DNA of 64,000 nt from an uncultured Gemmatimonadales bacterium (GTDB lineage Bacteria > Gemmatimonadota > Gemmatimonadetes > Longimicrobiales > RSA9). Positions within the stretch are counted from its first letter, which is position 1. Each line of letters opens with the position of its first letter. Of the stretch, positions 1-64,000 are shown one piece after another. The stretch covers positions 4,960,001 through 5,024,000 of the forward strand of contig OY970192.1 in assembly GCA_963708135.1 (NCBI GenBank). The letters are read 5' to 3'. The notes under the pieces are model-generated. The model searched no databases. It was not told the DNA's origin and saw only the letters and a program-made list of their open reading frames with translations. The position numbers were made by a program, and so were the translations under genes.

Positions 1-1119
1 GGGCAGCACGCCGAAGAGGAAGCCGGCGCCGAGGGCAAGCAGGGATGCGGCGGCCACCGCCGCGGCGTCGAGGTGGACCGTGGCGATGCGCGGGGTCGCG
101 GCGGGTGCGAGCGCGCGCAGCGCGGGCACGAGCCAGGCGGCGAGGACCGTGCCGAGCGCGCCGCCGGCGACGGCCAGCACGAGCGTCTCCGCGAGCACCT
201 CGCCGGCCAGGCGGGCGCGCGATGCGCCCAGCGCGGCGCGCACGGTGAACTCGCGCGCGCGGCCCACGGAGCGGGCGAGGAAGAGGGCGGCGAGGTCGGC
301 GCAGGTGAGCAGCAGCAGGAGCGCGACGGCGGCCGCGAGCAGCACCATCGCCCTCGTCGTCGCGGAGCCGATGAGCCACGGGCGGAAGCCGACGAGACGC
401 ATGCCCCAGCCGCCGTCGCTCGCGGGATGCTCCTCTCCCATGCCGCGCGCCACCGCGGCCAGCGCGCGCGTGGCGGCCGTGGCGGAGATCCCCGGGCGCA
501 GCCGGGCGATCACCGTGAGCTCGTGATCGGTGCGGTCCGCGCCGGCGCTGGGGGCCAGGGGCAGCCACACCTCAGGCGCGCCCAGCCACGGGGCGCCCGG
601 CACCACGCCGACGACGGTCCGGCGCACGCCATCGAGCAGCAGCGTGCGGCCGACCGCGGGTCCACCGCCCAGCCGGCGCAGCGCGAAGCCGGCGGACACC
701 AGCACGGCCGAGCCCTCGTCGCCGCGCGTCAGCAGGCGGCCGGCCTCCGGGGCAAGGCCGAGCACGCGGAACCAGCCGGGCGTGGCCGCGAAACCCGTGA
801 CCCGCTCAGGCTCGGGGCCGCCGAGGAGCGTGAGCGTGCGGGACGCGCCGGCGGCCACGGCGGAGAGGGAGCGTTGCCGCGCCGCGAGGTCGAGAAAGCC
901 CGGCTCCGAGAACGGGAAAGCGTCGCCTGCGGGGGTCGTGGCCACGACGCGCACGAGCCGGTCGGGGTCGGGGAACGGCAGCGGACGCAGCACGACGCCA
1001 TCCAGGATGCAGAGCATCGCGGCCGCGGCGCCGATGCCGATCGCGAGCACCGCCACGGCGACGAGGGTGGAGAAGCGATTTCGCGATGCGGCACGCAGCG
1101 CGCGTCGGAGCGGGTCCAT
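1..1119 (-). CDS. ADOP/MacB-like ABC transporter permease (3' end runs off the window)
   Basis: Manual translation from ATG 1119: MDPLRRALRAASRNRFSTLVAVAVLAIGIGAAAAMLCILDGVVLRPLPFPDPDRLV ... RAREFTVRAALGASRARL, the typical ADOP/FtsX permease motifs. Absent from the ORF track because there is no stop in the window. Confidence 0.85.
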   Translation of the reverse strand, partial: MDPLRRALRAASRNRFSTLVAVAVLAIGIGAAAAMLCILDGVVLRPLPFPDPDRLVRVVATTPAGDAFPFSEPGFLDLAARQRSLSAVAAGASRTLTLLGGPEPERVTGFAATPGWFRVLGLAPEAGRLLTRGDEGSAVLVSAGFALRRLGGGPAVGRTLLLDGVRRTVVGVVPGAPWLGAPEVWLPLAPSAGADRTDHELTVIARLRPGISATAATRALAAVARGMGEEHPASDGGWGMRLVGFRPWLIGSATTRAMVLLAAAVALLLLLTCADLAALFLARSVGRAREFTVRAALGASRARLAGEVLAETLVLAVAGGALGTVLAAWLVPALRALAPAATPRIATVHLDAAAVAAASLLALGAGFLFGVLP

Positions 1120-1160
1120 GGGCGTGTCCAGTTGTCGGGTGGCGTGTCCGGTAGCCGGGG

Positions 1161-1176
1161 GGCAACAGGCGTGCCG
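1161..1176 (-). promoter_or_regulatory. Putative sigma54 (-24/-12) promoter
   Basis: Minus strand CGGCACGCCTGTTGCC matches GGCACG-N4-TTGC, about 40 nt upstream of the permease start. Confidence 0.6.
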
Positions 1177-1388
1177 GGTCGGTGCAGATCGGCCAACACG
1201 TTGGGGTGCTGGCGGTTGCGGCGTGAGGCGTGGCGTTGCGCGAGGCGGGGCCGTCCCACGAGCGGCCGGTGGAGCGCGCGGATCCGGACAGGCGGCGGGC
1301 GCGGCGGGGAGGAGCGGTGAGGTGGTGAGGCGGTGGGACGGCCGGCGGTATGACCGCCGGCCGTCCACCCCGAAAGGAGCCGGGAGCC

Positions 1389-2144
1389 CTAGCTCCCCTT
1401 CGATCCGCTCTTGCCCTCGTCCTTCTTGCCGTCCGGAGTGATCAGGTACCAGGTGCCGAACTGGTCGTGGATCTCCGCCTTGGTGGGCGGGGCGGCGTTC
1501 GTCGCGGACGTGCCGGTGGCGTAGCCGGGATTGCCGGCGGTGCCGTTCGGGTTCGTCGCGGCGGAGGTAGCGTTCGCACCGGTCGCATTGGCGGTTCCGG
1601 CGGCCGCGCCGCTGGCGTGGAAGTAGAGCGGGTGGCCGTTGTAGGTGGCCTGCATGGTGCCATCGGCGCGCTGGAGCGTGCTGAGCTTCGACTGGTCCAG
1701 CTGGCCCGTCGCCTTGCCGGTGGCGTCACTCGGGTTGCTCGCTTCCGGCGTGCCGGTGGCGGGTTGGGTGGCGCCGTTCATGGCCTCCCCGCTGCCGAGC
1801 GTCGGCTGGCCGACCACCAGCACCGGGGCCCAGGCGTTCAGGCAGGGACCCGTGCACTCGGACTTCGTGGGCGTGTCCTTCTCCAGGATCCAGAGCGCCT
1901 GGCCGTTGCCGTCCGTGACGAAGGTTCCGACCCCGGGCGCGGTGCTGACCTGGAGCGTGACGGCGCCCGGCTGGCCGGGCATCGCCTGGGTGGGGGCCGC
2001 CGGCATGGCGGCGGTGGACTCGGCCGGCGCGGGCGTCGCGGCGGGCGCAGCGGCCTCGTTGTTGACGGTCTCGTTCCGGCGGCAGCCGACCAGGGCCGTC
2101 GCGGCACAGAGCACGCCCAGCGTGGTCTTCAACGTACGGTGCAT
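1389..2144 (-). CDS. Secreted lipoprotein, COG4315 / Lipoprotein_15-like repeats
   Basis: GGAGG RBS, lipobox LVGC, motifs DGNGQALW..KD, CTGPCLNAWAP, QATYNGHPLYF, GTWYLI. Confidence 0.8.
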   Translation of the reverse strand: MHRTLKTTLGVLCAATALVGCRRNETVNNEAAAPAATPAPAESTAAMPAAPTQAMPGQPGAVTLQVSTAPGVGTFVTDGNGQALWILEKDTPTKSECTGPCLNAWAPVLVVGQPTLGSGEAMNGATQPATGTPEASNPSDATGKATGQLDQSKLSTLQRADGTMQATYNGHPLYFHASGAAAGTANATGANATSAATNPNGTAGNPGYATGTSATNAAPPTKAEIHDQFGTWYLITPDGKKDEGKSGSKGS

Positions 2145-2311
2145 TGTCGTGCCTCCTGCTCGGTCGTGTTTTGTGCGGACATCGCGCCGGGGTTTGCTCG
2201 CAAGACCCGTGCACGCAAAACGTTGGACAGCCGCCTCCGGGCGCGTTAAGGTGGGGGCGCGCACCCGGCCGCCCGGCCGGGGCGGCGCCCCCAGACACCC
2301 GGAGATCTCCC

Positions 2312-5278
2312 ATGTCCTTCGTGCTCCCGCGGCGACGCGGCACGCCCACGCTCCCGCTCCGCGCGGCTGGCCGCGGTGCGGCGGCGGCCGGCGGCCGCGG
2401 CGTCGCCTGCCGACTGCTGCTCGCGCTGGCGATCCTCGGCCCCGCGGCGAGTCCCGCGCGCGCGCAGGAAAAGGCGGCGGCGGTCCAGGCGCAGGACCAG
2501 GACTACGGCCGCCTCATCGCGCGCTACCTCCAGGACCCGCGCGTCACCACCGACCTGGTGGACCACCTGCCCGCCTCGGCCACGGTTGCCACGCCGCTCC
2601 AGTTCTTCCGCTCGATGCCGGGCGAGCCGGGCGAGCTGCGCTACGCGAAGGACATCCACCGCTACTTCGCGGCGCTGGCCCAGTCGTCGCCGCGGGCGAA
2701 GTACTGGCCGATCGGGAAGACGGAGGAGGGGCGGGAGCAGGTGATCCTGGCGATCGGCGACTCGGGCTCGATCGCGGGGCTGGATGGGGACGCGGCGATG
2801 CTGGCGGCGCTGACGGACCCGCGGCGCACCACGGAGGCGGAGGCGGCGCGGCTGGTCCACGAGGCGAAGCCGATCTACTGGATCACGAGCGGGATCCACT
2901 CGCCGGAGACGGGCGGGCCGGAGATGCTGACGGAGCTGGCCTACCGGCTGATCGTGGAGGAGACGCCGTTCGTGCAGGCGATCCGGAAGGGGGTGATCGT
3001 CTTCATCACGCCGGTGGTGGAGGTGGACGGGCGGGAGAAGGAGGTGGACACGTACTACTACGGCAAGAAGACGGGGAAGCGGCGGCCGCCGCTCGTGTAC
3101 TGGGGGAAGTACGTTCAGCACGACAACAACCGGGACGGCATGGGGCAATTCCTGGCGCTGACGCAGAACATCACGAAGAGCTTCCTCGCGTGGCACCCGA
3201 CGTTCCTGCACGACCTGCACGAGGCGCAGTCGTACCTGTACGTGTCGACGGGGACGGGCCCGTACAATCCGGCGCTGGACCCGATCGCGACGGACGAGTG
3301 GTGGCTGCTGGCGGAGACGGAAGTGATGGAGATGGCGAAACGGGGAGTGCCGGGCGTGTTCACCTACGGCTTCTACGATGGCTGGGTGCCGAACTACCTC
3401 TTCTGGATCGCGAACACGCACAACTCGTTCGGCCGCTTCTACGAGGTGCAGTCGTACGGCCCGGACACGCTGACGCTGCGTCTGCCGGCTACGGCGACGA
3501 GCCGGGAGTGGTACCGGGGCAACCCGCCGCTGCCGTCGATCCACTGGGGCCCGCGCAACAACGTGAACATCCAGGAGTCGGCGCTGCTGATCGCGCTGCA
3601 CAAGGTGGCCGAGGACCGGGAGCTTTACCTGGAGAACTACTGGCTGAAGAACCGGCGCTCGGTCGAGCGGGGGCGCACGGAGGCGCCGTACGCGTGGGTG
3701 GTGCCGGCGTCGCAGCGGCGGAAGGTGGAGGCGGCGGATTTCGTGAACGCGCTGCGCCGGCAGGGGGTCGAGATCCAGCAGGCGACGAGCGCCGGCAGCT
3801 TCGCGGGGGTGGCCGTCGCACCGGGGGACTACGTGATCCGGGCGGACCAGCCGTACCGCACGCTGGTGGACATGTACCTGAGCGTGCAGGACTACTCGCC
3901 GGCGAACCCGCTGCCCTACGATGACACGGGCTGGACGATGCAGCTCATGCGGGACGTGATCGTGCACCCGGTGGCGGACGCCGCGATCCTGTCCGCGGGC
4001 ATGCAGCCGCTGGCGGAGGCCGCGAAGGTGGCCGGCACCGTCACGGGCGCCGGCCCGGTGCTCGTGGTGGACCACACCACGGACAACACGCTGGTGACGT
4101 TCCGCTTCCGGAACGCGGGCGTGCGGATGCTCGCGGCGGAGCGGGACTTCGACCTGGCGGGGCACCATTTCCGGGCGGGCGCCTTCATCATCCCGGCGGC
4201 GGCGCGCGCGAAGCTGGAGGCGTCGATCCGCGAGCTGGGGCTCTCGGCGTGGGCCGTGGCCGCGGCGCCCGACGTGCCGGCGCACGCGCTCGAGGTGCCG
4301 CGCATCGGCTACGTGCACAGCTGGGTGCGCACGCAGGACGAGGGGTGGGTGCGCGCCGCGCTCGACCACTACGGCGTGCCGTACCACTATTTCGCCGACA
4401 CGAAGCTGCGCGAGGGGCACCTGCGCGCGAAGTACGACGTCATCATCTACCCCCACGTGAGCGGCTCGACGCAGTCGATGCTGAACGGGCTGCCGGAGAC
4501 GGGCGAGCCGGTCCCGTACCGGCGGACGGCGCTCACGCCCAACCTGGGCACGCCGGACTCGAGCGCCGACATCCGCGGCGGGATGGGGCTGGACGGGCTG
4601 CTCGAGCTGGCCCGCTTCGTCGAGCAGGGCGGCACGCTCATCACGGAGGGCGCCACGGCGACCCTCTTCCCCGAGTTCGGCATCACCAGCGGCGTGAGCG
4701 TCGAGCACCCGGAGGGGCTGTTCGTGCGCGGCTCGATCCTGCGCGGCGTGATCTCCGACCGGACCAGTCCGATCGCCTACGGGTACGACGGCGGGCAGCT
4801 CCCGGTGTACTTCAACCAGGACCCGGTGCTCGAGGCGGGCGGCGGCGCGGCGACGTTCCTGTCCGGCCGTGCCGAGGCGATGCCCGGCGTGGGCGTGAAC
4901 ATCACGCCGAACGCGCGCGCGGTGAACCACCTCTCGCCGTGGGACAGCGCGGCGGCGAGGCCGGCGCCGCGCGGACCCTCGGCGGACGACGCGGCCGCGT
5001 TCCGCTCGATGATGCGCCGCTACGGCCTCGTGCCCGCGACGCCGCCGCGCGTCGTGATGCGCTTCCCGCGCGACCCCGACGACATGCTGCTCTCGGGAAC
5101 GCTGGTAGGCGGGCAGGCGCTGTCGAACCGCGCCCTCGCCGTGGACGCGCCGCTGGGGCAGGGGCACGTGGTCATGTTCGCGCTGCGGCCGTTCTGGCGC
5201 TGGCAGACGCAGGGGACGTATTTCCTGGCGTTCAACGCGATCCTGAACTGGAACCATCTTTCCGCGGGCGGAAAGTGA
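2312..5278 (+). CDS. M14-family zinc carboxypeptidase (secreted)
   Basis: Signal peptide; zinc/active-site motifs GIHSPE, DNNRD, DLHE. Confidence 0.85.
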   Translation: MSFVLPRRRGTPTLPLRAAGRGAAAAGGRGVACRLLLALAILGPAASPARAQEKAAAVQAQDQDYGRLIARYLQDPRVTTDLVDHLPASATVATPLQFFRSMPGEPGELRYAKDIHRYFAALAQSSPRAKYWPIGKTEEGREQVILAIGDSGSIAGLDGDAAMLAALTDPRRTTEAEAARLVHEAKPIYWITSGIHSPETGGPEMLTELAYRLIVEETPFVQAIRKGVIVFITPVVEVDGREKEVDTYYYGKKTGKRRPPLVYWGKYVQHDNNRDGMGQFLALTQNITKSFLAWHPTFLHDLHEAQSYLYVSTGTGPYNPALDPIATDEWWLLAETEVMEMAKRGVPGVFTYGFYDGWVPNYLFWIANTHNSFGRFYEVQSYGPDTLTLRLPATATSREWYRGNPPLPSIHWGPRNNVNIQESALLIALHKVAEDRELYLENYWLKNRRSVERGRTEAPYAWVVPASQRRKVEAADFVNALRRQGVEIQQATSAGSFAGVAVAPGDYVIRADQPYRTLVDMYLSVQDYSPANPLPYDDTGWTMQLMRDVIVHPVADAAILSAGMQPLAEAAKVAGTVTGAGPVLVVDHTTDNTLVTFRFRNAGVRMLAAERDFDLAGHHFRAGAFIIPAAARAKLEASIRELGLSAWAVAAAPDVPAHALEVPRIGYVHSWVRTQDEGWVRAALDHYGVPYHYFADTKLREGHLRAKYDVIIYPHVSGSTQSMLNGLPETGEPVPYRRTALTPNLGTPDSSADIRGGMGLDGLLELARFVEQGGTLITEGATATLFPEFGITSGVSVEHPEGLFVRGSILRGVISDRTSPIAYGYDGGQLPVYFNQDPVLEAGGGAATFLSGRAEAMPGVGVNITPNARAVNHLSPWDSAAARPAPRGPSADDAAAFRSMMRRYGLVPATPPRVVMRFPRDPDDMLLSGTLVGGQALSNRALAVDAPLGQGHVVMFALRPFWRWQTQGTYFLAFNAILNWNHLSAGGK

Positions 5279-5374
5279 AGTAGATAAGGGGAGGCGGGAT
5301 GCGGGGTTCGAGCCTCGGGGCTCGAGGCTCGGGGCGCGGCCGGGGGCTCGGGGAAGAATCTGGAGGCCAGAGAG

Positions 5375-6631
5375 ATGAAGAGAAGGGTGCAGATGATCGC
5401 GGGGGTGGTGGTCGTGGCCGGCCTGGCGTTGGTCGGGATCGCGATCCGCGGGCGCGGGGCGGCGGCACCGGCGGCGCAGGATCTGGTGGTGCGGACGGCG
5501 GTGGTGCACCGAGCACCGCTGGACGTGCAGGCGGAGGCGGCCGGGACGGTCGAGCCGAGCGACACGGTGGGGGTGAAGTCGCGCGCATCGGGGGAGATCC
5601 TGGAGCTGTACGCGGACGTGGGCGACCGGGTCAAGCGCGGGACGCTGCTCGCGAAGATCGATCCGCGCGACGTGAAGAACGCGCTGGCGCAGGCGCAGGC
5701 GAACCTGGCCGTGGCGGAGGCGCAGCTCGCGGCCGACACCGCGCAGCTGCGGCGGGCAGCGGTGCTGCTCAAGTCGAACGTGATGACGAAGCAGGAGTAC
5801 GAGCAGGCGCGGCTCACGGCGGCGCAGGGCGAGTCGGGCCTGGTGAAGGCACGCACGAACCTGGAGCTCGCGCGCAAGAACATGGCGGACGTGGAGATCG
5901 CGGCGCCGATCGACGGCACGATCATCCAGCGGCCGGTGGCACCGGGGCAGATCATCGCGTCGGCGTCGCAGACGCCGTCGGGCGGCACGCTGCTCTTCGA
6001 GATGGCGGACCTGGCGCGCATGCAGGTCCGGGCGATGGTCGACGAGACGGACGTCGGGCAGGTGCGGCCGGGACAGCAGGCGCAGGTGATGGTCGAGTCC
6101 TACCCCGGCCGGAGCTTCCCGGGCGTGGTCGAGAAGATCGAGCCGCAGGCGGTGGTGGACCAGAGCGTCACGATGTTCCCGGTGGTGATCGGGCTGGAGA
6201 ACCGCGACCGGATGCTCAGGCCGGGGATGAACGCGGACGTGCAGATCCAGGTGCAGGCGCGGCGGGAGGCGCTCGTGCTGCCGAGCGACGCCGTGGTGGA
6301 CCCGACCGACGCCGAGGACCTGGCCAGGCCGCTCGGGAAGCAGGCGGCCGACGTGGTGAGCGCCGCGCTCGCCGCCCGCGACTCGGTCGCGGCGGGTGCC
6401 GGCAAGCTCGCGCGCCCCGGCCTCGTGTTCGTGGCGACGGGCAGCCGGATCGAGCCGCGCACCGTGGTGCTCGGCGCCGAGGACTGGCAGAGCACGGAGG
6501 TGCTGAGCGGACTCGAGGAGGGCGAGCACGTGGTGCTGACCTCCTCCCTCCGGCGCGTCGAGCAGGCGCAGCGCGTGGCGGCCATGGAGGGAGGGAAGCC
6601 CCGGGCGATCGTGGCGGCGGAGCCGGAGTAG
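5375..6631 (+). CDS. Efflux periplasmic adaptor (MFP, MacA-like)
   Basis: N-terminal TM helix; VKSRASGEI..VGDRVKRG, IAAPIDGTI, VDETDVGQV, LRPGMNA, VLSGLEEGE. Confidence 0.85.
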   Translation: MKRRVQMIAGVVVVAGLALVGIAIRGRGAAAPAAQDLVVRTAVVHRAPLDVQAEAAGTVEPSDTVGVKSRASGEILELYADVGDRVKRGTLLAKIDPRDVKNALAQAQANLAVAEAQLAADTAQLRRAAVLLKSNVMTKQEYEQARLTAAQGESGLVKARTNLELARKNMADVEIAAPIDGTIIQRPVAPGQIIASASQTPSGGTLLFEMADLARMQVRAMVDETDVGQVRPGQQAQVMVESYPGRSFPGVVEKIEPQAVVDQSVTMFPVVIGLENRDRMLRPGMNADVQIQVQARREALVLPSDAVVDPTDAEDLARPLGKQAADVVSAALAARDSVAAGAGKLARPGLVFVATGSRIEPRTVVLGAEDWQSTEVLSGLEEGEHVVLTSSLRRVEQAQRVAAMEGGKPRAIVAAEPE

Positions 6632-6667
6632 CTCGGCGCGCGGCTACTCGCGCGCCGCTCGAACGCC

Positions 6668-7102
6668 CTACTCCCGGGTCAGGACGATGTCGATGGCGAC
6701 GTCGTTGAAGGTGGCGGTGCCGGAGAGGCCGTCGCCGTCGAAGGTGAAGGTCATGTCGCGGACGAACGTGTCCGCCTCCTGCTGGAACTCCACGGTCTGG
6801 CCATCGACGGTGAAGGTGCCGGCGAGGTTCGCGCTCAGGTCCGCTCCGTTCTCGCCGCCGGCCGGCACGAAGAGGGCGCCTCCCGTGGTTCCGTCCGCGT
6901 TCAGCGTCAGGGTCATGCTGGCGCCGGCCTGCACCTGGTCGGTGGTCACGCCGCCGACCGTCGTGTTGAGCTGCGTCAGCGTGTAGGTCCCCGCCAGGTC
7001 GGCGGCCGACGGGCCGGTCGGCCCGTCCTTGCCGCAGCCGGCCACTGCGGCGAGGGCGAGGAGCAGGGGAATCGAGGCGGGGTGGCGCATGCTGCGGTGC
7101 AT
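6668..7102 (-). CDS. Hypothetical lipoprotein
   Basis: GGAGG before ATG 7102, lipobox VAGC, beta-rich mature part; start could be 7090. Confidence 0.7.
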   Translation of the reverse strand: MHRSMRHPASIPLLLALAAVAGCGKDGPTGPSAADLAGTYTLTQLNTTVGGVTTDQVQAGASMTLTLNADGTTGGALFVPAGGENGADLSANLAGTFTVDGQTVEFQQEADTFVRDMTFTFDGDGLSGTATFNDVAIDIVLTRE

Positions 7103-7219
7103 CGGTCCTCCATTGCCGCTGGAATCCATTTCTCCCAACCTGGGCCGTGCCGTCCGGTCCCGGCAACCCGGACTCTCCGCGCCTCGGCGCTCCTCCGCGC
7201 GGAGTCCGCGCGGGCCGCC

Positions 7220-10200
7220 TCAGAACCTCCGCGTCCAGAACAGGAACGTGCCGAAGGTGCGGTCACGGGTGGGGGGCTGGAGGGTCAGCGAGGGCACGCT
7301 GGGCAGGTACGTCGGCTGCCAGGTGGTCTCCCAGGAGAAGTTGCCGGGGGTGCGGTACTCGACCCGGAATCCGGGCCAGTTGCCCGAGATGCGGTCCTGG
7401 ATGGCGACGTAGAGCCGGCGGCTCATGTACTTGCCGGCTTCGATCTCGGTGCCGCGGAGGAAGTTCTGGAAGTAGCCGTTGAAGGTCAGCTCGGCGGGCA
7501 GCGAGGCGGGGTGGATGCGCAGCACGTCGAGGCCGCCGCGGGTGCCGCTCCTCTCGATGCTGGAGATCTCGCTGTCCATGAAGGAACCGAGCGCGAGCCC
7601 GGCGAGCTGCTGCTCGGCGAGGGCAGGGAGGCCGTCGAGGCCGCCGGCGCCGCCGGTCAGGTTGGTGCCCTGCAGGTTGAGCAGGGAGGATGAGGTCCGG
7701 CCGAAGGCGAGATAGCTGATGAGGTCGCTCTGGGAGAGCGGCGGTTGGGAGTTGCTCTCGAGCGAGACGGCCGGCTGGCGCATGGTGCCGAGCACGTGGA
7801 TCTGAATGACCAGCGTCTCGCGGTCCTGGCGCGGCACGTCGTACTCGCCGTTCAGCTGCAGCATCGGGTCGACCTCCGGCCGGCCGAGGAAGGTCACGGC
7901 GCCCGTGTTCAGCCGGAAGAGCCGGCCCGCGAAGCTGTATTCGCCGCGGTCCGCGTTGACCACGCCGCGCAGCGTCAGGGTCTGCTGCGCGCGGTCCATG
8001 TGGATGCGCAACGCCTGGACCTCGGGGGCCGTGTAGATCTCGACGTTGCCGTTGGTATTCCGCACCCACGTGTTGCGGGCGATGGTCACGCCCACGTCAA
8101 CCGTCATGTTCTGGAGGAACGGGTTCGGGGGCGGCAGGATGTCGGGCGTGAGGCTGGCGGTGTCGAGCGCCTGCGCGAGCGCGGGGTTCTCGAGGTTGGT
8201 GATGCGACGCCGGTTCGTCGGCTCCGGCGCGTACATCACGCCGCTCGTGACGTGGGCCGTGCCGGTGACGCGGGCGGCGCGGTAGTGGCCGCTCAGCTTC
8301 ATATCGGCGTCCGCCGTGATGCGGCCGTACTGGTTGTCGAGGATTACGGCGTTCGTGGCGTGCCCGGTCAGGTCGAGCGCGGGGTTCGAGAGCTCCGAGA
8401 GGCCGATCGCGCCGGCCGCGCGGACGGTGCCGCCGGCGCTCCTGGCGACGAGTGAGTCCACGTGCGCGGAGTCGCCGCGGAGCTGCACGGCGCCGGTGAC
8501 CTGGCGCAGCCCTACGCCGATGGAGGGCACGTCGAGCGAGCCGAGGTCGAGCTTCACGAGACCGCGCGTGACGGGCGCCTTCCACGTCCCGGTCACGTCC
8601 ACGTTGCCGGCCAGGCGCCCCTGCACGTTCGTCACCGCGGTCGTGAGCCGCGAGAGCAGGCTGGCCGGGAACGAGTCCGCGGTGAGGGCCACGGAGAGCG
8701 GCCGCGCGAGCAGGCGCGACCCCTTCACGCTGGTGAGCGAGAGGTCGATCGGCAGCCGGGCGTCGATGCTGGCGAGCGTGTCCGCCGGCACCGGCGGTGC
8801 GAGCGCCGGGCCGGCGACGGCGCCCGCCTGCGGCGTCCGGCCGGCGACGAGCGGCGCGACCGGCGTGGCCGCGGTGGTGTCGGCGCGCAGGAGCGTCGCG
8901 TGCGCGGTCAGCTCGGTGCCCGCGTAGGCAAAGCCGGCGTTCAGGCGGGGCACGGTGATCGTGCCCCAGCCGCCGTGGAGCAGCGAGGCGGTGCCGCTGA
9001 AGCGCGGAGCGGCGCGCGGGCCGACGAGGCGGGCGTGGAGCGAGAGCAGCCCCGTCACCCGGGCGGTGTCCTGGAGCAGCGCCGCGAGCTGGCCGATGCC
9101 GAGGCTGTCCACGTCGAGGCGGAGGTCCGCGGGTCCGTTGACGGGCACCCTGCCGTTCAGCATGAAGCGGCCGCCCTGGCTGCTGGCGAGGGAGAGGCTG
9201 TCCACGGCGATCCCGGCGCCGCTCCAGTCCACGATGCCCGGGCGGGTGGAGCGCCAGGTGACGGTGTCGAAGCGGAGCGCGAGCCGGTTCAGCCGGACGT
9301 GGTTCCGGTCGAGCGCCAGCGTGAACTCGGAGCTCAGCCGATAGTCCACCGTCGTGCCCTGGTAGAGCTCGACGTCCGCGCTGCCGTTCCCCTCCCGGAT
9401 CTTCCCCGTGTAGGCCACGCGCGCGTAGGCGCTGTCGAAGACGAAGCCGGCGGTCCGCAGCGTGTCCGCCGCGGCCGTGACACGGACCGTGGGCGACGGC
9501 GTGCCGTAGTCCTCGAGCGTGTAGGTGGCCGCGGCGTGCGCGATGGCGTTGCCGGCGGCGACCACGTGGTCCGCCGTGGCGCTGCCGCGCGTCGAGAAGC
9601 GGTGGACGTTGCCGGTGAGGGTCCCGACGGCGCGCACCGAGCCGGCGACGGAATCCACGGGCAGCGGCGGCACGGTGTCGATGTGGAGCGCCGGCGCCGG
9701 CGGGTAGCCGACGGCGAGCCGCTGGACCTCGGTGGCCCGGGCGAGGCGCGTGGAGTCGGCGCGTGCCCGGGCGATGGCGCGCTCCTGGAGGAGCGGGCGG
9801 GGCGGGAATGCGGTCGTGTCGGACGGGATGGCGGAGCGGAACGCGCCGAGCGAGTCGAGCTGCACGTCGTAGCGGAGCGTCCCGCTGCGCGCGGCCACGA
9901 GCCCGAAGCTGCCGTTCACGTCCGCGGCGACGGTGTTCATCCGCACGTGCCCGCGCTGGAAGGTGGCGAGCCCATCGTTGAGGCCGACGAGGAGCCGCGT
10001 CGTGTCGAGCTGCTGCCCCTTCACGGCCAGGTCCACCAGGTCGGCGCGGACCGTGGCGTTCATGGTGGCGAGCGTCGTTCCGTGGCCCACGGCCGAGGCC
10101 GTGCCGTTGAGCCTGGTGCGCGGCGCGCGCGTGGATGCCGCGCCGGCATCGAAGCGGTCGAAGCGGGCGCTCAGGTCGTAGGCCTTCGGCGTGCCGCGCA

Positions 10201-12355
10201 GCGCGAGCGTGCCGTGCGCGGCGACGGCGCCGCCGCCGGTCACGGCGAGGTTCGCGGCGAGGGTGACGTGGGCGAAGGAGCCGTGGGCGGCGATGTCGCC
10301 GTGCGCGCTGCCGTGCAGCCCCGCGGAGGGGACGAAGCGGCCGACGGTGCCGAGCGCCAGCTCGGGCGCGCGCAGGTCCACGTCGAAGCGCGACGGCGTG
10401 CCGGGATTCACGTCCGCGGTGCCGATCACGTGCGAGCGGCCGGCCCGTCCCTCGTGGACGAGGTCCACGGCGGTGGCGAGCCGCGTGGCTGGCGCGCCGG
10501 TCACGGCGGCCGTGCCGGACAGGGTGCCGGTGATCGGCAGCGAGGGGGCGAACGGCTTCACGGCCGCCACCTGGAGCGGCAGGAACTCGAGGTGCAGCCC
10601 CTCGGCCCGGAAGCCGCCGCCGATCTGGACCGCGCCGCGCGCGCGCACGTGCGAGCGGCCGGCATCGCGGTCGTGGTCCACGAGGTCGGCCGTGAGCGAG
10701 AGCCGCTCGGTCGGCCGGCCGCTCAGCGTGGCCGTGCCGGTCACGGTGCCGTTCAGCGAGGCCGGCAGCGAGGGCGCGAGCTGGTGCGCGAAGGCGAGCC
10801 GGAGCGGCGAGAAGCGGAGCCGCAGCGCGCGCAGGTCGAGACCGCCGGCCAGCTGGATGCCGCCGTCCGCGAGCACGTGCGAGGCGCCGGCCGTGGGGTC
10901 GTGGTCCACCAGGTCGGCGCGCACGGAGAGGCGCGTGCGCGTCGAGCCGGTGAGCGTTGCGGTCCCCGTCAGGGTGCCGTTCAGCGCCGGCGGCAGCGAG
11001 GGCGCGAGCTCGCGGGCCAGCGCGAGCTGGAGCGGCGCGAAGCGGAGCGCCAGGTCGCGCATGCGGAGCCCGCCGGCGCCGCCGGTGTCGATGCCGCCCT
11101 TCGCGAACACCTTGCTGGGCGCGCCGCGCAGCGGGTCGAAGCGGGCCCAGCCGTCGAGCGCGAGCGAGGCCGGCGCACCGGCGACGGCGACGTGGCCGGC
11201 GAGCGAACCGTGGACGGGTAGCGGGCCGAGCGGCGTGAAGCGCTCGAGCAGGCTGGTGGTCACGCCGGTGAAGGCGAGGTCGGTGGGGCCGATGCGGACG
11301 GTGTCGCCGAGCTGGACGGCGCCGTGGCCGCGCACCCGCGCCCCTTCCGCGTGGAGCGCGAGGCGGTCCGCGGAGAAGCGGGTGTGCCCCTGCCGCTGGC
11401 GCATGATGCCGCCGCTCACGCTGCCGCCGCCGGGCGGCAGGGCGGGGTCGAGGAAGTGCAGGTCGTGGAAGGCGATGACGGGCGCGGTCCCGTGCACGTG
11501 GACGCCGGAGCCGTCGAGCGCGTACGCGCCGCTGCCGGCGAAGGCGGTCGAGGGCAGCGCGACCTTCACGTCCTGGAAGAAGAGCGTGTCCCTGGTGATG
11601 ACGAAGTGCGCGGCGAGCTGGCGGACGCGCGCGGCGGGCGGCCGGAAGGGCAGCGCGATCATCTGCAGGCTGTCCATGTCGATCACGCGGTTGACGCTGT
11701 CGGGATCCGCGAGCCGCATGAAGGGCAGGTGCCCGGCGATGCCGAAGAACTCGTAGATGCTCTGGTAGCCGCCGTCGTCGCGGACGACCCACTGGCGTGA
11801 GTCGGGCGAGAGGCTGGCCTGGATGGCCTTGCGGCGCGCGGCGGCGCCGAGCGAGTCGGCGGGTGCCCACGCCGCCTTCACCACGAAGAGCCCGCCGCGG
11901 ACGGTGGTGTTGGCGAGCTGGATCCAGGAGCCGAAGCCGGCCCCGGCCGGCCCGGCGTTCGGCTGGCCGGGGAAGATGCGCTTGAAGTTCCAGGTCCCGC
12001 CCGGTGGCTGGTTCAGCACGACGATCGGGTTCACCAGCCGGACGTCGTGGAAGTCCAGCCGTCTGTGGATGAGGCGCCCGATGGAGTAGTGGAGGACCAC
12101 GGTGTCGGCGCGCAGGAAGGGATCGCCCGTGCTGTCGGTGATCTCGACGTTGGCGATGCGCGCGCCGGTCAGCAGGTTGCCCTTCACCGTGCCGATGCCG
12201 ACCTTGCCGTGCACGCTGCCGCGCAGCTGCGCGAGCACGTAGCCGGCGATCCTGTGGCGTCCCCAGCTCGTGTTGGTCAGCACGAGGATCGCGCCGCCGA
12301 CGAGGACCATGATGGCGAGCAGGACGCCCAGGAGGATGCGGGCCCAGCGCGGCAT
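7220..12355 (-). CDS. tamB: Translocation/assembly module TamB
   Basis: 1711 aa, N-terminal anchor, long beta-taco repeats, C-terminal DUF490-like region (SQSDLISYLAFG, EAGKY); coupled to an Omp85 gene. Confidence 0.85.
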   Translation of the reverse strand: MPRWARILLGVLLAIMVLVGGAILVLTNTSWGRHRIAGYVLAQLRGSVHGKVGIGTVKGNLLTGARIANVEITDSTGDPFLRADTVVLHYSIGRLIHRRLDFHDVRLVNPIVVLNQPPGGTWNFKRIFPGQPNAGPAGAGFGSWIQLANTTVRGGLFVVKAAWAPADSLGAAARRKAIQASLSPDSRQWVVRDDGGYQSIYEFFGIAGHLPFMRLADPDSVNRVIDMDSLQMIALPFRPPAARVRQLAAHFVITRDTLFFQDVKVALPSTAFAGSGAYALDGSGVHVHGTAPVIAFHDLHFLDPALPPGGGSVSGGIMRQRQGHTRFSADRLALHAEGARVRGHGAVQLGDTVRIGPTDLAFTGVTTSLLERFTPLGPLPVHGSLAGHVAVAGAPASLALDGWARFDPLRGAPSKVFAKGGIDTGGAGGLRMRDLALRFAPLQLALARELAPSLPPALNGTLTGTATLTGSTRTRLSVRADLVDHDPTAGASHVLADGGIQLAGGLDLRALRLRFSPLRLAFAHQLAPSLPASLNGTVTGTATLSGRPTERLSLTADLVDHDRDAGRSHVRARGAVQIGGGFRAEGLHLEFLPLQVAAVKPFAPSLPITGTLSGTAAVTGAPATRLATAVDLVHEGRAGRSHVIGTADVNPGTPSRFDVDLRAPELALGTVGRFVPSAGLHGSAHGDIAAHGSFAHVTLAANLAVTGGGAVAAHGTLALRGTPKAYDLSARFDRFDAGAASTRAPRTRLNGTASAVGHGTTLATMNATVRADLVDLAVKGQQLDTTRLLVGLNDGLATFQRGHVRMNTVAADVNGSFGLVAARSGTLRYDVQLDSLGAFRSAIPSDTTAFPPRPLLQERAIARARADSTRLARATEVQRLAVGYPPAPALHIDTVPPLPVDSVAGSVRAVGTLTGNVHRFSTRGSATADHVVAAGNAIAHAAATYTLEDYGTPSPTVRVTAAADTLRTAGFVFDSAYARVAYTGKIREGNGSADVELYQGTTVDYRLSSEFTLALDRNHVRLNRLALRFDTVTWRSTRPGIVDWSGAGIAVDSLSLASSQGGRFMLNGRVPVNGPADLRLDVDSLGIGQLAALLQDTARVTGLLSLHARLVGPRAAPRFSGTASLLHGGWGTITVPRLNAGFAYAGTELTAHATLLRADTTAATPVAPLVAGRTPQAGAVAGPALAPPVPADTLASIDARLPIDLSLTSVKGSRLLARPLSVALTADSFPASLLSRLTTAVTNVQGRLAGNVDVTGTWKAPVTRGLVKLDLGSLDVPSIGVGLRQVTGAVQLRGDSAHVDSLVARSAGGTVRAAGAIGLSELSNPALDLTGHATNAVILDNQYGRITADADMKLSGHYRAARVTGTAHVTSGVMYAPEPTNRRRITNLENPALAQALDTASLTPDILPPPNPFLQNMTVDVGVTIARNTWVRNTNGNVEIYTAPEVQALRIHMDRAQQTLTLRGVVNADRGEYSFAGRLFRLNTGAVTFLGRPEVDPMLQLNGEYDVPRQDRETLVIQIHVLGTMRQPAVSLESNSQPPLSQSDLISYLAFGRTSSSLLNLQGTNLTGGAGGLDGLPALAEQQLAGLALGSFMDSEISSIERSGTRGGLDVLRIHPASLPAELTFNGYFQNFLRGTEIEAGKYMSRRLYVAIQDRISGNWPGFRVEYRTPGNFSWETTWQPTYLPSVPSLTLQPPTRDRTFGTFLFWTRRF

Positions 12356-14634
12356 CAGAACGCCTCCCCGATGGCCAGGTGGAGCTCCAGCCGGGAGAAG
12401 ACGCCGCGCAGCCCGCCGTGAGCGGCGGTCGGGTTGTAGCGCATCGGTGTCTTGAGCTCGACCAGCCCCGGCTCGCCGTCCTGCCCCGGGACCTGCGTGA
12501 TCACGCTGAGTGACTCGCTGACGCGCGGCCGGATGCCGAGGTCGATGCGCACGGGGCCGATCGGCGAGTCGTAGCGGATCCCGAAGCCGGGCGTGATCGC
12601 GCTGCGCGCCCGGCCCGCGAGCTGGATGGCGGGCGCGCCGACGCGCGCGCCGTCGACGAACACGGCGCCGAGCACGGTCCCCGTGATCGGGAAGCGGTAT
12701 TCCGCGCTCGCCTCGACGACGGAGTTGCCGCCCAGCGGGCGGGGCTGGAAGTCGCTCGAGGGCAGGATGTTCGGATCGCAGGTACCGTCGGCGATGCTGG
12801 CCTCGGTGCAGGGCGTGGTGCCGGCCGTGGTGTCCGGCGGCGCGAGCAGCTGCTGGGGATCGACCGTGAGCACGCGGGGCCCGAGCTGGTTCTCGCCGTA
12901 GCCACGCACCGAGCGCGCGCCGCCGGCGTAGAAGCGCTTGCGGGGGTGCAGCGGCGCCATCTGGATGCCGCCCACGCCCACGGCGGCCGAGGTGCTCGAG
13001 AGCGGCCGGACCCAGCCGGCGCGCACGTGGGCCGCGAAGGTCGAGTGGCGGCCGACCGGGAAGTAGCGGTTGTATTCCGCCTCGGTGCGGTTGTAGCGGA
13101 ACTGCGAGCCGGTAAAGGAGGACGCGTGCTCCAGCGTCAGGACGCCGCTGTAGCCCCTCCTCGGCTCGAGTGGATCGTCGGCGCGGTCGGCCTGGAGGCG
13201 GAGCGTCAGGGGCGAGAGGCGGTGCGCGCCGGAGAGCGCCTTCATCGTCTCGAGGTCGCAGACGCCGAAGTCGACGCAGAAGTAGACCTGGCCCGCCTCG
13301 TCGCGCGTCTCCTCGAAGCGGTACCCGAGCGAGAGCGGGATGCCGTCGGCCAGCCGGCGGGTCAGCGTCAGCGTGCCGCCGTAGCCGCGGTTGATCACGA
13401 TGCCCGGGATGCTGCGGCGGCTGGTGAAGAGGCCGAGGCCGAGCGAGAGCTTCGGCGAGAAGAGCCAGGGCTGCGTGAGATCCGTGGACACCTGCCAGGT
13501 CGGGCGGAGGTACGCCGGATCGACCTCCGTGCCGATCCCGCGCGGCACCGCGCTGCCGAAGATCGACTGGCCGTAGAGCTGCGGGGCGAGCAGGTTGCCG
13601 ACGGCGCCGTTCAGCGCCAGCGTGCGCGCGCTGCCGAGCCAGTTGTAGAGCGTGTAATGCCCCTCGACCTGCCCGAACTCCGTGGTGTTGAAGCCGACGC
13701 CGGCGCGCATCTGGTGTAGCGGCGCCTCCTCGACCGTGACGAGGATCGTCTTCACGCTGTCCTGCTGGTCCGGCACGCGCACGAGCGCCTGGCGGAAGAG
13801 CTGCGACTGGTAGAGCCGGCGCTGGCCGGCGAGCACGGCGCTGCGCTTGAACACCTGGCCGTGGGAGAGGTCGAGGAGGCGGCGGATGCTCCGCTCGGTG
13901 ACCTTGTCGTTGCCGTGGATCACCACGGTGTCGACCAGCGTGAGCGGGCCGGGTGCGATGGTGACCTGGAGGTCGGCGCGGTGGAGGGAGTCGGCGACGA
14001 GCGCGGTGTCGCGGATCTCGGCGTCCGCGTGGCCCCGGTCCCAGAGCAGGCCGTCCAGCCGCACGCGGGCCGTGTCCAGCTGCACCAGGTCGAGCCGCTG
14101 GCCCGTGTCCGGGATGCCGGCGCCCGCGATCTGCGCCTGCGACAGCACGGGCCGCGTCTGCGTCACCTCGCGCGTGGCGACGAGGGTGGGCGGACCCTCG
14201 TGGACGTGGAAGGTGACGGCGACGCCGGCGCCCTTCGGTGTCACCGTCGCCTGCGTCGCCGCATCCCGCCAGCCGCGCAGCCAGTAGTAGACCCGGATGC
14301 GCAGCTCATCGCGCTGCAGCTCCTGCCGGTCGAGGTAGTGGCGCTCCTCGAAGATGTGCGAGTTGGTGACCAGGCAGAACGGCTTCAGCAGGAAGCTCCG
14401 GCAGCGCGTGCCCTGCGTGTTGAGCGTGAGCGCCAGCTCGGAGACATCCACGTTCTGCACACCCTCGAAGGTGAGCGATACCACGAGAGGGTGCGGCTGT
14501 TCCGCCGGACTCTGCGCGCACGCCGGGCGCGCGGCGAGCGCAAGCGCCGCCGCGAGCGGGATCGCGAGCAGAAGCGAAAAGGGCGGCCGCACGCCGCCCG
14601 GATCAGGAGCAGTCACGCGGCGGCGTGGGCGCAA
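12355..14634 (-). CDS. tamA: TamA/BamA (Omp85) family outer-membrane protein
   Basis: POTRA-like N-terminus, FYAGGARSVRGY motif, SPIGPVRID, terminal IGEAF; 1-nt overlap with tamB; start uncertain. Confidence 0.8.
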   Translation of the reverse strand: MRPRRRVTAPDPGGVRPPFSLLLAIPLAAALALAARPACAQSPAEQPHPLVVSLTFEGVQNVDVSELALTLNTQGTRCRSFLLKPFCLVTNSHIFEERHYLDRQELQRDELRIRVYYWLRGWRDAATQATVTPKGAGVAVTFHVHEGPPTLVATREVTQTRPVLSQAQIAGAGIPDTGQRLDLVQLDTARVRLDGLLWDRGHADAEIRDTALVADSLHRADLQVTIAPGPLTLVDTVVIHGNDKVTERSIRRLLDLSHGQVFKRSAVLAGQRRLYQSQLFRQALVRVPDQQDSVKTILVTVEEAPLHQMRAGVGFNTTEFGQVEGHYTLYNWLGSARTLALNGAVGNLLAPQLYGQSIFGSAVPRGIGTEVDPAYLRPTWQVSTDLTQPWLFSPKLSLGLGLFTSRRSIPGIVINRGYGGTLTLTRRLADGIPLSLGYRFEETRDEAGQVYFCVDFGVCDLETMKALSGAHRLSPLTLRLQADRADDPLEPRRGYSGVLTLEHASSFTGSQFRYNRTEAEYNRYFPVGRHSTFAAHVRAGWVRPLSSTSAAVGVGGIQMAPLHPRKRFYAGGARSVRGYGENQLGPRVLTVDPQQLLAPPDTTAGTTPCTEASIADGTCDPNILPSSDFQPRPLGGNSVVEASAEYRFPITGTVLGAVFVDGARVGAPAIQLAGRARSAITPGFGIRYDSPIGPVRIDLGIRPRVSESLSVITQVPGQDGEPGLVELKTPMRYNPTAAHGGLRGVFSRLELHLAIGEAF

Positions 14635-14743
14635 AATCGGCGCCAGCGGACCGATTCCCGGCGTCGCGCCGTTGCCGGGGGTGGGGACTGCCGCCAGATT
14701 GCCCGCTTACCGCGACCCCGCAGCCGACGACCAGGAAAGCGCC

Positions 14744-15802
14744 ATGTCCAGGCCCCGCCGCTCGCGTGCCCGTGGGCGCGCGTCGCTCCCGATCTTCGTG
14801 CTCCTCGGCCCCGTGCTGGCCACCGCCTGCGTCCTGGCGGCATGCGGCGGCGGCTCCGGCGGGAGGGGCGCGGGCGCCGATTCCACGGTCGCGCCAGGGG
14901 CGGCTTCCGCGCGCGGCCAGGCGGGCGCGCCGGCCGCCGCCGCGGCTGCGGGCGCGCCGGTGACGGCGGAGGCCGCGTTGCCCGTGGAGCTGCCGGCGGG
15001 CGCGTCGCTGGAGCGGGTGGTGGTCGTCTCGAAGCAGATCAACGAGCTGCTCTACGCGATCGGCGCGGAGGACCACATCGTGGCGCGCGACCTGACCTCG
15101 ATCTATCCGCCGGCCATCCGCAAGCTGCCGAGCGTGGGTTATCACCGGGCGCTCTCGGCGGAGGGCATCCTCTCGGTCCGACCGACGTTGTTCCTGACCG
15201 ACGGCAACCTGGGGCCGGAGGGGGTGGTGGAGCAGATCGGGAAGGTCGGCGTGCCGGTGCTGACCATGGACGCGGGGCCGACGGAGGCGGACGCGCAGGT
15301 GCTGCTCGCGCGGCTGGGGCGCCTGTTCGGTCGGGAGCAGGCCGCGGACAGCGTGCTCGCCGCGTGGCGCGCGGGGGATGCGGCCTTGGCGGGGGACAGC
15401 GCGGCGTGGGCCGGCCGGCCACGGCCGCGCGCGCTCGTCATGCATTTCGGCCAGCTCATCAACAACTACCTCGCCGTGAACCGCGGCAGCGTGGCCGACG
15501 CGTTGCTGCGTCGCGCGGGCGGCGCAAACGCCATCGACTCCGTGGGTGGCATGACCCGCCTCACGCCCGAGCTCATCGCCCGCACCGCGCCGGACGTGAT
15601 CGTGGCCACGGAGGTCGGCTTCGACCGGCTCGGCGCGAAGAAGTTCGCGGCGCTGCCCGGGGTGGCGCTCACGCCCGCCGCTCGCCGCGGGCGGATCTAC
15701 CGGATCGAGGAGGACAAGCTGATGTACTACGGCCCCCGCACGCCCGAGGCGCTGCGGCAGCTCGAGCGCATGCTGCATCCGCAGGCGACGCCGGCGCGGT
15801 GA
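14744..15802 (+). CDS. hmuT: Heme ABC transporter substrate-binding lipoprotein
   Basis: Lipobox LAAC; VGYHRALSAEGIL motif carrying the heme-ligand Tyr of the ShuT/PhuT/HmuT family. Confidence 0.75.
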   Translation: MSRPRRSRARGRASLPIFVLLGPVLATACVLAACGGGSGGRGAGADSTVAPGAASARGQAGAPAAAAAAGAPVTAEAALPVELPAGASLERVVVVSKQINELLYAIGAEDHIVARDLTSIYPPAIRKLPSVGYHRALSAEGILSVRPTLFLTDGNLGPEGVVEQIGKVGVPVLTMDAGPTEADAQVLLARLGRLFGREQAADSVLAAWRAGDAALAGDSAAWAGRPRPRALVMHFGQLINNYLAVNRGSVADALLRRAGGANAIDSVGGMTRLTPELIARTAPDVIVATEVGFDRLGAKKFAALPGVALTPAARRGRIYRIEEDKLMYYGPRTPEALRQLERMLHPQATPAR

Positions 15803-16938
15803 GCCCACCCGCCGCCTCCCGCCGCCCGGGCCGCCGAGCGCCCCGGGGCGCGCCGGACTCCGCCGCCGGCACCCGCGCGACCCGTCCGCGGGGACACGCG
15901 CGCGCGCACCTGCTTCTCGGACTCCTTCTCGCCGCGGCCGTGGTGCTCTCCGCCGGCGTCGGCGCGTTCAGCTTCACGCCCGCCGCCATGGCCCGCCACA
16001 TCGGCGAGGCGCTGGGGCTGCTGCCGCGCGGGCCGGGCGATGCGCTGGCGCGGAACGTCTTCGTCGAGCTGCGCCTGCCGCGCGTGCTCCTCGCCGGGCT
16101 CACGGGCGCGGTGCTCGGCGTCTCCGGCACCCTCATGCAGGGCCTCTTCCGCAACCCGATCGTCGAGCCGGGGCTGGCCGGCACGTCGGCCGGCGCGGCG
16201 TTCGGCGCGGCGCTCGTCTTCGTCTTCGGCGGCGAGAGCGCGCTGGCGCTGACCGCGCCGCTCGGCTCGCTGGCGGTGCCGGTGCTCGCCTTCGCCGGCG
16301 CGTTCGCGGCCACGCTGCTCGTGTACCGCGTGTCCTCGTCCTTCGGCAAGGTGAACGTCTTCACCCTGCTCCTCGCCGGCATCGCGGTGAACGCCGTCTG
16401 CAACGCGGGCACCGGATTCCTCTCCTACGTGGCGCGCGATCCGCAGGCGAGGAACATCACCTTCTGGACGCTGGGCACCTTCACCACGGCGACGTGGCGC
16501 GGCGTGCTCGCCGTGGCCGTGACCTTCGCCGCGTGCTTCGGCTGGGCGCTCCGGCACGGCAAGTCGCTGAACGCGCTCATGCTCGGCGAGGACGAGGCCG
16601 CGTACCTCGGCATCGAGCCGCGCCGCCTCATCCTCTGGATGCTGGTGGCCAACACCGCGATGGTCGCCGTGGCCACCGCCATGGTCGGCGTCATCGCATT
16701 CGTCGGGCTGGTGGTGCCGCACGTGCTGCGCATGACGCGCTCCTCCGACTACACGTACCTGATCCCCGGCTCCGCGCTGGCCGGCGCACTGCTCATGGAG
16801 GTCACGGACGTCGTCGCGCGCATCGTGATCCCGCCGGCCGAGCTGCCCATCGGCATCATCACGGCCGTGGTGGGCGCGCCGGTCTTCCTGTGGATCCTCG
16901 TGCGGCAGCAGCGCGGCGGGGGGATCGTGTATGAGTGA
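15799..16938 (+). CDS. hmuU: Heme/iron ABC transporter permease (FecCD family)
   Basis: LRLPRVLL, MQGLFRNP, LGEDEAAYLG, FVGLVVPH, ELPIGIIT; GTGA overlap with the upstream gene. Confidence 0.85.
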   Translation: MSPPAASRRPGRRAPRGAPDSAAGTRATRPRGHARAHLLLGLLLAAAVVLSAGVGAFSFTPAAMARHIGEALGLLPRGPGDALARNVFVELRLPRVLLAGLTGAVLGVSGTLMQGLFRNPIVEPGLAGTSAGAAFGAALVFVFGGESALALTAPLGSLAVPVLAFAGAFAATLLVYRVSSSFGKVNVFTLLLAGIAVNAVCNAGTGFLSYVARDPQARNITFWTLGTFTTATWRGVLAVAVTFAACFGWALRHGKSLNALMLGEDEAAYLGIEPRRLILWMLVANTAMVAVATAMVGVIAFVGLVVPHVLRMTRSSDYTYLIPGSALAGALLMEVTDVVARIVIPPAELPIGIITAVVGAPVFLWILVRQQRGGGIVYE

Positions 16939-16989
16939 CCAACCAAGCGCAACCAAAACCAAAACCACACCTACGACGGCGGGTGGGCG

Positions 16990-17799
16990 GTGAGCTCTGC
17001 GGTGAGCTCCGGGGGGGTGACGCTGGCGGGCGTCGGATACCGCGTGGGCGAGGTCCGGATCCTCGAGGACATCACGCTGGCGTTCGAGCCGGGCGCGTTC
17101 AACGTCGTGCTGGGGCCGAACGGGGCGGGGAAGTCCACGCTGCTGCGCGTCGCCACGGGACTGCTCGCACCCAGCGCCGGGGCGGTGTCCTATGGCGGGC
17201 TGGCCGTGGCGGCGCTGCCGTCGGAGCGACTGGCGCATCTGCGGGCCGTGCTCTCCCAGCACGTGGAGCTGGCGTTCCCGCTGCCCGTGCGGGACGTGGT
17301 GCTCATGGGCCGCTACCCGCACTACGAGCGGGTGCCCGCGCCGCGCGACCTCTCGATCGTGGACCGCGCGCTGGCGCTCGTCGGCATGGAGGAGAAGCGC
17401 GCCCAGCCGTATCCCACGCTGTCGGGGGGCGAGCAGCAGAAGGTGCAGCTCGCCCGCGTGCTCGCCCAGATCTGGAATTACGACGACGCGTCCGAGCCGA
17501 AGCTGCTCTTCCTCGATGAGCCCACGACCAGCCTCGACATCCACTACCAGATCCACCTGCTCGACGTTGCCCACGGGCTGCTCGCCCGCAACTGCACCGT
17601 GATCGCGATCCTGCACGACCTGAACACCGCGTTCCAGTACGGCGACCGCTTCTTCCTGCTCGACGGCGGCCGGCTCGTCCACGAGTCCGCGCGCGGCGAG
17701 GCGCTGCCGGGCGGGCTCCTCGAGCGGGTGTTCCGCGTGCGCGCGCACCGGCTCGTGGACCCCGCGGACGGGCAGCCGCTGTGGCGCTTCAGCTTGTAG
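16990..17799 (+). CDS. hmuV: Heme ABC transporter ATP-binding protein
   Basis: GPNGAGKST, LSGGEQQKVQLARVLAQ, LDEPT, ILHDLN. Confidence 0.85.
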   Translation: MSSAVSSGGVTLAGVGYRVGEVRILEDITLAFEPGAFNVVLGPNGAGKSTLLRVATGLLAPSAGAVSYGGLAVAALPSERLAHLRAVLSQHVELAFPLPVRDVVLMGRYPHYERVPAPRDLSIVDRALALVGMEEKRAQPYPTLSGGEQQKVQLARVLAQIWNYDDASEPKLLFLDEPTTSLDIHYQIHLLDVAHGLLARNCTVIAILHDLNTAFQYGDRFFLLDGGRLVHESARGEALPGGLLERVFRVRAHRLVDPADGQPLWRFSL

Positions 17800-17975
17800 A
17801 ATTTCCAAAGCGGGCCACGTACCTGGCTGCTCGGCTCCGACTGGACCCCATTTTGTCACATCCGAACATCGAGCCGTCCCCAATCGGCCTTGTTCGATTA
17901 TGCAGGTTCCGGTAGACTGAATCGATTTCCGCTGCTTCTCGGCAGCAAACCTCCCCGATCGGACCGCTGGTGGCC

Positions 17976-19628
17976 ATGAGCGAGAGCCAGACGGAGCGCA
18001 AGGCCAGGGGCGCGTTCTTCACGCCGCCCGCCATCACGCGGTTCTTGGCCGAATGGGCAGTCCGAAATCGGGATGATGCCGTTCTGGAGCCGTCCTGTGG
18101 TGAAGCCGAGTTTCTGCTCGCGGCAGCCGATCGGCTACGCGGGTTGGGGGCCGGCCTGTTCGCTGGTGAGACGCTCCACGGTATCGAACTTCACCGGCCA
18201 TCCTGCGACGTCGCAGGGGCAAGGGTCCGGGACAGCGGATTCCTTGCCGAGATCACGACTGCCAATTTTTTCGATGTTCCTGCGCGACCCGCGTATGACG
18301 TCGTAATCGGGAATCCTCCCTACGTCAGATACCAAGACTTTTCCGGTGATGCTCGCAGCAAGGGGGTGAGGGCGGCTTTACGCCAGGGAGTCCGGATCAA
18401 CGGGCTTGCAAGCTCGTGGGCTGCATTCGTGATCCATGCGTCCGCATTCCTGAATGATCAGGGACGTCTAGGGCTCGTCCTGCCCGCTGAACTCCTGACA
18501 GTCAAGTACGCAAGGCCGGTACGGCGCTTCCTCCTGAGGCGGTTTGCCAGCACAAAGCTGGTCATGTTCGAGGAGCTCGTCTTCCCGGGTGTTCAGGAGG
18601 AGGTGGTGCTTCTGCTCGCAGAAGGTCGTGGGGCTGCCCCTTTCTTTGAGATTTATCAGGCGCGAGATTCGGCCGACCTTCCGGCAATCGACGATGCGGA
18701 GTGGAGACCGTACGCCCCCGGGTCTGAGGACAAGTGGACTTCCGCCGTCGTGCGGCCAGATGCGCTCGGCACGTACAATGAACTCCTGACCGGCTCCGGG
18801 TTCGAAACACTGCGCAACTGGGGCTCCACGTATTTGGGTGCGGTCACCGGAAACAACCGGTACTTCACGTTCTCTCGTGGCGATGCGTTCGAGCTCAGGA
18901 TTCCCAAGGACGAGCTCGTTCGCATATCGCCTCCTGGATCGCGCCATCTCCGCGGCCTGGAGTTCACGGAGAACGACTGGTTGACACTGGCGAGGGCCGG
19001 GAAGCCCTGTCTTCTGCTGCACCCCGAACGAAATGATCCTTCAGAGGAAGTGAAGCACTATCTCGCCGCGGGTGAGGTTACTGGGGTTCAGAAGGCGTAC
19101 AAGTGTCGTTCTCGAAGGCCGTGGTGGCGGGTGCCGCTCGTGCCGATTCCGGACCTTCTATTGACGTACATGGATCGCGATCGGCCCCGGCTCGTTGCTA
19201 ACTTGGCCCAGGCCTACCACCTGAACTCGATCTATGGCGTTCGCCTGCACGATGACCGCCGGAGTATTGGGACCGAGCTTCTTCCGGCGGCAGCATTGAA
19301 CAGTGTCACGCTGCTCGGCGCCGAGTTGGTCGGGCGGGCATATGGCGGAGGGATCTTGAAGCTCGAGCCGAGGGAGGCCGATCACCTTCCGGTGCCATCC
19401 TTCGACCTGGTTAGCGGGCTGGCCACGACGCTTCAAGAACTCCGCGAGTTTCAGATCGAGGCCCTCAGGAGAGACGACTTGGCCGGTGCCGTCGAAGCTG
19501 GCGACCAGGCGCTTCTTAGCGGAGCGCTCGGGCTGACCTCCGACGCAGTTCAACAGGTGCGCAGTGCTCGGGAGGTCCTTTTCCGCCGCCGCACAAGTCG
19601 TGGAGCCGGTGGAAATGGCACGCGTTGA
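17976..19628 (+). CDS. N6-adenine DNA methyltransferase (gamma class, type II R-M)
   Basis: GAFFTP, motif I LEPSCGEAEF, motif IV GNPPY, C-terminal GRAYGGGILKLEP. Confidence 0.9.
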   Translation: MSESQTERKARGAFFTPPAITRFLAEWAVRNRDDAVLEPSCGEAEFLLAAADRLRGLGAGLFAGETLHGIELHRPSCDVAGARVRDSGFLAEITTANFFDVPARPAYDVVIGNPPYVRYQDFSGDARSKGVRAALRQGVRINGLASSWAAFVIHASAFLNDQGRLGLVLPAELLTVKYARPVRRFLLRRFASTKLVMFEELVFPGVQEEVVLLLAEGRGAAPFFEIYQARDSADLPAIDDAEWRPYAPGSEDKWTSAVVRPDALGTYNELLTGSGFETLRNWGSTYLGAVTGNNRYFTFSRGDAFELRIPKDELVRISPPGSRHLRGLEFTENDWLTLARAGKPCLLLHPERNDPSEEVKHYLAAGEVTGVQKAYKCRSRRPWWRVPLVPIPDLLLTYMDRDRPRLVANLAQAYHLNSIYGVRLHDDRRSIGTELLPAAALNSVTLLGAELVGRAYGGGILKLEPREADHLPVPSFDLVSGLATTLQELREFQIEALRRDDLAGAVEAGDQALLSGALGLTSDAVQQVRSAREVLFRRRTSRGAGGNGTR

Positions 19629-20344
19629 CAGACTGATACACGATGCGCTGAGGAGCCTGGGTCCGAAACCCGGGCCGCGAGCCAAACAGTCCGAAAAGAA
19701 ACGCTTCTCGGAACGCCTTTCTCAGGTCGTTGCCGAGGCATTCGCAGCCGAACTCCGTGAGCGGGGACTCTCCGGTGCGCAGCCGGGTTCCGAGCGCGAG
19801 GGGCGTAGCGGAGCCGAGCGCCGGATGAGCGGCGGGATTGGTGCGAAGAAGGTTGAACGTTACGTGGGCAACAGAAGAGTCTGGCCTTCTGCTGGCCATT
19901 TCGGTAAAGACGATCAACTTCAAGGACAAGCGTAGTGGCAATTACCAGAAAAATCTAACGAACAGACGCGGCGATCTGCTGTTTGAGGCCGTCACGCTCC
20001 ATCGGAAATTTCCATACGCCGTGCTGGCGGGGTTCTTCATCCTAGACACCGAGGCTGCGCGCGACGAGAGCGATCGACGTCGGTCGACGTTCGAGAATGC
20101 GCATCTCCGGCTTAAGCTGTTTACCGGGCGCAGCGATCCTGCCGGGCGGGACGAACAATACGAGCGCCTCTACATAGTCCTTCTTGATGCGTCCGGCGAC
20201 AATCCAAAGTTCGAGGCTTACGAGGCGGGGAGGCTGCGCGATCCTGTCCTGCTCGAGCGTGCGTTCAACGAGTTGATCGAACTCGTGGTGGAGCGCGACC
20301 CCGACTTCTACGAGTCGATCGGCGGAGTAATCAACAAGCTCTAA
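19615..20344 (+). pseudogene. Type II restriction endonuclease (PD-(D/E)xK-like), +1 frameshift at about 19856
   Basis: Removing one A from GTTGAACGTTACG joins two ORFs into 242 aa reading ...GAKKVDVTWATEESGLLLAISVKTINF...KNLTNRRGD; overlaps the MTase stop. Confidence 0.75.
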
Positions 20345-20385
20345 CCCGCCCACGCTCGCCTCCGCGCTGCGAATCGCCCTCGCCC

Positions 20386-22644
20386 TCACCTCCCCGTGTA
20401 CGTCACCCCGACCGAGATCGTGCGCGGCAGGCCCTGGTACTCGAGCGGGCCGGCGAGGTTGACGAGATAGCTCTCGTCGGTGGCGTTCTGCACGTCCAGC
20501 GAGAGGTCCAGCCCGCGCATCACCGGGTAGCCGGCGTGCAGCCCGAGCACGTCGTAGGGCGCGAGGGCGGCCTTGCTGATGGTGCTGCTCCACCCCTCGT
20601 GGCGGTAGGTCACGGCGTAGCTGCCGTGGCGCGGCGCGTCGTAGGTCAGGCGGGCGCTGGCCTGGTGCAGCGGCACGCGGGCCACGCGCAGGCCCACGTT
20701 GGCGGGATTCGCGTCGCCGGTGATCTTCGCGTCGTCGTAGGCGTAGGCCCCGGTGAGGCGGAGCGCGTCCGTGAGCTGCACCGCCAGCTCGCCCTCGCCG
20801 CCGCGGCTGCGCGTGCGGCCGACGTTCTCGCGCATGAGGGTGTTGTTGCCCTGGAAGACGAAGGTGGCGAGGTCGCGCAGGTCGTTCTGGAAGTAGGTGG
20901 CGCGCACGTTCACGGCCGGGATCGGCGCCCAGTTGAAGCCGGCATCGTAGCCGGTGAGGTGCTCGGGGCCGAGGTCGGGATTGCCGTGGAAGGCCAGCGG
21001 CCCCGAGTGGAAGGTGCGGTACTGCTCGCTGAGGGTGGGGGCCCGGAAGCCGCGGTAGACGGAGCCGCGCAGCGCCAGGCCGCCGCCGATGGCCCAGCGC
21101 ACCCCGAGCGAGGGGGAGAGCGCCGCGTCGCCGCGCGTGGGCTCGGCGGTCACGGCGCCCTGCAGGTCGGTGAGCGAGCCGTTGTAGGTGCGCCAGCCGT
21201 CCACGCGCACGGCGCCCTGGATGCGCAGCGCCTCTACGGGGGCGAGGAGCACCTGTGCGAACGCGCCGCCGAGCAGCTGCGAGCCGCCGGCCGTGCGGGT
21301 GCCGGCGATCGAGCTGCCCTGGTAGACGTCCTCGTACATGCGGCCGTGAACCAGGCGGAAGTCGCCGCCCAGCACGAGCGCGCTGCGGGCAGGCAGGGCG
21401 CGGTTCCACTGGAGGGTGCCGCCCAGCTCGTCGCTGGGGATGGACTGGTCGGAGATGCGGCTCTCGAGGGTGCGCTCCGGGTTCGCGGCCGACTGGTGGG
21501 AGTCGTAGCGCTCGACCACGCCGAAGAGGTCGAGGCGGGCCTGCCCGCCGTCCGCGCCGCCGGCGGTGGCGCCCGCGCGGGCCGTGTAGATCTGTCGGCT
21601 GGACGTGCTGAACGGCGTGCCGAGGTCGCGGTCCTCGTCCAGCACGGAGGCGCCGAAGCGGAGCGAGCGGTCCGCGGCGAGGGTGTATTCGCCGCGCACG
21701 CCGGCGTTACGCTCCGTCGCATGGCTGCGCGTGTCGATGGGGCCCTGCTGCGCGGAGCTGAGCAGCGTGTAGCCGCCGCCGGCGTTCACGCGCGCGTCCG
21801 CGGCGATCGCGAGGCGGCCGCGGATGTCGCTGGCGACGACGGAAGCGTCGGCCATGCCGCGGCTGCCGCCGGAGAGCTGCGCCCACAGGGAGCGCGGCGT
21901 GATCGGGCGGGTGACGAGCTGGATGACGCCGCCCATGGCGTTGGTGCCGTAGAGGCTGGAGGCGTCGCCCTCCAGGATCTCGACCTGGTTGACCATCGAC
22001 TTGGGCACGAGGGGCCAGTCCACCCACTCGCCCCAGGGGTCGTTGAGCGGCACGCCGTCGGCCAGCACGAGGGTGCGGCCCTCGTCCGTGCCGCGGATGG
22101 CCACGATCTGCTCGGCGCCCGAGACGGTGCCGCTGGTGCGCGGCAGCTCGACGGCCGGCACCTCGTGCAGCATGTCGCTCACCGTGCGGGCGGGGCTCGT
22201 GCGCACCTGCTCGCGGCCGATCACGTCGAGCTGCGAGGTGACCTGCGCCGCCGCGATGGGCGTGCGCGTGGCCGTGACGACCACGCCCGAGAGCAGCACG
22301 GGCCCGCGCTCCAGCGCCAGCTCCAGCCGGGCGGTCTGCCCCGCGGCGAGCGTGACCTCGCGGCGCAGCGTGGCGTGCCCGATGTCGCCGACCTCGAGCA
22401 CGTAGCGGCCGGGCGCGAGCGAGCCCAGCCGGAAGTGGCCGGCCTCGTCCGCGAACGCGCCGCGCAGCGTGCCGACGAGCGTCACCTGGGCGCCGGGCAG
22501 CGGCGCGCCCGTGGCCGCGGCCGTGACGGTGCCCTCGATGGCTCCGGGCTGCTGGGCCGCCAGCGGAGCGCGGGGCAGGAGGAGCGCGGCCGCGAGCACG
22601 GCGGCACGCGCGGAGTGGAGGACTGCGCCGCGAGGCTGCTTCAT
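20386..22644 (-). CDS. TonB-dependent receptor with N-terminal carboxypeptidase-regulatory-like domain
   Basis: Signal peptide, VVVTATR, plug motifs (IRG, LADGVPLND, SSLYGTNAMGGVI), FRAP and NPDL motifs. Confidence 0.9.
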   Translation of the reverse strand: MKQPRGAVLHSARAAVLAAALLLPRAPLAAQQPGAIEGTVTAAATGAPLPGAQVTLVGTLRGAFADEAGHFRLGSLAPGRYVLEVGDIGHATLRREVTLAAGQTARLELALERGPVLLSGVVVTATRTPIAAAQVTSQLDVIGREQVRTSPARTVSDMLHEVPAVELPRTSGTVSGAEQIVAIRGTDEGRTLVLADGVPLNDPWGEWVDWPLVPKSMVNQVEILEGDASSLYGTNAMGGVIQLVTRPITPRSLWAQLSGGSRGMADASVVASDIRGRLAIAADARVNAGGGYTLLSSAQQGPIDTRSHATERNAGVRGEYTLAADRSLRFGASVLDEDRDLGTPFSTSSRQIYTARAGATAGGADGGQARLDLFGVVERYDSHQSAANPERTLESRISDQSIPSDELGGTLQWNRALPARSALVLGGDFRLVHGRMYEDVYQGSSIAGTRTAGGSQLLGGAFAQVLLAPVEALRIQGAVRVDGWRTYNGSLTDLQGAVTAEPTRGDAALSPSLGVRWAIGGGLALRGSVYRGFRAPTLSEQYRTFHSGPLAFHGNPDLGPEHLTGYDAGFNWAPIPAVNVRATYFQNDLRDLATFVFQGNNTLMRENVGRTRSRGGEGELAVQLTDALRLTGAYAYDDAKITGDANPANVGLRVARVPLHQASARLTYDAPRHGSYAVTYRHEGWSSTISKAALAPYDVLGLHAGYPVMRGLDLSLDVQNATDESYLVNLAGPLEYQGLPRTISVGVTYTGR

Positions 22645-22896
22645 GAAAGTCATCTCCGGACGCCGACGCGGGGCGGCTTGCATTCGAGTGGCGCGGTGCG
22701 CGCACGACACGCCTCCGCGAGAGGAGGCCGGGACAAGATAGGCGTTCGGCTGCGGGGCGAAAAGCCGCCCCGTCGCGGCCGGAGACTTGCCTCCCGGGCC
22801 GCGCGGGTCTAGCTCCGTTGGCGGACACGCCGCGGCCGGCGGGCGCCCCGCTGGCGCGCGGCGGGCTGGGGCGATCGGGAGGGGAAAGGACCGAGA

Positions 22897-24219
22897 TTGG
22901 CGGACCGGGAACCGAACGACGGCGGGCCGACGCTGCTGCGCGCGCTGCGGCACCGCAACTACCGGCTGTTCTTCAGCGGGCAGAGCGTCTCCCTGATCGG
23001 CACGTGGATCACGCGCGTGGCCACGAGCTGGCTGGTGTGGCGGCTCACGCACTCGGCCGGGATGCTCGGCATCGTCGGCTTCACGGGGCAGATCCCGACC
23101 TTCCTGCTGGGCCCGTTCGCCGGCGTCTGGGTCGACCGGCTGGACCGCTACAGGGTGCTGCTCACGGCGCAGATCCTGTTCATGGTGCAGGCGTTCGCGC
23201 TCGCGGCGCTGGCGCTGACGGGCGTGATCCAGATCTGGCACGTGCTCGTGCTGCAGGCGCTCCAGGGCGTGATCCGCGCCTTCGACACCCCCTCCCGCCA
23301 GTCCTTCCTGATCGACATGATCGAGGACCCCGCCGACCTCTCGAACGCGATCGCCCTCAACTCCTCGATGGTGAACGGCGCGCGCCTGATCGGCCCCTCC
23401 GTCGCCGGGCTGGTCATCGCGTGGGTGGGCGAGGGCTGGTGCTTCCTGGCCGACGGCGTGAGCTACCTCGCCGTCATCGCCTCGCTGCTGCTCATGCACG
23501 TCGCGCGGCGGCAGCGCGCGCGCACCGAGACGAACGTGCTGCAGGACCTCCGCGACGGCTTCCGCTACGCGTTCGGCTTCGCGCCGATCCGCGCCGTCCT
23601 GCTGCTGCTTGCGCTGGTCAGCGTGTTCGGCATGCCGTACACGGTGCTGATGCCCGTGATCGCCGCCGAGACGCTGCACGGCGGCGCGCACACGCTCGGC
23701 TTCCTCATGGGGGCGACGGGGGTCGGCGCGCTCGCCGGCGCGCTCTACCTCGCCTCGCGCACGAGCGTCGTCGGCCTGGGCCGGCTGATCCCGATCGCCT
23801 CCTCCATCTTCGGCCTCGGGCTCATCTCGTTCGGCCTCTCCCGCGCGCTCTGGCTCTCGCTCCTGCTCATGCTCGTCACCGGCGTCGGCTTCATGATCCA
23901 GATGGCCGCGAGCAACACCGTCATCCAGACGCTCGTGCGCGAGGACATGCGCGGCCGCGTCATGGCCTTCTACGCCATGGCCTTCCTCGGCATGGCGCCC
24001 TTCGGCAGCCTGCTCGCCGGCGCCGTGGCCGGCCGCATCGGCGCGCCCGAAACGGTCACCGCCGGCGGGGTGGTCTGCATCGTCGGGGCGTTCGCGTTCC
24101 GCCGCCAGCTGCCGCGGCTGCGCTCGATCGTGCGGCCGATCTACGTCGAGAAGGGGATCCTGCCCGAGGTGGCGAGCGGCCTGGGCAGCGCGACGGGGCT
24201 GCGCGAGGAGGTGGGATGA
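22897..24219 (+). CDS. MFS transporter (MFS_3-like)
   Basis: About 12 TM helices; ALRHRNYRLFF, GVWVDRLDR, MRGRVMA; TTG start after AAGGA. Confidence 0.9.
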   Translation: MADREPNDGGPTLLRALRHRNYRLFFSGQSVSLIGTWITRVATSWLVWRLTHSAGMLGIVGFTGQIPTFLLGPFAGVWVDRLDRYRVLLTAQILFMVQAFALAALALTGVIQIWHVLVLQALQGVIRAFDTPSRQSFLIDMIEDPADLSNAIALNSSMVNGARLIGPSVAGLVIAWVGEGWCFLADGVSYLAVIASLLLMHVARRQRARTETNVLQDLRDGFRYAFGFAPIRAVLLLLALVSVFGMPYTVLMPVIAAETLHGGAHTLGFLMGATGVGALAGALYLASRTSVVGLGRLIPIASSIFGLGLISFGLSRALWLSLLLMLVTGVGFMIQMAASNTVIQTLVREDMRGRVMAFYAMAFLGMAPFGSLLAGAVAGRIGAPETVTAGGVVCIVGAFAFRRQLPRLRSIVRPIYVEKGILPEVASGLGSATGLREEVG

Positions 24220-24316
24220 ACGCGCGCTCACCACGGCCGCTCGCCCCTTCCCCGCCCGGACGCCGCATCGTACTCTAGGGCCGTCCGCCCGCCCAACGCA
24301 CACCCGGAGGTTCACG

Positions 24317-26443
24317 GTGACCGTCTCCTTGCGCCGTCGCAGGTCTGCCCGCCGCGTTCCGCGCGCGCTGCCCGCGGGGCTCGTCGTGTCCGCAGCGCTC
24401 GCCCTGGCCGGGGCCGGCTGCGCGCGGCGGGGCGGCTCGGCCGCGCCCGCCTCCATCAAGGGCGACTGGGACTACTATCGCACCATGGGCGCGACGCCCA
24501 CGGGCGGGTGGGAGGGGCGGCGTCGCTTCGCGTTCGCGCACTTCGAGGGGCCGGACACGACCGGCGCGTGGCTGAAGCGCCGGACCGGGCGGCCGATGCA
24601 GGACATCCAGGCCGTGGGCGTCTCCGGCGACTCGCTGGTGCTGGGGTTCGCGCGCGACGCCTCGCTGCGCGGCCAGATCCGCGGCGACACCATCGCCGGG
24701 CTGCTCTTCCGGGGCGGCAGTCCCGCGGAGCGCGTGTGGCTGGTGCGGCGCACGTCGCCTCCCGACTTCGAGCCGGACTACCGCCTGTGGAACGGGCCGG
24801 TCTCGGACTCGACCTACGCGGTCACGATCAATGCGGCGGTGCCAATGCACGCGCGCGACGGCACGGTGCTCATGAGCTTCGTCGCCAGGCCGGTGGGGAA
24901 GGGGCCGTTCGGCGTCGTCATGGAGCGCACGCCCTACCTGCGCTGGGACACGGCGGCGGGGCGCTTCTGGGCGACGCGCGGCTACATCTACGTGAAGCAG
25001 GACGTGCGCGGCCGTGGCGGCTCGGGCGGCGTGCTGGACATGAACGACAAGCAGATCGAGGACGGCTACGACGCGGTGGAGTGGGCCGGCACGCTGCCGG
25101 CGGCCAACGGCAGGGTCGGCATGATCGGCCGCTCGAACCCGGGGCTCTACGCGTGGTACGCGGCCATCGCCGCACCGCCGCACCTGGCCGCCATCGCGCC
25201 GGCCGTCGCCACGGCGGACCCGGTCCGGATCGTCCCCTACATCGACATGGTCTTCTCGCCCACCGTCGTGCCCTGGCTGTGCCTCACGAAGGTCAAGGAC
25301 AAGCTGAGCGACATGAGCAATGTGGCTGAGGTCCGCGCCTTCAACCACCTGCCCGTCATCGATGCGGACACCATCGCCGGGTGTCCGCGGCGGCAGTTCT
25401 GGCTGGACTGGTTCGACCACGAGACGCAGGATGCCTACTGGAAGCGCCTCGGCGTCGAGAACCACCTCGACCACGTGAAGGTGCCGGTGCTCGGCATCGC
25501 CGGCTGGCACGACGACGCGCGCGGCACCATCCGCAACTACGCCGTGATGAGCCGGCTGCCGCACCACCCGTTCCTGCGCGTGGTGATGGACGCGGGCGCG
25601 CACAAGGGGATCGACTACGTGCACGGCCACTTCGGGCCCCACGCCCGGATCGACTCGCGCATGCTCCAGCTGCGCTGGTTCGACCACTACCTGAAGGGGA
25701 TCGACAACGGCGTGGACCGGGAGCCGCCGCTCGACTTCTTCATCATGGGGCGAAACCAGTGGCAGCAGTTCGAGCAGTGGCCGCCGAAGGGTACGCGCGC
25801 CACGAGCTTCTACCTGCACTCCGCCGGCCGCGCCAACACCTCGTCAGGCGACGGCTCGCTCGACACCGTCCCGCCCGCCGCCGAGCCCGCGGATACCTTC
25901 ACCTACGACCCCGCCGACCCGACGCCGTACCTGGTGGATGCGCGCGAGCTCGAGCTCAGCCTGAACGAGGACTATGCGGACGTCGAGCGACGGCGCGGCG
26001 ACATGCTGGTCTTCACGACGAAGCCGCTCGCCGACTCGCTCGAGCTGGTCGGCCCGATGTCCGCCACCATCTACGCGGCGACGGACGCGCGCGACACCGA
26101 CTGGCACGTCATGCTCCTCGACGTCTTCCCGGACGGCCGCGCCATGCGCATCCAGGACGGCATCATGCGCGCCCGCTTCCGCAACGGCTTCGACAGGCCG
26201 AAGCTGCTCACGCCCGGCAAGGTCGAGAAGTACGACATCGACCTCTGGTTCACCGGGCAGGTGATCCCGCCGGGGCACCGCGTGCGGGTGACAGTCGAGT
26301 CGGCGGCGTTCCCGAAGTACGACCGCAACCTGAACACGGGGGGCGACAACGAGCGCGACACCACGTTCGTCGCCGCGCACCAGAGGGTGCTGCATGACGC
26401 GGAGCACGCGTCGCACGTGACGCTGCCGGTGATCCAGGAGTAA
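24317..26443 (+). CDS. CocE/NonD family hydrolase (lipoprotein) with an extra N-terminal domain
   Basis: ERTPY, QDVRGRGGS, DGYDAVEW, GWHD, PepX_C-like C-terminus (FPKYDRNLNTG). Confidence 0.85.
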   Translation: MTVSLRRRRSARRVPRALPAGLVVSAALALAGAGCARRGGSAAPASIKGDWDYYRTMGATPTGGWEGRRRFAFAHFEGPDTTGAWLKRRTGRPMQDIQAVGVSGDSLVLGFARDASLRGQIRGDTIAGLLFRGGSPAERVWLVRRTSPPDFEPDYRLWNGPVSDSTYAVTINAAVPMHARDGTVLMSFVARPVGKGPFGVVMERTPYLRWDTAAGRFWATRGYIYVKQDVRGRGGSGGVLDMNDKQIEDGYDAVEWAGTLPAANGRVGMIGRSNPGLYAWYAAIAAPPHLAAIAPAVATADPVRIVPYIDMVFSPTVVPWLCLTKVKDKLSDMSNVAEVRAFNHLPVIDADTIAGCPRRQFWLDWFDHETQDAYWKRLGVENHLDHVKVPVLGIAGWHDDARGTIRNYAVMSRLPHHPFLRVVMDAGAHKGIDYVHGHFGPHARIDSRMLQLRWFDHYLKGIDNGVDREPPLDFFIMGRNQWQQFEQWPPKGTRATSFYLHSAGRANTSSGDGSLDTVPPAAEPADTFTYDPADPTPYLVDARELELSLNEDYADVERRRGDMLVFTTKPLADSLELVGPMSATIYAATDARDTDWHVMLLDVFPDGRAMRIQDGIMRARFRNGFDRPKLLTPGKVEKYDIDLWFTGQVIPPGHRVRVTVESAAFPKYDRNLNTGGDNERDTTFVAAHQRVLHDAEHASHVTLPVIQE

Positions 26444-26460
26444 AGAAGGGGAAGCGCGCG

Positions 26461-27204
26461 ATGCAGTTCGACAGACCGTGGTTGGCGGCCGGGATTCTGG
26501 CGCTCGGGATTGCGCTCGCGGGGGCGTTCGCGGGCATCGGCTTCGCGCGCGGGCGGGCAAGCGAGCGCTACGTCACGGTGAAGGGTGTGGCGGAGCGGGA
26601 CGTCCGGGCCGACCTGGCGATCTGGCCGCTCCAGCTCGTGGTGGCGGACGATGACCTCGGCCGCGCCCACGCCGAGCTCGAGCGCGACGTGAGTCGGATC
26701 ATGGCCTTCCTGGCCGCCCGGCAGGTGGACACCGCGGGCGTCGAGCTGCAGGGCTTCTCCGTCTCCGACGCGCGTGCCAACCAGTACGCCGGCAATCAGC
26801 GCGCGGCCACCCGCTTCGTGCTGCATCAGACCGTGGTGGTCCGCTCCGACCACCCCGAGCGTGTGCTCGCCGCCAGCCAGCACGTGGGCGACCTGGCCAG
26901 CGCCGGCGTCACGCTCTCCTCCGGTCCCGGCGGCGGCTACGGCCCCGGCGGCGGGCCGACCTTCGTCTTCTCCCGGCTGAACGCGCTCAAGCCGTCCATG
27001 ATCGCCGCGGCCACGGCGCGCGCCCGCGAAGCCGCCGAGCAGTTCGCCCGCGACTCCGGCAGCCGCCTCGCCGGCATCCGGCGCGCCAACCAGGGCGTGT
27101 TCGTGATCCTGCCCCGCGACCAGGCGCCCGGGATCGCCGAGGGCAGCGAGATCGACAAGACGGTGCGCGTGGTGTCAACCGTGGAGTACGGGCTGAAGGA
27201 GTAG
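26461..27204 (+). CDS. SIMPL (DUF541) domain protein
   Basis: VTVKGVAERDVRADLAIW, ARAREAAEQFA, KTVRVV. Confidence 0.85.
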   Translation: MQFDRPWLAAGILALGIALAGAFAGIGFARGRASERYVTVKGVAERDVRADLAIWPLQLVVADDDLGRAHAELERDVSRIMAFLAARQVDTAGVELQGFSVSDARANQYAGNQRAATRFVLHQTVVVRSDHPERVLAASQHVGDLASAGVTLSSGPGGGYGPGGGPTFVFSRLNALKPSMIAAATARAREAAEQFARDSGSRLAGIRRANQGVFVILPRDQAPGIAEGSEIDKTVRVVSTVEYGLKE

Positions 27205-27215
27205 GGGGCTGCCTG

Positions 27216-27397
27216 TGCGAGCAAAATCGCGCAGTCGGCGCTGGCGCGAGCGGCGCGATCGAGATTTCGCTCGCAGAGCGGGATGAATCTCGCAGGGACC
27301 GTGCGAGCCCCCGGTCGCGTGCGAGATTTCGCTCGCCTGGCGAGACGAAGCTGGATTGCGGGTCGCGAGATGGCGACCATTACGAGAAATCGCTCGC
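27216..27397. repeat. Degenerate REP/BIME-like array
   Basis: CGAGATTTCGCTCGC-like units at 27260, 27322 and 27383, interleaved with inverted copies (e.g. 27216-27231). Confidence 0.6.
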
Positions 27398-27489
27398 TCC
27401 CGTGCTCAGCATACATCAGGACCCGCCCGAGCGGCCCGTCTGCTCCCGGTACACGCAGCCCGCAGCCCGTCCGTGTTGCCGCAGGGGTC

Positions 27490-28293
27490 CTACGCACAGC
27501 ACCGAGCGAACAGCGCCAGGGTCCGCGCCCAGGCATCGCGGGCGGCATCGAGGCGGTACGATGGCCGGGTGTCGTTGAAGAAGGCGTGCCCGGTGTCGGG
27601 ATAGATGTGGACCTCGACGTCATGGCCGGCGGCGCGCAGGGCCTGCTCGAAGGCGGGGACGCCGGAGGTGATGCGCTCATCCTGCTCGCCGTAGAAGCCG
27701 ATCAGCGGGCAGGCGAGGTCCTTCATGATCTCCGGGTCCGGCGAGGGGCCGTAGTAGATGGCGGCGGCGCACAGCCCGGGGTCGGCGCCGGCGAGGCGGG
27801 CGGAGAGGTTGCCGCCCAGGCAGTAGCCGGTGCTGGCGACGCGGCCGGTGCAGCGCTCGTCCTTGCGCAGCGCGCGGGCGACGCCGAGCAGCGTGCGTGT
27901 CCACGCGTTGACGGGGCGGTCGGGGCGGAGCACGAGCGCCATGGTCTCGGACAGGGCGTCGCGGCGCTCCGGCTCGAGCTCGGCCAGGGCGGCGTCGCGC
28001 GCGGCGGTGTCGCGCCAGACGGCGGGAGGCGCCTCATCGAGGAAGGCCTTCAGCGCGTTGATGCGCTCCGCCGCCAGCGCGGCCGGGCGCGTCCCGTCCT
28101 GCGCGTACAGGTCCGGCGCCACGGCCAGGTAGCCGGCGGTGGCGAAGCGGTCGGCGAGGTCCTCGATGTGGTCGTCGACGCCCCACACCTCCTGGATGAC
28201 GACGACGGCCGGCAGCGCGCCCCTCGCGTTCGCCGGCCGTGCGGCGTACGACGGCGTCCCGGCGAGGACGAGCTCCTCACTGACCAGCTTCAT
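27490..28293 (-). CDS. Dienelactone hydrolase family protein
   Basis: QEVWG, APDLY, nucleophile GYCLGG, YPDTGHAF. Confidence 0.9.
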   Translation of the reverse strand: MKLVSEELVLAGTPSYAARPANARGALPAVVVIQEVWGVDDHIEDLADRFATAGYLAVAPDLYAQDGTRPAALAAERINALKAFLDEAPPAVWRDTAARDAALAELEPERRDALSETMALVLRPDRPVNAWTRTLLGVARALRKDERCTGRVASTGYCLGGNLSARLAGADPGLCAAAIYYGPSPDPEIMKDLACPLIGFYGEQDERITSGVPAFEQALRAAGHDVEVHIYPDTGHAFFNDTRPSYRLDAARDAWARTLALFARCCA

Positions 28294-28440
28294 GGTTCTC
28301 CCCTTCCTTCGAGGGACCGGTGCGGCGGGCAAGAGGGATCGCGAAAGGTAGAAGGATCGTGCGCGGCTCGCGACGCCAGGCGCGGGACGGGCGACGCTCG
28401 CGGCTCGTTCCCCGGCGCAAGAAGGGCACCTCGGGGCGAT

Positions 28441-28605
28441 GAGGCGGCCTCGCGGCGTGAGGCACCCTCGCGGCGTGAGGGCACCCTCACGGCGTGAGGC
28501 ACCCTCGCCGCGTGAGGGCACCCTCGCGGCGTGAGGCCCCCTCGCGGCGTGAGGCACCCTCGCGGCGTGAGGGCACCCTCGCGGCGTGAGGCACCCTCGC
28601 GGCGG
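28441..28605. repeat. Tandem repeat, 9 x 18-19 bp (GAGG(G)CACCCTCGCGGCGT)
   Basis: Units counted directly. Confidence 0.9.
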
Positions 28606-28636
28606 CCGCGGGTCCGGAACTGCCTGTCCCGGAGAC

Positions 28637-28814
28637 AACGGAGGAAACGGAGGGAACGGAGCGGGGGGTCAGGGATGGCGGCGGAGAAGGCCGGCCAACG
28701 GGCGCTCTCCGAAACCGGGATCCGTTCCTTAGTCCAGGCGTCTGGGGCGCTTCGCTACACGGGGGCCGGGGGGAATGGTACGTTCCGTTCTCAGTTCCCT
28801 CCGTTTCCCCCGTT
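28637..28814. repeat. 21-bp inverted repeat pair
   Basis: AACGGAGGAAACGGAGGGAAC (28637-28657) vs GTTCCCTCCGTTTCCCCCGTT (28794-28814), 1 mismatch. Confidence 0.8.
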
Positions 28815-28843
28815 TGCTCCGTGTCAACGCAGTTGGAACCCAG

Positions 28844-29040
28844 AGCAGGCGCCGCCGGTGAGGTGGGCCGACAACGCCGATCCCGCCCCGGTGAGGCCCC
28901 TGGCAAGGCCAGCAGGCGCCGCCCGCGAGGTGGGCCGACAACGGCCGATCCCGCCCGGTGAGGCCCCTGGTAAGGCCAGCCGGCGCCGCCGGTGAGGTGA
29001 GCCGGTAACGCCGATCCCGCCCCCGGTGAGGCCCCCGGCG
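28844..29040. repeat. Tandem repeat, about 3 x 67 bp
   Basis: Units start at 28844, 28911 and 28978 (AGCAGGCGCCGCC...GGTGAGGCCCCTGG). Confidence 0.85.
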
Positions 29041-29058
29041 GCGTCGGCCGGCGCCGCT

Positions 29059-32000
29059 CTAGTCCCCCGCGACGGGTATCTCCCACCCGGGCTGGGTGCC
29101 TGGCTCGGCCGGCCGGGAAGCGGGCCTGCCGGTGGGGCGCTCCGCCTCCTCGCGCGCGGGGCTCTTTGCTCGCGCCCTGCGCGTCAGCCGCGCCGCGAGC
29201 CAGCCGCCGAAGTCGTCGAAGTACGTGTAGGCCACCGGCACGACGACCAGCGTGAGCATGGTCGAGGTGATGAGGCCGCCGATCACGGCGCGCGCCATGG
29301 GGGCGCGGAAGCCGCCGCCCTCGCCCATGCCCACGGCGATCGGCAGCATGCCGAAGATCATGGCGGCGGTGGTCATCATGATCGGGCGCAGCCGCACGCG
29401 GCCGGCCTCGATCAGCGCCCGGTGGCGCTCCGTGCCGGCGGCGCGGCGCTCGTTGGCGTTGTCGACGAGCAGGATCGCGTTCTTGGTGACGAGGCCCATG
29501 AGCATGATGACGCCGATCATGCTCATCATGTTGAAGGTGTCGCGCGTGACGAGCAGGGCCAGGAGCACGCCGACGAGCGAGAGCGGCAGCGAGAGCATGA
29601 TGGCGAAGGGCTGAGTGAAGCTCTCGAACTGGCTGGCCAGGATCAGGAAGATCAGGATCACGGCCAGCAGGATGGCCTCGAGCACGTAACCGACGGTCTC
29701 GACGAGCTGCTCGGTCTGGCCGCCCAGATCGACGCCGTAGCCGGGCGGCATCTTCACCTCGGCGACGGCCTTGTTGATGGCGCTCGACGCCTCGGAGATG
29801 GAGAAGCCCGGCAGGTTGGTCGCGCCCACCGTCGCCACGCGCTCCAGGTTGCGGCGGTCGATCTCCAATGGCGCGCTGCCGCGCACGATGGTCGCCACCT
29901 GCGAGAGCGGCACGGTCTTGAGCGCGCCGCCCACGTTCTTGCGCGTCGTCGCGATCGGCAGCGTCTCGAGGTCGGAGAGCGAGGTGCGCTCCTCGGGCGC
30001 GACCTGCACGACCACGTCCCGCTCCTCGCCCGTGGGGTCCTCCCAGTGCGTGGCGGTCTGGCCGGCCACGAGCGGCCGCACGGTGGCCGCCACCTGGCCG
30101 ATGTCGAGCCCCAGGTCGTTGGCGACGCCGCGCTTCACGTCCACGCGGAACTCCGGCCGCGGCTTCCCGAGCGACGACTCCACGTCGGTGATCCCGGGGA
30201 TGGCGGCGATCTTCGCGGCCACCGCATCGGCCACCTTCTGAAGCTTCACCACATCCGGCCCGTGCAGGTTGACCTGCAGCGGCTTCTGCGGCGGGCCGAA
30301 GCCGGCCACGTCGAGCACGGCGATCTGGACGCCGTAGATCTTCTGCAGCCGGTCGCGGGCGTCGATCATGATCTCGGCCTGCGAGCGGCTGCGGTCCGCG
30401 GCGGGCACGAGCTTGACGTAGACCTCGCCGTGGTTGACCGTGCCGGTCGCGCCGGCGCCCACGGTGAGGTAGTCGTAGTCCACGCCATCGATGGAGCGCA
30501 GTGCCCGGTCGACGGCCAGGGCCTTCTCGCGCGTGTAGTCGAGCGAGGAGCCCTCGGGCGTGTGGAAGGTGACGGAGAACTGGCTCTGGTCGGACTCCGG
30601 CATGAAGCCGCCGCCGATGAGCGGGAAGAGCAGGAAGGCGCCGACCAGCGAGGCGAGGGCGAGGCCGAGCGTGCTCTTCCGGTGCGCGAGCGCCCAGCCG
30701 ATGATGCCGCGATAGCGCTCCGCCTGCGCGTCGAACCAGCGGTTGAAGGCGCCGATCGGCGCGGTCACGCGGCCGAGCAGGCCGTGCGCACGGGCGTGCG
30801 GCTCGACGCCCCACCAGGCCGCGAGCATCGGCGTCATGGTGAAGGAGACGAAGAGCGAGATCAGCACAGCGAACGCCACGGTCAGGCCGAACTGGAAGAA
30901 GAAGCGGCCGATGATCCCGCCCATGAAGGCGACGGGGACGAAGACGGCGACGATCGAGAGCGTCGTCGCCATGACGGCGAGGAAGATCTCGCGCGTGCCG
31001 GAGAGGGCGGCGCCGAAGCGGTCCTGCCCGAGCTCGCGGTGGCGCACGATGTTCTCGATCACCACGATCGCGTCATCCACCAGGATGCCGATCGAGAGCG
31101 AGAGCCCCATGAGCGTCAGCATGTTGAGCGTGAAGCCCAGGGCGCGCATGAGCACGAAGCTCGAGATGATCGAGACGGGCAGCGCGAGCGAGGTGATCGC
31201 CGTCGCCTTCCAGTCGTTCAGGAAGAGCATGACCACGAGCACGGTGAGCAGCGCGCCCAGCATGAGCTCGGAGATGACGTCGTGCACCATGGTGCGGATC
31301 TGGGCGGAGTTGTCGCGCACGACGCGCAGCCTGGCGCCCTGCGGCAGCACGTCCGACAGCCCGCCGATCGCCTGCTTGATGCCGTCCGCGACCTGCACGG
31401 TGTTGGCGCCGGAGACCTTCAGCACGTCGAGCGCGATGGCGCGGTTGCCATCCACGAGCGCGAGCGAGCGCTCGTCCTCCGTGGCGTCCTCCACCCGCGC
31501 GACCTGGCCGAGCCGCACGGGCTGGCCCTGGCGGTTGGCCACCACGATGTCGGCGAACTGCGCGGGATCGGTGATGCGCCCCGTCACGCGCACGAGCTGC
31601 TCCTCCGGACCGCGCTCGACCCGCCCCGCTGGCGCCTCGAGGTTCTGCTTCTGCAGCGCGGCCATGAGGTCCGTGGCGGAGACGCCCAGCGCCTGCATGC
31701 GGCTGGGCAGCAGGTTCACGCGGATCTCGCGGGTGAGCTCGCCCGCCAGCTGCACCTGCCCGACGCCATCGACCGCCTCGAGCCGGCGGCGGATCACGTC
31801 GTCGGCCAGCCGCGTCAGCTCCACGGCCGGCGTGCGGTCGCTGGACAGCGCGAGCGACAGGATCGGCAGCGCCGACGGGTCGAACTTCTGCACCGTGGGC
31901 GGCTCGATGTCGTCCGGCAGGTCGCGCCGCACGGCGTCGATCTTGGCGCGCACGTCCTGCGCGGCCTGGTCGCCGTCGCGGCCGAGGTTGAACTCGATGA

Positions 32001-32418
32001 TGATCTGGCTCACGCCCTCGAGCGAGACGGACGTGATCCGCTTGACGCCCTGGATCGGGTTGAACGCCTCCTCCAGCGGCCGGGTCACGTCGCGCTCGAC
32101 CGTCTCCGGGCTCGCGCCCTGGTAGACCGTCTGCACCACCGCCACCGGCAGGTCCACGTCCGGGAACTGGTCGATGGCCAGCCGCCGGAAGCTGAACACC
32201 CCCAGCACGATCAGCCCCAGCATCACCATCGTGGTGAAGACCGGGCGCCGGATGGCGACACCGGAGAGCCCGCCACCGTGCGCGGCCGCACCCAGCCCGC
32301 GGTGCAGCGATGCCGTGCCCAGCTCCTCCGGCTCCCGGGGCGCCCCGTCCCGCCCGGCGCCCGCGCCGTTCGGCCGCGCGCCGTCCGCGCCGCCGCCGTC
32401 GTATCCGTTCGTCGCCAT
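29059..32418 (-). CDS. RND efflux permease (AcrB/AcrD/AcrF family)
   Basis: AIRRPV, ILVDDAIVVIENI, GLVTKNAILLVD, RLRPIMMT. Confidence 0.95.
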   Translation of the reverse strand: MATNGYDGGGADGARPNGAGAGRDGAPREPEELGTASLHRGLGAAAHGGGLSGVAIRRPVFTTMVMLGLIVLGVFSFRRLAIDQFPDVDLPVAVVQTVYQGASPETVERDVTRPLEEAFNPIQGVKRITSVSLEGVSQIIIEFNLGRDGDQAAQDVRAKIDAVRRDLPDDIEPPTVQKFDPSALPILSLALSSDRTPAVELTRLADDVIRRRLEAVDGVGQVQLAGELTREIRVNLLPSRMQALGVSATDLMAALQKQNLEAPAGRVERGPEEQLVRVTGRITDPAQFADIVVANRQGQPVRLGQVARVEDATEDERSLALVDGNRAIALDVLKVSGANTVQVADGIKQAIGGLSDVLPQGARLRVVRDNSAQIRTMVHDVISELMLGALLTVLVVMLFLNDWKATAITSLALPVSIISSFVLMRALGFTLNMLTLMGLSLSIGILVDDAIVVIENIVRHRELGQDRFGAALSGTREIFLAVMATTLSIVAVFVPVAFMGGIIGRFFFQFGLTVAFAVLISLFVSFTMTPMLAAWWGVEPHARAHGLLGRVTAPIGAFNRWFDAQAERYRGIIGWALAHRKSTLGLALASLVGAFLLFPLIGGGFMPESDQSQFSVTFHTPEGSSLDYTREKALAVDRALRSIDGVDYDYLTVGAGATGTVNHGEVYVKLVPAADRSRSQAEIMIDARDRLQKIYGVQIAVLDVAGFGPPQKPLQVNLHGPDVVKLQKVADAVAAKIAAIPGITDVESSLGKPRPEFRVDVKRGVANDLGLDIGQVAATVRPLVAGQTATHWEDPTGEERDVVVQVAPEERTSLSDLETLPIATTRKNVGGALKTVPLSQVATIVRGSAPLEIDRRNLERVATVGATNLPGFSISEASSAINKAVAEVKMPPGYGVDLGGQTEQLVETVGYVLEAILLAVILIFLILASQFESFTQPFAIMLSLPLSLVGVLLALLVTRDTFNMMSMIGVIMLMGLVTKNAILLVDNANERRAAGTERHRALIEAGRVRLRPIMMTTAAMIFGMLPIAVGMGEGGGFRAPMARAVIGGLITSTMLTLVVVPVAYTYFDDFGGWLAARLTRRARAKSPAREEAERPTGRPASRPAEPGTQPGWEIPVAGD

Positions 32419-32422
32419 GGCC

Positions 32423-33577
32423 TCAGCTCCCCCGCACGTCCGGCCCGGCCGCCGCGGGCGCCGCGGCGTTGATCCGAACCTGCTGTCCCTCCGTCAGATC
32501 GCCCGGCGCGGCCACCACCCGGTCGCCGGCGGAGATCCCCGAGAGCACCTGCACCACGCCGCGCGCCTCATCGCGCGCGCCCAGATTCACGGCCCGGCGC
32601 TCGGCCCGGCCTCCGCTAATGCGCCAGACGTACGCGCCCGCGCCCTCGCCGCGCACGGCCGCGGCCGGCAGCACGACACTCTCGCTGGCGGTACCCGTCA
32701 GGATCCGGCCCGTGGCGAAGAGCCCGCCCACGAGCGCGCCGGCCGGGTTCGGCAGACGGACGTAGACGCCGACCTGGCGCGTGTCCGGGTCCGCCGTCGG
32801 CTCGACGCGCGCCACGCTGCCCCGCAGCGTGCGGCCCGGGTAGGCGTCCACCGTGAACTCTACAGGCATGCCGGGCCGGATGCGCACCGCGTCATCCGCC
32901 GGCACCTGGCCCGCCAGCTCGAGGATCCCCGAGTTCACGAGCGTGAGCAGCAGCTGCCCCGGACTCACCGCCTCGCCGTCACTGACGGCGCGCGCGCTGA
33001 CCCGGCCAGCCAGCGGCGCGGTCACTTTGGCCCGGCTCGCCGCCTCCTGCGCGCCCGCGGACTGCGCCTGCGCCGCCGCGAGCTGCGCCTCGGCCGCCTC
33101 GTCCGCGGCCTTCGCCTGCTGGAACTCGATGTCGGACATGGCGCCCGCGTCGTGGAGCTTGCGCGCCGACTCGAGCTGGCGGGCGGCGAGCGCCAGGGCC
33201 GCCCTCGCCGAGGCCACGGCCGCCCGCGCGCCCGCCGCCTGCCCCTGGATCCCCGCCGCCTGGATCACCGCCACGACCTCGCCCGCGCCCACGGCCGTGC
33301 CGCGATCGACCCGCAGGCCCGTGAGCACGCCCGGCACCTGCGCGCGCACATCCACCACGCGGTAGGGCTGGAGCGTGCCGCTCACCACCACGCCCGCGCG
33401 CAGGCTGTCGCGCGCGGCCGTCACCACGTCCGTCGGCGAGAGCACGAGCGCCGTCGTGGACAGCGCCCCCGCCGCCGGCGCCGCGTCCGCCGCGCCCGCG
33501 CCGTCCTTGCCTCCGCATCCCGCCGCGGCGAGGACGGCCAGGGCCAGCGCGCACCGGACTGCATCTATGTATTTCAT
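32423..33577 (-). CDS. RND efflux periplasmic adaptor (lipoprotein)
   Basis: MKYID...AAGC lipobox, VTAPLAGRV, LVGGLFA; ATGA overlap with the TolC gene. Confidence 0.9.
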   Translation of the reverse strand: MKYIDAVRCALALAVLAAAGCGGKDGAGAADAAPAAGALSTTALVLSPTDVVTAARDSLRAGVVVSGTLQPYRVVDVRAQVPGVLTGLRVDRGTAVGAGEVVAVIQAAGIQGQAAGARAAVASARAALALAARQLESARKLHDAGAMSDIEFQQAKAADEAAEAQLAAAQAQSAGAQEAASRAKVTAPLAGRVSARAVSDGEAVSPGQLLLTLVNSGILELAGQVPADDAVRIRPGMPVEFTVDAYPGRTLRGSVARVEPTADPDTRQVGVYVRLPNPAGALVGGLFATGRILTGTASESVVLPAAAVRGEGAGAYVWRISGGRAERRAVNLGARDEARGVVQVLSGISAGDRVVAAPGDLTEGQQVRINAAAPAAAGPDVRGS

Positions 33578-35130
33578 GGCAATGTCGTCTCCTCGGCGCG
33601 CACGCCCAGCGCGCGCTCCGCGGCGGCCAGCGCCGCATAGGCATCGTGGTAGGCCTGCACCTCGTTGATCCGGGCCTGCTGCAGCGAGAGGCGGGCGGTC
33701 GAGACATCGAGCTGCGTGGCCTGCCCCTCCTGGTAGCGGAGCTCCGTCAGCTCGTAGACCTTCTGCGCCTGCGCCGACGTGCGCGCCGCGGCCGCGATCT
33801 GGGCCTGGGCGCGCGCGAACTCGCCGCGCGCGCGGTCGTACTCGATCCTCACGCCCTCGATGAGCTGGTCGTGCTGCAGCTCCGCCAGGTCGAGCTGCGC
33901 GTGCGCCGCGTCCATCTCGGCGCCGCGCCGAAAGCCCTGGAAGAGCGGCCACTGCACCAGGAACCCGACGTTCCAGTCGTCGCGCCACTCGCCGCCGGAC
34001 GGGAAGCTGAACGTGGCCGCCGGGTACGCCTGCCGGTTGAGGTTCCCCGTGAGCGCCACCGTCGGCAGGTAGGCCGCGCGCGCGATCGAGACCTGCGCCC
34101 GCCGCACCGAGATCTGCTTCTCGGCCGCCACGACCGTGGCCCGGCGCGCGAGGCGGGGAGAGGCGGCCTGCAGGGTCGGGAGCTCGAGCGAGGCGACGGA
34201 GGTGCCGTCCGCCGTCGTCGCCTGGAGCTCGGTCGTCAGCCGCAGCTGCCCGTCCGCCGGCAGGTTCACCAGCCGCTTCAGGTTCAGCAGCGCCAGGTCG
34301 CGCGCGTTGCGCGCCTGCACCAGCTGCGGGACCAGGTTCTCGAGGTCCACCGCGGCGCGCAGCGTGTCCAGCTCGGACGCGCGCCCCGCGTCCTCCCGCA
34401 GCTTGACCTCCGCCAGGTGACGACGCGCCAGCTCGACGCTCTCCTCCATGATCGTCGCGCTGCGCCCCGCCAGCACCGCGTCGTAGTACGCCTGCTTGAC
34501 CTGCTGGGCGACGTCGCCGCGCGCCTCCTCCAGCGACGCCCGCGCCGCGTCCGCCGCATCCTCCGCCATGTCGATCCCCGCCCGGATCCTGCCGCCCGCG
34601 AAGATCGGCTGCGCCACCGTCAGCCCCGCCACCCACGTGTTCGGTCGCCCGAACGGCAGGTTGCCGAAGATGTCGCCCAGCGCGCCCAGCGCCGCGTTCG
34701 GCGTCTTGTCCTCCAGGTACTTCACCCGCTCCGCCAGCGACGCGTCCGGGTTCGGCTCGAACTTCAGCGAGTCCGGCAGCGTGAAGCCCACCCCCTGGTA
34801 GACCGACCGCAGCAGCCGCGTGAACGCCAGCTGCGTGTTCACCTGCGGCAGCGCCGACGCCCGCGCCGTGCCCACCTGCGCGCTCGCGTACTTCACCTGC
34901 GCCCGCGCGCCGCGCACCTCCTCGCTCCGGTCCAGCGCCCGCGCCAGCGCCGCCTCGAGCGACAGCGGCTGCCCCGCCGTGTCCGCCGCGGCTCCGGCCG
35001 GCGACCCCACGGCCGCCCGCGCTGTCCCCGCCGCTCCCCGCGCCCCCGCCTGCGCCAGTACGGGCCGCGCCATCATCAGCAGGACGGCCACCGTCATGGT
35101 CGCCGCCCCCGTCCCTCTCGCTCTCATCAC
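33574..35130 (-). CDS. TolC family outer-membrane efflux protein
   Basis: LSLEAAL, QPIFAGG, VKQAYY, RYQEGQATQLDV. Confidence 0.9.
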   Translation of the reverse strand: MMRARGTGAATMTVAVLLMMARPVLAQAGARGAAGTARAAVGSPAGAAADTAGQPLSLEAALARALDRSEEVRGARAQVKYASAQVGTARASALPQVNTQLAFTRLLRSVYQGVGFTLPDSLKFEPNPDASLAERVKYLEDKTPNAALGALGDIFGNLPFGRPNTWVAGLTVAQPIFAGGRIRAGIDMAEDAADAARASLEEARGDVAQQVKQAYYDAVLAGRSATIMEESVELARRHLAEVKLREDAGRASELDTLRAAVDLENLVPQLVQARNARDLALLNLKRLVNLPADGQLRLTTELQATTADGTSVASLELPTLQAASPRLARRATVVAAEKQISVRRAQVSIARAAYLPTVALTGNLNRQAYPAATFSFPSGGEWRDDWNVGFLVQWPLFQGFRRGAEMDAAHAQLDLAELQHDQLIEGVRIEYDRARGEFARAQAQIAAAARTSAQAQKVYELTELRYQEGQATQLDVSTARLSLQQARINEVQAYHDAYAALAAAERALGVRAEETTLP

Positions 35131-35615
35131 TCCATCTCCCCGATCCGGCCGCCGCTCCCCGCCTCGCCCTCCAGCCAGCGCGCCTGCGCCCCCTGGATGA
35201 CCTCCAGCATATGCGCGAAGAACGAAGCAAAAGTTTCAAGCCGCTCCCGCACCTCCGCGTCCCCCGCCAGCCCTCCCGACAACGCCCACTCGAGCAGCGC
35301 CCCCGTCTCCCGAAACCCCGACACCCACATCGACAGCATCCGCGTGTGCAGGTCCGGCGCGATCCGGTAGAAGTCGCGCCGATCCCCCCGCCGCGTCACC
35401 CGTTCCACCGATCCCATCCGCCCCAGCATGCGCGTGTTGCTGCTCACGCTCGCCTTGCTCACCCGCAGCGCGTCCGCGATCTCGTCCAGCGTCCTCGGTT
35501 CCGGGCTCAGCAGCAGGTAGCCCAGGATCCTCCCGCCGATCCGCGGCAGCCCGTCCTGCTCGAAGCGCAGCCCCACCTTCTCGATGAACCGCTCGACGCT
35601 CGGCTCGGTCTCCAT
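35127..35615 (-). CDS. GbsR/MarR family transcriptional regulator
   Basis: GLPRIGGRILGYLLL, TLDEIADALRVSKASVS (HTH), GDRRDFY. Confidence 0.9.
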   Translation of the reverse strand: METEPSVERFIEKVGLRFEQDGLPRIGGRILGYLLLSPEPRTLDEIADALRVSKASVSSNTRMLGRMGSVERVTRRGDRRDFYRIAPDLHTRMLSMWVSGFRETGALLEWALSGGLAGDAEVRERLETFASFFAHMLEVIQGAQARWLEGEAGSGGRIGEME

Positions 35616-35691
35616 CAATTCGCCACCGCCTCCCGAAGTTCTCGGCTCGGCCTCGCCCGCCGTTGCGGCGCGCGTCCGGCTGGGGCGGCTG

Positions 35692-35729
35692 AGTCTATAT
35701 CGTTCAGTACGTTCAGTCAATACTGTACG
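35692..35729 (-). promoter_or_regulatory. sigma70 promoter (TTGACT-N17-TAGACT) overlapped by a putative GbsR operator
   Basis: -35 at 35715-35720, -10 at 35692-35697; CGTTCAGT direct repeat and CGTTCAGT-N4-ACTGTACG imperfect palindrome. Confidence 0.7.
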
Positions 35730-35966
35730 ACGCCGCGGACACGGGTCTCGCTCCAGGCCCGCCGCGCCGGGGCAGCCGCTGTCCTCGCCGGCAGGCACGG
35801 GTCCGGGCTCTCTACCCTATGCGTCGAACGAGCGGGAGCGAAATCGACAGGGACCGGCGTGCTTCGGATCGCCGGCGTGCTTCTCTCTCGCCGAGACGCG
35901 GAGGGGCATTCCGCGGATCACCGGCGCGAGTCTCTCTCGGGCGAGGCGTCCCGGAGACGCGCCGGC

Positions 35967-37913
35967 TCAGCCGGCCTCCGTCTCCAGCGCCCTCCCCGCC
36001 TCCGCCCAGCGCTCGATCGCGCTCTCGAGCGCGGCGTGCGCGGCGGCGAGCTCGCCCTGCAGCCCCGCGGCCTGGCGGGAGCCTTCGCCGGTGGCGTAGA
36101 GCGCCTCGTCCGCGAGCCGCTCCTCGAGCTCGGCCACGCGCGCCTCGAGGCGGTTCACCTCGTGCTCGGCTTCCTCGAGGGCCTGGCGCAGCGCGCGCGT
36201 GCGTGCGCGTTCGTCCTTCTCCCGGGCCAGGCGGCCGCGGGCGGCGCGGCGCTCCTCGTCGCGGCTGCGCTGCGTCTCGGCGGCCGCGACGCGCGCAGCC
36301 TCCCGTGACTGGCGCTCGCGCTGCTCCTCCCATTCGCCGAAGGTGCCGGGGTAGTCCGCGATGCGCGCGTCCTCGAGCGCCCACACGCGGCCGGCGAGGG
36401 CGCCGAGGAGAGCCCGGTCGTGGCTGACGAGGATGACGGTGCCGTCGAATGCCGAGACGGCGTCCTCGAGCGCCTCGATCGACTCGATGTCCAGGTGGTT
36501 GGTCGGCTCGTCGAGGAGCAGCAGGTTGGCGTGGGCGAGGACGAGCATCGCCAGGGCGACGCGGGCTCTCTCCCCGCCGGACAGCGTCTCCGCCTTTCGG
36601 AGCACCTCCTCGCCCGAGAAGCCGAAGCGCCCGAGGTGGCCCTGCACCTTGCCGCGGTCCCAGAGGGGGCGCAGGTCGTGGACGATGTCGAAGAGCGCGC
36701 GGTCGGTCGGCACCTGGGCCATGTCCTGCCTGTACCAGGCGACGTCGATCGACTCACCGACCTCGAGCCGTCCGCCCTCGATGCCGCGCAGTCCCGCGAT
36801 GGCGCGGAGCAGCGTGGACTTGCCCGCTCCGTTCGGCCCCACCATGCCGACCACCTCGCCGCGGGTGACGCGGGCGGAGAAGTCCTCGATGAGGGTGCGC
36901 TCGCCGACGGCGATGTGGACGTGGTCGGCCACGAGCACCTGGTTCCCGCCGCGGGTCCGCGCCTCGAGGGCGATCGCCATGGCGCCCTCCTCGCCCGGCG
37001 GCGGGCTGAGCCGGGCCAGGCGGGCGAGGCGGGTGCGTCGCCCTTTGGCCTGCCGGGAGTTCTGGCCCGCGATGTTCCTGCGGATGTAGTCCTCCTGGGC
37101 AGCGATCGTCTTCCGCTGCGCGTCGTAGGCGCGCTGCTGCGAGAGGCGGCGCTCGGCGCGCTGGCGCACGAAGTCATCCCAGCCGCCGGCGTAGGCGAAG
37201 GCGGTGCCGGCCTCGAGGTGGAGCACGTGGTCCACGACGGCGTCGAGGAAGGCGCGGTCATGGCTGATGAGGAGGACGGTGGCGTCCAGGCCGCGCAGGT
37301 AGTCCTCGAGCCAGCGGGTGGTCTCGAGGTCGAGGTGATTGGTGGGCTCGTCGAGGAGCAGCACGTCGGAGTCGGCCAGCAGCTGGCGGGCGAGGCCGAC
37401 CCGGCCGAGCTCGCCGCCGGAGAGCCGATCGAGCGGCGTCGTGCGGGCCGCGACGGGATCGAAGCCGATGCCGTGCAGCACCGCGTCCACGCGCGCATCC
37501 ATCTGGTAGCCGCCCTCGCGGCGGAATCGCTCGAGGTCGTGGTCGTAGCGGGCGAGCTGCTCGGGCGTGGCGGCCTCGCCCGCCTCGCCGATGGCGTGGG
37601 CCTGGCGCTCGAGCGCGTGCTCGAGGGCGGCGAGCTCGGCGAACGGGCTCGCGGCCGCGTCCCACACGGTGGTGGCGCCGGGGAACTCGCGGTGCTGGTC
37701 GAGCAGCGTGAGCCGGAGCCCGGGCGCGCGGGCCACCGACCCGCGTGTCGGCTCGAGCCGACCCGCGATCACGTTCAGCAGGGAGGTCTTGCCGGAGCCG
37801 TTCCGGCCGATGATGCCCCACCGCTCGCCGCGCGAGACGGTGAAAGTGACCTCCCTCAGGATCGGCGTGGCGCCGAACTCGACGGCAACGCCGGACAGCG
37901 CGATCTCGCTCAC
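35967..37913 (-). CDS. ABC-F family ATPase (Uup/YheS-like)
   Basis: Two ABC domains (GRNGSGKT, GPNGAGKST, LDEPTNHLD twice), no TM segments, C-terminal coiled coil. Confidence 0.9.
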   Translation of the reverse strand: MSEIALSGVAVEFGATPILREVTFTVSRGERWGIIGRNGSGKTSLLNVIAGRLEPTRGSVARAPGLRLTLLDQHREFPGATTVWDAAASPFAELAALEHALERQAHAIGEAGEAATPEQLARYDHDLERFRREGGYQMDARVDAVLHGIGFDPVAARTTPLDRLSGGELGRVGLARQLLADSDVLLLDEPTNHLDLETTRWLEDYLRGLDATVLLISHDRAFLDAVVDHVLHLEAGTAFAYAGGWDDFVRQRAERRLSQQRAYDAQRKTIAAQEDYIRRNIAGQNSRQAKGRRTRLARLARLSPPPGEEGAMAIALEARTRGGNQVLVADHVHIAVGERTLIEDFSARVTRGEVVGMVGPNGAGKSTLLRAIAGLRGIEGGRLEVGESIDVAWYRQDMAQVPTDRALFDIVHDLRPLWDRGKVQGHLGRFGFSGEEVLRKAETLSGGERARVALAMLVLAHANLLLLDEPTNHLDIESIEALEDAVSAFDGTVILVSHDRALLGALAGRVWALEDARIADYPGTFGEWEEQRERQSREAARVAAAETQRSRDEERRAARGRLAREKDERARTRALRQALEEAEHEVNRLEARVAELEERLADEALYATGEGSRQAAGLQGELAAAHAALESAIERWAEAGRALETEAG

Positions 37914-38250
37914 TTCCTTGCGGCTCCCCTTTCCATGCGACGTCTCCCCGCGGCCTCCGCGCCGCGCGGCCCGCCTGCCCCGGGCCGAGGCGTCGTGGTG
38001 ACGGACCGCGGTGCGGTCCGCGCGAGAAGACTACCGTCCGCGGGCGCGTTCGCATACCCCGCGGCGCCAATCGGCGCGCGGCCGATCCGTGCCGGCTGCA
38101 GCGGGGGCGCGAGCGGGCCAGGGGGGCCGGCGGACTGGACCCGAACCTGCGGTGATGGAAGGCGGAGGCGGCGCCGTCGTCGCCTCGGGCGGGAGCGGGC
38201 CAGCGGTGGCCGAACCGCCGCGGGTGGAGCCGAATCGAGGAGTTCTCATC

Positions 38251-39108
38251 ATGAGGGGAATGGAGCAGGTGACCGCCGAGTCGAGCGGCACCTTCATGCT
38301 GGGCGGCGAGCTGCCGGTGCACCGGCTGGGCTTCGGCGCCATGCGGATCACGGGGGAAGGGATCTGGGGCGAGCCGCGCGACGCCGCGGCGGCGAGGCGG
38401 GTGCTGCGGCGGGCGGTAGACCTCGGCGTGACGCTGATCGACACGGCGGAGGCGTACGGTCCGCACGTGAGCGAGCGGCTGATCGCGGAGGCGCTCTACC
38501 CGTATCCGGAGGACCTGGTCATCGCGACGAAGGGCGGCCTCGACCGTCCCGGCCCCGGGCAATGGAAGCCGGACGGGCGGCCGGAGCGGCTGCGCGAGGA
38601 GCTGGAGGGCAGCCTGCGTCGCCTGAGGGTGGACTGCATCGACCTGTGGCAGCTGCACCGGATCGACCCGGACGTGCCGGAGGACGAGCAGTTCGGGATC
38701 ATGCAGGAGTTCCAGCGCGAGGGCTCGGTCCGGCTGCTCGGGCTGTCCGAGGCCGACGTGGACCAGATCCAGCGGGCGCGGCACTTCTTCACGGTGGCGG
38801 CGGTGCAGAACCGCTTCAACCTGGAGGATCGGGAGTGGGAGCCGGTGCTGGACTACTGCGGCGGGTCGGGCATCGCGTTCCTGCCGTGGTTCCCGCTGAA
38901 GATGGGCGAGCTCCCGGGTCAGGGCGGCCGCCTGGCGGCGCTGGCGGCGCGCCACGGGGCGACGCCGGCGCAGGTCGCGCTCGCCTGGCTGCTGGCCCGT
39001 TCGCCGGTGCTGCTGCCGATCCCGGGTACATCGAGCGAGGAGCACCTCGAGGAGAACGTGGAGGCGGCGGGGGTCGAGCTGAGCGAGGAGGAGGTGGAGG
39101 CGCTCTAG
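38251..39108 (+). CDS. Aldo/keto reductase
   Basis: LGFGAMR, DTAEAYG, ATKGG, DLWQLHR, PIPGT; GAGGAG RBS. Confidence 0.9.
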
Positions 39109-39248
39109 TCGCTCGCGGCGCTCGGGAGTGTGCGATCGTGCTCGCTCGCGCGCGTCTCTCTCGAGAGGCGCGAGAGACGGCCGCGTGGACCGGCGCCCGG
39201 CCACCCCCTAGATTGGAGCGGTTCCCCTCTGCCCGGAGCGAGCGCATC

Positions 39249-40568
39249 GTGCAACGAACCCTCACCGTGAGACCGCCGGCGCCCGGCGCGGCGCCGCGCC
39301 GCGCGAGCCGGGTGTCCGCCATGGCCGACGGCCTCGTCGGCTCCGCGATCCTGAAGGTCGCGGCGGAGATCCGGGGGCTCCTCGCCCGCGGGATCGACGT
39401 CTGCAACCTGACGGTCGGCGACTTCAAGCCGGCGGAGTTCCCGATCCCGGAGGTGCTGGAGCGCCGGGTGGAGGCGGCGCTGCGCGGCGGCGAGACGAAC
39501 TACCCGCCGTCCAACGGCATGCCGGTGCTGCGCGAGAGCGTGTGCGGGTTCTACCGCCGGGCGTTGGGGCTCGACTACCCGGTCGAGTCCGTGCTCATCA
39601 CGGCGGGCGCCCGGCCCGCGATCTATGCGACGTTCCGCGTCCTCGTCGATCCCGGCGACCGCGTCGTCTTCGCGGTCCCGTCCTGGAACAACGACTACTA
39701 CTGCCAGATGGTCGGCGCGGAGCCGGTCGCCGTGGCATGCGACGCCGCCACCGCGTTCCTGCCCCACCGCTCGATGCTCGAGGAGGCGGTGCGCGGCGCC
39801 CGGCTGCTCGCGCTCAACTCGCCGCTGAATCCGACCGGCACGGTGATGGACGCGGAGGTGCTGCGCGGGATCACGGAGCTGGTCGTCGAGGAGAACGCGC
39901 GAAGGGGCCCGGACGAGCGGCCGCTCTACCTGATGTACGACCAGATCTACTGGATGCTCACCTACGGCGCCGCCCGCCACGCGAACCCGGTGACGCTCGT
40001 GCCGGAGGCGGCGCCCTGGGTCATTCAGATCGACGGCATCTCGAAGGCCTTCGCGGCCACCGGGCTCCGCGTCGGCTGGGCGCTCGGCCCGGCCGACGTC
40101 ATCCAGAGCATGTCGGACTTCAACGGCCACACCGGCGCGTGGGCGCCGCGCCCCGAGCAGGTGGCGACCGCCGAGCTGCTGGCCGCGCCCGCCGAGATCG
40201 AGGCCTACCACGCGGTCATGAAGACGTCGGTCCAGGCGCGGCTGGACGCGCTCTACCGCGGCATCGTCGCCATGCGCGACGCGGGCCTCCCCGTGGACGC
40301 CTTCGCCCCCGCGGGCGCGATCTACCTCAGCGCCCGCTTCGCGCTGAACGGGATGCGCGCGCCGGACGGCCGCACGCTCGAGACCAACGATGACGTGCGC
40401 GCCTACCTGCTCCGTGAGGCCGGCTTCGCCGTGGTGCCGTTCCAGGCCTTCGGCGTCCAGGAGGACAGCGGCTGGTTCCGCCTCTCCGCCGGCGCCGTCT
40501 CCACCGCCTCCATCGAGGCGACCCTGCCGCGGCTGGAAGCCGCCGTGCGCGCTGCCGCGACGGGCTGA
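39249..40568 (+). CDS. PLP-dependent aminotransferase class I/II
   Basis: NSPLNPTG, YDQIY, DGISKAFAATGLRVGW; start approximate. Confidence 0.9.
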   Translation: MQRTLTVRPPAPGAAPRRASRVSAMADGLVGSAILKVAAEIRGLLARGIDVCNLTVGDFKPAEFPIPEVLERRVEAALRGGETNYPPSNGMPVLRESVCGFYRRALGLDYPVESVLITAGARPAIYATFRVLVDPGDRVVFAVPSWNNDYYCQMVGAEPVAVACDAATAFLPHRSMLEEAVRGARLLALNSPLNPTGTVMDAEVLRGITELVVEENARRGPDERPLYLMYDQIYWMLTYGAARHANPVTLVPEAAPWVIQIDGISKAFAATGLRVGWALGPADVIQSMSDFNGHTGAWAPRPEQVATAELLAAPAEIEAYHAVMKTSVQARLDALYRGIVAMRDAGLPVDAFAPAGAIYLSARFALNGMRAPDGRTLETNDDVRAYLLREAGFAVVPFQAFGVQEDSGWFRLSAGAVSTASIEATLPRLEAAVRAAATG

Positions 40569-40705
40569 CGCCCCGCCCCCCCGGCCCCGCACGACCCGGG
40601 GGGGGCAACTTCACGAGGGTGAAGCGCGCGCGAGCCCCTCGCCCCGTTTTTGCAACCCCTTGCGGCGCAAATCGATGACTCCGGGGAGGGGTGGGCATGG
40701 GCGGT

Positions 40706-42311
40706 ATGGAGGGGGGGCGCTACGATGCGATCATCATCGGGAGCGGGGTCGGCGGGGGGATGGCGGCGCACGGGCTTGTGGAGGCGGGCCTGCGGGTGCT
40801 GGTCATCGAGCGCGGCGACTGGGTCCGGCGAGGTCCGCACAACTGGGAGGAGGACGGGGCGGTCAACCTGACGCCGCAGTACAGCATGGAGACGCCGTAC
40901 GAGCGGGCGGGGCGGCGGCGGGACGCGGTCGGGTCCGTGCACTGCGTGGGCGGCCCGTCCGTCTTCTACGGGGCCGTGTCGATGCGGCTGCGGGAGCGCG
41001 ATTTCCATCCCGACCGTCGGCTGCACGGGGAGCTGGGCGGGTGGCCGCTCGGCTACGAGGCGCTGGAGCCGTACTATGCGCGGGCGGAGCGCCTGCTCGG
41101 AGTGGCGGGGCGGCGGGGGGCGGACCCGACGGAGCCGCTCCGGAGCAGTCCCTATCCGGCGTCGCCAGCGGAGCTCTCTCCGATCTCCGCACCCGCATCG
41201 CGGCGGCGGCCCGGCGGCTCGGTTGCGATCCCTTTCCGCTGCCGCTCGCGATTCGCTTCGAGGGCGAGCGGCGCGAGTGCATCCGGTGCGCGACGTGCGA
41301 CTGCTTCGCCTGCGCGGTGAGCGCGAAGAACGACATCGCGACGGCGGTGCTGCCGCGGCTGCTGGAGCGCGGGCTCTCGCTCGCCACGCGGACCGTGGCG
41401 GTACGGCTGCTCGAGTCCGGCGGGCGGGCGAGGGGTGTCGAGTGCGTGGACCGGCGCGACGGCTCGCGGCGCCGCTACCGCGCCGACCGGATCCTGCTCG
41501 CGGCGGGCGCGCTCGCCTCGGCGCACCTGGTCCTGGCGTCGGGGCTCGATCGGCTGAGCCCCGCCCCGGCGCTGGTCGGCGGCACGCTGATGCGGCACTG
41601 CAGCGCGATCGTCTACGGCATCTTCCCGCGCGGGCTCGAGGGCAGGGGTCTCTTCCACAAGCAGGTGGGCGTGCACGACTTCTACTTCGGGCATCCGGCG
41701 ATCGGCGCGGCGCGCGGGCGGCTCGGCTCGATCCAGCAGGTCCACACGCCGCCGCTCGGGCTCGTGCGCGCGCGGCTGCCGCGGCCGCTGCACCGGTTCG
41801 TGCCCCCCGTCGTGGATCGGATGACGGGACTGCTCGTCATGGCGGAGGACCAGCCCTGCCCGGAGAACCGCGTGGCGCTGGAAGCCCCGTCGCCTCGATC
41901 CGCCACCGCCACACGAAGCGGGACCGGATGGCGCGCCGCGCCCTCGCGCGCGAGGCGCGGCGGATCCTCCGTGAGGCGGGCGCGTGGCTCACCTACACGC
42001 ACCGGATCGACACCTTCTCGCACGCCGTCGGCACGCTGCGCATGGGCGCCGACCCGACCCGCTCGGTGGTGGACGCCGGGGGCCGGTTCCGCGGCGTCGA
42101 TGACCTCTACGTGGTGGACGGCAGCTTCATGCCCGCGGCCGGCGGCGTGAACCCGAGCCTGACCATCGCGGCGCACGCGCTGCGCGTGGCGGACATCATT
42201 GCAGGCGACGGCGGCGCGCGCCCGGCTCCCGGCGCCGGGCGGGTCTCGCGGGCACGGCGCGCGGCCTCGCCCCTCGCGGTCCTGCGGCGGACGGAAGATG
42301 AGCGTGTCTGA
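40706..42311 (+). pseudogene. GMC family oxidoreductase split over three frames
   Basis: GSGVGG FAD motif in the first frame, CIRCATC and LAAGAL in the second, HAVGTLRMG...VVDGSFMP...NPSLTI in the third; shifts near 41192 and 41883. Confidence 0.75.
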
Positions 42312-43368
42312 GGCCGGCCGTGGCGGCGCGGCGCCGGAGTCGCCGCCGGGCGGCGCGCGGGCCTCGGCGGCGGGCGGCGTGCGCGGGCCGGCGGGAGCGC
42401 CGGCGCTCGTGCTGCTCGGCTGCGGGGATGCGGCCCGCATGCACAGCCGGACCCTGGCCCGCGTGGCGCCGGACGCGCCGCGCTTCTACGCCAGCCGCTC
42501 ACCGCAGCGGGCGGCGGCGGCGAGCGAGCGCTGGGGCGGCGCCGGCGCGTTCGGCTCCTACGCCGAGGCGCTGGCGGACCCCCGGCCGGACGTGGCGCTG
42601 GTGCTCACGCCGCCCGCCACGCACCTGGAGCTCGCGCTGGCGGCGCTCGGGGCGGGGAAGCACGTGATCGTGGAGAAGCCGCCGTTCCTCGGGGTGGCGG
42701 AGCTCGACCGCGCGGAGGCCGCGGCGCGCCGCGCGGGGCGGCGGCTGCTCGTCGCCGAGAACTACTTCTACAAGCCGCTGGCGGAGCGGCTGCGAGCGCT
42801 GGTCGGCTCGGGCGCGCTGGGCGAGATCCGGTTCGTGCAGCTGAACGCGCTCAAGTGGCAGGGCGCGGACGGGTGGCGCCGCGATGCGGCCATGGCGGGT
42901 GGGGGCGCGCTGTTCGAGGGCGGCATCCACTGGATCGACCTGCTGGCCAACCTGGGGCTGACGGTGGCGAGGATCCGGGGGGTGCGCGCGGGGCCGCCGG
43001 ACGGGCCGGCGCGGAGCGCGCTGGTCGTGGCGGACTACGAGGAGGGGGCGGTCGGCACGCTGCTCTACTCCTGGGAGATGCGCTCGCCGCTGCGGGGGCT
43101 CCGGCTCTCGCGCATCTACGGCACGGAGGGCGCCGCCGCCTTCGAGTCGAACGGCCTCGTGCTCGCCACCTCCGGCCGACGCCGCGCCCTGCGCTTCCCC
43201 GGGCTCCGCGACATTGCCGGCTACCGCGCGATGTTCACCGACTTCCTCCGCGCGCTGGCCGGCGGCCCGCCCGCCCGCTATACGAGCGCCCTGGCCCGGC
43301 GGGACCTCGAGCTCACCGAGCAGGCGGAGCGCGGGCTGGCCCAGGCGCTCGCCACGCCCGGACGGTAG
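42298..43368 (+). CDS. Gfo/Idh/MocA family oxidoreductase
   Basis: LLGCG, TPPATH, GKHVIVEKP, GGGALFEGGIHWID. Confidence 0.85.
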   Translation: MSVSEAGRGGAAPESPPGGARASAAGGVRGPAGAPALVLLGCGDAARMHSRTLARVAPDAPRFYASRSPQRAAAASERWGGAGAFGSYAEALADPRPDVALVLTPPATHLELALAALGAGKHVIVEKPPFLGVAELDRAEAAARRAGRRLLVAENYFYKPLAERLRALVGSGALGEIRFVQLNALKWQGADGWRRDAAMAGGGALFEGGIHWIDLLANLGLTVARIRGVRAGPPDGPARSALVVADYEEGAVGTLLYSWEMRSPLRGLRLSRIYGTEGAAAFESNGLVLATSGRRRALRFPGLRDIAGYRAMFTDFLRALAGGPPARYTSALARRDLELTEQAERGLAQALATPGR

Positions 43369-43459
43369 CGCGCGGGCACCGGCCGGGTCCGCACGGGGCG
43401 GGCCGGCCCCTCCGGGCCCGCAGCATCGCTCGTGCTCGGGCCACGTGCCGATGGCCGCC

Positions 43460-44359
43460 TCAGCCGCATCCGTCCAGCGCCGCCCGGAACGCCGCGATGT
43501 GCGCGGGACCGGTGCCGCAACAGCCGCCGATGATGGCGGCGCCGGCCTCTCGCAGGGCGCCGAGGCCCGCGGCCATCTCCCGTGGACCGGCGTCATAGGC
43601 CGCGATGCCGTCCACCAGCCGCGGGGTCCCGGCGTTCGGCTGGACCATCACCGGGACGCCGGGCGCCGCCGCGCGGTAGCGCCGCACCACCTCGGCGTGC
43701 CCCGCCAGCTCGAGGCCCGCGCCGCAGTTCACGCCCAGCACATCGGCGCCCGCGGTGAGCAGGGCGCGGGCGGCCGCCTCGGGCGCGACTCCCATCATCG
43801 TGCGCGGGCCGACCCTCGTGGCGTCGAAGGCCATGGAGGCGACGATGGCGGGCGCGCCCGCCTCGCGCGCGGCCCGCACCGCGAGCAGCGCCTCGTCCAG
43901 CGCGGACATGGTCTCGATGATGATGCCGTCCACGCCCGCCTCGACCAGCGCCCGCGCCTGCTCGAGGAAGGCGGCCAGCGCCTCCTCGGGCGCGTCCTCG
44001 CCCACCGGCGCGAGCACGCCGCCGAACGGGCCGATGTCGCCGAGCACGAGCGCGCGCTCACCGGCGGCTCGCCTCGCGAGCGCGACCGCCGCGCGGTTCA
44101 GCTCCGCGACACGGCCGGCGGCGCCGTGGCGCTCCAGGCGCGGCCGGCTCGCCCCGAACGTGTTCGTCAGCAGCAGCTCGGCTCCCGCCTCGACGTAGCG
44201 CCGGTGCACCGCCTCGACCAGCTCGGGGTGCTCCACGCACCACGGCTCGCCGGGCGCGCCGGCGGCGAGGCCGGCGGCCTGGAGCTCGGTGCCGAGCGCG
44301 CCGTCGGCGAGGAGCGGGCCCCGCCGCTCCACGATGCGGGCCAGCAGCCCGTCCCTCAC
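43460..44359 (-). CDS. Homocysteine S-methyltransferase family protein (stand-alone MetH N-terminal-like domain)
   Basis: DGALGT, TNTFGA, IIETM, GVNCG, QPNAG, GGCCGT (Zn ligands). Confidence 0.9.
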   Translation of the reverse strand: MRDGLLARIVERRGPLLADGALGTELQAAGLAAGAPGEPWCVEHPELVEAVHRRYVEAGAELLLTNTFGASRPRLERHGAAGRVAELNRAAVALARRAAGERALVLGDIGPFGGVLAPVGEDAPEEALAAFLEQARALVEAGVDGIIIETMSALDEALLAVRAAREAGAPAIVASMAFDATRVGPRTMMGVAPEAAARALLTAGADVLGVNCGAGLELAGHAEVVRRYRAAAPGVPVMVQPNAGTPRLVDGIAAYDAGPREMAAGLGALREAGAAIIGGCCGTGPAHIAAFRAALDGCG

Positions 44360-45546
44360 CCGAGCGCCTCCGGGTACGGCCCGAGGTCCGCCGCGGCGCG
44401 GATCTGCAGGATGTTCTCGGGCGGGGTGTGCGGCGAGACGGAGCATGCGGTGGAGAGGATGTAGCCGCCGCCGGGTCCGGCGGCGGCAACGCGTCGCCTG
44501 GCATCGGCCAGCACGGCGGCCGGCGCGCCGTGGAGCACCGTGTTCACGGGATCGACGTTGCCCTTGATGAAGAGCCGGTCGCCGACGCGACGCCTGGCCT
44601 CGGCGAGCCGGACATCGCCGAGCGGCGGCGGGTCGAGCGCGTCGATCCCGTCCGTCCCCGTCGCCTCCATCAGGTCCAGCCGGTCGCTGATACGGCCGCA
44701 CGTGTGGGTGTAGACGGGCACGTCAGGGAAGCCGGCGTGGAACGCCTCGATGGCGCGCCGCTCGAAGGGGAGCACGAACTCCACGTAGTGTGCGCGCGAG
44801 ATGAAGCCGGCTCCCGCGAAGGCGCTCGAGATGAGGATGGCGTCCGCGCCGGCGCGGGCGTGCCCGGTCATGAGCTCGATCGTGCCGTCGGTGAGCGCCT
44901 CCAGGCACGCTCCCACCTTGCCCGGATCATCGAGCAGCGCCATGAGCGCGGGCGCGTAGTCGAGGAGCTCGAGCAGCTGGGTGAACGGCGAGAACACCTC
45001 GGCGTGCACGCTCACGTCGGGCGCCGCCTTGCGGACGAGCCGCAGGGTGTCCCAGTGCCACGGCGGGAAGAAATCGTCCAGAGGCGCCGGTTCCGTGCCA
45101 AAGCCCCAGGCCGTGGGGTAGCTCGGCCCCGCGATGTCGTGCGGCTCCACGTAGCGGAGCCGCTCCGGGTCGAGCTCCTCGAACGCGGGATGCGGCCGGG
45201 TGACGCGGTCGGTCGCGTAGACGTGCGGATTGTCGTCCGGCGGCACGACGGTCACGCGGCCGTCCCGCCACACGACGTGGCGGTCGGCGCCCACGGCCTC
45301 GACCCGCACGACCTGGCGCCGCCACTCGGGGTCGCGGCCTGGCAGGTTCACCAGGATGCCGTCGAAGCCGTAGCGGTGGCGCAGCCGGACGAGCGCGCTC
45401 GCGAACGCCTCGCTGTCGTGCCAGACGTCGAGCGGGTCCAGCCCCGCGTTCAGGAAGTAGTGCCCGAGCGAGAGCTGGCACATCACGGGCGGGCGGCTCG
45501 TGACGCGGTGGCGCATGGCCGCGGCCATCCTGTCGCGGGAGGTCAT
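44356..45546 (-). CDS. UroD-superfamily (MtaA/CmuA-like) corrinoid methyltransferase
   Basis: MTSRDRM start, SPFT, YTHTCG (H-x-C), KGNVDP, GYILSTACS. Confidence 0.8.
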   Translation of the reverse strand: MTSRDRMAAAMRHRVTSRPPVMCQLSLGHYFLNAGLDPLDVWHDSEAFASALVRLRHRYGFDGILVNLPGRDPEWRRQVVRVEAVGADRHVVWRDGRVTVVPPDDNPHVYATDRVTRPHPAFEELDPERLRYVEPHDIAGPSYPTAWGFGTEPAPLDDFFPPWHWDTLRLVRKAAPDVSVHAEVFSPFTQLLELLDYAPALMALLDDPGKVGACLEALTDGTIELMTGHARAGADAILISSAFAGAGFISRAHYVEFVLPFERRAIEAFHAGFPDVPVYTHTCGRISDRLDLMEATGTDGIDALDPPPLGDVRLAEARRRVGDRLFIKGNVDPVNTVLHGAPAAVLADARRRVAAAGPGGGYILSTACSVSPHTPPENILQIRAAADLGPYPEALG

Positions 45547-45782
45547 GGCGCGCTCGCGGCGGCCCGCCGCGGGTCGAGCGGACCGCCCGCGCAGCGGCTC
45601 GGCTGCCCCGGCGCACGCAGCCGGTTGGCGCAGGGCCCGCGGTGCGTGCAACGGTCCTCGCGGTCGCGGTAGGGGCAGCGCACGAGCGACTGCGCGTCCA
45701 CCGCCTCGCCGAGGCCGCCGAGCAGGGTCACGAGAGCCGCGCGGGCGGCGCGGAGCCGGATGGCCTCGCCTGTGGCGGCCAT
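45543..45782 (-). CDS. Small 79-aa protein with C-x8-C-x5-C-x12-C
   Basis: Exactly fills the gap with TGATG and ATGA overlaps; MAATGEAI...RCPYRDREDRCTHRGPCANR...SRC. Confidence 0.7.
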   Translation of the reverse strand: MAATGEAIRLRAARAALVTLLGGLGEAVDAQSLVRCPYRDREDRCTHRGPCANRLRAPGQPSRCAGGPLDPRRAAASAP

Positions 45783-47464
45783 CAGGAGGCCACCGCGCGG
45801 CGGGGCTCGGGCAACGGAGCGGGAAAGTCGAGCGCGGCCAGGAACGCGGCCTCGTAAGCGGGCAGCCCGGCGAGCTCCACGCCGGTCGCGGTGGATGCCA
45901 CGCGCTCGATGCGGGCGCGCGCGCCCCGGTCCACGAGGGCCATGCGTGCCCCGGCCCCGGCGGCGTTGCCGACGAAGCGAACCCGCTCGGGGTCCACGGG
46001 TGGAAGCAGCCCGATCGCCTGCGCGCTCTCCTTGCGCAGGTAGTTGCCGAAGGCGCCGGCGAGGAGCACCGCATCGAGGTCGTCCGCGGCGATCCCGGCG
46101 CTTTCGATTAGCAGCGCGATGCCGGCGGCGATGCTGCCCTTGGCGAGCTGGAGCTGCCGCACGTCGCGCGCGGTCAGCAGGACCTCGCCGCCGGGCGTGC
46201 CCGCGAGCACGAACGCGCGCCCGAGCCTCTCCTGCTCGACCACCCGCGCGGCCAGCAGCGGAGGCACGATGCCGTCGAGCTCGGCGGCGCCGCGCATCCG
46301 CCCGCTCGGCTCGAGCACCCCGGCGGCGAGCAGCTCCGCCACGGCATCGACCAGCCCGGAGCCGCACACGCCGCGCGGCTCGCCGCCGCCCGCGACGCGC
46401 ACCCAGACGCGGCCGCAGCCGCGGATGCGCACCTGCTCGATGGCGCCGGCGGCCGCGCGCATGCCGTGGTGGACGGTCGCGCCCTCGAAGGCCGGCCCGG
46501 CCGCCGTGGAGGCGCACAGCACCCGGCCGCCACAGGCCAGCGCGGCCTCCGAGTTCGTGCCCAGGTCCACCAGCAGCGTCGGCCGCTCGGCGCGGTCCAG
46601 CCCCGTGGCCACGATGGCCGCCACCATGTCCGCGCCGACGTGCCCGCGCAGCGCCGGCACCAGGTACGCCGGGGTGGAGGGTGGCAGCTGCAGGTCGAGG
46701 TCGCGGGCCGTGCCCCGCCACGGGCCCAGGATCGTGCCGGCGAACGGCGCGTGCCCGAGCGGCGTCACGTCCGCGTCGAGCAGCGTGTGCAGCATGGTCG
46801 GGTTGCCCACGAACGCGCAGGCGACGACGGCGTCGCGCGCGACCCCGGCCCCATCCGCGCAGCGCGCGATCAGCGCGTCCAGCGCGCCCACCAGCGCGGC
46901 GTGCAACTGGGCCGTGCCGCCCGTGTGCTCCTGCGCCCAGGCGATGCGGCTGACCACGTCGGCGCCGTAGCGCACCTGCGGGTTGAGCGAGGAGGCCGTC
47001 GCCGCGACCCGCCCCGTGGCCATCTCCACGAGCGCCACGGCCAGCGTGGTGGAGCCCACGTCCACGGCCACGCCGTACATCCCGCGGCCGCGCTCCAGCG
47101 GCTCGAAGCCGTGCGCGAACAGGTCCTCGTCGCCGAAGGCCTTGTGCGCGAGGGCGCGCGCCGCGGTCGGGACCTGGATGGCCGCGTCGCCTTCCAGAGT
47201 GAGCGTGCAGCCGAGCCGCCAGCCATCCGCCGCCGCGGCCCCGCCCAGTACCCGCACGTCCGCCTCGCCCGCGGCCGAGGCGCCCTTCAGCACGCGTACG
47301 CGGCAGCGGCCGCACGAGGCGCGCGCGCCGCACGCCCGCTCGACCAGGATCCCGGCCGCCGCCGCCGCGACCAGCAGCTCGACCGGCGCCTCGCCGCGCC
47401 AGCGGACGTCGTCGGGGACGAAGCGGATGGTCGCGCTCACCGGGGCCGCTCCTGCGTCAGGCAC
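45782..47464 (-). CDS. RACE/RACo-type ATP-dependent reductive activator of corrinoid proteins (2Fe-2S + ASKHA, DUF4445)
   Basis: CGARASCGRC...LGC ferredoxin, DVGSTT, NPQ..YGADV, DLGTNSE, AGPAFEG, GVCGSG, LAGAFG. Confidence 0.9.
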   Translation of the reverse strand: MPDAGAAPVSATIRFVPDDVRWRGEAPVELLVAAAAAGILVERACGARASCGRCRVRVLKGASAAGEADVRVLGGAAAADGWRLGCTLTLEGDAAIQVPTAARALAHKAFGDEDLFAHGFEPLERGRGMYGVAVDVGSTTLAVALVEMATGRVAATASSLNPQVRYGADVVSRIAWAQEHTGGTAQLHAALVGALDALIARCADGAGVARDAVVACAFVGNPTMLHTLLDADVTPLGHAPFAGTILGPWRGTARDLDLQLPPSTPAYLVPALRGHVGADMVAAIVATGLDRAERPTLLVDLGTNSEAALACGGRVLCASTAAGPAFEGATVHHGMRAAAGAIEQVRIRGCGRVWVRVAGGGEPRGVCGSGLVDAVAELLAAGVLEPSGRMRGAAELDGIVPPLLAARVVEQERLGRAFVLAGTPGGEVLLTARDVRQLQLAKGSIAAGIALLIESAGIAADDLDAVLLAGAFGNYLRKESAQAIGLLPPVDPERVRFVGNAAGAGARMALVDRGARARIERVASTATGVELAGLPAYEAAFLAALDFPAPLPEPRRAVAS

Positions 47465-48101
47465 GGACCGACGAGGCGCCGGTCAGGCGCAGTGCCTCGT
47501 CCACGGCATCCGCCGCGTTCGCGGCCCAGCCGTGCGCACCGATGCTCGAGGCGTACTCCCGCGAGACCGGCGCACCGCCGACCATCACCCGCACCTCGGG
47601 CAGAGCCTGCCGCAGCGCCGCGATCGTCTCCGGCATCCGCGACATGGTCGTGGTCAGCAGCGCGCTCAGGCCGACCAGCTGCGCGCCGTGCGCGGCCGCC
47701 GCCTCCACGAACGCCTGCGACGCCACGTCCACGCCCGCGTCCACCACGCGGAATCCCGCGCCCCGAAGCATCATTGCCACCAGGTTCTTGCCGATGTCGT
47801 GGATGTCGCCCTTCACCGTGCCGAGCACGACCGTGCCCACCGGCGGGATGCCCGCCGCCGCGAAGATCGGCTCCAGGTGCGCCAGCCCCGCCTTCATCGC
47901 CCGCGCCGCCACCAGCACCTCGGGCACGAAGATCTCGTTGTCCCGGAACCGCCGCCCGACCACCGCCATCCCGGGGATCAGCCCGTCCTCCAGGATCCGG
48001 CGGGCGTCCACGCCGGCATCGAGCACCTCCGCGACCAGCGCTCCGACCGCCGCCGCGTGGCCCTCCGCGAGATGCATCGCGATGCGCTCCAGCTCGGTCA
48101 T
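47457..48101 (-). CDS. Corrinoid (B12-binding) protein
   Basis: Cap domain FVPEVL, GTVKGDIHDIGKNLV (DxHxxG), LSALLTTT, VGGAPV. Confidence 0.95.
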   Translation of the reverse strand: MTELERIAMHLAEGHAAAVGALVAEVLDAGVDARRILEDGLIPGMAVVGRRFRDNEIFVPEVLVAARAMKAGLAHLEPIFAAAGIPPVGTVVLGTVKGDIHDIGKNLVAMMLRGAGFRVVDAGVDVASQAFVEAAAAHGAQLVGLSALLTTTMSRMPETIAALRQALPEVRVMVGGAPVSREYASSIGAHGWAANAADAVDEALRLTGASSVRA

Positions 48102-48354
48102 GGAGTGCCGTAGGGTCGGGAGAGAGGAAATGGCGGACGGCGGGCGCGTAAGAGGAGGGACACGCGCCGCCGCCGCCGGACTGCATACCCAACCTACGCT
48201 CCGCGCCGCCGCGCGCGTGTCGGGAGAATCCCGATCCCGTGTGGGAGATGCTTTGCTGAGAAACGGCGCCCAGGGCGGGTGGGGGTGCGGGGGGCGGGGG
48301 GGCATCCCCCCCCGCGGTTGCTCTTGCAGCTAGCCCGGGGAGGCCGGAACGCCG

Positions 48355-48879
48355 TCAGCTCTTTTCGTACGTCCCGATCAGCTGCCCGCGGGCGAGGATC
48401 TTGCCCTTCATCGCCTGCTCGACCTGCTCCGCGTTGGCGCCGTCGGGGAGCTGGAGCATGTCCTTCAGGGCGTAGAGCGTGAACAGGTAGTGGTGGTTGC
48501 CGCTCGGCGGGCAGGGGCCGCGGTAGCCGGCCTTTCCGAAGCCGTTCGTGCCCTGCGTGCCGCCTTCGGGCGAGCCCTGCTCGGCGCTCCCGGTGACGGC
48601 GGGCGGGATGTTGTAGACCACCCAGTGGGCGAAGCCCTTCGCATCCCGGTCGGTCACCAGCAGGGCGAGGCTCTTCGTGCCCTGGGGCAGGTTCGACCAG
48701 GAGAGCGCCGGCGAGTCGTTCTCGGCCTGGCAGGTATAGGTGGCCGGGATCGCGCCGCCGGAGGAGAATGCTGTGCTGGCCATGCGGATGCTGAGGGGCG
48801 CCTGACCTCCGGCGCCGCATCCCGCGGACGCGAGGATCACGAGACCGACGGTGATCCGTCCGAGCAGCTTCGGGCGCAT
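48355..48879 (-). CDS. YbhB/YbcL (PEBP) family protein, probable lipoprotein
   Basis: SPALSW, FAHWVVYNIP, YRGPCPP, HHYLFTLYAL. Confidence 0.9.
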   Translation of the reverse strand: MRPKLLGRITVGLVILASAGCGAGGQAPLSIRMASTAFSSGGAIPATYTCQAENDSPALSWSNLPQGTKSLALLVTDRDAKGFAHWVVYNIPPAVTGSAEQGSPEGGTQGTNGFGKAGYRGPCPPSGNHHYLFTLYALKDMLQLPDGANAEQVEQAMKGKILARGQLIGTYEKS

Positions 48880-48978
48880 GCGTCACCTCCGAGACGGGCT
48901 TGTTGTGCGTTGGCGCGGGCGCCGCGCGGAACGCCCACCGCCGCCAACCTACGCACGCCCCGCCGCGCTCCGCAAATC

Positions 48979-49899
48979 TCAGCCGGTCGCGAGCTCGGCC
49001 ACCTCCGCTCGCTCCTCCTCGCTCAGGCGCCATGCCGCGGCCTCGGCGTTCGAGCGCACCTGCGCCGGCTTCGTGGCCCCCGCGATCACCGAGGCGACGC
49101 TCCCGTGCGCCAGCAGCCACCCGACCGCGAGCTCCAGCAGCGTGTGGCCGCGCGCCTCCGCGAACTCGCGGAGCCGCTCGACCGCGTCCAGGTTCGACTC
49201 CGTCAGGAAGCGCTCGCCCAGCCGCGGCGTCGTCGCCAGCCTCGTCCCCTCCGGCGCCGGCCGGCCGCGCCGGTACTTCCCCGTCAGCACGCCGCTCGCC
49301 AGCGGGAAGTAGGGCAGGAACGCCAGCCCCAGCCGCTCGCACTCCTGGAGCACGCCCTCCTCCGGCGCGCGGTGCAGCAGGCTGTACTCGCTCTGCACGC
49401 TCACGAAGCGAGCCCCCGTGCCCGCAGCCGCCTCGGCCTCGCGCAGCCCTTCCGGCGTGAAGTTCGAGCAGCCGATCTCGCGCACCTTCCCCTCCCGCAC
49501 CAGCGCGTCGAGCGCCCCCAGCGTGTCGGCGATCGGCGTCTCGGGATCCGGCCTGTGCAGCTGGTACAGGTCGATCCGGTCCGTCCCCAGGCGACGCAGG
49601 CTGGCCTCCACCGCCCGGCGCACGTACGCGGGCCGGGCGCCCTTCCGATCCGGGCCCATCTCCGACCCGAACTTCGTCGCCAGCACCACACGCTCCCGGC
49701 GCCCCTCGAGCGCCCGCCCGAGGAACCGCTCGCTGTCCCCGCCGCCATAGGTGTCCGCCGTGTCGAAGAAGTCGACGCCAGCGTCCAGCGCCGCGTCCAC
49801 CACCGCCCGCGTCCCCTCGTAGTCCAGTCGCCCCCCGAAGTTGTTGCACCCCAGCCCGACCACCGAGACCGAGAGGGAGCCGATCGTTCGTCTGTCCAT
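48979..49899 (-). CDS. Aldo/keto reductase
   Basis: GLGCNNFG, DTADTYG, ATKFG, DLYQLH, PYFPLASG. Confidence 0.9.
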   Translation of the reverse strand: MDRRTIGSLSVSVVGLGCNNFGGRLDYEGTRAVVDAALDAGVDFFDTADTYGGGDSERFLGRALEGRRERVVLATKFGSEMGPDRKGARPAYVRRAVEASLRRLGTDRIDLYQLHRPDPETPIADTLGALDALVREGKVREIGCSNFTPEGLREAEAAAGTGARFVSVQSEYSLLHRAPEEGVLQECERLGLAFLPYFPLASGVLTGKYRRGRPAPEGTRLATTPRLGERFLTESNLDAVERLREFAEARGHTLLELAVGWLLAHGSVASVIAGATKPAQVRSNAEAAAWRLSEEERAEVAELATG

Positions 49900-50181
49900 C
49901 CGCCTCTGACCCTCCATTGCAGCGAAGAAGCGCCCGGCGCGGGCCCGTCCCGATTCACCGCGGCGACGCGTCGCGCCAGCGGGAACCTTGCCCCGCAACG
50001 TCCGATCCAGGATCCGGGGACGGTTGACCCCGCCTCCGATCCGACTGCCGGCGGGCCTCTCTCTCACAGAGGGCGCGATGCCGAACGTGCCGGCGGGCTT
50101 CTCTCTCGCAGAGGCGCGGAGGTCCGCGGAGTCGCGGAGAATTCTCCTCGGACGGCGCTCGCCGGCCGAATCCTCCCGTTC

Positions 50182-51666
50182 CTACCGCCCCGGCAGCGGC
50201 CACGCGACCGGGCTCTCCTCCCCCGTCCGCGACACTGCGGCGACGCCGAAGAAGTAGTTGTCGACGGGGATGTCCTCGAGCACGAACCGGTCCGCCTTCC
50301 CCGCCCACCGCCAGTGATCCCACGTCGGCGAGGTGGTCTCGCGCCAGTAGACCTTGTAGCCGGCCAGGTCGGGGTCGCTTCCGAGCTTCCACGTCAGCGT
50401 CGTGGATGGCCGCACCGCCCCGGCCACGTGCGCGCTGTCGGGCGGCGCGGGCGCCCAGGCCAGCGCAGCGAGCGACGCCACGTTCAGCGCCGTGACCTTC
50501 GCGAGGTACGGGAAGTCCACGCCGGAGAGCACGTCGCCGTAGGCGATGCCGTTCTCGGTCCGGATATCCTGGTGCTGCCTCGTGTAGTTCTCGTTCGGCT
50601 CCGTGAAGCGCACGGCCGCGAAGCCGTCGTTGTTGAAGGCGCTGTGGTCGCCGCCGCGGCCGAAGCGGTCGAGCCGGTAGATCATGGTGACGTCGAGGTT
50701 GGTGAGGTACGCGTCGGCGACGCCATCGACGTAGCGCGCCACCTCCCGCGACGGGCTGTCCACCTCGCCTCCGAAGACCCGCATCCGGCGGAGCTCCTGG
50801 AGCGTGGTGTTCGCCGCCGGGCTCTCCGAGAAGACGCGCACGTGCGTGTTGTCCACCACGTCGTCCTGGCCGTGGATGTTGCCGATGATGTCGTTGTTCA
50901 GCACCGCCTCGAGCTGCCACCCCGCCTCCTTCGCGCGCTCCGACATCAGCTGCCCGCCGTACAGCCCCTGCTCCTCCCCAGCCAGCGCGCCGAACGCGAT
51001 CGAGGCGGGGAAGCGCTGGTGCGAGAGCACCCGCGCCGCCTCGACGACCGCCATGGCGCCGCTGCCGTCGTCGTTCGCGCCCGGCGCGTCCGACGTGTCG
51101 TTCATGACGTCCGTCACGCGCGAGTCGTAGTGGCCCGTGATGGCGACGTAGCGGTTCGGGTCCGTCGTGCCCTTCAGCACCGCGACCACGTTCACCACGT
51201 TCACCCCCTGCGGCGAGCGCCGGCCGGTGAACACCTTCTGCTCGTAGGTCACCTCGAGACAGCCGCCGCACGCCTTCGAGACGCTGTCGAGCTGCGCCTT
51301 GATCCAGTGCCTTGCCGCCCCGATCCCGCGCGTCGGGGAGGTGGTGTCGGAGAGCGTGTTGCGGGTGCCGAACGCGACGAGCCGCCGCAGGCTCGCCTCC
51401 AGCCGCGCCTCGCTGACGTCGTCCGCGAAGGCGCGGATGCGCGGGTCACGGGCGGGCGGGAGGGTCGCCGCCGGCGGCCCCGACGCCGCGGCGGCCGCTC
51501 CGGCCCCTCGTTTCGGCGCAGGCGACTGCGCCGCCAGCGGCGCGGCGAGGCAGACGAGCAGCGCGCCCGGAAGGGCGCGTGCGGCGAGGGAACGTGCGGC
51601 GCGGGCACGTGCGCCGTGCGCGATGCGGACACCATGGGCGAGGCGGGGGTGGCGGTACCCGGGCAC
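50182..51666 (-). CDS. M28 family peptidase with C-terminal FN3-like domain
   Basis: GHYDS, GANDDGSG, GEEQGL, NNDIIG, GGDH; GTG start after GGAGG. Confidence 0.85.
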   Translation of the reverse strand: MPGYRHPRLAHGVRIAHGARARAARSLAARALPGALLVCLAAPLAAQSPAPKRGAGAAAAASGPPAATLPPARDPRIRAFADDVSEARLEASLRRLVAFGTRNTLSDTTSPTRGIGAARHWIKAQLDSVSKACGGCLEVTYEQKVFTGRRSPQGVNVVNVVAVLKGTTDPNRYVAITGHYDSRVTDVMNDTSDAPGANDDGSGAMAVVEAARVLSHQRFPASIAFGALAGEEQGLYGGQLMSERAKEAGWQLEAVLNNDIIGNIHGQDDVVDNTHVRVFSESPAANTTLQELRRMRVFGGEVDSPSREVARYVDGVADAYLTNLDVTMIYRLDRFGRGGDHSAFNNDGFAAVRFTEPNENYTRQHQDIRTENGIAYGDVLSGVDFPYLAKVTALNVASLAALAWAPAPPDSAHVAGAVRPSTTLTWKLGSDPDLAGYKVYWRETTSPTWDHWRWAGKADRFVLEDIPVDNYFFGVAAVSRTGEESPVAWPLPGR

Positions 51667-51789
51667 GAGGTCCTCCGGTGGCCTGTGGGTGATGGGATTT
51701 CGCGAAAGGCTACGGCCGAAAGGGGGGGAGGTCAATCGGAGACCCCGCCTTGCTCAGGCGCCGGGTCGCGACGCCATGGCTCCAGGCGG

Positions 51790-51805
51790 CGGCACGGCGT
51801 CTGCG
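51790..51805 (+). promoter_or_regulatory. Putative sigma54 promoter
   Basis: CGGCACGGCGTCTGCG (GGCACG-N4-CTGC) about 40 nt upstream of ATG 51844. Confidence 0.45.
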
Positions 51806-51843
51806 CGATCTCCTCCGGCCGTGCACCAGCCGGGAGGAGACCG

Positions 51844-52494
51844 ATGCCGAAGCCGACGCAGAAGGAGATCGCCCGCGCGCTGCTCGAGCGCCATGGCAGG
51901 ACGTTCGCCGCGGAGCTCGGCATCCGCATCGAGCGGACCACCCCCTCGCCCCTGTTCCGCCTGCTCTGCGCCGCGCTCCTCTTCAGCGCGCGCATCGGCG
52001 CCGATCTGGCCCTCGCGGCCGCGCGGGCGCTGGCCGATGCCGGGTGGACCACGCCGCGCAAGATGGCGGATGCCACCTGGGCGAGGCGCACGAAGGTGCT
52101 CAACCGGGCCGGCTACGCGCGCTATGACGAGAGCACGTCGCGCATGCTCGAGGACACGTCCGAGCTGCTGCTCGAGAAGTACCGCGGCGACCTGCGGAAG
52201 CTGCGCGAGGCCGCCGCGCGCGACCCCGTCGAGGAGGCCCGGCTGCTCCAGGAGTTCAAGGGCATCGGCCCCGTGGGCGCGGCCATCTTCCTCAGGGAGG
52301 TGCAGGGCGCCTGGGACGAGGTCTACCCGTTCGTGGACGACCCTGCCCGCGACGGCGCCCGGGCGCTGGGCCTGCCCACCGACGCCGCGTCGCTGGCGAA
52401 GCTGGTCTCCCGCGCCGACTTTCCCCGCCTCGTGGCCGCCCTCGTGCGCACCCGCCTGGCCGGCGACGCCGATGAGGTGCTCGCCGCCGCCTGA
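51844..52494 (+). CDS. HhH-GPD-like putative endonuclease/DNA glycosylase
   Basis: GGAGGAG RBS; PLFRLLCAALLFSARI, GYARYDE, HhH motif FKGIGPVGA. Confidence 0.7.
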   Translation: MPKPTQKEIARALLERHGRTFAAELGIRIERTTPSPLFRLLCAALLFSARIGADLALAAARALADAGWTTPRKMADATWARRTKVLNRAGYARYDESTSRMLEDTSELLLEKYRGDLRKLREAAARDPVEEARLLQEFKGIGPVGAAIFLREVQGAWDEVYPFVDDPARDGARALGLPTDAASLAKLVSRADFPRLVAALVRTRLAGDADEVLAAA

Positions 52495-52578
52495 GCCACC
52501 GCGCGTGAGGCTGAATGCGTCCTGTCCGCGCCGGATCGTCGCGCGCCGTCCGCGCCGCATCGGCCCGCGAGGGGAGGA

Positions 52579-52743
52579 AAGTCCCCACGCGTCGGCCCTT
52601 GAATCGACGATTGGGGACTTGACTGCGAATAGCGCGGCAAAGTCCCCAATCGTTCCCATGGTCCTGCGGCCCGTGGGGAGTTGACAACGAATAGCGCGGT
52701 CAACTCCCCAACCGTCGCCGAGCCGGGGCACGCGTGGGGAGTT
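52579..52743. repeat. Nested inverted-repeat (REP-like) element
   Basis: Perfect stems 52607-52620/52640-52653 and 52674-52685/52699-52710 inside outer pair 52582-52592/52730-52740. Confidence 0.8.
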
Positions 52744-52874
52744 CACGGCGGCCGGCGCACGCAGCGGCCGGGGCCCTGGCCGGCGCGACGCCGAACGGAT
52801 CCGCGACCCGGGGTGGGCGGGGCCGCGTGGGCCTGAATCCCGCCGCCGCGCGCGTGCTCCCACCCCGCAATCGC

Positions 52875-53927
52875 CTAGTCGTCCTGGTCAGCCGTGACGC
52901 CTTCGACGAGCGGAATCACCTCCTGCGCGAAGCGCTGCATCTCCTCCAGCTGTGGCGAGAACTGGAGGAGCAGCAGGTCGAGGCCGGCGTCCTCGAACGC
53001 GCGGATCCGCTCGGCGATCTGCTCGGGCGTGCCCACGAGCCCGCTGCGGAGCCCGCGGTTGGAGACCGAGTAGTCCTGGAGCGAGATGCGCTGCTCGAGC
53101 TTGGTGTTGCCGATCCAGTCCTGGTAGTTGGCGTAGCCGCGCGAGCTCTGGCGCACGTCGGTGATGCGCTCGACCTCGCGCGCGGCCTCCGCCTCCGTCG
53201 CCCGGCAGACCACGAAGCCGGCCGCGCCGAACGTGAGCGGCGCGAGGCCCTCGTGCACTGCCCGCCGCGCCCGCATGTCGGCGACCTTCGCCGCGATGCG
53301 CTCGGGCGGATCGCCGTGCATGACGTAGGCGTCGCAGGCCCGGGCGATGAGGGACTTGCCCGCTTCCGACTCGCCGCCGGCGTAGATGGTCGGGCGAGGT
53401 CGCCGCACCGGCTTCGGCTCGAGCGCCGTGTCCTCGACCGTATAGTACTTCCCCTCGTAGGAGAAGCGCGGCTGCTTCCACACGCCATCGACCACGTCGA
53501 GCCACTCGGCGGTGCGCGCGTAGCGATCGTCGTGCGGATCGAACTGTACGCCGTACTTGCGGGCCTCCGTTGCCCACCAGGCGGAGACGACGTTGAGCGC
53601 CAGCCGGCCGCCCGAGATGTGGTCGATGCAGGCCGCCTGCTTGGCGAGCAGCGCGGGCTGATGGAACGTGGGCCTCACGGCGACCATGAGCTCGAGCCGC
53701 TCCGTGACCGCCGCCAGCGCCGCGGCGGTCGTCCACGCGTCCAGCGAGGGCGCGTCCTCGCCCTTGATGTCGTTCAGGTTGAGCTCGGCGATGAGGGTCA
53801 GGTCGAAGCCGATCTGCTCGCTCGTACGGGCGAGGCGGGCGACGTAGTCCCACGTCGCCTGCATCCGCTCGTCCTCGACGTTCCGCAGCCAGCCGCCGAA
53901 TACCGGGAGCCAGTAGCCGTATCGCAT
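52875..53927 (-). CDS. LLM-class flavin-dependent monooxygenase (SsuD/SfnG-like)
   Basis: MRYGYWLPVFGGW, LAAVTERLELMVAVRP, GGRLALNVVS, YAGGES, LVGTPEQIA. Confidence 0.85.
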   Translation of the reverse strand: MRYGYWLPVFGGWLRNVEDERMQATWDYVARLARTSEQIGFDLTLIAELNLNDIKGEDAPSLDAWTTAAALAAVTERLELMVAVRPTFHQPALLAKQAACIDHISGGRLALNVVSAWWATEARKYGVQFDPHDDRYARTAEWLDVVDGVWKQPRFSYEGKYYTVEDTALEPKPVRRPRPTIYAGGESEAGKSLIARACDAYVMHGDPPERIAAKVADMRARRAVHEGLAPLTFGAAGFVVCRATEAEAAREVERITDVRQSSRGYANYQDWIGNTKLEQRISLQDYSVSNRGLRSGLVGTPEQIAERIRAFEDAGLDLLLLQFSPQLEEMQRFAQEVIPLVEGVTADQDD

Positions 53928-54889
53928 CACGCCGCCTCCCGCTCGAGCCAGTCCACGAGCCGCGCGAACGGGTCGAAGCCGACGACGCGCGGCGCGTCCG
54001 CCACGAAGTTCGAGAGCGCGTTCACGTCGTAGTAGACGAGCCGGTCGTCGCGCGCATCGACCATGTACTCGACGCCGCCGATCTCGATGCCCGCCGCGTC
54101 CATGATCCGCTCGACCGCGGCCACGACCTCGGGCGGCGGCTCGTAGCCCTCGACGCGCAGCCCGTTCTTCGGCGCATCGACCGCGCAGGCGGCGCGGGCG
54201 AGCTCCGCGCCGCCCACGGTCTGGCAGACGTCCGCGGGGCAGAGGTTGAAGGAGTCGCCGTCGGTGTAGATGCGGATGGCATAGAGGTAGCGCCCGCCCA
54301 GCACCTCGACACGCACGATGCGGCCGTCCTTCGCCGGGACGTACTCCTGCACGAGCGCGGTCGAGTCGATGCCCAGGTCGATCGCCCCCGCGGCGGCCGC
54401 CGCGGCGAGCTGCGCGGGCGTGTCGAAGCGCACGATGCCCGCGCCGCTGCCGCCGATGTTCGGCTTGACGACCACGGGGAAGCGCAGTCCCTCGGCCGCC
54501 GCGGTCGCGCGGCGGGGATCGCTGATCACTCTCGCCTTCGGGAAGGGCAGCCCCAGCTCCGCCAGCAGGTCGAGCTGGCGCGCCTTCGACAGCTCCGTCG
54601 TGAACGCGCGGTGGCCGTTCACCACCCGCACGCCGTGCCGCTCCAGGTGCGCCAGGTAGTGCAGCGTGTAGAAGATCGCCCGGCCGCGGCCGCGCAGATA
54701 CGCGGACGGGCTCATGCGGTTGAACACCAGCGCGTACGGCGGCGGCCCGTCGGACGGCTCGAAGAGGTGCTCGTCCGTGTGCAGCCGGACGTGCGGAATG
54801 CCCCGCCGCTCCAGCTCCGCGAAGAGCGGCTTGAACCAGTCCGGGTGCTCGTAGTAGACCGCCAGCGGGCGGCTCTCGGTGATCGGCAT
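53927..54889 (-). CDS. RimK-like ATP-grasp ligase
   Basis: FPVVVKPNIGGSGAGI, LVQEYVP, IGGVEY, YDVNALSNF; TGATG coupling to the LLM gene. Confidence 0.85.
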   Translation of the reverse strand: MPITESRPLAVYYEHPDWFKPLFAELERRGIPHVRLHTDEHLFEPSDGPPPYALVFNRMSPSAYLRGRGRAIFYTLHYLAHLERHGVRVVNGHRAFTTELSKARQLDLLAELGLPFPKARVISDPRRATAAAEGLRFPVVVKPNIGGSGAGIVRFDTPAQLAAAAAAGAIDLGIDSTALVQEYVPAKDGRIVRVEVLGGRYLYAIRIYTDGDSFNLCPADVCQTVGGAELARAACAVDAPKNGLRVEGYEPPPEVVAAVERIMDAAGIEIGGVEYMVDARDDRLVYYDVNALSNFVADAPRVVGFDPFARLVDWLEREAA

Positions 54890-54902
54890 GGGCTCCTGGG
54901 GG

Positions 54903-54942
54903 CTCGGGTTCGGGACTCGGGACTCGGGATTCGGGACTCGGA
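54903..54942. repeat. Heptamer tandem repeat (TCGGGAC-like)
   Basis: CTCGGGTTCGGGACTCGGGACTCGGGATTCGGGACTCGGA. Confidence 0.7.
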
Positions 54943-54946
54943 CACG

Positions 54947-54984
54947 AAAAAAAACCCGGCCCTCTCGCGGGGAGAGGGCCGGGT
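54947..54984 (-). terminator. Intrinsic terminator inside the 5' leader (attenuator 3:4 stem)
   Basis: Minus strand ACCCGGCCCTCTC-CCCGC-GAGAGGGCCGGG followed by 8 T. Confidence 0.9.
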
Positions 54985-55006
54985 CGGTCCGCCGAGCTTC
55001 GCTCGG

Positions 55007-55120
55007 CTAGCGCATGCCACCCGCACGCGCGCCGCCCGTCTCTCCCACGGGAGAGCCGCGCATGCACATGCAACACGCGCACATGGGCAGGGCGTTCGGC
55101 GTTCGGTGGCTTCCGTTCAT
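55007..55120 (-). CDS. Cys/Met-rich attenuator leader peptide (37 aa)
   Basis: MNGSHRTPNALPMCACCMCMRGSPVGETGGARAGGMR*; 7 of 8 consecutive codons (55061-55084) are Cys or Met; stop lies 22 nt before the terminator stem. Confidence 0.8.
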   Translation of the reverse strand: MNGSHRTPNALPMCACCMCMRGSPVGETGGARAGGMR

Positions 55121-55160
55121 GATCGCTCGGGTTCGATGGACACCACGGGCACGGCCGACC

Positions 55161-55189
55161 ATTCTCGCGAATCCTGGTCGCCGGCGCAA
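55161..55189 (-). promoter_or_regulatory. Putative sigma70 promoter of the leader (TTGCGC-N17-GAGAAT)
   Basis: -35 at 55184-55189, -10 at 55161-55166, 17-nt spacer. Confidence 0.45.
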
Positions 55190-55221
55190 GGTTCCGCGAG
55201 GCGACGTCGCCTCGTGGCCGT

Positions 55222-56877
55222 CTACTTCTCGAGTGTTCCGACCGCGCCACCGCCCGCGACGGGGGGGGCGCTCCGGGGCACCGCGCGCATTGCGGCGCTC
55301 GTCGTGGTCGCGTTCTGCTGCGTGGTCAACGCGCCGAGCGTGCCGTCGTTCGCGAGGTTGAAGACCACCGACGCGAAGGCCCTGGACACGGTCTCGAGCA
55401 CGTCTGGATCGTTGTCGTCGAGGTTGTCGCACCACAGGAAGGGCCGATCCACGCACCCGCCATCGGTGCTCGGGATGTTGCCCTCGTAGTTGCCCGTGGA
55501 GCCGCCGAACAGGTCGACATCCGCTTGCGGCTTGCAGCAGTCCTGCCCGGTCAGGATGCCGGTGTTGGGCACGCCGACGAGGCCGAAGGAATAGGAGTCG
55601 GTGCCGATGCTGCTCCGGTACTCGAAGGGCAGCCCCATCCGGGTGAAGTAGCTCGCGAAGTAGTCGTTGCCGACCTTCGACCCCGGAATCACGTTGGGCG
55701 GGAACTTGGTCTGGGAGTTTGCGGGATCCGCAATGGCGTACACGTAGTTCGGCGTCGCGGTGACGTCGGCATCGACATCGAAGGCGATCCTGGCGAGCTC
55801 GTCCGCCGGGAGGTGCCTCGTGTAGTATACGGATCCGAACAATCCCAGCTCCTCGCCGCCGAACCAGATGTAGCGCAGCTGATTGCGGGTCCTCGTGTTC
55901 GCCATCCTGAGCGCGATCTCGAGGATCGTGGCCGACCCGGAGGCGTTGTCGAGCATCCCCGCCCCGTAGATGGCGTCGAGGTGCGCATCGACCACGACCA
56001 CGTGACTCGAATCGCCGTACGGCGAGTCGGCGATCAGGTTGTAGTCCTCCCGATTGGGATCGATGATCGACTTGACCTCCAGGTGTACCGTGACCGGGCC
56101 CGATTTCGCCTGTGAATCGAGGCTGTCCCCAACGGCGTAGGAGGCCAGGCAGACGACGGGTACGCCGTGATCCTGGAGTCCACACCAGGTGCCTGCCGCG
56201 GTGCGCCCGGTCTGGCCCTCGTTGAAGATGATCACGCCGGATGCCTTCGCCGCGACCGCCAGCGTCACCTTCTGATCGAAGGTGCAGGTCCCCCGCTGTA
56301 CGAGGGCGATGTTGCCCGGCGGGAAACCCGTGAAATCCGACGCGCTGCACCCGCTGGCCGAGCTCGGGCTCGCCGTCGCGGGTATGACAATGCCCCCGGC
56401 CGGCGTGATCGCGGCCGTCACATCGCCATCGCCGGAGCCGGCCTGCACGGCGAAATCCGACGGCAGCCTGAAGTCCCGTGCAGTCGGCGAGACCTCGGCG
56501 AAGGCCGGCGTGCCGTCCAGCGCCGTGTACGGGAAGGTGTAGCTCTGGATCGTCACCCTGTAGCCGGCGTCGCGCATCAGGCCGGCGACGTAGTTGACGG
56601 ACGCCAGGTACCCCGGCTCGCCGGAATTGCGCGAGGCGTGCCCGTCGGGGCCGGGGTTGGCATCCGCGATCTGCTGGAACGTCACCATGTGCGCCCAGAG
56701 CTCGTCCTTGTTGATGGATGCGAGGAGCCTGGACTCCGCGCTGTCGCGAGCGGCGCTCGTGGTGTCCACGACCGTGGTGTCGCCGCCCGGGGGCTGCGCC
56801 GTGTCCGTAATCGTGGGCGCGCGGTCGCAGCCGACGAGAGCGAGCACCGCCACGGCGGTCAGGAATCTATTCGACAT
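55222..56877 (-). CDS. M28 aminopeptidase with PA domain (lipoprotein)
   Basis: Lipobox LVGC, PA domain (SGCSASDF, IALVQRGTCTF), AHLD, DNASGS, GEELGL. Confidence 0.85.
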   Translation of the reverse strand: MSNRFLTAVAVLALVGCDRAPTITDTAQPPGGDTTVVDTTSAARDSAESRLLASINKDELWAHMVTFQQIADANPGPDGHASRNSGEPGYLASVNYVAGLMRDAGYRVTIQSYTFPYTALDGTPAFAEVSPTARDFRLPSDFAVQAGSGDGDVTAAITPAGGIVIPATASPSSASGCSASDFTGFPPGNIALVQRGTCTFDQKVTLAVAAKASGVIIFNEGQTGRTAAGTWCGLQDHGVPVVCLASYAVGDSLDSQAKSGPVTVHLEVKSIIDPNREDYNLIADSPYGDSSHVVVVDAHLDAIYGAGMLDNASGSATILEIALRMANTRTRNQLRYIWFGGEELGLFGSVYYTRHLPADELARIAFDVDADVTATPNYVYAIADPANSQTKFPPNVIPGSKVGNDYFASYFTRMGLPFEYRSSIGTDSYSFGLVGVPNTGILTGQDCCKPQADVDLFGGSTGNYEGNIPSTDGGCVDRPFLWCDNLDDNDPDVLETVSRAFASVVFNLANDGTLGALTTQQNATTTSAAMRAVPRSAPPVAGGGAVGTLEK

Positions 56878-57030
56878 GAAGCTCACTTGAAGAGGATCGA
56901 CGACCGCACGCCTGTCCCGTGGAGTGGGCGCCCCGAGGACGCTTGAATCTACGGCCGGGGTGGGCACATTGTTCCGCACGCGGCCCGTCCGCCGCGGCGC
57001 TGGGGATGGAGTAGCGAAGCGGCGCCGTGT

Positions 57031-58473
57031 TCAGCCGAGCGAGGCTTCGCACGCGCGCGCGAGTGCCCGGACGAACCCCGCGCTGTGATCCGTGCCCATC
57101 CGCGTGGCCGTGCCCGAGTCCGAGGACCCCGATCCCGACGCCGCGCCCCCCGAGCCCCGACCCCCGAGTCCCGCATCCCGCTCCGCAGCCAGGAACGGAT
57201 CCATCACCGTGGACCGGAGCACCACCAGCCCCTCCGGCCCGCTGGCCTTCCACTCCTCGGGCGTGCACACGCCGAGCCGCTCGAGCACCGGGTCCACCGC
57301 GCCGTCGTACATCGGCGTCTGGAACCGGGTGCGGGTGATGATGTAGTCGGGCGCCGCGCCCGGCCGGCCGAGCGACATCTGCGCGTAGATCCGCTCGTTG
57401 AGCCCGTTCAGCTCCTCGAGCGAGTTGAGCGAGGGGTGCGCCACCACCCAGCAGACGATGTTGATGTCGGGCTCGGGCAGCAGCACGAGGTGGAACTCGC
57501 CGAGATCCTCGTCCGCCAGCGCGCCGTAGAGCAGTCGCGCCCCGGGGTCGATGGCCACGAGCTGGCGCGCGCGCCGCTCCTTCAGCAGGAACGCGCCGGC
57601 CGGGTAGGGGATGTAGCCGAGCTTGTGCGGGTCGATCGTCACGCTGTCCGCCTCGCCCAGCGCCGCCACGCCGGCCACCCACTCGTCGCTCGGCCAGTCG
57701 GTGCCCATCTCGGCGCGGATCTCTTCCGCAGGGCGACGTCGCCCTTCCGCGTTACGCGTGACCGCCGCCGCGTAGCCGCCGTACGCCGCGTCCGAGTGGA
57801 TATGGTAGCTGACGCCGAGCTCGCGCTCCGCGCGGCGGCGCACCTCGAGCACGAGGTCGAGCCGGTCCACGGCGCTCTCCTCCGTCGTGCCGCACACGCT
57901 CACGCACGCCTGGATCGGCACGCGCCGCTCCGTCAGGCGGAGCACCGTCCGCCACAGAGCGTCCGGGTCCATGCGGTAGCGCACGTCCACGGGGACGTAG
58001 ACGAGCTGGTTCGAGCCGATGCCGAGGGCGCGCACGATCTTCTCCCAGGAGTAGTGCGCGGTGGCGGCGACGAGCACGACGCCCGCGGGCAGCGGGTCCC
58101 CGAAGGCGGCGGTGAGACGTCGCATGTACTCCTGGTAGCCGAGGGCGTTCAGCGAGTGCTCGTGCAGGGCGCGCTTCACGTCGGCCGGCGGCGCGGAGGC
58201 CCACAGCGCGCCCCACAGGTCGAGCGTGGCCGCGTTGGAGATGTTGAGCAGCTCCCAGAGCCCGAGCCGGTCCAGCCGTTCGCGGCCGCCGCCCGGCACG
58301 TCCACCTCGAGCGTGACGCCGAGTGCCTGCGCCGCGCCGGAGGCGGCTACCGGCAGGTAGGCGAGGTTGCGCGCGATCCAGAGCGCCTCGAGGTGACGGG
58401 CGAGGCCTCGATGGCCACGTTGCGGTCCCAGGAACCACGCGTAGAGCGCCTCGCGGGTGTCGTCCGTCGTCAT
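57031..58473 (-). pseudogene. Group II PLP-dependent decarboxylase (tyrosine decarboxylase-like), internally deleted
   Basis: AWFLGP, EALWIARN, HYSWEK, GTTEESAVD, HSDAAYGGY, DPHKLGY present, but large conserved blocks appear missing and NVAIEASPVT lies in another frame. Confidence 0.7.
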
Positions 58474-58648
58474 GGCCGTCCGTCCTCTCGCGGCATCGGG
58501 TTGCTCGCCGGAATGTCGGCGGGGCGGCGGAAGCCAGCAAGGCGACGTCGCCGCATGGCGGGGACCGGCGCGGCCCGGTTATCTTCGGTGCGGAGTCATC
58601 GCCCGAGGAAGCCGACCGCGAAGCGCGCTTCCCAGCCGAGGAGCCCCC

Positions 58649-59233
58649 ATGGCGACGCCGCCGCCGACACCGCCCGCCCTCCCGTCCGAGTCCGACGGCC
58701 CCCGTCCGATCGCCGTGCTTCACGGCTTCGTGCTGCTGCTCTTCTGGACGCAGGCGCTATGGCTGTGGGCACGGCTGCCGGCGCGGATCCCCGTCCACTT
58801 CGGCGGGGACGGGCTGCCGGACCGGTGGCTCCACGCGACGCCGCTGGCGTGGCTCGCCCTGCCGCTGACGGGGACGGCCCTCTCGGGGCTGGTCTGGGGC
58901 ATCGGCCGGTGGGCCGCGACGGTGCCGCGACTCTGGAACGTCCCCGAGAAGGAGCGGTTCCTCGCGCTCTCGCCGCAGGCCCGTGCCCCGATCGTCGGTA
59001 CCGTCCGCGGCTTCCTGGATGGCGTGGGCATCCTGACGATCGTCTTCTTCGACCTGATCCAGTGGTGGACCTATCGCACCGCCGTCGGCGCGGTCGCGGG
59101 GCTGCCTCGGCTGTTCTCCCTCTTCATCGGGCTCGTCGTGGTGGCCGCCGTCCTTGCCAGCGCCCTCCTCTACGTCCGCCTGCAGCGCCAGATCCTCGAA
59201 GCCTCGGCGGCCACGTGGCCGAGGCGCGCGTGA
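58649..59233 (+). CDS. DUF1648 domain membrane protein
   Basis: LPARIPVHFGGDGLPDRW motif, about 4 TM helices, GAGGAG RBS. Confidence 0.8.
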   Translation: MATPPPTPPALPSESDGPRPIAVLHGFVLLLFWTQALWLWARLPARIPVHFGGDGLPDRWLHATPLAWLALPLTGTALSGLVWGIGRWAATVPRLWNVPEKERFLALSPQARAPIVGTVRGFLDGVGILTIVFFDLIQWWTYRTAVGAVAGLPRLFSLFIGLVVVAAVLASALLYVRLQRQILEASAATWPRRA

Positions 59234-59298
59234 GCGTCCCGGGCGGGCTCTCCGCGCGCGCGCCGGAGCCGCTCCGGCGGCGGGGCCGGCCGAAACGG

Positions 59299-59805
59299 AT
59301 GCCCGCCCTCGTCCGGGCCGTCCTGGCGGTCGCGCTGCTCGCCGCCCTCGCCCCGACGGCCCGCGGCCAGGACGCACCCCCCGCCGGGGTGGACAGCGCG
59401 CTCCACGCCGCGCTCCAGGCGGTCCGCCCGGGCAGCGTCGTGCGCGTCGAGCTGGCCGGCGACGGCAGCCTGGCCGGGCCGCTTCTCGCCGTGTCCGCCG
59501 ACACGCTCCGCCTCGGCGGGACGGGAGCGCTGCCGCTCGACCGCCTGCGAACCGTCTGGGTGCGCGGCCGCCACACCCGCCGCGGCGCGACGATCGGCGC
59601 CATTGCCGGGGGCGCGGGCGGGCTCGCGGCGGGCGTCTTCTTCGGGGCCGTCGTGGCGGCGGTCTGCGAGTACGACTGCCCCCGCCCGGGCCACGCCATG
59701 GTCGTGGGCGGGCTGCTGGGCGGCGTCGGCGGGGCGCTCGGCGGGGGCGTGCTCGGCGCGATCATCGGGGCGGCCGTCCCGCGCTGGGAGCGGCGCTGGC
59801 CATGA
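59299..59805 (+). CDS. Hypothetical exported protein with glycine-zipper-like helices
   Basis: Signal peptide, GA-rich hydrophobic segments, ATGA overlap with next gene; start could be GTG 59230. Confidence 0.6.
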   Translation: MPALVRAVLAVALLAALAPTARGQDAPPAGVDSALHAALQAVRPGSVVRVELAGDGSLAGPLLAVSADTLRLGGTGALPLDRLRTVWVRGRHTRRGATIGAIAGGAGGLAAGVFFGAVVAAVCEYDCPRPGHAMVVGGLLGGVGGALGGGVLGAIIGAAVPRWERRWP

Positions 59806-60473
59806 GCGGGGCTCGGGGTTCGGCGGCTCGGGACTCGGAGGCCGGGAGCGGAGCGCACGGGTGGCTCTGGCGGGTCGCTGTCGCGGCGCTCGCCCTGGCG
59901 GCGCTCATCCCCGACAGGCCGGCGGCGGCCCAGCTGCCCCGCCTGCTCCAGCTCGGCGCGGTCCGGATCGGGCCGGCCTATGGCCGCTTCTCGGACGCGG
60001 ACGAAGGCGGCCTCGGCGGGAACGCCGCGTTTACCGCGGTGTTTGCGAACGGCCGCCTGTCCGTGGGCCCCGAGGTCGGCTGGTACGGGCTCGGCCGCAA
60101 CGCCCGCCAGGTCCCGGCGTTCTGTCCCGCGGGCCAGGCCGTCACCGGCCCCTGCATCGTCACGGAGAAGGTGAGCGAGAGCGCGTTCGAGCTCGGCGCC
60201 ATCGCCGTCGCGGAGCCCTGGCCGGGGCGCCCCGTGTCGCCGTACGCGCTGGGCGCGGTGGTCCTCGATTCGTGGCGCAGCAGGACGTCCGGCAATCCGG
60301 CCGGCTCCCTCGAGCTCCTCGGCTACGGGCTCGGTGCCGGCCTCCGCATCGGCCCCGAGCCCGGCCCGGCCGCCCTCCTGGAGGCGCGCTGGCACGGCCG
60401 CGCGTCGAACGCCGCCGACACGAACCTCGCCGGCTTCTTCACGCTGGGAGTGAGCCTGCGCTACGGGTGGTGA
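59802..60473 (+). CDS. Hypothetical outer-membrane beta-barrel protein
   Basis: Signal peptide, alternating beta pattern, SPYALG, terminal VSLRYGW. Confidence 0.6.
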   Translation: MSGARGSAARDSEAGSGAHGWLWRVAVAALALAALIPDRPAAAQLPRLLQLGAVRIGPAYGRFSDADEGGLGGNAAFTAVFANGRLSVGPEVGWYGLGRNARQVPAFCPAGQAVTGPCIVTEKVSESAFELGAIAVAEPWPGRPVSPYALGAVVLDSWRSRTSGNPAGSLELLGYGLGAGLRIGPEPGPAALLEARWHGRASNAADTNLAGFFTLGVSLRYGW

Positions 60474-60555
60474 GGCCATCCGGCCCGCCCTTGACAGCCG
60501 CCCGCCCACCCGCGGAATTGACCGGACCCGACGACACGCCATCCGCGAGGCCGCC

Positions 60556-61452
60556 ATGCGTTTCCCTGCGCTCCGCCATGCCCCCGCCCTCCTGCTCCTC
60601 GGGCTGGCGGGCGCGGCTCCGCCCGGTGCCGGCGGCGGGGCGTGGCCCGCCGCCGCGCCCCCCGTCGCCTACCAGAAGCCCGGCGACGCCTATGCCATCT
60701 ACGCCGTGCGCTACGGCACCGTGGCCAGCTTCCCGCTGCGCGGGCTGATCCCCGGCTCGCCGCGCGGCGAGACGCTGCCGATCGCGATGGTGGTGTGGGT
60801 GGTGAAGGGCAACGGGCACACGATCCTCTTCGACTCCGGGTTCCACCACCCCGACTGGATCGAGCGATTCCACGTGACCGACTACATGCGGCCCGACTCC
60901 GCGGTGCGCGAGGCGGGCATCGATCCCGATTCCGTGACCGACATCGTGATCAGCCACGCGCACTGGGACCACATGGGCGGGCTTGACCTGTTCCCGAAGG
61001 CCGAGGTGTGGATCCAGAAGGCCGAGTACCAGTACTACACGGGCGCGGCCTGGCAGCCGGGCGGCCGCCACGGCGGCATCGACCCGCGCGACCTCGCCGT
61101 GCTCCTCCAGCGCAACACCCAGGGGAAGGTGCACTGGATCGATGGCGACGACGTCGAGATCTTCCCCGGCATCCGGGCCTTCACCGGCGGCCGCCACACC
61201 TTCGCCTCGGAGTACCTGCTCGTGCAGAGCGATCCGCCCTACATCCTGGCCTCCGACAACTGCTACCTCTACAAGAACCTGGATGAGCACCGCCCCGTGG
61301 CCACCTTCGAACCCGAGGACAGCACGGCCAACCTGAAGGCGCAGGCGCGCATGCTCGAGCTGGCCGGCGCGGAGGAGCGCATCGTCCCCGGCCACGATCC
61401 GCTCCAGTTCGAGCGCTTCCCCACCCACGGCCGCGTGGCGAGGATCCGCTGA
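60556..61452 (+). CDS. Secreted MBL-fold hydrolase (AHL-lactonase-like family)
   Basis: FDSG, SHAHWDHMGG, RHT, ASD, PGHD. Confidence 0.85.
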   Translation: MRFPALRHAPALLLLGLAGAAPPGAGGGAWPAAAPPVAYQKPGDAYAIYAVRYGTVASFPLRGLIPGSPRGETLPIAMVVWVVKGNGHTILFDSGFHHPDWIERFHVTDYMRPDSAVREAGIDPDSVTDIVISHAHWDHMGGLDLFPKAEVWIQKAEYQYYTGAAWQPGGRHGGIDPRDLAVLLQRNTQGKVHWIDGDDVEIFPGIRAFTGGRHTFASEYLLVQSDPPYILASDNCYLYKNLDEHRPVATFEPEDSTANLKAQARMLELAGAEERIVPGHDPLQFERFPTHGRVARIR

Positions 61453-62843
61453 TGGCCGATCCCATCGAGGCACCGCCGCAGGCGCACCTCGCCCGGCGCT
61501 TCGGGCTGCTGCCGGCCACCGCGCTCAACATGACCAACATGATCGGGATCGGGCCGTTCATCACGATCCCGCTGCTCATGTCGGCGCTGGGCGGACCGCA
61601 GGCCATGGTGGGCTGGCTCGTCGCCCTCATCATCGTCATCTGCGACGGCATGGTCTGGAGCGAGCTCGGCGCCGCCATGCCGGGCTCCGGCGGCTCGTTC
61701 GTCTACCTGCGCGAGGCGTTCGGCCGCGAGAGGTTCGGCCGCCTCATGGCCTTCCTCTTCGTCTGGCAGTTCGTGCTCAGCGGGCCGCTCGAGATCGCCT
61801 CCGGCTACATCGGCTTCGCCGACTACGCGCGCTACATCTGGAAGGGCCTCGGCGAGGGTGGCACCCTCGCCCTGATCGTCGCCGTGGGGGTGCTGAACAT
61901 CGTGCTCCTCTACCGGCGCATCCACTCCATCGCGAAGATCACCGTCAGCCTCTGGGTCGGCACGCTGATCACCGTCGCGGCGGTGGTGGCCACGGGCGCC
62001 GCGCACTTCGATCCCCGCGTCGCCTTCGACTTCCCGGCCGGCGCGTTCCACTTTTCGCTCGGCTTCTTCTTCGGCCTCGGCGCCGCGTCCCGCATCGGCG
62101 TCTACGACTACCTCGGCTACTACGACATCTGCTACATCGGCGACGAGGTGCGCGACCCCGGCCGCGTGATTCCGCGTTCCATCCTCATCAGCACCGCCGC
62201 CGTGGCCGTCATCTACCTCGCCATCAACCTCTCCATCATCGGCGTCGTGCCGTGGCGCGACTTCGTGCCCGCGGCCACGCACCCCGCGGCCAACTTCGTC
62301 GTCTCCATCTTTATGGAGCGGATCTGGGGCACGCGCGTGGCCACCGTCTTCACGCTCATGATCCTGTGGACCGCGTTCGGCTCCGTCTTCGCGCTGCTGC
62401 TCGGCTACTCGCGCATCCCCTTCGCCGCCGCCGAGAGCGGCTACTTCTTCAAGGCGTTCGGCCGGCTGCACCCGACCAAGGGATTCCCCTACGTCTCGCT
62501 CCTCGTGCTCGGGATCATCTCCATCCTGGCCGGCTTCATCTCCCTCGGCACCGTCATCGACGCGCTCATCGTCACCCGCATCCTCGTCCAGTTCATCGGA
62601 CAGGTCTTCGGCGTCATCGCGCTCCGCCGCCGCGCGCCCGACCTGCCCCGGCCCTACCGCATGTGGCTCTATCCCGTGCCCGCGCTGGTGGCGCTCCTCG
62701 GCTGGACCTTCATCTTCATCACCACCGACATCCGCGTCATCCTCTTCGGCCTCGCCGTGCTCGCGCTCGGCGTGCTCGCCTTCATGGCCTGGTCCTGGCA
62801 GACCCGGCGCTGGCCCTTCACTCTGGAGCAGGCGACACCGTGA
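61452..62843 (+). CDS. APC family permease
   Basis: MIGIGPF, SELGAAMPGSGGSFVYL, GDEVRDPGRVIP, LHP, RPYR. Confidence 0.9.
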   Translation: MADPIEAPPQAHLARRFGLLPATALNMTNMIGIGPFITIPLLMSALGGPQAMVGWLVALIIVICDGMVWSELGAAMPGSGGSFVYLREAFGRERFGRLMAFLFVWQFVLSGPLEIASGYIGFADYARYIWKGLGEGGTLALIVAVGVLNIVLLYRRIHSIAKITVSLWVGTLITVAAVVATGAAHFDPRVAFDFPAGAFHFSLGFFFGLGAASRIGVYDYLGYYDICYIGDEVRDPGRVIPRSILISTAAVAVIYLAINLSIIGVVPWRDFVPAATHPAANFVVSIFMERIWGTRVATVFTLMILWTAFGSVFALLLGYSRIPFAAAESGYFFKAFGRLHPTKGFPYVSLLVLGIISILAGFISLGTVIDALIVTRILVQFIGQVFGVIALRRRAPDLPRPYRMWLYPVPALVALLGWTFIFITTDIRVILFGLAVLALGVLAFMAWSWQTRRWPFTLEQATP

Positions 62844-64000
62844 CCTCCATCTTCCCCGCCCGCCGCACCCTCGTCCTCGCCACCAGCCTCACGCTGGCCC
62901 TGGCCGCCGCGCTGGCCGCGCAGCGAACCGAATCCGGCGGAAACGTCGATGCATCCGGCGCGGTGCCCATGCGCATCGGCCGAGGCCGGGAGAAACCGGA
63001 TTCGGATTCCGCTTCGCTGGATTCGGATTCGGATTCGTTCGGCCGCATCCCTCGGCCGCCCGCTCCTTCGGCATCCCGCCTCTCTCTGAACGCCGGCTGG
63101 CGCATCCAGTCCTCCGCGAAGGTCCGCGCAGCCGGCGGCGTCATCTCGCGCGCCGGCTCCCCGGTCGCCGGCTGGCGCGCCGCCACCCTCCCCGCCACCG
63201 TCCTCGCCGCGCTCGTGGCCGACGGCGTCTATCCGGACCCGTACCACGGCATGAACCTGCGGCGCATACCGGGAACGACATACCCGGTCGGCTACAACTT
63301 CTCCCACATCGAGATGCCGGACTCGAGCCCCTTCGCCGTGCCGTGGTGGTACCGGAAGACGTTTCGCGTGCCGGCATCCATGGCAGGCAAGCACCTCGCG
63401 CTGCACTTCGACGGCATCAACTACCGCGCGAACATCTGGCTGAACGGCAGGCGCATCGCGGACTCGACCGAGGTGGCCGGCGCGTACCGGCGCTACGACC
63501 TGGACATCACGGACGCCGTGCGGCCAGGCGTGGTCAACGTGCTGGCGGTCGAGGTCTTCCCGCCCACGCCGCACGACCTGGCCATCACGTGGGTGGACTG
63601 GAACCCGGCTCCTCCCGACAAGGACATGGGGCTCTGGCACGGCGTGTATCTCACGGCCAGCGGGCCGGTGCAGATCCGCTATCCGTACGTGATCACGAAG
63701 GTCGCACCGTCGCTCGACACGGCGGAGCTCACCGTCGTCGCCGAGCTACGGAACCTGAGCGGGAGCGCGGTCAAGGGGGTGCTGCGCGGGACGATCGCGG
63801 CACCGGCGCGGGAGGGCAGTGGACGGGATGGAGGCGGCGAGGAGCCGGGCGGTTCCGGCGGTTCCCCGGTCCGGCCCGCCGCCGGGCGCGCGCCCCGCGC
63901 CGGCGGCGCAGAACGCGCCGGCAACGGTGCGCGCGGGAGCGTCGCCTTCGAGAAGCCGGTCGAGCTCGGCCCCCACGACAGCGTGACGGTGCGCCTCACG
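62840..64000 (+). CDS. GH2 glycoside hydrolase (exo-beta-D-glucosaminidase/beta-mannosidase-like), partial
   Basis: Manual translation from GTG 62840: signal peptide, PATVLAALV, YPDPY, PWWYR, FDGINYRANIWLNG, WVDWNPAPPDKDMGLW. Confidence 0.85.
   Translation, partial: MTSIFPARRTLVLATSLTLALAAALAAQRTESGGNVDASGAVPMRIGRGREKPDSDSASLDSDSDSFGRIPRPPAPSASRLSLNAGWRIQSSAKVRAAGGVISRAGSPVAGWRAATLPATVLAALVADGVYPDPYHGMNLRRIPGTTYPVGYNFSHIEMPDSSPFAVPWWYRKTFRVPASMAGKHLALHFDGINYRANIWLNGRRIADSTEVAGAYRRYDLDITDAVRPGVVNVLAVEVFPPTPHDLAITWVDWNPAPPDKDMGLWHGVYLTASGPVQIRYPYVITKVAPSLDTAELTVVAELRNLSGSAVKGVLRGTIAAPAREGSGRDGGGEEPGGSGGSPVRPAAGRAPRAGGAERAGNGARGSVAFEKPVELGPHDSVTVRLT

Follow-up and report, generated by a model that had tools for sequence, protein, structure and literature searches.

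The textbook attenuators that act through a leader peptide respond to Trp, His, Leu, Thr, Phe or Ile/Val, and to our knowledge no sulfur amino acid is among them. In the trp leader, the stop codon of the leader ORF lies between segments 1 and 2. Elsewhere, genes of the metY/metX type are controlled by SAM riboswitches, by Met/Cys T-boxes and within S-box regulons. A precedent for a cysteine signal comes from mycobacteria, where, according to a preprint (Canestrari et al., bioRxiv 10.1101/834739), ribosome pausing on the Cys codons of polycysteine leaderless sORFs reports on Cys-tRNA, several operons being joined in a 'ribulon'. The control is described there as translational, in that the stalled ribosome frees a sequestered ribosome-binding site. 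Cys leader peptides were also predicted in Actinobacteria, in an earlier study (Seliverstov et al., 2005, PMC1262725), and both sources (PMC1262725; bioRxiv 10.1101/834739) report no conserved terminators for the mycobacterial Cys leaders. Within the literature searched, the mycobacterial translational case was the only published attenuation by Cys, and no published attenuator with an intrinsic terminator was found for Cys or Met.

Here we describe a leader on the minus strand of the window, that is, of the whole 64,000-nucleotide stretch of Gemmatimonadales DNA that was analysed. We estimate at roughly 0.8 the probability that this leader is a ribosome-mediated transcription attenuator, acting through its leader peptide and controlling an operon predicted to encode an ATP-grasp ligase and an SfnG-like monooxygenase. 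A first-pass annotation, made from the letters alone, had proposed a trp-style attenuator that senses both Cys and Met and had considered it new for this operon type and lineage; nothing in the literature searched contradicts the latter point. The poly-Cys precedent in mycobacteria on which it drew does exist, but it is translational and, according to these sources, comes without a conserved terminator.

Leader ORF, RNA segments and downstream operon

The leader ORF (55009..55120, minus strand, as for the other features of the leader and operon below) comprises 37 codons plus TAG (MNGSHRTPNALPMCACCMCMRGSPVGETGGARAGGMR), with the ATG at 55120-55118 and the TAG at 55011-55009. Codons 13-20 (55061..55084) read ATG TGC GCG TGT TGC ATG TGC ATG, i.e., MCACCMCM with four Cys, three Met and one Ala, so that seven of eight consecutive codons specify Cys or Met, codons 16-17 being consecutive Cys. 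Both the 37-residue ORF and its MCACCMCM run had been reported by the first-pass annotation and agree base for base with the minus strand. It had also noted the lack of a strong Shine–Dalgarno sequence, and indeed none precedes the ATG at 55120; an in-frame ATG at 55162 has AGGA 9 nt upstream and would give an alternative leader of 51 codons. The 'candidate promoter' that it had listed is present as a pair of boxes (55161..55189), TTGCGC (55189-55184) and GAGAAT (55166-55161) at a spacing of 17 nt, but the pair is a poor one, matching 7 of 12 consensus positions when counted by eye, and a promoter scan of 54000-56000 returned no promoter-like sites. Inspected by eye, several relatives have far better boxes, TTGACG-17-TAnnnT, located 5-9 nt upstream of the leader ATG, and several appear leaderless. 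The window's own leader has no -10 box 5-9 nt before the ATG at 55120, which leaves leaderless status unsupported in this copy.

Segment 1 (55049..55065) consists of CUCUCCC at 55055-55049 and the 5' extension GCAUGCGCG, which overlaps the last control codons, and forms the 5' arm of hairpin 1:2. The 3' arm of this hairpin is segment 2 (55030..55049), i.e., GGGAGAG at 55046-55040 with the flanking CGU and ACGGGCGGCG, which also serves as the 5' strand of the antiterminator. In the minimum-energy fold, helix 1:2 is extended by pairing of GCAUGCGCG with CGCGCGUGC (one G-U), giving a hairpin of -25.0 kcal/mol; the extension into the last control codons had likewise been proposed beforehand. A small hairpin, GCCGAGC GAA GCUCGGC (54993..55009, -13.0 kcal/mol), begins within the stop codon and is kept in relatives with compensatory changes, one of its pairs being G-C in 23 and A-U in 15 sequences, for example. 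It is followed by the intrinsic terminator (54947..54985), a stem at 54985-54953 with 14 pairs, 10 of them G-C, and -31.8 kcal/mol, plus U8 at 54954-54947. Its 5' arm spans 54984-54972, its loop 54971-54967 and its 3' arm, segment 4, 54966-54954, and segment 3 (CUCUCCC, 54976-54970) lies in the 5' arm and extends into the loop. Every sequence statement made earlier about segments 1, 2 and 3 and about the terminator with its U8 run proved correct on the minus strand, and the proposal that segment 2 can pair with either segment 1 or segment 3 is supported as well, although the antiterminator is longer than the 7 bp then envisaged. Segment 2 forms its best duplex with the terminator 5' arm and loop at -22.7 or -26.1 kcal/mol in two computations; the duplex begins 13 nt past the last control nucleotide, and the antiterminator pairs 55049-55030 with 54986-54966 at -26.1 kcal/mol. 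The 261-nt leader as a whole folds at -135.2 kcal/mol (z = -3.2), and none of 200 shuffles folded equally well.

The first regulated gene is predicted to encode a RimK-like ATP-grasp ligase of 320 aa (53927..54889), with matches to TIGR00768 (73 bits, below cut-off) and PF08443; orthologues in relatives are 50-78% identical. Its AGGAG lies at 54897-54893, about 50 nt past the U-run and outside the folded leader. Between the terminator and this ribosome-binding site is a tandem 7-nt repeat (54899..54941, plus-strand unit GGGACTC, 6.3 copies), which falls outside the switch model. The second gene (52875..53927), whose start overlaps the ATP-grasp stop by 1 nt, is predicted to encode an SfnG/SsuD-like FMNH2-dependent luciferase-like monooxygenase of 350 aa (PF00296, 223 bits); it scores 259 bits against TIGR04021 (SfnG), below the cut-off of 383, and 190 bits against SsuD. 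Of 21 orthologous loci, 19 have the monooxygenase gene next to that of the ATP-grasp ligase, and the pair occurs in more than 500 public genome stretches. An SsuE-like FMN reductase is encoded between the leader and the ATP-grasp gene in both loci tested of the 13 with that spacing, and directly after the leader in L162. Judging from the SfnG/SsuD-like score, although it is below cut-off, and from the SsuE-like reductase of relatives, the downstream enzymes would fit a role in sulfur starvation. A literature search on ATP-grasp enzymes together with SfnG-type enzymes matched papers in which the term ATP-grasp is absent.

Conservation, rarity and re-use of the leader

In 61 genomes, a Cys-containing sORF followed by a terminator was found by eye in 23 of 25 readable regions upstream of ATP-grasp relatives, among them five distant relatives of 30-34% identity whose stems differ. 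The ORF with its start, its Cys/Met run and a stop ahead of the terminator is kept in relatives, and sORF, hairpin and terminator recur upstream of the ATP-grasp and luciferase-like monooxygenase homologues, where the first-pass annotation had suggested looking for them. Start, frame and the stop before the terminator are also retained in divergent leaders with other stem sequences, including those of Acidobacteriota and of family f2. At the metY orthologue loci, 9 of 11 have a leader. In public records, a strict automatic detector was positive at 22 of 52 Gemmatimonadota loci and 10 of 23 Acidobacteriota loci. L003 and L019 are among the known positives that escape this detector, and both figures are therefore lower bounds; besides, many Gemmatimonadales loci showed no leader within 1.5 kb upstream. 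Two of the leaders counted, L017 and L018, come from genomes marked as unpublished; they enter the by-eye conservation count above and the stall simulation and the position and permutation tests of the next section.

Within its own genome the arrangement is rare. A search of all six frames of the 5,445,952 bases gave only 12 windows of eight codons with at least six Cys/Met codons including at least three Cys, of which just two lie within 260 nt of a T6 run. Under looser rules, a Cys/Met-rich sORF precedes just 2 of 478 terminator-like sites genome-wide, namely this leader and one before a metY-metX-hom operon; the co-occurrence of Cys/Met sORF and terminator exceeds chance. The second operon is identified by a TIGR01326 match of 664 bits (cut-off 495) together with MetX and homoserine dehydrogenase matches, and in that paralogous copy the genes clearly belong to the metabolism of the amino acids presumed to be sensed.

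The same RNA chassis carries other control codons elsewhere. Against a covariance model built from 22 leaders, the window's element being one of them, this element scores 109.5 bits (E = 6.9e-24). The model also finds a Thr6 leader before thrS in this genome, Phe/Tyr/Trp leaders before DAHP synthase, Leu/Val/Ile leaders before leuA and ilvB, a Val leader before valS, and Met-only leaders before ask (aspartate kinase), hom and metX, one of which has a run of six consecutive AUG codons. Cys/Met leaders on this chassis precede metY, a ThrC-like PLP enzyme, an SDF-family symporter and MetN in addition; His codons were likewise seen ahead of cognate genes, and Cys-only versions occurred too. Overall, the chassis precedes genes of at least six amino-acid pathways, and the codon run, in a conserved frame, changes with the pathway. 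These downstream-gene assignments leave out L150, L171, L175, L176, L178, L187 and L188; several of the automatic picks of a downstream ORF at G+C-rich loci were in the wrong frame and had no family match, and L126 was corrected.

We see about even odds that Gemmatimonadales control a large part of amino-acid metabolism with a single modular attenuator chassis re-coded by exchange of its control codons, together with a graded sulfur 'ribulon' and a new ATP-grasp salvage route. If this is true, the 'ribulon' would place Met-only leaders on ask, hom and metX, leaders with Met plus Cys on metY and the ThrC-like route, and Cys-dominant leaders on transporters and on the SsuE / ATP-grasp / SfnG-like pathway. 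The latter would then constitute a new route of sulfur or cysteine salvage, in which an organosulfur compound is first ligated by the ATP-grasp enzyme.

Pairing of the leader and the proposed switch

Covariation supports the terminated structure. In an alignment of 63 sequences fitted to the covariance model's own structure, which had been supplied by hand when the model was built, 89.9% of its cells are paired, compared with 74.5% in shuffles and 45-60% when the structure is slid, and 25 of 27 pairs change on both sides, in line with the covarying stems that the first-pass annotation had proposed to look for. Helix 2, i.e., hairpin 1:2, contributes seven pairs, six of them changing on both sides, with 88.3% of cells paired, and the terminator (helix 4) 13 pairs, 12 of them changing on both sides, with 93.4% of cells paired. 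The antiterminator columns are paired in 77.6% of cells, against 74.6 +/- 0.7 in shuffles (0 of 500 as high) and 46-60% when slid; here the column-wise covariation is modest because most columns are conserved and do not covary. RNAalifold, run on the raw MAFFT alignment, missed the terminator owing to misalignment of its 3' arms.

With Cys and Met in plentiful supply, the ribosome would pass codons 13-20 and proceed to the stop at 55011-55009. Segments 1 and 2 would re-pair behind it as a local hairpin, segments 3 and 4 would make the terminator, and RNA polymerase would halt at the U8 run ahead of the ATP-grasp gene. Under a shortage of Cys-tRNA or Met-tRNA, the ribosome would halt at the final control codons with its footprint over segment 1, leaving segment 2 free as segment 3 emerges, so that the 2:3 antiterminator would form first, block the terminator and let transcription continue into the operon. 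We infer that the sORF is translated, that ribosomes stall on it, that the helices form in the order stated and that sulfur amino acids govern the outcome. From an assumed footprint geometry, moreover, only the last two or three control codons would put a stalled ribosome over segment 1.

Folding computations agree with this scheme in part. When the nascent RNA is truncated ahead of segment 4, 13-15 pairs of the antiterminator form with the A site on codons 12-21, and none (0 pairs) with it on codons 22-29. The truncated RNA forms 2:3 even without a ribosome, or with a ribosome on the last sense codon beside the stop, and the model therefore has to assume, on kinetic grounds, that local hairpin 1:2 is the first to form. 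Full-length constrained folds of the window's leader retained the terminator whichever codon was blocked; such folds cannot show a switch because the terminator always wins at equilibrium. Constrained folding with the ribosome-covered stretch blocked, as the first-pass annotation had recommended, therefore does not reproduce the switch in the full-length RNA. In a stall simulation controlled by shuffling the terminator arm, just 5 of 23 leaders clearly outdid their shuffles, with no more than 3 of 60 performing equally well. The leader in the window was equalled by 38 of 60 shuffles; G+C-rich sequence pairs readily by chance.

The stall simulation was replaced by tests of position and permutation. 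In 22 of 23 leaders, against an expected fraction of 0.22, and in 38 of 41 leaders of a larger set, the best partner of the terminator 5' arm and loop starts 5-30 nt beyond the final control codon. A leader's own segment pairs with its own terminator at -20.95 kcal/mol on average, compared with -18.59 +/- 0.35 kcal/mol for permuted partners, and none of 200 permutations reached the observed value, so the complementarity is lineage-specific. The positions support that the antiterminator segment sits immediately 3' of the region that a ribosome stalled at the control codons would cover. The trp-style logic of the first-pass annotation is borne out by conservation, by the position of the antiterminator and by the context of cognate genes.

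The amino acids probably sensed, and alternative explanations

Every leader of the ATP-grasp operon type contains Cys, averaging 4.0 per run, while a Met codon is absent from the run in 6 of 31. Cys would hence appear to be the constant signal of these leaders and Met a frequent second one. In favour of the attenuator, 69 of the 150 Cys codons that make up the Cys part of 39 control runs are the rare TGT, compared with 1 of 26 Cys codons in seven genes from this genome. The notion that the leader senses both sulfur amino acids is likely to apply to this copy but, given the six leaders without Met, it is not general. We were mindful of a switch working by the same mechanism and reading Cys alone, the Met codons being by-products of an AUGUGC-type repeat and of its pairing (GCAUGC palindromes). 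The distribution of Cys and Met just described would suit such a sensor, as would the location of the last control codons inside the extended 1:2 helix, where RNA pairing constrains them too. However, all 8 of the metY leaders examined contain 3-5 Met in addition to Cys, Met codons in this copy hold positions 18 and 20, from which a ribosome would best cover segment 1, and the chassis leaders before aspartate kinase, hom and metX carry Met alone, which shows that Met codons can be a control signal in this lineage. We consider a Cys-only sensor unlikely, and we lean towards a contribution of the Met codons to sensing in this copy. Met starvation would also limit the charging of initiator tRNA, which could blunt a response to Met; initiator and elongator tRNA-Met share one synthetase, and for this reason attenuation by Met codons would be of interest in itself.

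The remaining readings dispense with the leader peptide as a sensor. Hairpins bound by a protein or a small molecule, as a riboswitch or the target of an RNA-binding antiterminator, would make the sORF incidental, and this would agree with the hairpin GCUCUCC..GGAGAG-GCGGACGGG, whose sequence itself is highly conserved, beyond what pairing needs. A permissive cmscan of 52000-58000 against Rfam gave five weak matches, none of them a leader family and none near its gathering score; at gathering score, the metY, thrS and third-copy loci yielded no known RNA family at any leader and a single match, a tRNA; and the SAM-I riboswitch (RF00162) was not found in the whole genome. The lack of an Rfam match leaves room for a new ligand-binding class, but a ligand or protein switch is very improbable for a chassis that fronts at least six pathways with a codon run tracking the pathway, and that keeps start, frame and stop in divergent leaders with other stems. 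Still less probable is a function of the sORF product, be it a Cys-rich ribosomal peptide precursor matured by the ATP-grasp enzyme and the monooxygenase, the terminator merely setting the ratio of precursor to enzyme transcript, or a small metal- or sulfur-binding peptide. The placement of a short Cys-rich ORF directly upstream of an ATP-grasp enzyme and an oxygenase is what such a reading would expect, and the ATP-grasp protein does match TIGR04187 (ATP-grasp peptide maturase) weakly. This match reaches 32 bits, though, far under the cut-off of 350, and RimK/LysX-type ligases score better; the leader type is not specific to such clusters either, and an ATP-grasp-modified peptide was rejected on these grounds. 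Besides, a paralogous leader stands before metY-metX-hom in the same genome and sister leaders before thrS, leuA, valS and DAHP synthase, the conserved residues outside the Cys/Met run coincide with an RNA hairpin, and the peptide varies freely in length, from 23 to 55 residues, and at its C-terminus. Chance, finally, would make the hairpin and U8 the terminator of the upstream M28 peptidase gene (55222-56979), which ends 236 nt upstream with no other obvious terminator, and the sORF a random frame in G+C-rich DNA, spurious long ORFs being common in this window of 73% G+C. The element nevertheless accompanies the ATP-grasp operon and metY rather than the peptidase, and together with the 2 of 478 sites and the score against the leader model (to which, again, it contributed) this makes coincidence the most improbable explanation of all.

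The attenuator reading, in its terminator-based Cys/Met version, would bring sulfur metabolism, as well as little-studied soil phyla, within the scope of attenuation, and it would mean a sulfur regulon that needs no regulatory protein. The codon run combined with the geometry of terminator and antiterminator offers a signature by which such regulons may be found. In addition, the ATP-grasp / SfnG-like pair would gain a predicted functional label, 'induced by Cys/Met shortage'.

The leader can be compared with several described systems. With the classical trpL, hisL, leuL, thrL, pheL and ilv leaders of Proteobacteria and the trp/ilvB leaders of Actinobacteria it shares a short ORF with clustered control codons, an intrinsic terminator, an antiterminator that uses the terminator's 5' arm, and a segment by the control codons that would sequester the antiterminator strand unless a stalled ribosome covers it, each of these features having been examined here computationally. 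It differs from them in that its control codons are those of Cys and Met, its leader ORF continues for some 10 codons beyond segment 2, and the stop falls within another conserved hairpin, the third, at 23 nt from the terminator; it bears no sequence relation to the Rfam leader families, its host belongs to the Gemmatimonadota, and the genes behind it are predicted to encode a pair with a monooxygenase of the sulfur-scavenging type and not a biosynthetic operon. SAM riboswitches and T-boxes have in common with it a cis-acting, terminator-based control of sulfur amino-acid genes from the 5' leader, whereas here the signal would be read from codons by the ribosome and not by an aptamer or a tRNA-binding leader. 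As for the mycobacterial polycysteine sORFs, the likeness lies in the proposed read-out of Cys-tRNA supply by ribosomes pausing at Cys codons and in the control of more than one operon, which would be at least two in this genome and more in relatives. In contrast to those sORFs, which are leaderless, the present leader is not clearly so, mixes Met with Cys, occurs in another phylum and possesses a conserved strong intrinsic terminator together with an antiterminator.

Leader anatomy and the downstream operon

The 332-nt intergenic stretch between an M28/PA-domain peptidase gene (minus strand, end at 55222, 5' of the leader region) and two overlapping minus-strand genes carries the leader ORF, both segments of the first hairpin with its extension, and the terminator exactly as the first-pass annotation had described them, while the promoter it proposed is weak and a promoter scan found no site for the leader. 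The predicted leader ORF runs on the minus strand from an ATG at 55120 to a TAG at 55011-55009 and encodes MNGSHRTPNALPMCACCMCMRGSPVGETGGARAGGMR. Segment 1 (CUCUCCC, 55055-55049, minus strand) and segment 2 (GGGAGAG, 55046-55040, minus strand) form the 5' and 3' arms of helix 1:2, whose outer extension takes in the last control codons, and the terminator consists of a 14-bp stem with 10 G-C pairs followed by U8, with CUCUCCC repeated at the top of its 5' arm as segment 3. A conserved small hairpin predicted by folding (helix 3, 54993-55009) starts in or just after the leader stop codon and displays clear compensatory changes over 63 leaders; it is superfluous to the trp-style model, and its possible roles include those of spacer, pause signal and ribosome-release element. 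A tandem 7-nt repeat (54899-54941, plus-strand unit GGGACTC, 6.3 copies, 83% matches) separates the terminator from the ATP-grasp ribosome-binding site, and in some relatives short tandem repeats of other kinds are found close to the leader.

An alternative in-frame ATG (55162-55160), with AGGA (55175-55172) 9 nt upstream, could extend the leader to 51 codons. The leaders of the nearest relatives (L002, L032 and L040) are long too, at 47-55 codons, and GGAG precedes the ATG in at least L002. By eye, the leaders of several relatives appear leaderless, as a TTGACG-17-TAnnnT motif ends 5-9 nt before the ATG.

The operon comprises a RimK-like ATP-grasp ligase gene (54889-53927, minus strand) and an overlapping luciferase-like monooxygenase gene (53927-52875, minus strand). 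The best match of the monooxygenase is dimethylsulfone monooxygenase SfnG (259 bits, under the curated cut-off of 383), and it also matches alkanesulfonate monooxygenase SsuD (190 bits); the operon is probably a sulfur-scavenging one. Including the window's own, 19 of 21 orthologous loci have the monooxygenase adjoining the ATP-grasp gene. At 13 of the 80 public loci considered below, some 670-730 nt separate the leader from the ATP-grasp gene, and the intervening ORF encodes an SsuE-like NADPH-dependent FMN reductase in both cases tested (L069 and L053), suggesting that the fuller operon would be SsuE/ATP-grasp/SfnG-like monooxygenase. The window has a G+C content of 73% and its genes have their relatives in Gemmatimonadales and other Gemmatimonadota. 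Upstream of the peptidase gene lies a gene for a tyrosine-decarboxylase-type PLP-dependent decarboxylase (57031-58473, minus strand; PF21391, PF00282; TIGR03811 at 166 bits, far under its cut-off).

Conservation and pairing of the proposed switch

Searching 60 related genomes with tblastn located close ATP-grasp relatives (50-78% identity) in 20 places and more distant ones (30-34% identity) in 5. In 23 of 25 readable upstream regions a Cys-containing sORF stands before a strong terminator, the exceptions being L014 and the non-orthologous L027; two more regions, too short or masked, were left out. The five loci of the distant family f2 carry another peptide (e.g. ...ATCTCRCSCPCIAWIRVC) and other stems in a like layout. 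A search of public records with the protein gave 80 loci, in which a strict detector of sORF plus terminator scored 22/52 in Gemmatimonadota, 10/23 in Acidobacteriota and 0/5 in others, fractions that are lower bounds because known positives were missed. Two leaders from unpublished genomes, L017 and L018, count in the sORF, switch-position and permutation tallies, and are excluded from the covariance model R1 and the alignment A3.

For each leader, the best upstream pairing partner of the terminator 5' arm and loop was determined. For 22 of 23 leaders (expected fraction 0.22) its start falls 5-30 nt past the last control codon, and this is so for 38 of 41 when metY and Acidobacteriota leaders are included. 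The partner thus begins immediately past the stretch that a ribosome halted at the control codons would cover, and it doubles as the 3' arm of the hairpin coming after those codons. Leaders pair with their own terminators at a mean of -20.95 kcal/mol, compared with -18.59 +/- 0.35 when terminators are permuted among leaders, and none of 200 permutations reached the observed value; the antiterminator complementarity is lineage-specific. Segments 2 and 3 were seen by eye to change in concert, from GGGAGAG and CUCUCCC in the window to GGGAGU and ACUCCC in L008, GGAGCGGCC and GGCCGCUCC in a Terriglobia locus, and GGAUCCGGGUG and GCCCGGGUCC in family f2.

R1 was built from 22 leaders and served to make the 63-sequence alignment A3. 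The terminated conformation is 89.9% paired, compared with 74.5% in column shuffles and 45-60% in slid registers, and 25 of its 27 pairs change on both sides in this alignment, which was fitted to that structure. In the antiterminator columns pairing reaches 77.6%, compared with 74.6 +/- 0.7 for shuffles (0/500) and 46-60% in slid registers. This counts in favour of the antiterminator, if modestly, since most of its core is conserved.

For the leader of the window itself, folding gave -25.0 kcal/mol for the extended 1:2 hairpin, -26.1 kcal/mol for the 2:3 duplex and -30.0 kcal/mol for the terminator. When the RNA is cut before segment 4, the antiterminator forms with 13-15 pairs while the ribosome A site is on codons 12-21 and is gone (0 pairs) while the ribosome sits over segment 2 (codons 22-29). 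Against the model, in the truncated RNA at equilibrium 2:3 also forms without a ribosome, or with one on the last sense codon by the stop, and full-length RNA retains the terminator in every case. In a control with shuffled arms, only 5 of 23 leaders did clearly better than the shuffles, the window's own not being among them. Since equilibrium folding by itself gives no "off" state, the model rests on the usual kinetic argument, in which the local 1:2 hairpin would form first and would not be displaced in time.

Exchangeable control codons on a shared scaffold

Across 100 related genomes and the window's own, the shared RNA scaffold matched 74 times in 49 genomes at E <= 0.001, and the sORF and downstream gene were read for 70 matches, among which the control run varies with the identity of the downstream gene. 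Phe/Tyr/Trp-rich runs precede DAHP synthase (two leaders), Leu/Val/Ile-rich runs leuA (three) and ilvB (one), and a Val-rich run valS; a His run stands at a contig that ends before the gene. Met-only runs, in which as many as six AUG codons stand in a row, are found before aspartate kinase (four), homoserine dehydrogenase (two) and metX (one), while mainly Met runs with one Cys precede homoserine dehydrogenase (one) and metX (two). Mixed Cys/Met runs stand before aspartate kinase (two), metY, a ThrC-like PLP enzyme (three), a JAMM desampylase-like protein and MetN, and Cys-dominant runs before SDF-family symporters (three), SsuE and the ATP-grasp operon. Sister attenuators with other control runs in related genomes are numbered L159-L195 and L147-L155.

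The window's own genome carries a Thr version (L128, G000:C1:1416209-1416321, plus strand, 26.8 bits) with six consecutive Thr codons, encoding MRAKRIRTTTTTTRPPSGGGG... upstream of threonyl-tRNA synthetase (TIGR00418, 427 bits, cut-off 384); the predicted attenuator L128 would thus sense Thr and control a gene for an aminoacyl-tRNA synthetase. Another weak copy (L126 1501-1639, G000:C1:5250100-5250238, minus strand, 36 bits), whose sORF contains no clear codon run, stands 18 nt ahead of a gene for tRNA-Asn(GTT), and next comes one for a solA-like N-methyl-L-tryptophan oxidase (NF008425, 476 bits). In an even sample across the phylum only 7 of 151 genomes matched at E <= 1e-5, indicating that the scaffold is lineage-restricted and that other lineages use other stems.

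A Cys/Met-rich sORF before a terminator might also be read as a RiPP precursor, and a conserved leader RNA as a riboswitch. Exchangeable codons matching the pathway on a conserved scaffold are hard to explain other than by ribosome-mediated attenuation, and for practical purposes they rule out both readings. The trp-style reading of the first-pass annotation is thus supported by conservation, antiterminator position and codon-gene matching, and on computational evidence we consider the element, with a probability of roughly 0.8, a terminator-based leader-peptide attenuator reading Cys and Met codons. It is, on these comparisons, one member of a modular attenuator family in Gemmatimonadales.

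Proposed sulfur inputs and relation to known attenuators

Across the six reading frames of the genome (5.45 Mb) there are only 12 eight-codon windows with at least six Cys/Met including at least three Cys, 2 of them with a T6 run within 260 nt downstream, and a Cys/Met-rich sORF ends 15-130 nt upstream of 2 of 478 terminator-like sites. Besides the window's leader these include a site at G000:C1:4417739-4417891 (minus strand) that encodes MFARQAMVMCTCMCGSPVGEADGRARVPIASV, has the same hairpin and terminator, and precedes genes for O-acetylhomoserine sulfhydrylase MetY (TIGR01326, 664 bits, cut-off 495), MetX and homoserine dehydrogenase. Hence the genome has only two elements of this kind, one ahead of a methionine/homocysteine operon and the other ahead of the SfnG-like monooxygenase operon. 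The covariance model scores the metY leader at 131.7 bits and the window's at 109.5 bits, and 9 of 11 loci of MetY orthologues (~80% identity) have the leader. A search of the genome for SAM-I riboswitches gave no hit.

In ATP-grasp leaders (n=31) a run holds a mean of 4.0 Cys codons and 1.6 Met codons; in metY leaders (n=8) the means are 3.4 and 3.6, and every run includes Met. Met-only runs on the same scaffold imply that Met codons can act as a signal, and of the Met codons in the window's run (positions 13, 18 and 20), those at 18 and 20 rank among the positions from which a stalled ribosome would best cover segment 1. The proposed sensing of both amino acids is therefore rather likely for this copy, but it does not hold generally, since 6 of the 31 ATP-grasp leaders lack Met; Cys would be the input common to the leaders of such operons. 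Rare-codon bias is typical of attenuator control regions, and the rare codon TGT accounts for 69 of 150 Cys codons (46%) in the control runs of 39 leaders, whereas seven ordinary genes of the window's genome use it once in 26 Cys codons.

By sequence the element belongs to no Rfam leader family. In the literature searched, mostly outside subscription journals, we came across no account of a Cys or Met leader-peptide attenuator acting through a terminator, mixed ones as in the first-pass claim included, which does not prove absence, and none of leader-peptide attenuation of any kind in Gemmatimonadota; the term ATP-grasp did not occur in the material retrieved on an ATP-grasp/SfnG-type pairing. 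The passages of a premature-terminator survey that contain the words Cys or Met describe no such leaders (PMC2965389), and an earlier comparative study, in the parts available, reports actinobacterial Cys leader peptides without obvious terminators (PMC1262725). Cys-responsive sORF attenuation has been demonstrated in mycobacteria, where, according to the accessible portion of that work, it acts on translation by unmasking the ribosome-binding site (10.1101/834739), whereas the window's element is a predicted terminator switch. In mechanism it resembles the classical trp, his, leu, thr, phe and ilv attenuators, and the Cys/Met terminator version would extend the type known from those operons.
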